Below, one piece after another: positions 1-64,000 of a stretch of 64,000 bases of DNA. The notes beneath the pieces were generated by a model, which saw nothing but the letters and a program-made list of their open reading frames with translations, searched no databases and was not told where the DNA came from. This stretch comes from Phyllobates terribilis (Eukaryota), in NCBI RefSeq assembly GCF_046119375.1, contig NW_027362767.1, forward strand, positions 247,194,001-247,258,000, read 5' to 3'. Position numbers and translations under genes: made by a program. The first letter of the stretch is position 1. Each line of letters begins with the position of its first letter.

Positions 1-11764: not shown

Positions 11765-14361
11765 ATAGTAAATAGGATATTGTAGATTGTGAGCCCTCGC
11801 GGGCAGGGTCCTCGCTCCTCCTGTACCAGTCGCTGTCACATTGTGTTTAAGATTATTGTAATTGTTCTTGTATTATATCCCTTTTTCACGTGTAAAGCGC
11901 CATGGAATAAATGGCGCTATAATAATAAATAATAATAATAATATGCATAAACATCACGTAATCGCCATATTGGTTGAAAAGACCAATTTTACTGTATTGT
12001 AAAACCTCTTGAGGCAATGACTAAAAATGACAGTAAAAAAGGGCCTAATAGAGAAGTGGTCAATGTACATAGGATATCAGGGAGTTAACATTTTAAGTGA
12101 CAGATTTTCTCATTGATCACGGTTGGTCTTTTACAGACAGGAAAAAATGCAATATATAGGAGGCATTTACATGTATTTTCTTTATTACCTGCACAAAAAA
12201 AGTACAGAACAGAAAAACATGTATATACGTAGTATGTATACAAATGTATTTTTGATATTTTTAATAATTTGGTCATGCTTTTTTAAAGTCATATTTTGTT
12301 TGATTTTTACATTTTTATTGAAAAAAAATATATAAAAAAAACATAAAAAAAAGCAAAATTTAATCAAGAGATGCCTGCCAGCTATGCTGTAAAAAAAGAA
12401 AATCAATATCTCTTCACCGCTGGTAAGTGATGGTTTCTAATGATGCGCCATGTCGGGAATGTACTAGTAATGCAGCTCACCTCATGGTAAAAAAAAATAA
12501 ATAAAAAAATGCTAATTTTACTGCACCTTATAGCACAGAACAAAAGAGAAGCGTGGCCACATTGTCATTTGGCAATGATGAAGCCCGGTGTACGGGAATA
12601 TCCGCCTTACTGCCATATATGATGTGCCGGACGGCGATTTCTGACAGATTTAACGTCTTCCGCATTGTAACACCATATTGCAGGGCAGACAATGCCGCTT
12701 TCTCAGACAGAAGTCAGTACACGGTAAGGCGACAGGCAGACATCGGGGGTCTTCCCGTTGATAATATGGCCGCAGCACCCCCCTCACTTCGAGCGGAGAT
12801 TTTTACACGACTAAAACAGATTTATCAAGATCACCAACGTTTCACACCGGTGACACATTGATAAATGACCTTCAGCTTTGAAAACGCCTCTATAAGCGGT
12901 AATTTAACGGAGAAAAAGGCAATGTTTTTTTTCTTCCTTCCCAACAGGAAAAGGGCATATCGTAAACCACAGAAGAAAAAAAAAATTATGATTCCCCCCC
13001 CCCCATGGGTTATTTTCTGTGAAAATGGAGCTGTAAAAGGTCCTTGTACCTTAAGAACAAATTCTATTACTGCGGGGACGCCTTGAAGGACTGCATGTTT
13101 TAAGGAGTAGACAACACAACTCGTCCAGTGGACTGGCAGAGGTGGACACCATTTTTTTTTTATTATTATATTATTATTTTAAAAATGTATAATATTATAA
13201 AAAAAAGTTTTACTTGAACATCACAAAAATAAAACAATTTATATTTACTACGCATGTAAAAAAAAAAATTGTGTTAATGCTCATGGGATTAGGAATTTTT
13301 CTTTTTAACTCTCAAAAACTATTTTTTTTTTTTCACCTTATTGGGCTTCACAATGCCTCATTAATTATAAGAAACGGATATCTTCTTTACAAGATGGTAG
13401 GATGCCATGTAGCTGCCTCCCATCCCCCTCCATGATGCCAATATGTCACCCCTTACCACAGCACACTGGCGTAGAGTCTGCATTAAAATAAGGAGACCTA
13501 TTGGTTGATCGTTACCGGCGCAGCCGTGTTGCGAAATGCGTCGACCCATAAATGTTCATATTATACCGTATTAACCCTGTGTATGCTGCAGGGCCGGTTT
13601 CTTAAAGAAGCAGATCTGTGAATTCAGGATGTGGCAGTAAAGTGATGCTGTACAATAGCTGCTGCCAGAGAAATGTCATCCGTCGGGGGGAACCTTTCCT
13701 ATCCCAATGAATCGATAGGAGATTCAAGAGCTCTTTTTTTATTACACTGTTACAGCAAACACTGCAGCAGTGTGGAGGCAGGACGATGGGGGGGGGGGGG
13801 AGAAGGACAGCGAGACACATGAAGCAATAGGACGGAGGTGGAGTTTTTCGCTGTCAGAGCATAAATTCCCTTTCCGGAAAACCCAGTAAGGTACTTAAAT
13901 GGCAGGGGTGAGCAATGGCGCGTTTGATGGCTACCAAGTGAAAAAAAAGACGCCGCAATCATCACCCACGACTTACGGGATTATTTTTCCGCGCCTTTAA
14001 TAAATCAAGATATTATGGCACATTTCACTCATGATCTTATCTGCAATACAATGCTGCTGCGAACTGAAACGCGTCGTGCGGTGCTAGGCTTTCAGAAAGC
14101 ATAAGGAAAGTCATTTTTCATCCCTTCTGTATGCCGATTGCTGCCGACTAGCGGCTTAATTCAGTCTGGTATTTGAAGAATAGAAAAAGGTCGGGTTATA
14201 GAATAGCAAGGGTACCCATTTTGCGGTCTTTACAATTGATGCAGTTCATAAAGCGGCCGAGTTCAGGTCATGACTCTTCGGATTGTCTCATTTTAAGACG
14301 AGAATGTAGATTGGAAAGTGAACCTGACGCAATTTAAAGGGGTAACTCCTGGCCCAATATA

Positions 14362-14367
14362 TTTATT
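14362..14367 (-). terminator. Candidate URM1 polyadenylation signal
   Basis: AATAAA on the minus strand about 350 nt after the stop codon. Confidence 0.4.
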
Positions 14368-14716
14368 GCAACCACGTGATCTTAGATCTACGTATCCCTT
14401 TAATAGGTTCACTGGAATGTATTATAATCAAGCAATTCCATGGAGAAGGTTGAAATTTGTCATATTTAATAAGAAAACGGCTCATGGTGTCCTTAATTAG
14501 GAGGCTCCCGGTGTAGCTGACATATTTTATAAGGCCACCGGTAAATGAGACGTCCGAGTTGTCACAGAGCAGATGGGCCTGACCTATTAGCTTGGAGGCA
14601 TGGCACGCGATGGGTCTTGGCAGACGTCACCTGCGGTAGGACTGAATAGGGACATACTGATATAGATGACAGGGATCCTTCCATGTGGATGTAATGGCTT
14701 CCTGCAGACTCTTCTT

Positions 14717-17700
14717 CTATCCGCCGTGTAACGTAGAGATGAATACGATGCTGTCTTGATCTTGAATCTTGTAATCCAGCTCACCCTGCGGACATAATGG
14801 GGAAACACAAGTGAGGCAAGAAACATCTTTTACATAGGACTGCACTATAACCTCCACATGGGTTTCCGAAGCCACATAGAGACGCCAGTACCCAGCTTTC
14901 TATAGACCCTGAATGGCATATATATCTGCACGGGTATGCTGAATGAATAGCCGGATGGGCGCTGTTAAGTCTACCATAGAGTTTTCCAATGACATGTACT
15001 TGTAACTGTCCTAAAAATTGAAGGATGAATTCACACTTGATTTGCACAGGTAAAATCCATTGTTACGGTAAAAGGCAAGGGTGTGTAATTTTACATATCT
15101 GCGTGGATTCCTACTAATTTTAAGGTACAATGAGTGAAATCCACATCACAATGACTACATATAATGCCTGGCATATGAAAACCTAACCCACAACGACAAC
15201 CGTCTCTAAGGAATCTGTGACCCAGCTTTCCTGATACCTATTAAAATATGGTGGTGGAACCCAACTGAGAGCAACATTTAGGCCGGGGCAACATTGACTG
15301 AAACACAGGTCATAAGACCAAAGATTGCATACGCCACTGCTACATAGCAGCATAATACAGTTAAGTGGGGTCGTATTGCAACCCACCAGTCTGACTTTTT
15401 GTGACTTGCTTGTCATGGTACCTTGCGGATCACCATGTGACCCTGTTCACTCTCACCGAGATGTAGAGGCGGCATAAGGGATCTTTGGCAGTGTGACCTA
15501 TGTCGCAGCCAAGTCACCGTCTAGCAGCTGTCTTAATATATGTTTCCATTGGGGGTCTGTCGGTAGGCAACGAATAAGGACATCAGTCAGAAACGCGTCT
15601 GCGGTTATTAATATTTGTGGATTTTAATGGACTTTTAATAAAAGAATAATTTTTTCTTGGACCCTTTGCTGGATTCACACGTTTTCTTCATGGTGGAAAC
15701 TTGCAATACTACAAAATCGTCCGGGCAATAGGAATCCATCTATCAATGGGTAAGTCTGTGGACCCTAACGGGTCTCACACTACTTTCTCTGTCAGTAGGC
15801 CTCCATATATTTGTGTTTAGTTAGGTTAAAGGAGTATCCCCATTTCAGTAAGTGATGACATATTGCTAGTATATGCCTTCACTTAATCATCACTAGGCTC
15901 CGGAGTGCTGCTTTAAGGTGTGTGCAGATAGGTAATAAGAAATATTCCAGCAAGAATGTTATCGGTGGGATAAGTGATGACTTCAAGATCAGTGGGGATT
16001 CCACATATCACCAGCTTGAACAGAGAGGTATTGCCAATGTCCAGCAACAGCTCCGTTTATTCTCTAAGGGACTGGCGGAGATAGCCGAGTACCCCCTAAA
16101 CATATCTTCCTCGGCACAAGGGAGAATTTTCCCAACACCCTCCGCAGCTGAGCAAAAAAAGGACTGATGGAGACAAAACGCTGAGGCCCAAACGTTCACT
16201 AGCGATGACATACCCTAGCGATACGCTATTAAGTAGTAAGATGAGAATACCGCTTTAACCTTAGTCAGAGCCTTGACAACTATTACAACCCAATATGGTC
16301 TCCAGATTAAATAACATTGCAAACACTGCCAACAAGAAAAGACAAAAAAAATCTGCTATAAAATAAAAGTAAAAGTGACCTAAAATCAGATTAATACAAC
16401 TATGCTCCGTCCTATTCAACACATAGCTCATAAAGCGGGCTAATTAAACAGGTTGGCACTCCACCCACGGAGCGACCATTTTGTTAATGGGGCTTGTTTT
16501 CAGGGGCGGGGAAGTGAAACCCCCCTCATTGTGTGTCCTTCTTATGTCGCTCACAATGTAAGTCAATGGGTGGCCTTCCTGCCCTTGACATACACTGTAA
16601 CCCAGAGGGAGAAAAGCAAGCTGGGATGCTTGTACTGTCCCGCCCGCTGCCAGGCCGTGGCGACTTATTCTGCTTCATTACAACAAATGTGTAACTAGCT
16701 TTAATGAAGCAAATGAATGTCGGGCCCAATGTGGCTTTACTGTGCAGACTGGAGACCATTGCTACATCCTTACCATCAGCTCCCAGTCAGCATCATTAAC
16801 CAGAACCAGGATACCCGGCCGCCTGCAAGGGAAATAAACACACTGAATACATCGTCAATGATCGGGCATTTTAAGATGGTGAAAATATCAATTAATGGAG
16901 GGGGTAAGGCCCAAAAACCTCCAGATCAATACTGAAGAGCTTAAAAAACAACAGCAGTCTGAGGAAGTCGCACTAATGCCCTCAGGTATACTGCTATGCC
17001 TAAATATATGCTTCATCCCCCTCATCATGCTGTGGGGGGGGTCAAGGACTTTGATTGATCAAAAATGTATGGCCAATCCTAGAGATAAGCCATCAGTTAT
17101 CAGACCTGAAAAAAAACTCTTTAATCCCTTAGTGCACCCTGACATACTGGTACATAACCAATCAGAGTGCACTTGTACGGAGCGGGCTCAGGGGCCGAGC
17201 CCGCTCCACACTGGGCAGGAGCAGGGGCCGAGCCCGCTCCACACTGGGCAGGAGCAGGGGCCGAGCCCGCTCCACACTGGGCAGGAGCAGGGGCCGAGCC
17301 CGCTCCACACTGGGCAGGAGCAGGGGCCGAGCCCGCTCCACACTGGGCAGGAGCAGGGGCCGAGCCCGCTCCACACTGGGCAGGAGCAGGGGCCGAGCCC
17401 GCTCCACACTGGGCAGGAGCAGGGGCCGAGCCCGCTCCACACTGGGCAATATCTGCCTCTAGCAGCTGCGATTAAAGCCAATTCCAAATTATTGGAATTG
17501 CCGTCTTTTGGTAACCACACCTCCCCCCAAAAAAAAAAAAATTAATAAAAGGCGATCGAAATGTCATACATACATGTTTGATACTGCCGTAATTGTATTG
17601 ACCCGGAGAACCACGTTATCAGTTCATTTTTACCATACAATGAATGTCATATAAAAGGAAACCCAAAAAATAATGGTGCAATTGAATGTTTTCTTTTTCA

Positions 17701-20211
17701 ACATTTCACCGCACTTGGATTTTTCTGTTTTCCAGTATATTGTATGGAAAAGTGACTGGTGTCAATCAAAACTACGTCTGCAAAAATGAAAACACAAGCT
17801 TTCATACAGCTATGTGAACTGAAGAATAAAAAACATTATTGCTCTCGGAAGAAGGTGCAGAAATGAAAAAACTGACTGGTCCAGAAGGGGTTAACCCTAA
17901 GATCCCACTACTACATACTACTTAATCCCACTTTAGAGGTATATTTTGGTGAATGTGAGGCTTGTGTGCGCGGCCTGCGAGCTGTCCGTCATACTCACAC
18001 TGTATCCCCCTGAATAAATAGCTCGGGGCGTTCTTTCAGCAAATTCTCTTTTATCCAAACGAGCAAGAGCCTGATGTCCCCTGACAGGAAACAGAAGACG
18101 GTTACATAGCAGACACTACCCCGTGAATGCAGACCTCATACTGAAACACGATAAGAAAGCCAGGAGAAAAAAAAGGATTTGGGGCGTTGATGTCCAACAT
18201 GCAAACAGGGGTTATAGGGGCACCATTTAGTGAATTTCTAAGCACCCACAAACTCTCCTGGTGACAGGGTCCCAGTCACTTGGGTTTTTTTCTGTCTCAC
18301 CCCCCAACCACCTACCCAGTGAATGTCTCTTTTTCTCTCCCCATGACACTAGCTTTTTCATCTCTCTTCCACTTTCTTCATGGTGGAACCTCTAAATCAT
18401 CAAAAAGTTGGCCATATACTGGCTGACGGCTAATCTCCCGACCCCCCATACATAAGCAGGCTTGTCATGTGTTTTCAATGGTAGATAGAACAAAGCGGCC
18501 ACCAGAAACTTGTGGCATCAACTTATCTTCTATGGGAACAAAGGATGGGGCATGTTGAAGTCCGACATGCCCAATCCTTTCTTTTCCCAACATCTCCTCC
18601 ACTACTCATGCACATTAGACAGTCGGCCAGTAAAATTGAGCAAAAAGATTTGCCTGGCATCCAGTCCGATCCTCCGTCGCAGCCGGACCAGGGTAGTCTT
18701 CACTTCTGCAGCCGGTATCCTGGGCACCACTTGCACTTACTATACCCTGCAGCATGATGTCGGGGGCCTAGTAAGCACAAGAGGCGCCCACAATGTCAGA
18801 CCGAGAATGCTGGACTCAGATGTGAAGGCAGTCCTGGTCAGGCTGCCGGACTAGGGGCGAGCTCGCATCTATACACCGAAATCCACAACTTTCACCTGAT
18901 GAGTATGGCCGCCATAAAGTACACGTTAACTCCTTACTTTCAGACATGATCGCACCATTTCTCATGCTTATGGTTGCAATCTACCATTTGAATGACGATT
19001 TAAAGGGACCCAGCACCCAATGCTTTATGCGTTATCTCACGTTTGCTGCCTACTTGACTGCAATCTATTGTTCCCTGTTATCAGTCAAAAAAAGCTTAAG
19101 AGGAATAACTGGTGCGTTTCGTCTAAAGAGGTAATGCCCCAGTCGTGTGATGTCATCATCAGTGACATCATCACACCAGGAAACAGAAAGCAAAAGAGAC
19201 CATTGAGCCACCTCGGGCAGAATTTTGAGGATAAATATATTACAATCCCCCCCCCCCCAGGGGTTTACTGTAATAGGATGCCCTCTGCTTTAAGATACCA
19301 ACAATATTCCCAAGGACCCATCTGGAAACGAGAGTCAGGGCTCATTATAAAGGTCGGCTGGGAAATACTAAGTTGCAACTAAAGTGGGGGGGAACCAATT
19401 TAGCGAGGTGTAATATATAGTCTCACACATGGTTCATATGTCATGGATCAGTGCACTGGCAGAATTGCCGTCCACCCCCCCCCCAGCTTTCCCAATATGG
19501 TGCATTGGACATGACGCCCGCTGCGGAGAGGGCGGAGTGCTGTACGTATGATGGAGAGCGGCGCTGGTCACTGCAGGGTCAGGCGCAGGGATAGGAAGGA
19601 TCGTTTATCAGCCTGACTTAGGAGGGTCAGAGGGTTCTGCATGGTTCCCACCCGCCCACATTCCCGGTCCGGGGATGCTATTGTATAGACGGGTTACCAT
19701 GGAGAGCCCAGCATCACTGCGCTTCTCCCATTGTTCCCAGTCTGGGAAGGGGCCATTGCCTCCGTCTAATAAGTAACCACAAAGCTATTACCCTGGCGTA
19801 GTACAGTACAGCTCCATCCAGTAACACAATGGACTTTCCCTTAAAAAAAAAATTGACAGTATATCTTCTTCTGGGAAAGCTGGATTACAACCTAAATGGC
19901 CGTCATTACAGCAAATTTCATATATACTCAGTTGTATGGTGATCTATTTGATGCTCAGGAAAATAAGAAAGTTGGGTCAGTAAAACCAGCCCCTAAACAT
20001 AATGGATAAGCCAGGTATGGGTATCGGTTTGCCACAATTTTGGCTACAGTCACCTTGCACCATGTGTCACAAGGCAAATTTCCAATTCAGTTATTATATT
20101 AATGTTGTGTGATGTCATCACGCCAGGAACAGAAAGTGAGAGACCACTGAGGCCTCTGGGGAAGGATTTCCAGGATATGGAAGCAGTAATGGTGACTCAG
20201 CTTTCCCAGGA

Positions 20212-20243
<32 letters not shown>

Positions 20244-23200
20244 AAAGATAAAACATGCTATAATAATTTAATTTTTGGGAGAATTTTTTTTTTGCCTCTG
20301 CCGGTTCAGTTTTTGCCTCCAGACCCAAGTTGTCAGACAAGACTCCGAATCCCTGGGTGGGATCGATAGAAAGATAATAGGGTGGCAAGAAAACTTCACA
20401 GATGTGTTGACTCTTTGTTTAATTAACCAGAAAGTGGTCCTTTTGAAAAAGCAATTTCGCACAGGGGGCTCAGCGCTGAGCAAACAGTGCCGGTCAGTTA
20501 GCAGGAGGGGGGCCAGAGGAACAGCTGGCATCAGCTTCCATGTGAACTGCATCCTAATCAGTTTAAATGGCTCACACCAGAGTCCACCCCCGCATTATGC
20601 AGCATCCTGACAATAAATTCCATAGAGGCGGGCGAGAGAGATCACCCGGCTTCTGACAGCTTTTTCCCGGACGCTCCTCTATGCAGCCTCCATCATCATG
20701 GCTTCCAAATAAACATTCTCAGGGAGAGGCTGACATCACAGCGCTCGCTTACATCACTCGTCACATGCTACATTGCCCGTCTCCACCTCATGATCAACGT
20801 TTGTGTTTGCCCTATATTAAAAAAAAAAAGCCGGCCTGGGCACCTAAGTGGGTGATGTTTGAAATGAAAGCGCCTTATATACAAACCCCCCCACCCAACA
20901 ATTATCATGGCGAATCGAACAGCGGTTACTCACAAGGATCGGGTCGGGTGGGTAAGGTCACGTGATGCAGTTTGATTCCCTGGAACAGCAGCTCTGCGCC
21001 ACCTCTGAAATAAGATAATAAAAACATGAGATATGCTGACATGGCGAGCACAGAGGAGGAGGGGGTGTCACACAACAGAGCCAGCCGCAGACAAAGGCTT
21101 CCCCGCAGGCTCCCGCAGGACACGGGCCCGGGATTAGCATTTCTATGTCAGGCTCTCTAGGGCACGAATGAAAAGTGAAACAAGTTTGGGCTGTGAGGAG
21201 GAAGAAAGTGGCATGGCGGTACTATTTTATGCACTTGGAGGGCGACGCAATGTATTAAGCTAAATATTGGGAAAAATTATTTATATATCTATCATAAAAT
21301 TGGGTCCAAATTTTGCAACGTATCCGATATATCGATAGCACATAATGGGGCATGACATGAACCATATTCACTGGGAGGGGGGTCTACATAATTAGCCTCA
21401 TATATATATCCATCAAAAAAAGTATGGAGGCAGCACACAAAATGGAATAAAGTGATGTAGTTTAATAGCCCATGTGGCAACATTTCGGTCCACTATTGTA
21501 GCTATTTATTCCATTTTGTGTGCTGCCTTCATACTTTTTTGGATACTTTAAGGACTGGTATGTAGCTGGTATTTTTTTTGCACCTAAACATCCTTCTTGT
21601 GTGTTTAAATATATATATATTATATAGTTATACGACCTTAGGTCCACTACAACATCCAGCAGCAAAGAATGTTTAAAGGAAACACAAAATAAAAAAAAAG
21701 TTTCCTATCATAATGTCTCATACAATTCAGGATATTACCGAGTCCTCTCAGTAAGCTAGGCATGCGCCAGCTTCACCATCTGACACCGCTGGACCCCCAT
21801 GCTCCTGGGCAAATCACTTACTACAATGGAGAAGGCCTAGTATACTCCATATGCATTTCCCGCGCAAGACAGGAGACGACAGAGAAATTCCAAGGACAGA
21901 AGGGGAAGGACTGGCAGGCAACTTTTTGACTCTGTCGATCAGGAAGTTACAGAACAGTTTAAAAAAGGCATCTATCCATGCCGACAACACCACAACCTTT
22001 ATCATGTACAAAATCTGTCAGTCTACAGTTTGACCTATATGATTTAGTTGTCCACCTTTGGGGACAATTTAATTTTTTCTTAAATGTATATAATTGGGGA
22101 AAAAACAACTATATTTTTTTACAATTGATTTTCATTAAAAATGTTGCATCTTTTATCTTTCATAGGCTTTTTGTTTCCCTGCACATTCAACATTGATGTC
22201 GTCTAAGGTCATAAATTAGCTGAGAAGAGCTCAGAAAAAAAAACAGACAAAAGTTACAATCTCCACGTCATTCAATCTGAATGAGCTCACTGATTGATTC
22301 CCAGTTAACTCATTTTGCAGCCAGCAATAGACAATGCAATGCAGAGACTATAAAAAGTATATGGTGCAATTTTTTAATGAAACCTAATTGCAAAAAATGA
22401 GTTTTAGCCCCCAAAACAGGCATTAAAAATAAAATCCCAAAAGTGGACAACTTTCTTAAATTTCCAAGAGAAAAGTGGTTATATGAATGTAATCCCCACT
22501 GTTAATGAGTTTTATCCTTTTAACATTCCCTACTTGTTAAGGCTCTTCAGATGTCCCTGTTAATCGGTCCGATGTCTGATCGCAATGAAGGGACTGGCCG
22601 CACATCTCCTGACCAGAGCGTAACCGCTTCATATGTTGCTACGAGGCTGTCACGCTTGGGTCAGGAGATGTGCGGACAGTCCGTGTATTGCGATTCGACA
22701 TCGGACCGATTAACACGTACATCTGAAAGAGCCTTTTGAAGGGTGCCCCTGTGATCCGATATAGTCTGTGGGGTAACCTAGGAGAATTTTACCTGCAGCA
22801 TTACCACAACAGTGGAAATAAAAGGTATTGTCCCATCTAGGACTTTTATGGCACATCGCTAGGCTGCACCATGTCTGATAGATGGGGATCCCAGTCCCGT
22901 GATCTGTGCACAAATAGAGAGGTGGCTTCGCATGCACAGCTCTCTCCATTCATTTTTATGGGAGCTTTGAAAATTGCATGCTGTTACAGTGCTTCCCAAT
23001 AATAAGACTCACAAATGTTATTTAAGGCAAAGTCTGTGGATAAACCATAAATGTCTCCCCTTTAAGCATTACACAGTGCCCATTCATATTAATGGGTTGT
23101 TTGTGTAATGCAGGACAGGAGAGGTCCTCCAGAGTGAGAGGTATCCTTTGTAAGCTCTATAAGAGATGTGGATGCTAAACAGAGAGACCTCTCTATTAAA

Positions 23201-24347
23201 GTTGTAGTATTATGGCTGTGTAGGAGCTAGATACTTTTTTTTTTTTATTATTTTGAAAGATCCAATGTACCAGTTATGAGAAGTGCAGAAGCCCTATGCA
23301 AATGAGACTGGAAGTGCAATTGGGGCGTGTTCTTGCACCAGCATTCTTTAATAAAAGTGCATTGCCATGCCCCCAGTGCACTTTCAGCATGATTTGCATA
23401 TGGCTTCAACACTAGATTTTTCATGATTGGCCAAATGACCGAGACCTGTTGTGTGTGGCTGAACATTTATAAGTGTGAGCCCATTAAACGTCTCTGAAAT
23501 CGTGGTGTCTGGGTCCTTAGCCTTCCTCACTGCACTGATTGCAACCGGTGGGGGGGGGGGGTCTCAAGACCCAGAGTTACATAAAGAAAAAAAAAAAACC
23601 TTTAAAAGTTTATTTACACCTTAAAAGGGTTTGTCCAGGTTTGACACAAACGTCTGCAGTCGTTGTGGGACTGCAGACTACTGAATAGTGACAGCGTGCG
23701 TTGTGCACGCTGTCGGGATTCTTCAGTATTACCTGTGTGAGCGAGCAGTCAGGTGACCGCATGTATGACATGGCATGTAGACGTATTCCGTTTTTCTCAC
23801 TGCACATATATCGCGAGGCCGATTAAGTCTAGCCAGTATGTGTCCGCCAGCTCGCACGGGCAATACCAGAGAATCCTGACAGCGTGCACACCTCATGCAT
23901 CATATAGTGACAGCAGACTTTTATATTAAGCCTGGAAACCCTTTTAATTGATGTATACTGGTTATTTTTTATTTAAAACTGTTTTCGTAATTTTTACATT
24001 GGTAGACAACTTCTTTAAAAAAGGGTTTCCAACACATCTTAGTCAGTGGAGCCCAGTAATGCAGATTGATGCAGTCTTCTCCCCCAGCTCATTCCTTAAA
24101 CCAAGGGCGGCGTCAGGCAGGAGGGGTGCAGATTGCGGACCGGGGTGAGCAGAATGGGGATAGGGGCAGCTTAGAACTGCTGGGTGTAGATAAATTACGA
24201 GCAGATAATAGCCATGATATATATTACACACTGCGGTGTATGACTGGACACAGGAGGCAGCAGGACCCCTTCGTCGCCTATTACAGAATAATCGGCCGAT
24301 TCCATCACTTACCCGAACTCCAGCTGCACACACATGGGCGCCGCCAT
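14717..24347 (-). CDS. URM1: Ubiquitin-related modifier 1, 5 coding exons: 24313-24347, 20934-21004, 17999-18080, 16774-16822, 14717-14785 (306 nt, 101 aa)
   Basis: Spliced translation [101 protein letters not shown]. All junctions are GT-AG and phase-compatible, the C-terminal GG is intact, and the protein matches URM1 as I recall it. Confidence 0.97.
17121..17894. mobile_element. TTAA-flanked non-autonomous DNA transposon (piggyBac-like) carrying the 33-bp VNTR
   Basis: TTAA-TCCCTT at the left end and AAGGGG-TTAA at the right. The internal AT-rich sequence resembles segments near 12100-13260, 25350-25600, 36480-37670 and 53000-53420. Confidence 0.55.
17189..17448. repeat. 33-bp VNTR, about 8 near-perfect copies, URM1 intron 3
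   Basis: Unit CAGGGGCCGAGCCCGCTCCACACTGGGCAGGAG. This explains the [11 protein letters not shown]-type ORFs. Confidence 0.97.
22541..22733. mobile_element. Short palindromic MITE in URM1 intron 1
   Basis: GGCTCTTCAGATGT ... ACATCTGAAAGAGCC inverted termini. Confidence 0.6.
23621..23947. mobile_element. TTAA-flanked MITE (Kolobok/T2-like)
   Basis: TTAA-AAGGGTTTGTCCAGG ... CCTGGAAACCCTT-TTAA, with internal inverted symmetry. The family assignment is inference. Confidence 0.7.
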
Positions 24348-24420
24348 CTTGCTCTCACCACCGGAAGTCGCCGGCCTCCAGCACCGGAAGTGCTCGCAGC
24401 CAGGCGGTTGTCATGGTGAC
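24340..24420 (-). promoter_or_regulatory. URM1 GC-rich promoter: YY1 motif over the ATG, two ETS/GABP sites and an RFX X-box-like site
   Basis: GCCGCCATCTT 24340-24350; CCGGAAGT 24361-24368 and 24384-24391; GTTGTCATGGTGAC 24407-24420. Confidence 0.65.
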
Positions 24421-26654
24421 GAGCAGCTGGCGGCTCAGGAGATGCTCCTTATGGGTTATTCATCGCTCTCTCACCTATCCCCCGTGCATTATTCATGGGG
24501 TTTGGTGAATATGGATGTTCTGTGCGGCGGCTCTGATGTCTCCCCCTCCCTGATTATTCCTTTTCTTGCCTCCTCTACTTATTGTCTTTTCCACAAGCTC
24601 AAATTGTTATCAGTTTTTGATTGTTGCTTTAATTATAGCTGAGAAAGCTGGATGAGAACCCAGGAGGCCCATAATAGTGTTCTTAAAAGGTACAGGTGCA
24701 CCCAACTTTCTCAGACTCCTGAGAGGTAAACCTGCTTTTCCTGGGTCATTAATAGGGGATGTGCAAAACGAGAAAACATGGCTACAGCACCACCTCTGTC
24801 CACAGTCCGTATCTGGAACTGCAGCTCAGCCTTATTCACTGCAAAGAGTACAAGCCGCAGTACCAAACACTAATCCTGGGAGAAGTCAGCCATGTATCTA
24901 ATCCTGGCCAGCACTTCCTATCCAATGACGTACTGTTATGCCATGGAGCTGCACCCGCTCCACACTGGTTAGGTGCCAGCTGAGTTATACAGCCACCACC
25001 GGCCATTTATTAATATGGCCTAACTCCCATCACTGCTGTTTAACCACTTAAGTTTCGCCATTAATCCCCGAATAGCACTTAAATTGCACACTGTGAAGTG
25101 TTGGTTCGGGCACCCATCACCAACATGACAGAATAGCGAGTTACCAATGGTTTGCCACGTGGTGGTTTAAAGACCTGCTGAAGGCCCCTCTATCTCCGTC
25201 ATCTTGTGAAATTAAGACAACATGAATCAGAGTCCGGCAGCACGACTGCAAATAGGTATATATTTATCTAAAATGCTGCAGCGTTTCAGGGAAAATATAA
25301 TTACAAAATAAAGACGTGACTAGTCCAGCGCCACCCTCTGGCCAGCCTCTCCTGGCACCGCTCCAGGTGATTGACAGGTCTTTCCAATGCTAAAAAAATA
25401 AATCGAAAGATTCCAACGCTGAAAAAAATGGTGGAATTGCTGTTTTTTTTGTCCCCCCCCCCCTCTCGCCCCAAAAAAATGGAATAAAAGAGATCAGAAA
25501 GTAATTCGAACCCCAAAACGTTATCAATAAAAACTAGAACTCGTAGAATGGGAAAAAAAAAGTCCCAGTAAAACAATCAAGAAAATAAAAAGTTACAGAT
25601 CTTGGAAGGCGAGGAGGAAAGTAAAGAGGGGCCCACTGGGACTCTGTCATGTAAACGTGGAGCCGGTCCTGGTCTCATTGAAGTAAATGAAGCCAAGCTG
25701 CAATACCTCTTACAGCATGTGGGCAAGAGTGGAGCTGTTTCCAGAAAAAAAACAAAAAAACAAAACATAAGCCTAGGGATAAGGGATCCCTGAGTCAGAG
25801 AAGATTGCTGAAAGGAAATTGTGAAAAGAAAGCAAAAGAGCGATGGGGTCAAGATAATGCCTTTCACTAAACACTGAGGAGACCTGTGAGCCTAGGGATG
25901 GCAGCCAGGAATGAGAGGAATGCCATACAAAGACTGCACTTTGCATTACAACAGACTTGCTGATCCCTTCCCTGAGACAATACCATCATTAGTGTACAAA
26001 TAGACGTCTTAGAGTGCGGAGGAATTACCCTCCAGACCTGCCCCTCTGCACCTGCTGCTCATATTGGGGTTCAGTGTGAGCACCGGAGAACCTGCAGGAC
26101 ACATCACATGTAGACTCCAATAAGGGATTTGTCCAGTCTTATGGAAATGGAGCTTAATATACAGTGCTGCTTCAATTGCTTATCAAGATCTCTGCTTGCT
26201 GTCTGTGAATGAGAAAACATTTCCTGGTCTGAGTCCTGTTGACACAATATAAAAGATAGGGGATAGGGCATGTAATAAAGTATCCGCAGCGTGCCCAGAT
26301 ATTGTTGTAAACTCTCAGCCGTTTGAGCAGGATTATTAGATCAGGGCGCTATAAGCAATTATCCAAAAATACACCATCTACTTGAATCACTGCCTTTACA
26401 AGTGTCTGACTGCTTTTGGATAGTGGCTGTCCCAATTGAAGTACTTGTTCCCCCCTTCCTATATTTGAGGGAGGGCCAATTAATAGATTTTAATGCTATC
26501 CCAATCAGGAGGGAGTGCAGCTTTAAATGACAAGGGCAAATATAATTAAAGGGCTTCTATTACCAATGCTTAGCATCTATAGGGTAGATGATAAATGGTG
26601 GAGGACTCATTGCTGGGACCCCCCCGATCACAGCCCTATTCATCGTCTACTAGG

Positions 26655-27642
26655 CAGTGGTCACACAGGCACACTAGTGATTATATAGGAGTGAATACAG
26701 CGGTGGTCAAATATGCTCACTAGTGATTTTATAGGAGTGAATAGAGCGGTGGCCACACATGCTCACTAGTGATCCTATAGGAGTGAATAGAGCGGTAGTC
26801 ACACATGCTCACTAGTGATCCTATAGGAGTGAATAGAGCGGTAGCCACACATGCTCACTAGTGATCCTATAGGAGTGAATAGAGCAGTGGTCACGCATGA
26901 TCACTAGTGATCCTATAGGAGTGAATAGAGCGGTGGTCACGCATGCTCACTAGTGATCCTATAGGAGTGAATAGAGCGGTGGCCACACATGCTCACTAGT
27001 GATCCTATAGGAGTGAATAGAGCAGTAGTCACACATGCTCACTAGTGATCCTATGGGAGTGAATGGAGCAGTGGTCACACATGCGCACTAGTGATCCTAT
27101 AGGAGTGAATAGAGCGGTGGCCACACATGCTCACTAGTGATCCTATAGGAGTGAATAGAGCGGTGGCCACACATGCTCACTAGTGATCCTATAGGAGTGA
27201 ATAGAGCAGTAGTCACACATGCTCACTAGTGATCCTATGGGAGTGAATGGAGCAGTGGTCACACATGCGCACTAGTGATCCTATAGGAGTGAATAGAACG
27301 GTGGCCACACATGCTCACTAGTGATCCTATAGGAGTGAATAGAGCGGTGGCCACACATGCTCACTAGTGATCCTATAGGAGTGAATAGAGCAGTAGTCAC
27401 ACATGCTCACTAGTGATCCTATGGGAGTGAATGGAGCAATGGTCACACATGCTCACTAGTGATCCTATGGGAGTGAATAGAGCAGTGGTCACACATGCTC
27501 ACTAGTGATCCTATAGGAGTGAATAGAGCAGTAGTCACACATGCTCACTAGTGATCCTATGGGAGTGAATAGAGCAATGGTCACACATGCTCACTAGTGA
27601 TCCTATGGGAGTGAATAGAGCAGTGGTCACACATGCGCACTA
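26655..27642. repeat. 46-bp minisatellite, about 21 copies
   Basis: Unit CTAGTGATCCTATAGGAGTGAATAGAGCGGTGGCCACACATGCTCA; period confirmed from positions 26766 and 26812. Confidence 0.97.
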
Positions 27643-30600
27643 CAGAACAGTAGTGGGTTCCAACAGTCAACCAATATAGCAATCAAAAAAAGCTCTTCCA
27701 ACAGTCATTACCCGGTTCTCTTGCACTTCTAACCAGCAAACCAGTGTACTAGTGGATTTCCAGCTCCGGAGTCAGATCACCTCTGGCAGCCATATTGGTC
27801 ATAGCCATAATTATGGGATAGAAAGAGGCGACACACAGCTTACTTTATGCCACACCATTTTCTGTAAGGAAAGCCTACACTGATGCCAATTTTCCGTTCT
27901 GTACACCTGCCTGAAACACCATATTGAAACAGTCAAAAATACAAATCATCACTGGCGGTACAGCGCCAGGAGTTGGCAAGTAATAGTTGGTAGGCAATAA
28001 GTGAGATTTTGTGGCATGTGGCCACAAGGGAAATGGGGCACAAAAAAAAAAAAGGCGCCCGCTTATTCTGCATAAAGCGCACGGCCGTCCTAGAACAGCT
28101 GTTTGCATCCTGTGCAGTGAAAGCATTTAATAAAATGGCAGACAATGGGGTGCTGGAATAGAGGAGGACCCCTCGGCTGGGGTGACAATGGAGGCCTGCC
28201 CGCAGTAGCTTTGTTTGATCTGCAGCCTCTCAGCATAAGGAGTGAGGGGGTCAGCAAAAGTGAGAGGCCTTTTTCAGCCACTCCAGTGTATTCATGTGGT
28301 AATTGGGTGTCAAGCAGAGATCAGTGAGTCTCTCTGCCCGGGTTAAACTGCAGAAAAGAAAGAAAGAGTGAGCTGAAGCGATGGAGGATGTGAATACCAT
28401 CACAACCTGCAGGAAACTCCAGGCCTCCCCCCCATACCAGGCACTTGTGTTCCGGCTGAGGGAGGAGGAAGAAGTGGGGGCCCAGCGCATTCTTATTCAG
28501 GGAACCATTGAAAAGGCCATAACAATGCAGGAGAAGCCCTTCACAATGCACCCCCTGCTCGGCCTTCAATGCTCCGCTCTAAACAGCCATTTAACCTTCC
28601 AAAAAGACTGAAAGTGACACTAAAGCAGCAAACCAGGCTTTATCCCACCTCCCCCTCCCCTGGACCCTCACTGGGGCTGGAGGCCATTTGCACGGCGAAA
28701 GACAGGTTCCCCCAAAATGTGTTCTGAGAGTCAGATTAAGAAAGCAGAGCGCCCCCCCCGGACTCGAAATAAGCCGGAAACACCTATAAGGCCCATAAGT
28801 GGTATAAAGGTGCATTTCCATTACACATATATGGCACAAACACAAGATATCAGAGCAGTGGGCCCCACGACCCCCTGTTCGCTATTTCACAGCTGACAGA
28901 CAAGACAAGGCTGAATGATCTTCTTCATTGAAATCAATGGGGGTTACAGAAAAGGCAGCATGGGCAGATATCCATAGACTTCTATGGGAAAGGCGGCAGC
29001 TGTGAATCTGCTAAAAGGAGTCACAGGACCCCCCCCAGGCCAGCCAACCGGTGAGGACCAAGACCTAGCAGCTCGTTTTAAAGAGGTGGAACATTTCATT
29101 CTTACAGGGGGTTATGCTACAAATAATTTATCACCTATGCTAGGTGATCAATGTTTTATCACTCACAGTCTGACTGCTGGGACCCCCACTAATCTCAGGA
29201 AAAGGGGTCCCAAAACCAGTATGAATGCATGATCACTGCTCTATTTACTTCTCTGGAAGCAGCAGTGTGCATGCATGACCGGGAATGCGCATGCTCACTA
29301 CCGCTCCGCCTCCTTTAGTGTGATAGGTGGGGTTCTCAGCGATTAAAGGATATCCCCTTTAATGCATGTCAATAGAAGTTGTGATAAAACTGATCAGAGG
29401 GGGGCTCATGGGAACCCCAATAATCAGGAAAGTTTTGCTCCCATCAATGAAGTAGTGGCTATACAGTCACTGAATGGCAGGTCAAGCTCAAAATTGATGT
29501 GAACCCTCGGGTGACAAATGGAAAAGCCTGCCCTCAATTCGGCAAGTACAGAGTATGATTAAAAAGTTTTTATTCTCTAGAAACAGCGCCACTTTTGTCC
29601 ATAGTGGGTAGTGAAGAAAGATCAGTCCCATTCACTTTAATGGAGCCCAATTGCAGACCCATCCCATTAAGTGTTTTATTGGAAAACTCTTTAAAGAGGG
29701 TTTTCAGATGTTACGTAGGATAAAATAAAAAGTAAATGTAAATGAATTGCATACATAAAAGGTAAGAAACTCATACATCCAATGAATATTCTGCAGTTTC
29801 CACCTCCTATCACCTGCAGAATGAGAGTACTGCACACAGAACAGGCCGACAGCACAGGCCTATAACAGCCCCTAGTGGCCACCGTGAGTAATACAGGAAT
29901 AATGTTTTAGAGCAAATTTTAGGGATGAAAAAATAAAATAACAGAAAAATAAATTAAAACTGAAAAAAAGAACACACTAATCGGCATTTTTTTTTATTGC
30001 ACATGAAAAATCTTTTGTCATACAATGTATGTAACACAATTTGTGTGGAGAGACTACACTGGGGGAAGGGGAACAATTTTGGGGGGCATTTACAGTATCT
30101 GATTGTGCATTATCCAGGGGTTATTATGATGATGGGTGCCATATTTAAGCAGGCAATTGCTTCTGGGGGTTGTTACCAACTTTCCAAGGGTCCTGAATGG
30201 TCACATCCCCTACTTCTGGATTACATGACAACTTATGTTGGGACTGCATGTCAGTCCTAGTGGTTGTCAGCCCTTAAGTTTTGGCACCTAAGCACCAAAG
30301 AGAAGTATATAGTCCATTGAGATCCGTATACCTGGACCCACCTGATTATATACACATCTACTGATATGTTACATACAATACATGGATATAGAGCAGAGTG
30401 CGAGCTGGTGACTGGCAACGTACAAAGGACCGTGTTCCCCAATACTGCCATCAGGGCATGCTGGGAGTTGTAGTTTTGCAACATCTGGATAGCCACAAGT
30501 TGGGGACAATGACAAAATATCAGTCACCAAATCAGGAAACAGTCAGTTTAACCTTTGTGTGGTCTCTGCATTACCAAAATCAATATTGGTTCCCTTCCCA

Positions 30601-31065
30601 AATATATTATATACATTATTTCCCTGGTTAATATATCCAACATGACACTAACCCCTTGTGCACTTCAACCCAAAAAATAAATACATTTAAAACGTCAGGC
30701 ATTTCTAAGATAAATCTGCATCCTGGAAAAGCTGGGTGAAGGCCAATATGGCCGCCAAGGACCCTACATTCATCTTTCCTTTTCTAAACTGGGGGGGAAT
30801 ACAACCAGGTGTGGAACACAAGGTGGGAACTATAGTATGAACGCTAATAGCGGCCATATCAGTTGTCTGCCGGCTTTGCCAGGAAGGCACCTTGACAAAA
30901 GTAGGAGGGAATACTCGGATACAGTCTTTTCAAAGTAGAGAATACTCCCATCATCCAAACAGCAGGCAGATAGCAGCAAACAATTTGCAGGAATGGGGAG
31001 ATGATGACACAAACCAATGGGTCCCTACTACTCTGGGGCCCTAAGCTCAGATGCATAAGCTCACG

Positions 31066-31243
31066 GATGGCACAGGGCAGGGCAGGGCAAACCCCCCCCC
31101 CGCCCCAAAGATGGCACAGGGCAGGGCAACCCCCCCAAGCCATGGATGGCGCAGGGCAGGGCAACCCCCCCGAGCCACAGATGACGCAGGGCAACCCCCG
31201 TTGAACCACGCATGGCACAGGGCAGGGCAACCCCCCCCTGAGC
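31066..31243. repeat. Degenerate ~35-bp tandem repeat, 5 copies
   Basis: Recurrent GATGGCACAGGGCAGGGCAACCCCCC. Confidence 0.85.
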
Positions 31244-33559
31244 CACGGACAGTAGGCAAGGAGAGGAAGGGATGGCAGAAAGTTGCATGCAAGGTATAGG
31301 GAGAAAGGTGGGAAACGTGGACCTGGAGCCCTAAGTTTCCGGTATGGATCCCATGTACATGCAGTCATGGAGTGCTGCTGAGATAATGTATCCGGCGTTC
31401 ACGTGGCTTCATAATAAATAAAATGCTATAAAGACGCGAACACAACATAATGAAGAGAAAAAAACAGCATCGTCGTCCTCCGCAACCAATCCGAGCCCTG
31501 CTCTTATGCATTTACCTGGACACAGGAACCTGATTGGTTGACAGGGATGACAACACTTCTCGGCTACAATGATTCGGTGTGACATCGACGACATCATTTT
31601 GCATAGTTTATCATTTTCTGAGTAATGCAGTCTACAGCCTCGTATAAAAGTGACAGATATTACAGGATTCCATGTCCAAAGAAGTATAAATAGGGGGACC
31701 GACACCGCCATCTCCAGCCAGCACAATCCTATCATACGGGAACTGTAGGGTCCACAGCTAATGATCCTTCACCTATGTTACCTACTGAATGGAGTTTCCC
31801 TTTAAAGTGCCCTTTGGGCATTGGACTAGCCCATCTGATATAATGAACTGCTATGAACTGCAGAACAAAGATGGTACACGTGCGCTAAATGCAACACTGG
31901 GTAATGGGACCAACGACCCAATCAGACCAGACAGAACGGTTTGATTCTAAGCAAATCCCCTCTAAAGAGGAGGGTCCTGAACTGGATCAAAGGGTCTGGG
32001 CATAGCCCCCCCAAAAATTACTCCAAAGTGCCGCCACCAGGTGCTTCTCTTCTGTATAACATGCTGTTTCTAGCTGTAATCTGTTTATAGCAGCAAATAC
32101 GTGGAGACAGATTAAAAGAAGCCAGGGAGGGTCCCGGGTCACTGCCCCTCCCAGCGGAAAGGGGGGGTCAACGGAAAGCTCAACGGAAAGCGGGGGAGGG
32201 TCCCAGCCCCCTCTCAATGGGAAGCAGGGGAGGGGGCAGGTCTCTGTTCTTCTCAATGGGAAGCAGGTCCCTGTCTGCTCCTGCTCTCCTGTCTAACAAA
32301 CCTCATACATGCAGAACAAAGGTGGGATTTAAATTCAGAGCCAGCAAAATATTGGACACAGGTAGGAGCAATAAATGGTGAGAAGTGAAGGACAGGGAGT
32401 CCTAGCACCTATGGTGCTTGGAGAAGGCGGATGAGGAAGAACTGCTCATTGAAAAATGGTAGATGGCAATTTACAGAGCATAAAATCAGTACAGTTTCTG
32501 GACATATTAGACAGGTATGGGAACCAAAAGCAAATTTTACCTTTTACCATGCTTTTCTACAGGTTTTGGGTGAAAAAAAGATCCTAAAAGTTGTAAAATT
32601 GCCTGGGAAGGATTTAGTCTTTAATGATAATAAAAAAAAAAACAAAACATTGGGGTTGGGGCTGTCACCTGTCTGTATGGAAAGATAATGGCTGCCCCCG
32701 TTAAGAATACCGTTACTATAGTATTGTGGACCTCAGCCACTGAATCCATGCACTAGGAGAATAGCGGGGACTAATGCAGAGGAATTCATGACTGCAAGGA
32801 AATCATCTCACGGGAAGACTGAAAAATGCTCTAGAGGATCACAAGAAAAGCAAAAGGTTTTAAATAATAAGACCTGGATTAAGATGGAAAATAATGCCAG
32901 CCGTCTATACCATGCAACCAGGGACTTTACGGGTTGGATCGTGGGCACTTCCAGCACGGGCGCTGCTCGGGACGTGGTCAGAAGTCTACGTTATGGCTTG
33001 ATATTCTGCTGCCAGGGAAAGCATTGAGGGCAGAGGTATGTACATGTAGGCGGCCATCGACCCCACAACCCGGGATACAATACAGCAGACGGCGTGAAGA
33101 GCAGTGAGGTCCTGAATGGAGAGAAATACCATGTGCAGGTCCAGGTCTATGTACAAGCTCACAGCTTTATCTTCATAGTCCCGACACCTTGTCAATATGG
33201 TGCCATGATTACCGTCCCCCCGCAGATCACAGTATTGTCTGATAGAAGCACATATATTCCCTTCGTCATTTGAGCGACGAACCACGATCTGAACGGATTA
33301 ACATTTTCCAAACGGACTAAAAAAAAAAATAAATTAAAGTTTAAAACACAAAAGGTCCCTTTAAACGAGGGGGGGTCCGTACCCCATATCCCTCACATGC
33401 CGCCTTGATTTTCTGTAATACTTTGGTATGTGAATAGAATCTGTTGGATGTAAAAATAAAAAAGAAATCCGGTCTGCTCCCTGGGCCAACGTGCGTCACA
33501 ATACCAGGACCAAAGCGGGAAAAAAAAATGCATTAAAAAAAACAAAAAAAAAACGGAGG

Positions 33560-36500
33560 CTACAGCTTCAGCTTTCCTGATTGGATCTTTTGATAGGTTT
33601 CATCGTCCAAGCGGATGTACTTTCCTTGCTGGGAATCCAGGACGTACAAGGCGTCTTTCACCACGCTGGGATTAAAGCCTTCTTTCCTCATGTCTGTTTT
33701 TTGGAATTTATATGTTCCTGTGCAGACAGTAAATGGGATAATAAGTGTTAGTTGCATTTTTTTTTTCTTAAATTTCTTCCTCCAATCAGTGGAAGAGACT
33801 GAACCCAGATGAAATCATTAGGCACGTCGCAGTCCAGGAAGGGGGGGGGGTGAGAATGTGGATGGGGAACCATATGATCTACTGTGCGCCAACAGCGACA
33901 TCTGCTGGCTAACAGGGGGAACTACAAAATCTAATCCACTGGTGAAAAAATATAATATGGTTCCACCTGGCGAGATAGTAAGTAGTCTTCTGGTGCCACA
34001 TCTGCTTTAGAAAGCCACACAGTCATTTTATTATTCTGAACTCGTCCACAAAACTGGTCAGACTGGTGACCGGGTGTGTATGGAAGCACATTACTCTCTT
34101 TCCACTATTCAGAACACGTGCAGACATGGCCGAGCAAGCATGTGTAATGGGGACTGATAGAGATGCTGACTTGTTCGACCAACTGCTATGATGTGCATCA
34201 GCCACCTTAAAGGGGTTGTCTGAACAATATTTCCTATATATGTAGCATACAATTAAAAACAAGAAAACTGTACATTTATCTCCTAAACTATCACCACTTC
34301 TCCGATCTCAGTACTGTGTACCCCGCTGGTCTTCTGACAGCTGCGGCCAGTGATTGACAGCAGCCTTCACTTATTCCATAGGAACAGAAAACGCACTGAT
34401 GGAATAAGGCCACCGAGACAGGCAGGGAACTCAGATTTTCCCTAAGTGTATTTACCCCATGACTTCTCAGCAGAAATTAGGATCCAACTGGCCCACCACA
34501 TATCTATAGGACCCCTAATCTGGGTCAGAGATAAGTTTGGACCCAATCACTTTCTGCTGGGATCTATTTTGTCTGAGCGTTTCACAATGAACTTATTAAG
34601 CCTCATGGATGATCAGGCCTGTGTGAAGATGGGCCCCAAGAATAATCTTCTCTGATGGAGCCCACCGTGCGCAGCCACTAGTGCTACACGTACAGTCTTT
34701 ACCCTCTACATCTGTAGGGGGCACTCACCTGTTTTGTTGACCTTCGGCAGCAATCGGAGGAAGACTGGATGTGCGTACCCAGGCAGCGACTTCTTAAGGT
34801 CTTTAACAAATTTTACAAGATCGCTTTTCTGATCGGGGTCAGCGACGGCCGCCATGCCAGCTCTCCCTTCCGTTCCTAAGAAACAAATAAAAGACACAGT
34901 TTTAATACATTCCTGAGCACAAAGCCCTGAGATTCATGAAAAGAGATCGGCCATGTACCTGACACCTCCACTCCGTAGACCACCACGTCTGCTTGTTGGA
35001 GGAGTCTGCTCAGGATTCCTTCCACTTCTGTGGTGGACACATTTTCTCCTTTCCATCGGAAAGTGTCGCCCGTACGATCCCGGAAATACATATAGCCCAG
35101 CTCGTCCATAACCAGTACATCGCCTGGGAGAGGACAAATCAACAGTCGGGAGAGGACAAATCAACAGTCCGGGAGACGACAAATCAACAGTCCGGGAGAC
35201 GACAAATCAACAGTCCGGGAGACGACAAATCAACAGTCCGGGAGACGACAAATCAACAGTCCGGGAGACGACAAATCAACAGTCCGGGAGACGACAAATC
35301 AACAGTCCGGGAGACGACAAATCAACAGTCCGGGAGACGACAAATCAACAGTCCGGGAGACGACAAATCAACAGTCCGGGAGACGACAAATCAACAGTCC
35401 GGGAGACGACAAATCAACAGTCCGGGAGACGACAAATCAACAGTCCGGGAGACGACAAATCAACAGTCCGGGAGACGACAAATCAACAGTCCGGGAGACG
35501 ACAAATCAACAGTCCGGGAGACGACAAATCAACAGTCCGGGAGACGACAAATCAACAGTCCGGGAGACGACAAATCAACAGTCCGGGAGACGACAAATCA
35601 ACAGTCAGTACAAGGAACACTTCTCCATATTTTGGGTACCACTCTTACCGGAGAGATATGCCGTGTCTCCAGGTTTGAAGACATTATTGGCGATTTTCTT
35701 GTTAGTGGCGGACTGGTTTACGTAACCATCAAACCTTCTCAGCGGGTCGGACTGGATGATGCGGCCAACCAGCTGCCCAGGCTCTCCTGTGATAGAAGGC
35801 GGCACACGAATAAATGTCAGCTCCTCCATACTCACGATCGCCACCGATCAGAAACCAATGTGCAGCTACTTTATGAGATTGGAGTACCCCATACATGTGT
35901 CAGTGTACCTGGTACTGCAGTAAGGTCCCATCCACTGGAATAGGACTAACCTGCAGGACCAGAGGTGGCCATTATATGGACAAGTCGCGGTGAGTGTGTG
36001 GACGTGGCCATTGCTGGGTCCTTCAGAAGTTAAGACAGTTTTGGGGCTCACTCAAATTTAATCATATAGCACTTGGCCCAATATTATACTATGGATGCAG
36101 ATCTGTGATTTTTTTCTCATGCCGATTCAGCATGAGAAAACGAGTAATAATCGGGCAATAATCGGATAACGTGCATCCATACAAGTCTATGGGCGCGTGT
36201 GAAACATCAGACTGCTCTCGGATGCCATCCGAGTGCAGTCTGATTACCACGGACACAGAGAATGGAGAAATTACTTTCTTCATCTTCTTCACACCTGTGC
36301 TCCGACTCCATTTGCCTCATTATAGTGAGTGGTTCCATCGGGAATTTTGCCTTAATCGCGGTCTTGGGGATTTACATGGAAACCTTGGTGCAAGTGCTCA
36401 GCGGAGAGCGCAAGATAAATGTGAGCCGAGAATTATTCCAATTTTTTTGAGGGTGGAATGAACTTATAGACAGCAGTACAAGACTAGTTCTTGGTTTATT

Positions 36501-39500
36501 TTTGCGCAGTTCACCGTACGGTATAAGTGATAAGGCGGATTACAGCAATACCAGATGTATATTTATTTTTATATGTGTTTTGCTGCTGTCTCACAGTAAA
36601 AATGCTTTTTTTGTACATAAAAATTGAGGGCTTATTTTACTGCGTGACGAGTTGCAGATTTTTTTGGTATCATTTTGGGCACATAACGCGTTTTGATCGC
36701 TTTGTATTCATATTTTACAAACACAGAATGAACAAAAAAAACAGCTATTCAGTAGTTGTTAATCTCTTTTTTTTTTTTTTTGCGCCGTTCACCGTGCGGT
36801 AAAAGTGATAAGACCATTTTGTTTGTCTGGTCGGTACGTTTACAGCGATACCAGATTTATATAGGTTTTTTTATGCTTTGCTACTTTTACAGACTAAAAA
36901 CAATATTTGACGAAAATGAATTTGTTTTTGCATCGTCATATTCTGAAAGCTGTAACTTTATTTTAGGGCTTGTTTTTTTGTGGGACGATTTGGAGTTTTT
37001 ATTTATACCATTTTTTTTTTTACCTATGACTTTGTGATCACTTTTTATTAAATTTTTTGCGTGTTAGTTTGATGAAAAGCGTCATTTTTTTTGTTTTTAA
37101 AAAGATATTTGGTGTATGGAATAAATAACGTGCCAGCGAGTCATTACAGCGGGTCATTCCAGTCGCGGCGAAACCAATTATGTGTACTTTTTTTTTGCTT
37201 AGCTTTGTTTTATCACAAACGCTGCGCTGGGTTTTTAGTGGCAAAACAGCTTTTTGTTAATTTTTTTTGTGTTTTATTACTTTTTATTTTACTATCGTTT
37301 TACTTTTTTACTTAATCCCACTGTGGGACATGCATAATTTTTACTTTGATTACTGTTCTCGTTCACTGTAGTTCTCGTGTACTGCAGCCCCGGAGAGCTG
37401 TCAGTGAGTCACTGACTGTGCCCGTGAGACATGGCTTATAGCTGGATCTCACAGGCCACCGTACCCAGGGGTCATCAGATAACCTCAGGGTACCATAGTA
37501 ATCATCAGCGCCAGCGATTACGATTGAGTGGGGGAGGGGGTGGGGGGGGGGGGCAATCCTTCCATAGTGGGTCTTTTAATCACTTAGATACTGCAAAAGC
37601 GGTATTTAAGGGGCTAATCAGCCCCGATCAGCAACAAAACTGACCGTAGCTGATCGGCAGTCGTTAAGGGATTAGGATCTGAAGAGGTTATGCCACAAAC
37701 CATATTTATGACCTATCCATAGGACAGGCAATAAGTGTATGGTTACTGAGGGTCTGCGAGGTGTTGTGCATGTGTGACCCATAGAGGAGTGGTAGTTACA
37801 CATGTGCACTACTACACAGTTCACACGGGGGACATGGGACCCTCATGATCAGTGGAGGTTCCAGCAATCTGTGGATAGGGGATAAATAGTGCAATAATCC
37901 CTTTTAATCTCCCTGTATACTATATTCTCTAGTGGGGTCACAATACGCATAGACAAGACATACATGCATGCATGCACGTACCGGGTTGACAGGGGATACA
38001 AAGACCTTCTGGAGTGCGGATCAGCTCCATTGTCTCTTCATTTACCTTCATCAGCCGGATGGGATACACAAAGGGTAAAATGCGGCTGTTAAATCCGCAG
38101 GAGCCAACCTAGAAATGACAGGTAATGGTTACGTACACGGCTGAGCGTCCCTTTGCCGGCCCCGTACACAATCACACGAGCCGCGCTTACGTTGTTGTCG
38201 AAGTTGCCCAGGCTGCAGTTACACTCCGTGGCGCCATAAAACTCTGCGATCTGCGGAATCCTGAACCGGGACATAAACTCCGTCCAGATGGCAGGTCGGA
38301 GCCCGTTCCCCAACGCCATGCGCACCCTATGCTGGGACTCGGCCTCCCGCACCGGCTGGTTCAGGAGATAGCGGCAGATCTCACCGATGTACTGGACGAT
38401 CTGTACATAAAAGCAGCCGTGTCAGTACGAACTGGAGGTGGACACGGGCGGTGGCAAAAAATGTCAGATCCTCACCGTGCAGTTATATTTCGCGCAGTCA
38501 TCCCAAAACCGCGAGGCCGAAAACTTCCTTTTGATAACAACCGTCAGACCAAGGAGGATGCACTGACCCATTCCAACAATGTTACCTGCCGGAAAGCAAG
38601 AAAAATATAAAAAAAAAAAGCAAAAGCCAGTTTAAAGGGGGTTTTCCAACCCCATTTATCTCACTATTACAAATACCTGGCAATGCTATAAAACAGAAAA
38701 AAAAAAAAAAGTAATATCATCAATACTCACCTCACAACCCCCTAATGCTTCTGTGTCAACGCTTCCCTCTTCCTTTGTCGCTCCAGCTCCACATATGACC
38801 AATGCAGCCAATCACTGACCTCAGCGGTGGTGATACATCACTGCAACAGTCACTGATTGGCTGCATCAGTGCCATATATATCATGCACAACAAGTATCAT
38901 GCACAGTCCTATTCTAGTTTATTAGATCCATGAATGACCCTCGCCGAGCATGGGACTCCGATCTCTCTGATTCAATAAATATGAGGAGCAAATGCAACAC
39001 CCCTCCGCTAGCGGACCTCTATTCCAGGGTTTATTTACGTGACTGATGCCTTTAAAGGAAAATGCTCTTTCTTAAAAGACCAAAAGGCTAAAAAAGTTAC
39101 ACATTTTCCTCAAGAGCATAAATCAAAATGGCAGCAATAGCGGTCAGCGCACCGAGGGCGACATAATTACCTGCAGAGTGGTACAGAGGAAGGCAGTCAT
39201 AAATCACATCATCCGATCGCATGCCAAAGCCGTAATGCACCAGGGCAGCCATGCGGAAATATCTGAAGAGAAAGGACAAGGAAATAAATGGAGCCGCGAT
39301 GACGTGTGCACGTCGTGCAGATCGCAGCTCTCGGACTCACCTGCTATGCACCACTATGGCCGCTTTGGGAAGCCCCGTTGTTCCAGAAGTGTAGATGTAA
39401 AATAATTTATCTGGAAAATAATCAAGTTATCAGACAATTGGAGAGGCACAATGTGGTTCACAGTGCGTTGGCTGCAATACCAGGCACAACCCACTGACAA

Positions 39501-42500
39501 GGGTGGACCTGTTTCTGGAAAGAAGCATAAAAATATAAAGACCCATATAGGGGAAAGCAGTAATATGCAAGTATTTTCCTTTTCACGAGACTCCATATGA
39601 AGGTGGCAAGTAGTTCTCCTGTGCAGGAATGGAAGCCGACACTGGCACCAATCAGGAGGGTCTTTAACTCCTTATTTACCTGTAAAGCTCCTTCCAGGGT
39701 CCTTTGGAGGAAGACGAGACGCGCTCTGCAGCAAGGAAGATACGAATTCCGAGCTAGGGGGAACCGCGGTGCGATCGCAGTCACCAAAGCAGAAAAGTCG
39801 TATGGATTTCCCCATCATGGAGTAGACGTCCGTGATTGCTAGAGATACAAGACAAAAAAATTACCCATGGCTGATTTTGGAAAAGCTGGGCAATATTTAA
39901 TAAGGAGCACATATGACCCCAGAAAGCACGTGGCTACCAGCCAATAGTCTGACATGCCTTTCAGGACTCTGGAGAACTTGCCACCCAGCTTTCCAGATTT
40001 CCAGACCGCAGATCTAACGGCACAGATGACAATCTAGATCAAAGTCCGTCCCCAGGTGCAGCCTCTCACCTTGTGACATCTCCTGTCCAAAGATCACAGC
40101 CTTGGAGTTGGAGACGCTGAAGCAATGTTCCAGGGCGTCTAGACGCAAGTTGAAATTTATCAAAGCGGCTTCGACCCCGATTTTAGCCATGCCGAGCCAA
40201 AAGCCGACGTACTCGTTACAGTTCTCCATGAACAGCGCTATGACATCTCCGGTCCGGAAACCTTCAGCGTACAGGAAGTTGGCCACCGCATTGGAAAACT
40301 CGTCCAGCTCCCGGAATGTCCACGTGGCTCCGGTGCCCTCAAATATCAGCGCCGTCTTGTTGGGATGACGTTTAACACATTCCTTAAATATGATGGGGAC
40401 GGTATTCTTCTCCCGCAGGTGTCTTTTCACTTGCAGCTTCACCCGGACGAGGGTTATCGCGCCTCTGCAAAAGAAAAAGAAAAAAGTAAAATCCGTCCGT
40501 AAAATACGTCAGATGCAAAAGTTTCATGGCACAAGTACAACAGGTCCATAGATCCCTATGCGCTTGATGGATACCAGGAGCGTCCCTTTTGGGATGTATA
40601 TATAGCCTCTAGCGCTTTTCTATGCAGATTGCAACCACAAAAAATTAAAAGGCATAGCTATGCAGAATTAGAAGGGTTTTGCCAAAAATATCAGGTTATC
40701 CTCTATTCATGTTGTAGCTTGCTAATCACTGGGAGTCCGACCACTGGGACCTCCAAAGATCCAAACTATGGTGATCTGCAGAGCCATATTCTGAGGGAGC
40801 CATATTCTCAGGATTGATGGGTATAGGGGATAACCTTATTTTTTATTTTTGTAATGGTGGCTTATGCATGACATGGCACTGTGCTGCATACAAAATATGT
40901 CAGGACTTCAGATTCAGTTTTTAGGTGTCCACAAACATAAGGAGAAAGTCGGCTGAAATTGATGACTTTGGTGAGATCGGCCAACCAACCGTCACGTTGG
41001 TGCCTCTGAAGAATGCTAAGGAAAAGAAGGATTGGGCATGCTGGATTCCATCATGCCTGATCCTTTGTGCTCAGTGGAGAGGAGCAGGAGGCAGATGTCC
41101 TTCTCCCTCTTCCCACTGAGAACACACAGCTGAGTGGGCAAGTGTCTTGTGGGGTCACTTACCTCCACACACTTTACCAGGACTAAACCAAAATGCATGG
41201 TTGCTCCAATGCACTCATTATATCCCTTGACTGACCTTAACCATAAGGGGTTGTCCACCATTGGGGACAATTTTTAGTTTTTCTTACATAAATGCATGCA
41301 TTTTTGGGCATTTGAGATTCATTACCAATATTGCACCGTTTGCCTCCTTTTTTACTGGCAGGAGAATGAGTTCAATGAAAATGCATCAGTGAGCTTGTTC
41401 AGACTGTCCAGTGGGACAGTTTGTAACCCTTATCTGTCTTTTTCTGGGCTCATCTCAGCTGATTTAGGACCACAAAGTTAAATGTGAGAGAACCAAACAG
41501 TGCAATATTTGTAATGAAACCCAATTGTAAAAGTGATTTTTGGCCCAAAGTACAGGTCGGAAGATAAAAAGAAAAAAAATTGTCCCTAGAGGTGGACAAG
41601 TCCTTTAAATAGAAGCACTTTCCAACGCAGCTTTCCATCAGAAGTAAAACAAGGGCATGCTAGGAGTTGTAGTTTTGCAACCGCTGGGACTAGACATATT
41701 GAACGGCTCCATTATTGTCCCCAGCAAATCTACAATTGTAATCTGTTGCTTCCTAGCAATATCCATTAGTAGAGATGAGGACTACAACTCCCAATGGAAT
41801 TTTCATCCAGTTTCCACTTTAATTATGTAGAAAGAGAAGGGAATGACAATGAGAGAAAGATCTAGAAAGCTACATAATCCTCTGCTAAAATACTCTGTGC
41901 TGCAGGAATACCCTTCCTGCAGCACAGGAACACCCATTCTACTGCCTCCCGTAACTCTTCTAAAATGCTCTGTGCTGCTGTGGACATGCAAATGGTGACA
42001 ACAGACTGTGGACGTCCACTAGTCTCCGTCCGTTACCCACCAAACAACCCTGTCACATTGACTTGGCACAACGCGTGCCCTGAATGTCGCCATATTTTGC
42101 ATTACAGGAAAGTGCTAATGTGCATTTCATAGGGAACAGTCTTGTCTCTGTGACGCCGTGTATTGCGAGGGGTCACAGGTCACTGCCTTGGACAAAATCA
42201 AACACATTCATCTCCTGCTGCAGCCATCCTTTCCATCAGAGGACTACAAGGCCCCAATATGAGGATGGAGAGGGCTCCAGATAGAAGGGGCAGATATGGC
42301 AAGCCGTTGTAAAGCCTACAGTTGATATCAATGTAATAAATGGACAGGGAAAGGTTACCTTGCAAAATGACAACTATAAAAGCAAAGCACAGTCCATTAG
42401 GAATTGGATAAGAGTGTCCCCGGCGGGGGGCAGAGTCCAGGGCTTATCTTGCAACACACAAATCTAAGCTGGACAATCAAGTTCAAGGATGAAGAACACA

Positions 42501-44506
42501 ATACATAGATTTAGTGCGGGTACAAAGGGTGGCACCTGTGATAAGCCGCATCATTAGGCACGCCGAATATGTACGGGGCTCTGCAAACAGGACCGTCTAT
42601 AAAGCTTTCACCGCTTCTGGGAAAGCTTCCAGGGGGCACCACTCCGCTGTCCAAGCCCCCTGGTTATTTAGTAATATGGTAAAGGAAAGGGCGCATCACT
42701 ACATAAGCAGGAAGGTGCGTCACTCAGGAGCCTGGGAAAGCAGAGTGGCAATCATCTTAGTAGCTGTAATGGTTCCTGGCTTAATTTAAAGGGAATCTGT
42801 AGTGTGCTGCAACCCCTTCATTCTCAGGAACCGCAAATGTCTCACAGCAGCGGCATATCCCAGTGACATGCCATGGATTACCAAGATGAGAATACCCCCC
42901 TTTAAAGGGAGGCCATATAAACAACATGTGTACATGTATTTCAGCCAAATCCCTCAAATTTGAGTGGAACCAGCTGACAGTATGGGGGTCTCCCAAATCT
43001 CCTCCAAAAGTTCAATGCTGTGGGAAAAAAAGGATCAAGCATGATAGATTTTAAAGTTTTTTTTTCTTTCAAAAAATGGCAAGTAATCCCTATCTATAGG
43101 ATACGGGATAACTGGTTAGAGGCTCTTCAGTTGGGACCCCCAGCAATGCAGAGACCGTGGCTGTACAGTGGAGTGTTGTACTCTGCTCTCTTTCTGGCAG
43201 CCCCATAGACAATAATACAGCGAAGGTCGAATACATGCATCTCCACTTCATTCAATCCTGTTCTTGGGATTTCTGTGGGTCCCAGTGATTGCAAAATATC
43301 CCCTATCCTCTGTCAGCGTCTTATCCTCCTCTCCCCATTGAGCGCATGCAGGCACATGTGTTGGGTGTAGCTTGTGCTGGCAGGGAGCACACCTGCATAA
43401 CAATGTGCCATTCAGGGTCACAAGAATTGGGTGCCACCTTTTTTTAAGGTGTGAAATGCCCTTGAAACGTTTTTAGTGCAAATGAAAATATTTGTTTCTG
43501 GCAATTTCATAAACCCTACCCCCGGAGGACAATGCCGGCGCTCACAGCACGTGTGGGCAGTAATGCGATGCCCGGAGGAATATGATCATTGTTAGCACAG
43601 GGGCGGCATCACTTCTTGGTGAAAAGAAACAGAACGGTCTAAGTGCTATAAAGAAGGACGACTTTGTCCTGAGGATCCGGATTTTTATGGATGACACATT
43701 AGAATTCAGCCCGTTACAGAAAGGCCTTACATGCACTGACACAAAGGAACGTTTGTCCGATTATTCATCTATAATCGCTTATCGCTGAAGGTTTTTCACG
43801 TCGTTTAAAAGATATTTCCCTAGAAAGAAAGTTGTCCTCTGCTATCAAGTGGGTAAGATTCCCACTCAGGCCACAATGATTGACACCAAACTTTCCCACA
43901 GCCCTGAATGGTAACCCCTTTAAGAGCAGTAACAAAGTGATGGTATATTGCTATTACAAAAAATCAGTGTGGGTCTGGCCTCTAGGACCCCCACTGATCC
44001 TGAGAATGAAGGAGATAGTGCTACCTACATCCTCTACCCCATTTTCTCTGCACAGCAGAGGGCAGGCCGCTCACAGCAATGTCAGGCGGCCAGGAGGACA
44101 CTGCGCAGGATGCACCAGCACTGCAGACTCTTGAATTTCAGTTTAGATGGGTGAGGTTAAAGAGGACAGACACTCACCGATCACACCAGCAATATGCCAA
44201 CATTTTTTTAAACATGAAAACAAAACCTGCTGAAGTGGCTAATAACAGAAAACAATAGTAGAAATGGAAAGACTGTTGTAATGAAAATAATCCTTTAAAG
44301 TTACTCTTAAGTGGTTGCAGGTAAATCACCCCCCCCCCACCTTACCTCACATCTCGACCGATGGTCTTGTAGAAAACCTTCATAAACTTCCATCCTCCGG
44401 AGCCCAAGTAGAAAACAAAGACGGCACCAATCGACTGAAACCAGGGCAGCCCGACCACGGCTTTGAGCAGCAGCAGCAGGGACGAGCAGGACGCCAGGCG
44501 CAGCAT
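33560..44506 (-). CDS. SLC27A4: Long-chain fatty acid transport protein 4 (FATP4), 12 coding exons: 44346-44506, 40070-40464, 39680-39838, 39341-39410, 39171-39262, 38476-38585, 38191-38400, 37982-38108, 35649-35786, 34959-35123, 34729-34875, 33560-33717 (1932 nt, 643 aa)
   Basis: AMP-binding motif [14 protein letters not shown] and FATP motif [23 protein letters not shown] are present. Exon sizes 161/395/159/70/92/110/210/127/138/165/147/158, all GT-AG and in phase. It ends QSGKLKL*. The FATP4 rather than FATP1 call rests on the C-terminus and on adjacency to URM1. Confidence 0.96.
35124..35606. repeat. 23-bp VNTR, 21 copies, filling the intron between SLC27A4 exons 35649-35786 and 34959-35123
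   Basis: Plus-strand unit CCGGGAGACGACAAATCAACAGT. It abuts the acceptor AG at 35124-35125. Confidence 0.97.
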
Positions 44507-47500
44507 CTTCCTGTAACCGGAAAGGCGATCAGAGTCAACACCGTCTGCTTTTATACTGATAGTTATCACCGCGCCCATGTCACCGGGGCAGGGGTAGGTC
44601 TAGGGAGGGGGCAAAGTTCATGTCATAAAAATCATAGAAAGAAGCAAACCATTCCCGTGTATCCGGACCGGAATAAATACTCCAAGTGCAGTATAACTGC
44701 TATGCAGAAACAGCCACCCTGTAAGTGACAGCAACGGTCAAAATATCCGATAGGTTATTCTGCAAGTTGCATGCAATTGTCAAAATCTGTTCTTAGAAAT
44801 AAAGCTTATTGAAGGGGCACTGAAGATGCGCACATCTTCTAATGCGTCCTATGCAAGCAACCAACCAATCAGATCAATGATGTTATTTTAAACTCCATTC
44901 CTGCACAATGAAAGCAGGAAGCTGATTGGCTGCTATGGACAAGTGGCGAACACGTCTTCACTGGTGTTAGAAACTAAAACACGGCTGTGAAAACTGCACC
45001 CGGTCACCAGGGGCAACGAGGCGACATATTCCTGTAAGACAGTCCGGATACACAATGATGGAGGTTTATCAAATCAGAATAATAGAGAAGAGCGTGGGGT
45101 CCTCGTCATGGGAACTATCGGGCTGTCAAAGAAGAGACATACCGGGCGTCATTGTGAGGGGTTATAGCTGTTATGGGGATGACATTATGGGTGCATACTC
45201 TCTTGGAAGTCTACCATTGGGCCCACATCATCATTGGTGGAGGAAAGTATGTTGGGTCCTCCCCGGCGGGGAAACTCCTTGCCGCTCAGGCTAGGATGTG
45301 GGGGGGGGGGGGGGGGAGCTTCTCGTGGGCCCCTCACCACCTTGGCTGTAATGGGGGTGTTAATGTGGGTCCTTCGCTGCTCTGGCCGGGATGTGGGGGA
45401 AAAAGGTCCTCATGGGACAATCGCTGCTTAAATGGGGGGGATAATGTGGGGGGGGGGAAACTCCTCGCGGGGCTTTTAACTGCTCTGGCCGGGAAGGGGG
45501 GTCCCTCACCACCCTGAATGAAATGGGGTGAGGTGGGGGGGGACGACTCCTCGTGAGTCTTTCACTGCTCTCACCAGGTTGTGGGGGGGAAAGCTCCTCG
45601 CGGGCCCCTCGCCGGGATGTGGGAGGAGAGGGGTCGCTCATTGTGGCCTTAGATGAGAGACGTCACGAAAACTCCTGCAATCAAATCCTACAAACCACAT
45701 CTCCCCTGTGTATGGGGTTATTGTAAAACTAGAGAAAGTGGAAAATGGCAGGAAAAAACAGAAGTAAATGGATAAGGAAAGAGAGAAGACGCCAGGGAAC
45801 AATTCAGGTGATTGTCACAGCGACAGGCGAGCGACGGCCATTCACAGTGCCGGCAGGGTGCAGAGGATCCGCCGGCAGATTCGGGATTGACCTTCACAGC
45901 TAAGGAGATCGTTGTGATGAAGTCTGGTCGTATCAGAGGAGCAAATTCCCGTTTTACGAGCTAATAACCCTAACACAGGCCGGCACCGCACGCTGTATAA
46001 CCTTCACCATAGTGACGAGCCTGCGGTAACACATGGATGGCATGGGTACAATGTCTCTATAACCATATGTACTCTTCCCCTACCTTAAAATGGATTGTAA
46101 CAAACCTTTATATCCTACTGGGTATGGCAGGAATATTTAGGGGGGGTCATCATTTCTAGGACGCCCCACTAACATCTACGGATACATAACCTGCTGCTCA
46201 AGTGTATTTACAGATGCCCTGTAATGCTCCGAAATCCCTGCAAAAAGAAGCAAAGAACAGCAGGACCCCTGCAATTAATTCTGCTCTAGGGGAGGTACCC
46301 GCTACCCCCACTGAATATGGCTGTGCATTATCACTCTACTTCTCTATCACTTGAGTCATCAAAAAAATATATTTCTGATGGATGAGACAATTCACTGCCT
46401 TCTCCTACTTGCTGATGGTCTCCACTTTGATGCAAATATCTTCCTGCTATCAGACCGGCTTATTACCAGACACAGGTAGTCTTCAAATATTCTGCAGAAA
46501 GATGGGAAAATTATAAGGCACCTGAGGACGGATTATTGAGGAGTCGGGGATGAGAGATGGATTTATCGTCGTATCGCAGTCATAGAAGGGTTGTGGCTGC
46601 GATTCCACCACTGGGACTCCCAAAGATCACAAGGGTGCAGTGTCCCCCATGTGCATATGGCTCATACAGCGCTTTGCCAGTCTTATCAGTAGTGCGTGTG
46701 CGACCAAACACGACTAACGACCCTCATTTTTGTGATCAGTGGGCATTACAGTGGTATAACCACCAGCAATCAGTCACATTACCTATTTTGTGGGCCAACC
46801 CCTTTAAATGATTTCTGTTCCTAGGAAAGCTGGGTGACATTTTTACGAGCAGAGACCATCTACACCCTCACACAGTTTTGCATTTGATGTAATATTGGCC
46901 ATTTTGCTTGTCACCCAGCTTTCCAAGGAAGTGAAAACTAATGACAGAAGACAAAGATGTAGGAAAACAGTAACGGGGGGGGGGGGCTCTTAATTGGCCA
47001 AATACGACTTTTCAGCAGAAGCGATGACCTATTTTTGGGCTGCACGGCAGACAACTCTCAGCGTGTTCTCCAAAAACTAGGTGAGAGTTCACTTTGGTTT
47101 CGTGTTGTGTGACGAATGTTGTGCAATGCACACTCGGGGGTTAATGAGTCACCACTCGCGGTGACATCCATCACTACACACCACCGCAGTCACCCCCATG
47201 GGGAGGGGGAAGTATGCGAGAAGTGATGCTACGGATAGAAAGCAGACACCAGCGCGTGCCACTCGGGTTATAGCAGGGCAAATGCAGCAATGTACATCTA
47301 CTGCAAACTCACAAAACAGCTGCGGCCGGCTCTGGATATTAACAGGTTAATGTGATATGGAAGGGGGGGGGAGGGGTGACCAGGACTTAAGAGGAAAAGC
47401 TCATTGAACCTTATTAGCCAGACACTTCACATCCAAGAGGATGAGGAGACGCAAGGTCACAAGCTAATGAGCGCAGCAGAAGCCGATCTGCAGGGACATT

Positions 47501-48727
47501 CAGCGATGGGAGTCACCGTGGTTGAACTGGGAAAGGCGAAAGCAAGCCGATTAACTCCCGACGTGCTAAGAAACAAACTAACCCGAATATATCGTAGTAT
47601 CTGCGGTCATACTACTACAACTCTCAATATTGTCTGCAAGCTGGGAACTGCCACTTTATACTTACAGCAGTGGTCTCCAACATGTAGCTCAAAACTACAA
47701 CTCCCAGCATGCCCTGGCATACAGGCTGGGAGTTGTAGTTTTGCAAAAGCTTGAAAATTGCTGCTCTGGAGGAGTCTTAAAGGAGACGTCTGATTTAGAC
47801 AACTTCTTTCCATATAGAGGGGAACAGGAAGACCACTGAAGAGCATACTGATATACCCATGTATTCTGATTTTAATGGGCACTGTGAAACGCTGCAGAAC
47901 CAATCAGGGTGGTACTACAGGTGATAGTGGGGTCATTGTAGGGGGATGTGTTATGTGGTAAGTGAATGTCCAATATGTATGATCCCTTTAAATCTCATGT
48001 ATATATTCAAACATATGACTTGCTGTATATGGATCTAATGGCCCGCTTCTAAACATGAACAGTAGTTCAATGGTCAGAGAGAGGAGATCTCTGACCTGAA
48101 GAACTACCAGAGTCTCATACAGTGGCTTAAAGACCGTGGGCTTATATTCACCCCCATGGGCCACAAACTGCAGCAACAAATGCAGCAATTTTTGGTAGAA
48201 ATGTGTGCGGTTGTCTGCAAGACCAAAAATTCTCCCATTCAGGGCCACCATGCCGGACTAATCTCTGCCTGTGGACGGCTCGACAGACGTACAGCCAGGA
48301 TCTGATTCTTGCTGTTCCTGGATTCATGCTGCCTGAACCACTGACAGGTTCCCTTGAGGCCTCATTCAGATAGCAGTATTTTCCACATATGAAAAAACCT
48401 GACCTATTATTCTGATGAGACTTTGATCAGAGTGTGGTCCAAGTGGTAATAGCTTATCTTGTGCGTGGAGAATTTAAAAAAGAAAAAAAAAGTTTCTCCA
48501 CCTTCTTCCTGATTGTCCGTGAAATAAATCGGACGGCACTCAGATGTCATCTGAGTGAGGTCCGATTTTTTTATGGACCCATTGACTTGCAATGCCGATT
48601 TTGATCCGACCCTTGGATCAAAATCAGACTTGTCTCTGATATTCCGATATAGTCTGAGAAACACTAGGTCCGAGGAAAAGAAAAATAATCAGACATGTGC
48701 ACCAAACCAGGCAAATCAACAGGCTCG

Positions 48728-49300
48728 GTTTTTGAAGTGAATACAACCAAGCAACGACAGCAATCATCAAATATATAATTTCTTTATTGATGAAACAATA
48801 ACATAACTATTCAGATTAAAAAGAGCCTCAAACTGTGAGGGCCACTAGAATAGACCTATTTATACTTGCATTTTTATACTCAAAAAAACTCAATAGAGAT
48901 TGAATGCAACTGCAGGTTATACCACCTAGCTGCAGATATATGTATATTCCAGGTATGCCATACTATAGAGCCAATCAATTAACTAGCAGCCGTGTATAAT
49001 AAAACACAGGTGAAAAAGCTGCTATTTCTTATATAAAGTGCATAGTGCTCTGGCATGTGCCTAAATGAAATATAGCAGATATATAAGATGTAGATAGTAT
49101 TTCATTACCTTAAAAAAAAAGCTGCCAGATTACTGATACAAACAAGGACCTGTGTCCCTCCACCCCCCCTGAGGAAATGCATACGAAACGTGCGTTGGGG
49201 TGGAGGAACACAGGACCTTGTTTTTATATTTGTCTCATCAATAAAGAAGTTATATATTTTATGATTGCTGTGGTTGCTTGGTTGTATTCACTTCAAAAAC
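48728..49300. mobile_element. Penelope-like retroelement relic with inverted termini
   Basis: About 70-bp inverted repeat (48728-48798 vs 49230-49300), with the hammerhead motif and AATAAA (49240-49245) at the right end. No RT or GIY-YIG sequence recognised. Confidence 0.5.
49142..49221 (+). ncRNA. Minimal type I hammerhead ribozyme motif (Penelope-like)
   Basis: CTGAGGA 49169-49175, short stem II region, GAAAC 49185-49189, loop GTGC, GTT 49194-49196. These are enclosed by a long stem I (ACAAGGACCTGTGTCCCTCCACCCC pairing with GGGGTGGAGGAACACAGGACCTTGT). Stem II is imperfect. Confidence 0.65.
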
Positions 49301-49900
49301 AGTCTGTTGATTTGAACGTGTCTATATATACACAGCTATACTGAGTGCTTTTTGAGGACATTCTTTGAGGATTATCATGTGCACAGACCCATAGAATATC
49401 AAAAGGTATGAGCACTGTGAAAACCACAGATTGCACTTGTATGAAAGAGATCTTAAGGGAATTTTCCAGAATTTACCTCCCCAAAAGATGGCAAATATAA
49501 TTTGCTTTGGTCCCAATCGCTGCTGCTATACCTCCAGGCGTGAAGACATGTCTGAGGGCCACGGTGGACAAGTGACCATAGAATGTCCTTTTAGGTTATT
49601 GAACCCCAATTGGGTCATTAAAAAATATTTTGGGGTGCACCTTATTCATATATATGTAGCGGATACCTCGTAATAACAGTATATACCTGGAGGAGATAGA
49701 TATTATAGATATATGTGTATATATATATTACACATTGTGTGCGTAATATATCTCGAGCACAGACAATAAAAACAAACCTGACCCACGAAGGGTCACATGT
49801 CAGAGGTCACCATACAGGCCGATCCCAGGGAGTCAGCAGACTCCGGTGATGGCTGGTCACTCGCATGCCCCCGTCCCCTCCTGGGGGTCCCCATCATATA

Positions 49901-50994
49901 CAGGTGCATCTCACTAGATTAGATCAAAAAGTGAATTTATTTCAGTTCTTCAATACAAAAAGTGAAACTTGTTATATAGAGTCATTACAAACAGAGTGAT
50001 CTATTTTAAGTGTTTATTTCTGTTAATGTTGATGATTAAGTCATTATCTCAGTAAATTAGAATACTTTATATCAACCGCTTGAAAAATGTTTTTAAAATC
50101 TGAAATGTTGTCCTACTGAAATGTCTGTTCAGTAAATGCCCTCAATACTTGGTCGGGCTCCTTTTGCATCAATTACTGCATCAATGCGGCAATGTGGCAT
50201 GGAGGCGATCAGCCTGTGGCACTGCTGAGGTGTTATGGAAGCCCAGGTGGCTTTCATAGCAGCCTTCAGCTCGTCTGCATTGTTGGGTCTGGGGTCTCAT
50301 CTTCCTCTTGACAATACCCCATAGATTCTCTATAATAGATTCTCTATGGGGTTAAGGTCAGGCGAGTTTGCTGCCAATCAAGCACAGTGATGCTGTTGTG
50401 TGTAAACTTTTGGCAGTGTGAACAGGGGCCAATTCCTGCTGAAGAATGACATTTCCATCTCCATAACATTTGTCGGCAGAGGGAAGCATGAAGTGCTGTA
50501 AAATGTCCTGGTAGACGGCTGCGCTGACTTTGGTCTTGATAAAACACAGTGGACCTCCACCAGCAGATGACATGGCTCCCCAAACCATCACTAATTGTGG
50601 AAACTTCACACTAGACCTCAAGCAGCTTGGATTGTGACCTCTCCACTCTTCCTCCAGACTCTGGGACCTTGTGGAGTGTGTCAATGACTGCCTTCTGGAC
50701 ATCTGTCAAGTCAGCAGTCTTCCCCATGATTGTGGAGCCTACTGAAACAGACTAAGGGACCTTTTTAAATGCTTAGGAAGCCTTTTCAGGTGTTTTTTGA
50801 TAATTATTCTGATTTACTGAGACTTTTGTGTTTTCATTGGCTGTAAGCCATAATCATTAACATTAACAGAAATAAACACTTGAAATAGATCACTCTTTAT
50901 GTAATGACTATATAATATGAGTTTCACTTTTTGTATTGAAGAACTGAAATAAATGAACTTTTTGATGATATTCTAATTTAGTGAGATGAACCTG
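49901..50994 (-). mobile_element. Internally deleted Tc1-family DNA transposon in SLC27A4 intron 1
   Basis: Termini CAGGTGCATCTCACTAGATTAGA and TCTAATTTAGTGAGATGAACCTG with long TIRs and TA on both flanks. Minus-strand transposase remnant VMVWGAMSSAGGGPLCFIKTKVSAAVYQDILQHFMLPSAD...QQELAPVHTAKS (50358-50702). Confidence 0.92.
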
Positions 50995-51559
50995 TATATA
51001 AACACATAGGAAGCCAGTACATCCATGGAGGCAGCATAAGGCCAAGTCCCCACGTGGTGGAAACACTGCAGACAATCCGCTACATTTACCCATTCCAGCA
51101 GAGTGGATGTGATGAACGCTCCTGGCCGCTGTGCGATTAAACACGCAGATTTAATCATGCAGGTTTTTAGTGCAGTCCTTTCCCCAATAGGCTCCTATGG
51201 AGAGGCTGAAAACTGCATGTAAAATCAGTACTGTTTTTTCATAAATGCAGAAACCCTGGGATAATAAAGACACATTAATAAAAAATCCAAGGAATGCACC
51301 AAAAAATTGGGAAACGCACAATAGAAAAAGCCATAGTCCGAGCAGATGTGCACCCTGTGGTCTGCAGAAAAATCGCAGTGTAATGTGTATGTGCATAATG
51401 TGGGGGGGGGGGTTCATAGAGAATAGGAAGAGGCGCGACTAATGGGAGAGATCCCATATACACACCATGTATATATACACACCATGTATACAGATGGAGG
51501 TGAGCGCAGTGCAGACCGGGTGTGCACAGGACACATGCGGGGTAATGCGTGGTGCATGC

Positions 51560-51990
51560 TGGGAGCTGTAGTGCGCACACAATGATAACAGGGCCGGTGA
51601 GTATCCCGCACACTGACCTGCAGTACTCGGCAGCTCGCAGCCCCCGCCGGCCGTCTGACGTCCTTCTCCGCCCGGCCCGGGTGTACTAAGATCTTCCGGG
51701 AGCAGCCCTGACATGCGGAGACACCATGCCCCGCCCTCCGCACAGCACGTGACGCCAGGAGCGGCTGGGAATTGTAGTCCCGACCTCACTACCTTCTGCA
51801 GAGCCGAGTACCTGAGGCGGCGCGCAAGGCATGGCGGGAGGTGGCGGCAGAGCCGCGGCCGCTGCGCGCAGACCGGAGCAGCCGATGGCAGATCGGGCGG
51901 ATATTATTGGGACTTGTCGTAAGGGGGAGGATGTGCAGCTGCTGTGCTACTACAACGCCCAGCATGCCTCGCAGGAGGAGCCGTGGACTC
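51560..51990. promoter_or_regulatory. CpG island, probable SLC27A4 promoter and non-coding exon 1 (minus-strand donor CAG|gtcagt, exon end 51618)
   Basis: CpG-dense, with a GC box, CACGTG, and ZNF143/THAP11-type motifs GGACTACAATTCCCAG (minus, about 51765-51780) and ACTACAACGCCCAGCATG (plus, about 51948-51966). The first coding exon has an acceptor only 4 nt before the ATG, so an upstream non-coding exon is required. Confidence 0.65.
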
Positions 51991-53578
51991 CAGTGCTCTG
52001 GGGCCGCTCTCATTCAAGTGAATAGAAGCAGAGCTGCAGTGTCCTTAGGTCCTGGACTAACCCCTGTAATGGGGGCGTGGGGGGGTACTCTCTGGGCCTC
52101 CTGCCCCCAGCGGGCATCAGAAGGGATCGCATTACTGTGTATCCCCTGCTCAGTTGTGGCTCCCCCACTGGCGGGGCAGAGAACTGCAGTAAGTCTCCTT
52201 CATTTGCTCTGCAGGGGAGGGCGGTGCGGAGACGAAGAACTGAAGAGGAGGCCGCAGCACTGTCGCCCCCTCATCCCCCTACAATCATTAAGTGAGGAGG
52301 ATACCCCATTAAAGGTGTTACATATATAACAGATATTTGGAGCAGAGAGGGGTCCGGTCAGTGGGGTCCCTGTTGCCATTGATCTCGTTTGATACCACAG
52401 CCAATTACGTGTGAATGATGGCAGCCGACAACTAGACCCTAGAAACACTTTCCTAAGGGGTCCCGATAAGTATCATAGTGTGAGCAAGACCACTAGATAG
52501 GGGTCTTACAGGACCCTGGGCCAGCAGCCATGTCAGTAGTCCAAGTCCTGTGGACGACCTCCTAGCTGCCGGCCTCCCGATTACTAGGCCTGGCGTGACA
52601 TCATCATGGCGGCATCTAACACTCATGACATCACGCCGGGCTTAGTAATCACATGAGGCGTCGGGGATGCCAATCAATAGCACGTTCCTGATAAAGTCAT
52701 CATCAGCTAAGTGCAGCCGGCCATGTACAGATTTTACTCCAAATTTGATATACTATGGTTTATTTATTTTTTTTAAATATATACACTGATACCCGTATAT
52801 CACAACACTCCAATTCCATAAGACATTCTTAGTTCACTATATAGTGCAGTTCTAAAGCACTGTGGTATATCGTACACTAAAGCACTGTGGAATATCAGAC
52901 GAGCCATAAAACAATCACTGGACCAAGTCCCCTAAGAGGACTTAAAAAAAAAAAAAAAGTCTCAAAAAGATCTTAAAGACGCAAATTAAGAAAAAGCTTA
53001 AAAACTGTAAAATTGTTTTACAAAAACTATATTAAAAGAGATAAAAAAAAACATTTTAGTATCACTGCAAAGTCCGATCTATCAAAATATTTGATTTAAC
53101 CCAAAACATAAAAATCATAAAGATGAAAATGTCACAATAGCCAAATTCCAGTCACCACCCCCTTCCCACCCAAATACAACACAAAGCAATCAAAAGGTGG
53201 TATAATCTCAAATATGGTGTCAAGAAAATTGGTCTGGCATGTAAAAAGCAAGCTTTCACACAGCTCCATCGCCAGAAAAGCGAAAAAGTTATGGTGTCAT
53301 TCAAAACTGCAACAAAAATATGTCTGCATACGTCTATGTTGATAATAAAAAAAAAAATAAAAAAAAAGTATGGCTCTTGGAAGAAAAAAAAAAAATTTGC
53401 CACATCAGGAAGGGGTTAAAAAAACAAGTAAGTAATGTTGCAAAGGACCAATGTAACTTGTGTTGTGTACACTGCCACCTTGTGGCTGAAAAGAAAACAC
53501 GTTCAATTTCATGCTGGTCACCAGAGATATAACATTGCCCAATGTTAAATTATTAAGTGACACCAATCAACTATGGAT

Positions 53579-53584
53579 TTTATT
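53579..53584 (-). terminator. Candidate SWI5 polyadenylation signal
   Basis: AATAAA on the minus strand about 400 nt after the stop codon, with a second copy about 14 nt away. Confidence 0.4.
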
Positions 53585-53986
53585 TTACATATTTTATTTT
53601 AATTAACAAATATACAAATTGTTACATTCCTAACTGGTTTATAATAAAACCTGCCTCCCATGCAAACAACGCAGGAGGTCAAACTTTGCAAGACCAACCA
53701 ATGAGAGTAAGGTAGAAGTGCTTATTTAACAGCGATTTGGCCATGCTTAGCCGACTGCTTTGTAAAAGTGCAGAGACTGGGGGTATACAAGTTCCCAGAC
53801 CTGTGCACACTCAGTAATAAGGACACCCCCATTCTTGGAATTAATAGGGCCGATCTGATTAAAAAGGAAACTGTTCATAGGGTAAAGGGCACAAACAACA
53901 TTTGGCATAGAGAGGAGTACGTACAGTCCTCGCTCAGGAGACCTCCATATGCCAGATCTGGACTAGGGCAAAGATCAAATTCATCC

Positions 53987-56403
53987 TCAATCGTCCAAGT
54001 CCAGTCCGAATTCTGCGTACAGATCCTTGGTGGTGACTCCTCGCACGGCAGCTGTAGATAAAACATGTCGTAATACCCGGCATTAGTCACAGGTCAAGGA
54101 ATCACCGCACGGGTGGCTTCTGACCCAGTTCCCCAATAGATATACCTTCCAATGTCGACCACGAGTGACTTCCCACATTGCAAAATGTACCATAGAGAAA
54201 AATGCATCTCCTTTATCCTACATTCATAAGACATAACTGTACTGCGACGGCCCTCTGTTATTCCTCATGGAAATATAGACATGAATTGATAACTGGGTGT
54301 TACCATCCCTTAGGATGCGAGCCTAGATACTGAGAAAGTGCAGGAATAAACCCTATTGAAAAGATGCATGGTACACCCAGGTGTCAGCTTTAGCCTATAT
54401 TTCCAGGAAGAACAAGAGAGGGATACAATGCAGAATTCTAAAAAAGGAGGCTCTTGAAATGTTTTTTTTTTATTCCTCAAGAGGGTCTTCTAAAATTACC
54501 GATTTGTGGGGGGCCGGACTTTTAGAACACTAGAGAGGCTTTTTCAGCATTAGATTTCACTTAAAGGGGTTGTTTACAATTAAAAAAAAACAAAAACTAC
54601 CCCAATACCGGGCAATATGATAATGTACCCCACTGCTCCCGATGCCTCTGCTGATCTTCGTTTACCACCATAATGTCATGTACATCTACGCGAGTGCCGC
54701 AGGTCTTGTGCCATACATTGGAGGCAGCAGTCACATAGACGTACATGACGTCATTGCTGCAGCAAAGAAGTGTCAGGGACCACCCGAGAATCTGAGATGG
54801 AGCTACAGGGGAATGAACACGATCACATTTCCTACTACTAGGATATTTTTTAAATTACAGACAACCCCTTTAAGAGACAAATTTTTGCCCACAGAACAAT
54901 TTTTTCTAATGTAGCGGCCTTCAAATCTCCGCTGTGCCAGGCTGAGAAGGATTATGTGTCGCGGCCCCTAAATTCACTGGCCGATTAGTAGATGCCATAG
55001 TACCCCCTAAATAAATAAGGGAGTCATGCTAATGTCTTAAAGGGAAGCAGTCAGGACTATCTTACTACAGGAACAAGTGATACAGCTGTATAGCTCCTAC
55101 TACAACAATAAAAACGATACCAGGCTTGTAGTAATCAGATTTGCCAGTGCAGAGAAATTGATCTTTGAAGCAACATGCAAATTAGACAGGAAGTGCACTG
55201 TGACGCGCGTCAACATATTCAATATGAGCACGCCCCCAATGCACTTCCTGACTAATTTGCATGCGACTTTCAAAGCTCAATATCTCAGCACTGGCACATA
55301 CGATTACTACAAGACAGGTATCGTTTTTATTGTTGTACTGGGACCTATACAGCCGTACCATTTCATTGGTAAAATTATCTGGATATTTAGAATTCTTACC
55401 TAGTCGGCCTAATAACATCTGTCCTGTATCCTTTAACTCATTGTATTCATGGAGAAGGGAGATGTGCTGGTCCAGTTCTTCTATGCAGAAGCCTCTGGAG
55501 AAAAGAAACCGGTAATGACACTGGGTTACTGTGGACCACTCCTCATATCCACGCATGGGGGAAAGGGGAAGGGGGTGGGAGTTGTCCCATCGAGCTCTAC
55601 CATGACCTCAATATTTACTTACTCTGCTTCAAGTTTCCTTATTTCTTCATCTAAGGAGCCTTCCTTGTGCTGCAGATCAGACATCTCCCTCTGCAGATCT
55701 CCATAAGTGGCAGGAGATTTGCCGACACTTGGAGATTGGACCTGCAGGTAGATCAGTGTAAGAGCTGCGGTTACATCATGTGTCTGCTCCTGACCACAGA
55801 TTTACGTCCTTGCTCAGATCTGACCTCACTGTCATCATACACGTTGGGCTCAGGCAAGCAGTTGAAATTTTTCTCTTTTCCCTCCAGGAGCGAGATGAGT
55901 GGCTTCCAAAAAAAAACATGGTGCCTCATCTCTTGGAAAGAAATTTTCAAAGCCTGTTTTTAGGATATGCCATCACTTTAGGAATGTGTGTGGTCAGACT
56001 ACAGATCCTAAAAATGGTGGGGTTGTTGTAGCTCTGCATCGTCCGCTTTCATGTTTTTCCGAGTGCCCGTAGTACAGCCCCATGAAAGCGAATGGATCTG
56101 GGTGCAGGACCCTGCACAGGTAGTCTGGGTGCTGCTGCTGTGCAGGGATAACTTAGAGAAGGGTGCAGCATTGCACTGGCATGATGACTCCTTTAAGAAT
56201 TGGCAGGGGTCCCCGAGGTCATGAAGTGATGACATATCCCGGCAATAAGTCATCACTTTATAGGATGGGAATAAAAATCATTGTTTTATTTCTTGAAAAC
56301 GTTTTTTCAATGAAAAGCGGCGACCACCTCATCTATCCTCATATCCCGACTTACCGGCGACTTAAATCCACCGTGACATCTTGATCTAATTCCTAAAGGA
56401 GTT
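53987..56403 (-). CDS. SWI5: DNA repair protein SWI5 homolog, exons 56355-56403, 55623-55741, 55400-55494, 53987-54051; 5' coding exon/start unresolved
   Basis: Spliced translation TPLGIRSRCHGGFKSPVQSPSVGKSPATYGDLQREMSDLQHKEGSLDEEIRKLEAEGFCIEELDQHISLLHEYNELKDTGQMLLGRLAAVRGVTTKDLYAEFGLDLDD* contains the Swi5/Sae3 core (LHEYNxxKDxGQxLxGxLA). Junctions are GT-AG and in phase. Confidence 0.92.
55085..55352. mobile_element. Palindromic MITE in the last SWI5 intron
   Basis: Arms of about 110 bp (ACAACAATAAAAACGATACC...AGGAAGTGCA vs TGCACTTCCT...GGTATCGTTTTTATTGTTGT). Confidence 0.8.
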
Positions 56404-57279
56404 CTGGGGGAAAAGCAGAAAAGATCGACAATTGGAAATCAGGGTCATATAAACAGATACTGCTGACAAGTTCTATGGCGAACGCCGGATTGGGAAATTT
56501 GCACAAAATCCAAAAACTACTTTTGTCCCTTACATTTTTTTTGCACATTATTTTAGAGCAAAAATTTTACATGACCCGTTGACTAAAATTTGGGATAAAA
56601 TTTCTGATGTACATAAAAAAAAAAAAACAAATACTCCAGGAAAAACTCAAGTACATTAGGGAAACAAGCATCACATGGGCCTGAAATCCCTCGCCGGGGC
56701 CCCGCACCGACACTGCACTGACGATTCTTCTGCCGCACATGCAGACGTCACCTCTGAGGCCAGTAACTGGCTGCAGCCATCAGCTTGGACTGGATTAGCA
56801 AGGACACTGGCGCCAAGGTGAATTTAACCCTTTCCTGACCAGATGACATGTAATTTTGAATGACGCTTGTGTCTCTACCATATGAGAAAACATTCCAAGT
56901 GCGGAGTAATCCGGCCTTTGTTCTTTGGGTCTTGTATTTATGGAGTTTCTGTGCGGTAATAATGACCCGAGAATGCAGGTCAGTGTGATTACGGTGATAC
57001 CAAATTTTTAGAGTTTATTTTTTTTAATGTTTAAACTGAACTTTGTAAAAAAAAAATGAAAAAAATAGTTTTTTGTTGCCATTTTCCATAACGTTTTTAT
57101 TTCTTCATTGTTGGAACTGTGGGAGGTCTTGATTTTTTATTTTTAAATCCCCCTTGGATCAGAGATTGACAGCAGCATTTAAATGGTTAAAGTGCAGCGA
57201 TCTGAGCGGGCCCTGATTGCTGCTGTCAGAGGCAGGTGCTGGCTGTATAACAGCTCACTCTGTACACCTGTACCTGGCG

Positions 57280-57835
57280 TAGAGGTTTGATTGCAGAGAA
57301 AAGTGTTTTTATAAACTCCGTTTTGCACAAGCTTGGGGTCCCCCAGACGCCAAGAAATCCCCACCTATATGCTTAGCTATCATATCCCCCCCCCCCCCAA
57401 GAACGTCACAGGGCCTTGTGACGCGCACTGTGCTCCCTGACTTCCTGGGCATGCACAAAGAGCCGCTCACAGAGCACGCTTTGCTTCATCCCGGCCCCGT
57501 CTCTCCATGCACTGCGCAGGCACTGGGAAGTAACAGTGATTCCCCGGCACCTGCGCAATAGAAACCTGCAGCGCAGTGCATGGAGAGACGGGGCCGGGAG
57601 GAAGCAAAGTGAGCTCTATGGGAGCGGCTCTTTGTGCATGCCCAGGAAGTCAGGGAACACAGTGCACGTCACAAGGCCCTGTGACATGCAGGGGGGTATG
57701 ATAATTAAGCATATAGGCAAGGATTTGGGGGAATAATAATCAGATAGGAGGGGATTTCTTGGCATCCCCCGGACACCAAGCCTGTGCAAAACGGAGTTTC
57801 TAAAAACACTTTTCTCTGCAATCAGACCTCTACTG
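57280..57835. mobile_element. Long foldback/palindromic element
   Basis: Inner arms 57404-57530 and 57565-57684 are near-perfect reverse complements. Outer arms at about 57280-57400 and 57690-57835 also pair. Confidence 0.85.
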
Positions 57836-58962
57836 TGGGCCATACAGTTATGTATAGATTTAGGGTATGTGCCCACGTAGCGTTTTACAAGCGTATATGC
57901 TGCGGAATTTTCGCAGCGTAAACGCTTGTTAATCCGCACCCCATGGTCCCCAATGAGAATCCGCACTTTCAATGCCCATGCTGCAGATTTTTCCACAGCG
58001 TTTATGCTGCGCTCAAATATCTGCAGCATGTCCATTAATTTTGCGGACACGCATGCGGAATTGCCTTGTCAATGCAATAAAAAACGCAAGGCAATTCCGC
58101 ATGTCCCAAACGCATCATAAACGCGCGAAAAACACTTGCTAAATTCCGCAAGCATTTTTCCGGGAGAGGACATGCGGAAATGAAGCAGAAATTTTCTGCT
58201 TCACTTCTGCAACGTGGGCACATAGCCTTACTTTTCTATAACCTGTATGCCCATAGTAGAGGTCTGATATCGCCCAGGGTGGTGACAGATCCCCTTTAAA
58301 TCACTTGCTGCACCCACATCTCGCTTGCCTGCCCCGATACACCTGTACGCTCAGTTTGGCTGAGCACACACATGTTCTTGATGAGGCTATCACCACCCGG
58401 GGGGGTGTCTCATCACCAGGGACAACAAAGGCTCAGGCCTGCTGAAATCCATGTCTGATCTGTGTCTCTCCCCAAGATCAAAAAAGCAGTTTGGGGAGGG
58501 GGGGCACCCCAAAGTCAGGAGACATTCCTCTAACGTGTACATAGTGTATACAGTACCAGGCCAGCGGTTTAATCACAGCCTTACTTCAATCCCTACAGAC
58601 ACTGGGACAGATGGCAGCATTTCTGAAGCTTCAGAGCTGCGTTCCATAATGGTGACTGGTGCCAGTATGACACATGATAATACCTGCGGAGACTGCTCCC
58701 CGGTCTGGGTGTCAGGGAGGAGACCGGTATCTGGGTGGGTGTCCCCCTTTGGGGAGCCCCCGGGGGGCTGGGAGACTCCACCGTGCAGCCTGGCTCCTCC
58801 GCACTCACAGGTCACGTGGCTGAGCGGAACCGAACACAGCGCCGGCAGAGAACTGCAAGGTTCTATCAGCTGACTTAGTCACATGACTGTCTGTCAGACA
58901 CGCCCCCCGGCCACATAACCAGTGTCTTCAGTTCTACAATGTAGGAGTGTAGCCTGCAGCCG

Positions 58963-58976
58963 CCACCAGAGGGCGC
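58963..58976 (+). promoter_or_regulatory. CTCF-like motif just upstream of the probable SWI5 5' end
   Basis: CCACCAGAGGGCGC matches the CCASYAGRKGGCRS consensus. Confidence 0.5.
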
Positions 58977-59450
58977 TGGATACACGTTTCTGCACTAATA
59001 CACTGTATTATGTGCACACTATCAGTAATGGCGGCAGATTGGATGCAGAGCACTTGTGCAGTGTGAAATCCGCAGCGGCCAGATGTTACAGCATAGTGGA
59101 TGGGATTTGTGGAAATCCCATGTCCACTATGTGTCTCTGTGCACCTGCGGATCACCAGTGGAGGCGGACATGTGGCGCGTGTTTTCAGACCGCAGCATAT
59201 CAATTTCTCTTGCGGAGATGCTAGTCTCTGCAAGAGAAATTATATCAGTGTAATGTATAGGAGGCGGTGAATCTGCATGGTTCAATGAACACATGTGGAT
59301 CCACCTGCGTGCAGCGCTTCTGACACTGCATAAAGTATCCTGCGTTCAAAGTGCTGACAATACCGACCGTGTGCTCATAGCCTTAGCACAGTGCTGAATC
59401 TTCACAGAGCGGCGTGATCTCAGCCCCAGGACTACTAGATTCTCACTTAA

Positions 59451-59640
59451 ACCATAGCCCCACTATCAGTATTCGGTCAGTATTTTTTTCTCAGGAGTGG
59501 GAGTCAAAACCAGGTGAGGAACAATCAGAAAAAGGTATAATAGAAACAAGTCACCAATTCTGCATTTATCACCCACTCCTGGTTTTGGCTTCCACTCCTG
59601 AGAAAAAATACTGACCGAATACTGATAGTGGGGCTGTGGT
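59451..59640. mobile_element. Hairpin MITE
   Basis: 59451-59514 is the near-exact reverse complement of 59577-59640. Confidence 0.8.
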
Positions 59641-59894
59641 CTGAGAAGTGCTGGAGAATCTAGTTGTCACATGACCGCAGATAAGCAAATCACATACTTG
59701 AGATCATGTGACCGCCCTCTAATGCTGAGAATAGCATTACACACTTGAGATTTGGCAATTTTTCTAGGTCCCTGGAAAACCCCTATGGTAAGTAGTGAGT
59801 ACCCCCTAGTGGCAGCTACAGGTACAACATTATCATAGATTTCTATCACATATAAACCAATCACCCAAAGAAATGGGTCAGAGCAACTCCTAAA

Positions 59895-61262
59895 TGGGGT
59901 CTTGTGTGGTGTGCCCGGTATATGGCGGGTCTTGTGGGGTGTCTCCGGTATATGGCGGGTCTTGTGGGGTGTCTCCGGTATATGGTGGGTCTTGTGGGAT
60001 GTCTCCGGTATATGGCGGGTCTTGTGGGGTGTCTCCGGTATATAGCGGGTCTTGTGGCATGTTCCTGGTATATCCCGGTATATGGCATGTCTTGTGGGGT
60101 GTTCCCGGTATACGGCAGGTATTGTGGAGTGTTCCCGGTATACAGCAGGTATTGTGGAGTATTCCTGGTATATGGCAGGTCTTGTGGGGTGTTCCCGGCA
60201 TATGGGGGTCTTGTGGTGTGTTTTCCCGGTATACGGCGGGTCTTGTGGGGTGTTACCGGTATACGTCGGGTCTTGTGAGGTTTCTCGGTATACAGAGGGT
60301 CTTGCTGGGTGCTCCCGGTATACGGCGGGTCCTGTGGGTTATTCCCTGTACACGCCAGGTCTTGTGGGGTGTTCCCGGTATACGGCGAGTCTTATGGGGT
60401 GTTCCCGGTATACGGCGGGTCTTGTGGGGTGTTCCCAGTGTACGGCGGGTCTTGTGGGGTGTTCCCGGTATACAGCGGGTTTTGTGGAGTGTTCCCAGTA
60501 TATGGCGGGTCTTGTGGGGTGTTCGCGGTATATGGGGGTCTTGTGGGGTGTTCCCGGTATACGGCGGGTCTTGTGGGGTGTTCTCGGTATACGCCGGGTC
60601 TTTTGGGGTGTTCCCGGTATACGCTGGGTCATGTGGGGTGTTCGCGGTATACACCGGGTCTTGTGGGGTGTTCCCAGTATACGCCGGGTCTTGTGGGGTG
60701 TTCTTGGTATACAGCGGGTCTTGTGGGGTGTTCTTGGTATACAGCGGGTCTTGTGGGGTGTTCCCAGTATACGCCAGGTCTTGTGGGGTGTTCCCGGTAT
60801 ACGGCGGGTCTTGTGGGGTGTCCCCGGTATATGGCGGGTCTTGTGGGGTGTTCCCGGTATACGCCAGGTCTTGTGGGGTGTTCCCGGTATACGCCAGGTC
60901 TTGTGGGGTGTTCCCGGTATACGGCGGGTCTTGTGGGGTGTTCCCGGTATACGGCAGGTCTTGTGGGGTGTTCCCGGTATACGCCGGGTCTTGTGGGGTG
61001 TTCTTGGTATACAGCGGGTCTTGTGGGGTGTTCCCAGTATACGCCAGGTCTTGTGGGGTGTTCCCGGTATACGGCGGGTCTTGTGGGGTGTTCCCGGTAT
61101 ACGGCGGGTCTTGTGGGGTGTTCCCGGTATACGCCGGGTCTTGTGGGGTGTTCCTGGTATACGCCGGGTGTTATAGGGTGTTCACTGTATACAGCGGGTC
61201 TTGTGGGGTGTTCCCGGTATACAGCGGGTCTTGTGGGGTGTTCCTAGTATAACATAGGTCTT
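59895..61262. repeat. 30-bp minisatellite, about 45 copies
   Basis: Unit GGTATACGGCGGGTCTTGTGGGGTGTTCCC. This explains the 452/374/312-aa repetitive ORFs. Confidence 0.97.
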
Positions 61263-62059
61263 GTGGGATGGAAACATCTGTAGGTTATTCCTCCCACCCT
61301 GTGATCTATACAGAACATAACACCTTTGTTTGCCTGTAGAGTAGACTGCATTCACACCCTGCCAAGATAGAGACGCCTTTCTACAGTGATAAAACCATGT
61401 GTCTCAGGATGGACTGATCCCTATATCGGGATGTGTAGCCTTACCAGGTGTACAGCCCACGTGCTCCCTGCTTCTTCCCAGACCCAAGAGCCAAAAAATG
61501 GTAGTGATACAGTAAAGGTTGTCAGGACTAAGACATTGATGACCCAGGAGATATCAGGACAGGAGATCAATATGGAGCTGATCTGCAGTACTCAACAATG
61601 GCCACGACACAGTTCCTGGCGCTGTGGGGTCCCGCTATGTACATCAGCCCCCTCGTGCGCGGCAAACAGCTGATCAGAGACCGCCGGGTGTCAGACCCCC
61701 ACCAATCTGATATTGACGACCCCCCTGAGGATAAACCACCAATACCTACCCCTCCATGTGCTCCTTAGTATATATCAGTCATGGAATGGGTCAGAAGCCA
61801 CACTGCTGTTAACCCTTTAAAGTGGAGATAGGGGATAACCTGGAAAAAGTAGTTTTTAAACTATTAAAAAAAAAACATTTAAACGCAAATATCCAGTGAA
61901 AAATAAAGAAATTATTACAAAATAAGCGTCCATAAAAGTCCGATCTATGAAAACATAAAATGTATTTATCGTACCAACCAGGGGAGGTAATCTGGATCTG
62001 GTAATCTGCTGGATCTGGTTCTGTCAAATAGACCAGATACAATTTCAGATCTACAGGTT

Positions 62060-64000
62060 TCGGGAGCATTTAGGAAACAGCGACCATAATATGGTAAGTT
62101 TCAAAGTAATATTTAATTAAACATTTCAAAAAGGAAATGCAAAAACCTGGAACTTTAAGAAAGCTGATTTCAACAAATTAAGGAAAGAACTTAATCGTGT
62201 AGACTGGGACCATGTCATGGTAACTGGGGATACCGAACGTAAATGGGGCATGTTTAAGGAAATATTACTAGAATCCTGTAGAAAATATATACCCTCTGGT
62301 AATAAAATGTCCAGGATTAAAAAGAAACCATTATGGATAAATAAGGTAGTACAAAGTTTAATAAAACAAAAACAAAGGGCATTCAAAATCTTGAAGGGCG
62401 AGTATACGGAAATAGCATTTCAGGAGTATAAAGACATAAATAAGAAATGTAAAAAAGAAATCTAGCTAGCAAAAATATCTACAGAGCAACAAAAAATCAC
62501 CAGCCACATTAAATGAAATCCCAAAAATTTTTATACATACATCAATGCCAAAAAGAATAAATCAGATGGTATCGGCCCCTTAAAAGACAATAATAATAAG
62601 ATAATTATAGAGGACAAAGAAAAGGCTGAGATATTAAACAGACACTTTTCATCCATGTTCACCAACAAACCGTCTGTTCCAGGAATCTTTCAACAGGGCA
62701 AAAATCAATGTTCACCTCCAAATATAACTAGTTTAATACAAAAAGAAGTACGCCTGCGTCTGAACAAATTAAACATTGACAAATCCACTGGACCAGATTC
62801 ATCCATGGATACTGAGGGAATTGAGCTCAGTAATTGATAAACTGCTGTATCTCATATTCTTAGACTCTCTTGTAACAGGGGTAGTGCCACAGGATAGGAG
62901 GATAGCAGATGTGGTACCGATATTTAAGAAAGGTAAGAAGGTGGGTCCAGGTAACTACCGTCCGGTAAGTCTGACATCAGTGGTGTGCAAAGTTTGTGAG
63001 GGCATCATAAGAGATGACCTGCAGAGTTATATCGCAGAGAATAATATAATAAATGATAATCAGCATGGATTCATGAAGAATAGGTTGTGTTAAACCAACA
63101 TGTTGGGGTTCTATGAGGAGGTAAGTGCAAATCTGGATGTTGGTAATGCGGCTGATGTGATTTATCTGGACTTTGCGAAGGCATTTGATACTGTACCACA
63201 TAGTAGCCTTATACTGAAGCTACAGAAGCAAGGACTTGGGGGAACTATATGCAGATGGGTAAGGAATTGGCTAAATGATAGGAAACAAAGAGTCGTCATA
63301 ATTGGTATGCTCTGTAAATGGGATATAGTCAGCAGTGGGGACCGCAGGGATCTGTGCTAGGATCGATTCTTCTAAACCTCTTTATTAATGATCTTGGGGA
63401 TGGGATTGAGAGTAAAGTGTCAGTTTTTGCTGACGACACCAAACTATGTAGGAATTAAAATCTGATCTTGACATTACGATATTGTTGACCGATCTGGATA
63501 AGATGACTGAATGGGTAAACACTTGGCAGATGAAGTTTAAGGTAGATAAATGTAGAGTAATGCACCTAGGATGGAGTAATCCTATTGCGGCATACACATT
63601 TAATGGGAGTATACTTGGGACTACAGAACAGGAGAAGGACGGGGGATTCTGGTTACAAGTAAGCTGAGCATCAATGCTCAGTGTCAGGCAGCAGCCGCAA
63701 AAGCAAACAAGATTTTAGGATGTATAAAATGAGAGGGAAAATCCCCCAATCCCAACGTATTGTTACCCCTTTATAAATCACTGGTGAGGCCACATCTGGA
63801 ATATGGGATACAGTTTTGGGCTCCACATTTTAAAAAGGATATTCAGAAGTTAAAGTCAGTTCAAAGGCGGGCAACTAGATTATTACAAGGGATGGAGGCC
63901 TCTCATATGATGAGAGGTTGAAAAAGTTGAACTTGTTTAGCTTAAAAAACGACGCCTCAGAGGAGATCTCATGTATAAATATATGTGTGGTCAGTACAAA
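62060..64000 (+). mobile_element. CR1-family LINE ORF2 (end of endonuclease plus RT), degraded, runs off the window
   Basis: Fragments [53 protein letters not shown] and WQMKFKVDKCRVMHLG occur in shifting frames with stops. Confidence 0.93.

What the first reader, a model, noticed from the sequence alone, without database searches (positions are those of the whole stretch)
49142..49221. Near-intact minimal hammerhead ribozyme in a Penelope-like inverted repeat inside SLC27A4 intron 1
Seen: catalytic core CUGAGGA, AAUGCAUAC (containing palindrome AUGCAU), GAAAC, GUGC, GUU, closed by a stem I of about 24 bp with a 2-C bulge and two mismatches. AATAAA follows about 45 nt after the cleavage triplet, and the whole sits in a ~70-bp inverted-repeat element. 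Known: Penelope-like elements and amphibian satellites carry minimal type I hammerheads with very short stem III that often cleave as dimers. Inference: this is a self-cleaving RNA module of a PLE or retrozyme-like family. It is antisense to SLC27A4, so it would act only on an antisense transcript. The stem II closing pair is A-C rather than G-C, so it may be crippled.
Basis: partly seen in the sequence, partly recalled or inferred. Interest (0 to 1): 0.75.

Follow-up and report, generated by a model that had tools for sequence, protein, structure and literature searches.

The report
Hammerhead relic lacking helix II
A frog intron holds a 673-base jumping-gene insertion whose central hairpin is capped by the conserved boxes of a hammerhead self-cutting RNA, but one of the three helices that ribozyme needs is missing, so it is most likely a dead relic of the Penelope-type ribozymes already known to be abundant in frogs.

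Summary
On the + strand CUGAGGA (49169-49175), GAAAC (49185-49189) and GUU (49194-49196) sit in the 30-nt loop of a hairpin with 31-nt arms. "Near-intact" is wrong. The 9 nt between the two core boxes cannot form helix II. Rfam Hammerhead_1 aligns end to end but scores 19.3 bits against a threshold of 34. The predicted fold buries GAAA and the cleavage U in a competing 7-bp helix. There is no second copy to dimerise with.

Empty-site contigs and an exact 9-bp target duplication (CATGTGCAC) define a discrete 673-bp insertion, 48703-49375. Its left arm plus the hairpin's 5' arm make one 118-nt inverted copy of the sequence that begins exactly at the predicted cleavage site. This layout, together with a 61-nt one-sided extension, matches published Penelope-like insertions. 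No Penelope-like reverse-transcriptase or endonuclease ORF is present, and no related copies could be fetched.

Verdict: probably a decayed Penelope-type minimal hammerhead, on the strand antisense to a fatty-acid-transport-type gene and with no evidence of transcription. Interest is low. Unchecked first-reader notes of this scan report similar hammerhead-capped hairpins elsewhere in this genome, but not on this DNA.

The parts
48694..48702 (.). Left target-site duplication, CATGTGCAC
   Evidence: Exact 9-nt direct repeat of 49376-49384. Contigs of other copies of the surrounding high-copy repeat join about 48644 to 49380 and 48606 to 49415 without the insert (table 5 and 5c).
48703..49375 (+). 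Whole 673-bp insertion into an older high-copy repeat
   Evidence: Bounded by the 9-bp duplication and by the empty-site joints. A contig from a DNA run of the same species covers 48600-49952 with no differing letters (record 4).
48712..48798 (-). Outer left arm: inverted copy of 49230-49314
   Evidence: 87 nt at 92% identity to the reverse complement of the right arm.
48799..49135 (.). 337-bp AT-rich non-coding segment that separates the two parts of the inverted copy. It is either a later insertion or the upstream body of the + strand copy.
   Evidence: When it is removed, the left arm joins the hairpin's 5' arm with only a 2-nt gap against the right side. It holds no ORF over 38 aa and no tRNA. 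Paralogous contigs cover 48960-49130 and 49020-49166 (records 5 and 6).
49136..49166 (+). Hairpin 5' arm (helix I 5' strand plus closing stem). It is the inverted copy of 49197-49227.
   Evidence: 28 of 31 positions complementary. The hairpin folds at -50.7 kcal/mol, z -8.45, and equally well on the - strand at -52.4 kcal/mol.
49169..49175 (+). Core box CUGAGGA (C3 to A9)
   Evidence: Aligned to the Hammerhead_1 consensus.
49176..49184 (+). 9-nt linker AAUGCAUAC in the place of helix II and loop 2
   Evidence: No fold possible. The closing pair is flagged non-canonical, with 7 nt inside against 12 in the model. In the predicted fold, 49176-49182 pair with 49190-49196.
49185..49196 (+). GAAA box, 2-bp helix III (A49188-U49195, C49189-G49194) with loop GUGC, and U17. 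The predicted cut falls after 49196.
49197..49227 (+). Hairpin 3' arm, starting at the nucleotide after the predicted cleavage site
49230..49314 (+). Outer right arm, continuous with the 3' arm. It contains AATAAA at 49240-49245.
49315..49375 (+). 61-nt extension present at the right end only (tail-like)
   Evidence: It lies between the end of the inverted repeat and the right target duplication. Compare the one-sided 30-40-bp tail of Penelope-like elements in PMC8557442 and PMC11167929.
49376..49384 (.). Right target-site duplication, CATGTGCAC

Best explanation
This is a dead relic of a Penelope-type minimal type I hammerhead. It sits at the tip of an inverted duplication inside a 673-bp retroelement-style insertion (48703-49375, 9-bp target duplication).

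Shown:
- Both catalytic boxes, the A15.1-U16.1 pair, the C-G 15.2-16.2 pair and a cleavable GUU triplet are present, with a short helix I extended by a long closing stem.
- Helix II is missing, and the RNA is predicted to fold into a plain long hairpin that hides GAAA and the cleavage site.
- The motif is a single copy with no partner for the dimer that such ribozymes need.
- It lies antisense in an intron.

Inferred:
- The source element carried a working or protein-assisted hammerhead, and this copy or its lineage lost helix II.
- The long "stem I" is not an RNA adaptation. It is a DNA-level inverted copy of the 118 nt downstream of the cleavage site.
- That inverted copy arose during insertion. 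Either the first-strand cDNA snapped back on the helix I complementarity and primed its own copy, or the usual Penelope-like inverted 5'-truncated partner formed.

Expected activity of this locus today: none.
For: - Sequence and core boxes.
- Rfam Hammerhead_1 is the top family for the stretch, with a full-length alignment (model 1-45), 19.3 bits, E 0.0071 in a 56-nt search.
- Helix I of 4 G-C pairs, then a bulge and a closing stem, and a palindromic 15.2-16.2 pair with loop 3, are traits listed for Penelope-like min-hammerheads in PMC4209133. That paper counts about 9,000 such motifs in Xenopus tropicalis.
- Discrete insertion: exact 9-bp duplication and empty-site joints in other copies of the host repeat.
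- The left arm plus the 5' arm form one inverted copy that starts at the predicted cleavage site.
- Inverted 5'-truncated partner copies and a one-sided tail are described for Penelope-like elements (PMC8557442, PMC11167929).
- Summed contig depth rises from 9 to 91 towards the right end against a baseline of about 5. Two related species hold 49104-49385. This suggests a low-copy, 5'-truncated family.
- Inactivity: the linker cannot pair. The hammerhead-type fold is -40.8 against -49.7 kcal/mol, an ensemble fraction of 2e-7. There is no second copy in 64 kb.
Against: - No related copy could be read, so conservation of the core, covariation, and whether the family ever had helix II are all unknown.
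- No RT or GIY-YIG endonuclease ORF is present. The 55-aa ORF that starts in the linker has no homologue among 1.84 billion representatives.
- The Rfam score is far below gathering, and at that score tens of chance hits per frog genome are expected from the E-value.
- The hairpin is equally stable on both strands, as any DNA palindrome would be.
- One paralogous contig stops aligning exactly at the start of the loop (record 6), which hints that the core may not be shared.
- The 61-nt extension is longer than the published 30-40-bp tail.
- Contig depth is not a copy number, as the tool itself warns.
Confidence: 0.6

Rival explanations
1. The hammerhead resemblance is chance. The locus is a palindromic (foldback or MITE-like) element whose arms run on into the loop. 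AATGCAT faces GTGCGTT around an ACGAAAC tip, and a 9-nt indel (CCCTGAGGA) on one arm happens to spell the first core box.
For: - The predicted fold is exactly that extended hairpin.
- It is as stable on the - strand.
- Rfam gives no hit at the gathering threshold or in the 901-nt search, and only 19.3 bits in the 56-nt search.
- The loose descriptor is expected 0.01 times per 64 kb, which means hundreds per genome.
- A paralogous contig diverges at the loop (record 6).
Against: - Eleven fixed core positions plus the 15.2-16.2 pair, all anchored to both ends of the loop, have a probability of a few in a million per hairpin (my estimate).
- The genome is rich in real Penelope-like hammerheads (PMC4209133; unchecked scan notes).
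- The insertion has a variable-type 9-bp duplication, asymmetric ends and no terminal inverted repeats at its true ends. That does not fit a cut-and-paste element.
Confidence: 0.18
2. It is a working hammerhead variant that does without a normal helix II. It would resemble engineered minizymes or the natural one-base-pair helix II case, and would cleave with protein help or as a trans dimer with other copies.
For: - All strictly conserved core positions are intact.
- Natural hammerheads with a helix II of two base pairs, and even one, are active (PMC3088659).
- The Anolis Poseidon hammerhead cleaves only when its protein is added (PMC11167929).
- The ACGUGCGU stretch can pair with itself through G-U pairs.
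- The hairpin region is the part best kept in two related species.
Against: - The only G-C option for helix II (G49179-C49184) would leave three extra nucleotides after A9.
- The competing fold is 9 kcal/mol better, and the co-fold of two modules keeps it.
- No copy lies nearby for a dimer.
- No contigs cover the insert in the one possible RNA run.
- The motif is antisense in an intron.
Confidence: 0.07
3. The hairpin matters as a structure in the host pre-mRNA (- strand), for example as a small-RNA precursor or an editing substrate, and the hammerhead boxes are irrelevant.
For: - The - strand hairpin folds at -52.4 kcal/mol, z -7.8.
- Generic miRNA-hairpin models give weak matches: mir-4716 at 31 bits against a gathering score of 76.
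Against: - All miRNA matches are far below threshold and merely reflect a long stem.
- There is no expression evidence.
- The element is a young insertion, with arms 90-94% alike, not a conserved gene feature.
Confidence: 0.03

Closest known systems
Minimal type I hammerheads of metazoan Penelope-like elements (Cervera and de la Pena 2014, PMC4209133)
   Same: - CUGANGA, GAAA and UH boxes.
- A 4-bp helix I followed by an internal bulge and a closing stem.
- A very short helix III with a C-G 15.2-16.2 pair and a self-pairing 4-nt loop.
- A frog genome.
- Found mostly as single dispersed motifs in truncated elements.
   Different: - The family has a long helix II (6-8 bp) with a conserved G10.1-C11.1 pair. 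Here there is none.
- The closing stem here is 31 bp and is part of a 118-nt inverted duplication.
- No consensus family could be shown.
Rfam Hammerhead_1 (RF00163)
   Same: Full-length alignment to the model, with helix I, both boxes and helix III in register.
   Different: 19.3 bits against a gathering score of 34. The helix II closing pair is non-canonical, and the hairpin is shortened from 12 to 7 inner nucleotides.
Penelope-like insertion architecture (Craig et al. 2021, PMC8557442; PAc, PMC11167929)
   Same: - A 5'-truncated copy with an inverted 5'-truncated partner at its 5' side.
- An extension at one end only.
- A target duplication.
- A hammerhead roughly 120-180 nt from the 3' end.
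   Different: - No RT/GIY-YIG ORF and no direct pseudo-LTR.
- The extension is 61 nt rather than 30-40 nt.
- The inverted copy is interrupted by 337 bp.
Non-LTR retrozymes of amphibians (bioRxiv 10.64898/2026.07.22.740005)
   Same: A type I hammerhead motif in a short non-coding frog repeat related to pseudo-LTRs. Monomers are common in introns.
   Different: Retrozymes are tandem arrays with a hammerhead in each unit. This is one copy in an inverted, not tandem, arrangement.
Engineered minizymes and the natural one-base-pair helix II hammerhead (PMC3088659)
   Same: Core kept while helix II is reduced.
   Different: Those keep the 10.1-11.1 pair or a tertiary pseudoknot, and their cleavage was tested experimentally. 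Here no such pair or contact is seen and nothing was tested.

Membership tests
Hammerhead ribozyme, type I (RF00163) | Conserved core: C3 U4 G5 A6 N7 G8 A9, G12 A13 A14, A15.1-U16.1, H17 | tested here: met
   49169-49175, 49185-49188, A49188-U49195 and U49196.
Hammerhead ribozyme, type I (RF00163) | Helix II of at least 1-2 bp, closed by the 10.1-11.1 pair | tested here: not met
   The 9-nt linker AAUGCAUAC has no fold. The pair is flagged non-canonical in the model alignment.
Hammerhead ribozyme, type I (RF00163) | Helix I flanking the cleavage site and C3 | tested here: met
   Four G-C pairs, then a CC bulge, then about 25 more pairs.
Hammerhead ribozyme, type I (RF00163) | Covariance-model score at or above Rfam's gathering score (34 bits) | tested here: not met
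   No hit. 19.3 bits.
Hammerhead ribozyme, type I (RF00163) | Self-cleavage at the predicted site | not testable with these tools
   Only contigs were available, so RNA ends cannot be seen.
Penelope-like min-hammerhead (PMC4209133) | Long helix II (6-8 bp) with G10.1-C11.1 and one unpaired nucleotide after A9 | tested here: not met
Penelope-like min-hammerhead (PMC4209133) | Palindromic 15.2-16.2 pair and loop 3, allowing a dimer | tested here: met
   C49189-G49194 with loop GUGC, which pairs with itself through two G-U pairs. No partner copy is present.
Penelope-like min-hammerhead (PMC4209133) | Member of a consensus family with covariation within the genome | not testable with these tools
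   No frog genome collection was available. The metagenome scan gave only bacterial tRNA-terminator hits. Reads gave summed depth only.
Penelope-like element | ORF with telomerase-like RT and GIY-YIG endonuclease | tested here: not met
   The longest ORF in the insert is 55 aa, with no homologue. A 5'-truncated copy would lack the ORF anyway.
Penelope-like element | 5' truncation, inverted or tandem partner copy, one-sided tail | tested here: met
   Inverted copy 48712-48798 plus 49136-49166 against 49197-49314. A 61-nt extension at the right end only.
Non-LTR retrozyme | Head-to-tail tandem units, each with a hammerhead | tested here: not met
   A single copy in 64 kb.

The most novel reading that the evidence does not exclude
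The hairpin is a footprint of how Penelope-like elements make their puzzling inverted copies. The first-strand cDNA ended just past the hammerhead core, folded back on the helix I complementarity, and primed a copy of itself. This left the ribozyme core as the loop and two arms that begin exactly at the cleavage site and end at the same 3' position. If hammerhead-capped hairpins of this kind are common in the frog genome, as two unchecked scan notes suggest, their junctions would make the undefined Penelope-like insertion mechanism testable by genome survey.
Probability: 0.25. Interest if true: 0.5.

Novelty: new member of a known kind. Interest (0 to 1): 0.22.

Why it matters
Taken at face value it matters little. 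Frog genomes hold thousands of Penelope-type hammerhead motifs and many decayed ones. This copy lacks a helix, has no partner, and sits antisense in an intron.

Two points give it some value:
- It shows that a motif can keep every conserved core base, look near-intact to the eye, and still fail the structural test. That is useful for calibrating hammerhead calls in this scan.
- The inverted copy begins exactly at the predicted cleavage site and both arms share one outer end. If this recurs across the genome, it would bear on the still undefined way in which Penelope-like elements create inverted pseudo-LTRs.

Tried and rejected
- **Rfam on larger stretches.** The whole window at gathering threshold found only mir-219 at 4994-5074. 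The 901-nt search at E<=10 found only generic miRNA-hairpin models. The hammerhead model appeared only when 56 nt were searched.
- **Other copies in the window.** There are none by pattern search with 3 mismatches or by word-size-7 blastn.
- **Metagenome scan.** I searched for arm plus core with a free helix II length. All 19 loci were GC-rich bacterial or soil contigs, 17 of them a tRNA 3' end followed by a terminator-like hairpin, unrelated to this element.
- **The 55-aa ORF.** In the Anolis element the ORF starts in helix II (PMC11167929). Here an ATG at 49177 opens a 55-codon frame that ends near the insert's end. It has no homologue among 1.84 billion representatives, and a frame that long has about a 4% chance per frame in this composition. 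I dropped the idea.
- **Trans helix II through the AUGCAU palindrome.** It would leave A-A mismatches and two extra nucleotides before G12, so it does not restore a canonical core (reasoned from the sequence). The co-fold of two modules keeps the competing hairpins.
- **tRNA-derived SINE for the 337-bp segment.** There is no tRNA, and I found no terminal repeats or clear target duplication.
- **Lunse, Weinberg and Breaker paper on dimeric Penelope-like hammerheads.** It is not held in the library.
- **Expression.** The only possible RNA run has no contigs on 48728-49291, although it has low-depth exact contigs just downstream. A hole proves nothing.

Full report
**What is in the sequence.** On the + strand, a 31-nt arm (49136-49166) and its complement (49197-27) enclose 30 nt. 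Read as RNA, these 30 nt are CC, CUGAGGA, AAUGCAUAC, GAAAC, GUGC, GUU. The arms agree at 28 of 31 positions. AATAAA lies at 49240-49245, 44 nt after U49196. An outer inverted repeat pairs 48712-48798 with 49230-49314 at 92-94%.

**Host gene.** An exon matching the start of the Pfam AMP-binding domain lies on the - strand at 40017-40508 (E 2.6e-22). A GC-rich island lies at 51.5-52.4 kb. The motif is therefore in an upstream intron and antisense to the gene. I did not test whether the gene is SLC27A4 or whether this is intron 1. A mir-219 precursor at 4994-5074 fits, from my own knowledge, the human neighbourhood of SLC27A4.

**Is it a hammerhead?**
- The only topology that fits is type I, with the long stem as helix I.
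- All strictly conserved positions are present: C3 to A9, G12 to A14, A15.1-U16.1, C15.2-G16.2 and U17.
- Helix I is four G-C pairs, then a CC bulge, then a long closing stem.
- Helix III is 2 bp with the loop GUGC, which can pair with itself through G-U pairs.
- These helix I and helix III traits are the ones PMC4209133 lists for Penelope-like minimal hammerheads. That paper also lists a long helix II (6-8 bp) with a conserved G10.1-C11.1 pair.
- Here the nine nucleotides between A9 and G12 cannot fold at all. AUGCAU is a palindrome with no loop. The only G-C option would be one pair, with three extra nucleotides after A9.
- Rfam finds nothing at gathering threshold and nothing at E<=10 on 901 nt.
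- On 56 nt, Hammerhead_1 aligns over its full length to 49163-49202 at 19.3 bits against a gathering score of 34. The helix II pair is marked non-canonical.
- That E-value (0.0071 for 112 nt and 4227 models) scales to about 0.002 for this model over the window, but to tens of chance hits per frog genome.

**Predicted folding.**
- The minimum-energy fold is -50.7 kcal/mol with z -8.45.
- In it AAUGCAU (49176-49182) pairs with GUGCGUU (49190-49196). This leaves ACGAAAC as the tip and hides both the GAAA box and the cleavage site.
- Forcing the core open with helix III costs about 9 kcal/mol. That state is 2e-7 of the ensemble.
- Two modules folded together keep the competing hairpins.
- The reverse strand folds as well, at -52.4 kcal/mol. 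The stem is therefore a DNA-level inverted repeat and not a strand-specific RNA feature.

**Chance.** A descriptor with both boxes, the 15.2-16.2 pair, UH and a contiguous stem I of at least 4 bp, but no helix II, occurs 0.01 times per 64 kb in shuffles. That is hundreds of times per genome. The same boxes anchored at both ends of the loop of a long hairpin have, by my estimate, a probability of a few in a million per hairpin. X. tropicalis alone has about 9,000 such motifs (PMC4209133), and unchecked notes of this scan report many in this frog. I therefore put descent from a real hammerhead well ahead of chance. I could not show it by comparison.

**The element around it.**
- Contigs from DNA runs of this species and of two related species were laid on 47600-50400. 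Only contigs were available.
- The flanks 48352-48727 and 49386-49479 belong to one high-copy repeat.
- Other copies of that repeat join about 48644 to 49380, with 40 diverged letters between, and 48606 to 49415. They lack what lies between.
- Together with an exact 9-bp direct repeat CATGTGCAC at 48694-48702 and 49376-49384, this defines a 673-bp insertion, 48703-49375.
- Inside it, the left outer arm and the hairpin's 5' arm align as one piece, with a 2-nt gap, to the reverse complement of 49197-49314.
- The insertion therefore holds a 118-nt inverted copy of the sequence that begins at the nucleotide after the predicted cleavage site. Both copies end at the same outer position. A 337-bp non-coding segment (48799-49135) interrupts the inverted copy.
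- Nine nucleotides on the left and 61 on the right lie outside the repeat.
- There are no terminal inverted repeats at the true ends and no poly(A).
- This matches the Penelope-like layout in PMC8557442: frequent 5' truncation, an inverted 5'-truncated copy at the 5' side, and a one-sided tail. It also matches the Anolis element in PMC11167929, where the hammerhead lies one to two hundred nucleotides from the insertion's 3' end.

**Copy number and relatives.** Summed contig depth in the same-species run rises from 9 to 17, 40, 68 and 91 between 48822 and 49291, against about 5 in single-copy flanks. The two related species cover 49104-49385 but not 48728-49009. This fits a low-copy, 5'-truncated family. 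The tool warns that such depth is not a copy number.

**The 337-bp segment: two readings, both open.**
- Later insertion into a once continuous 266-bp hairpin. The seamless join favours this, as does one paralogous contig that ends at 49130.
- Upstream body of the + strand copy, with the inverted partner truncated at the base of a stable hairpin. The smooth depth gradient favours this, as does one paralogous contig that runs from 49020 to 49166. That contig stops exactly where the loop begins. This may mean that its loop differs.

**Mechanism.** I take the locus to be inert. As to origin, the arrangement is what self-primed second-strand synthesis would give. A cDNA that ended two nucleotides before C3 could fold back, with its terminal Gs pairing to the C run copied from helix I, and then copy itself to its own 5' end. 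This would yield the core as the loop and two arms with a shared outer end. This is inference from one locus. Two unchecked notes in this genome describe hairpins of 247 and 259 letters capped by a hammerhead, one with an arm starting at the cleavage site.

**What failed.**
- I could not obtain any related copy. The window has none.
- The metagenome scan returned only bacterial tRNA-terminator sequences.
- Searches of earlier findings by sequence were blank.
- The 55-aa ORF that starts in the linker has no homologue.
- The possible RNA run has no contigs on the insert.

The N runs at 2935-3080 and 5904-6110 were left alone.

**Verdict.**
- Observation: partly confirmed.
- Interpretation: partly supported.
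- Best explanation: a decayed Penelope-type hammerhead in a Penelope-like inverted insertion (0.6).
- Rivals: chance motif in a palindrome (0.18), working helix-II-less variant (0.07), host-strand hairpin function (0.03).
- This is a new member of a known kind. Interest is low.

Noticed in passing
window 4994-5074 (+): mir-219 microRNA precursor, Rfam RF00251, 73.5 bits against a gathering score of 54.5. It is the only Rfam family above threshold in the window.
   Followed up: no
window 48352-48702 and 49376-49479: High-copy repeat into which the 673-bp element inserted. Summed contig depth is in the thousands to tens of thousands against about 5 for single-copy flanks. It is also present in two related species and in the possible RNA run. 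It has internal palindromes at 48522-48572 and 48590-48632.
   Followed up: partly
window 49856-50400: Extremely abundant repeat. Summed contig depth is 0.5-2.4 million in the same-species run and comparably high in the two related species. Many internal joints suggest tandem or rearranged units.
   Followed up: no
window 59670-61249, 10056-11835 and 34963-35940: Long open frames on both strands made of short tandem units, for example repeated PVYGGSCGV-like and VRCACVLPQALVYF-like motifs. These look like minisatellite arrays and not genes.
   Followed up: no
L001-L008, L011-L019 (metagenome contigs): Seventeen GC-rich bacterial contigs share a tRNA 3' end followed by a hairpin (CTGATGACCAGCGG-AAAC-GCTGGTCATC type). 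This hairpin matches the CUGAUGA...GAAAC pattern by accident. It is a trap for pattern-based hammerhead searches.
   Followed up: partly
window 40017-40508 (-): Exon encoding the start of an AMP-binding domain of the fatty-acid transport protein or acyl-CoA synthetase type. It is preceded by a polypyrimidine tract and AG.
   Followed up: partly
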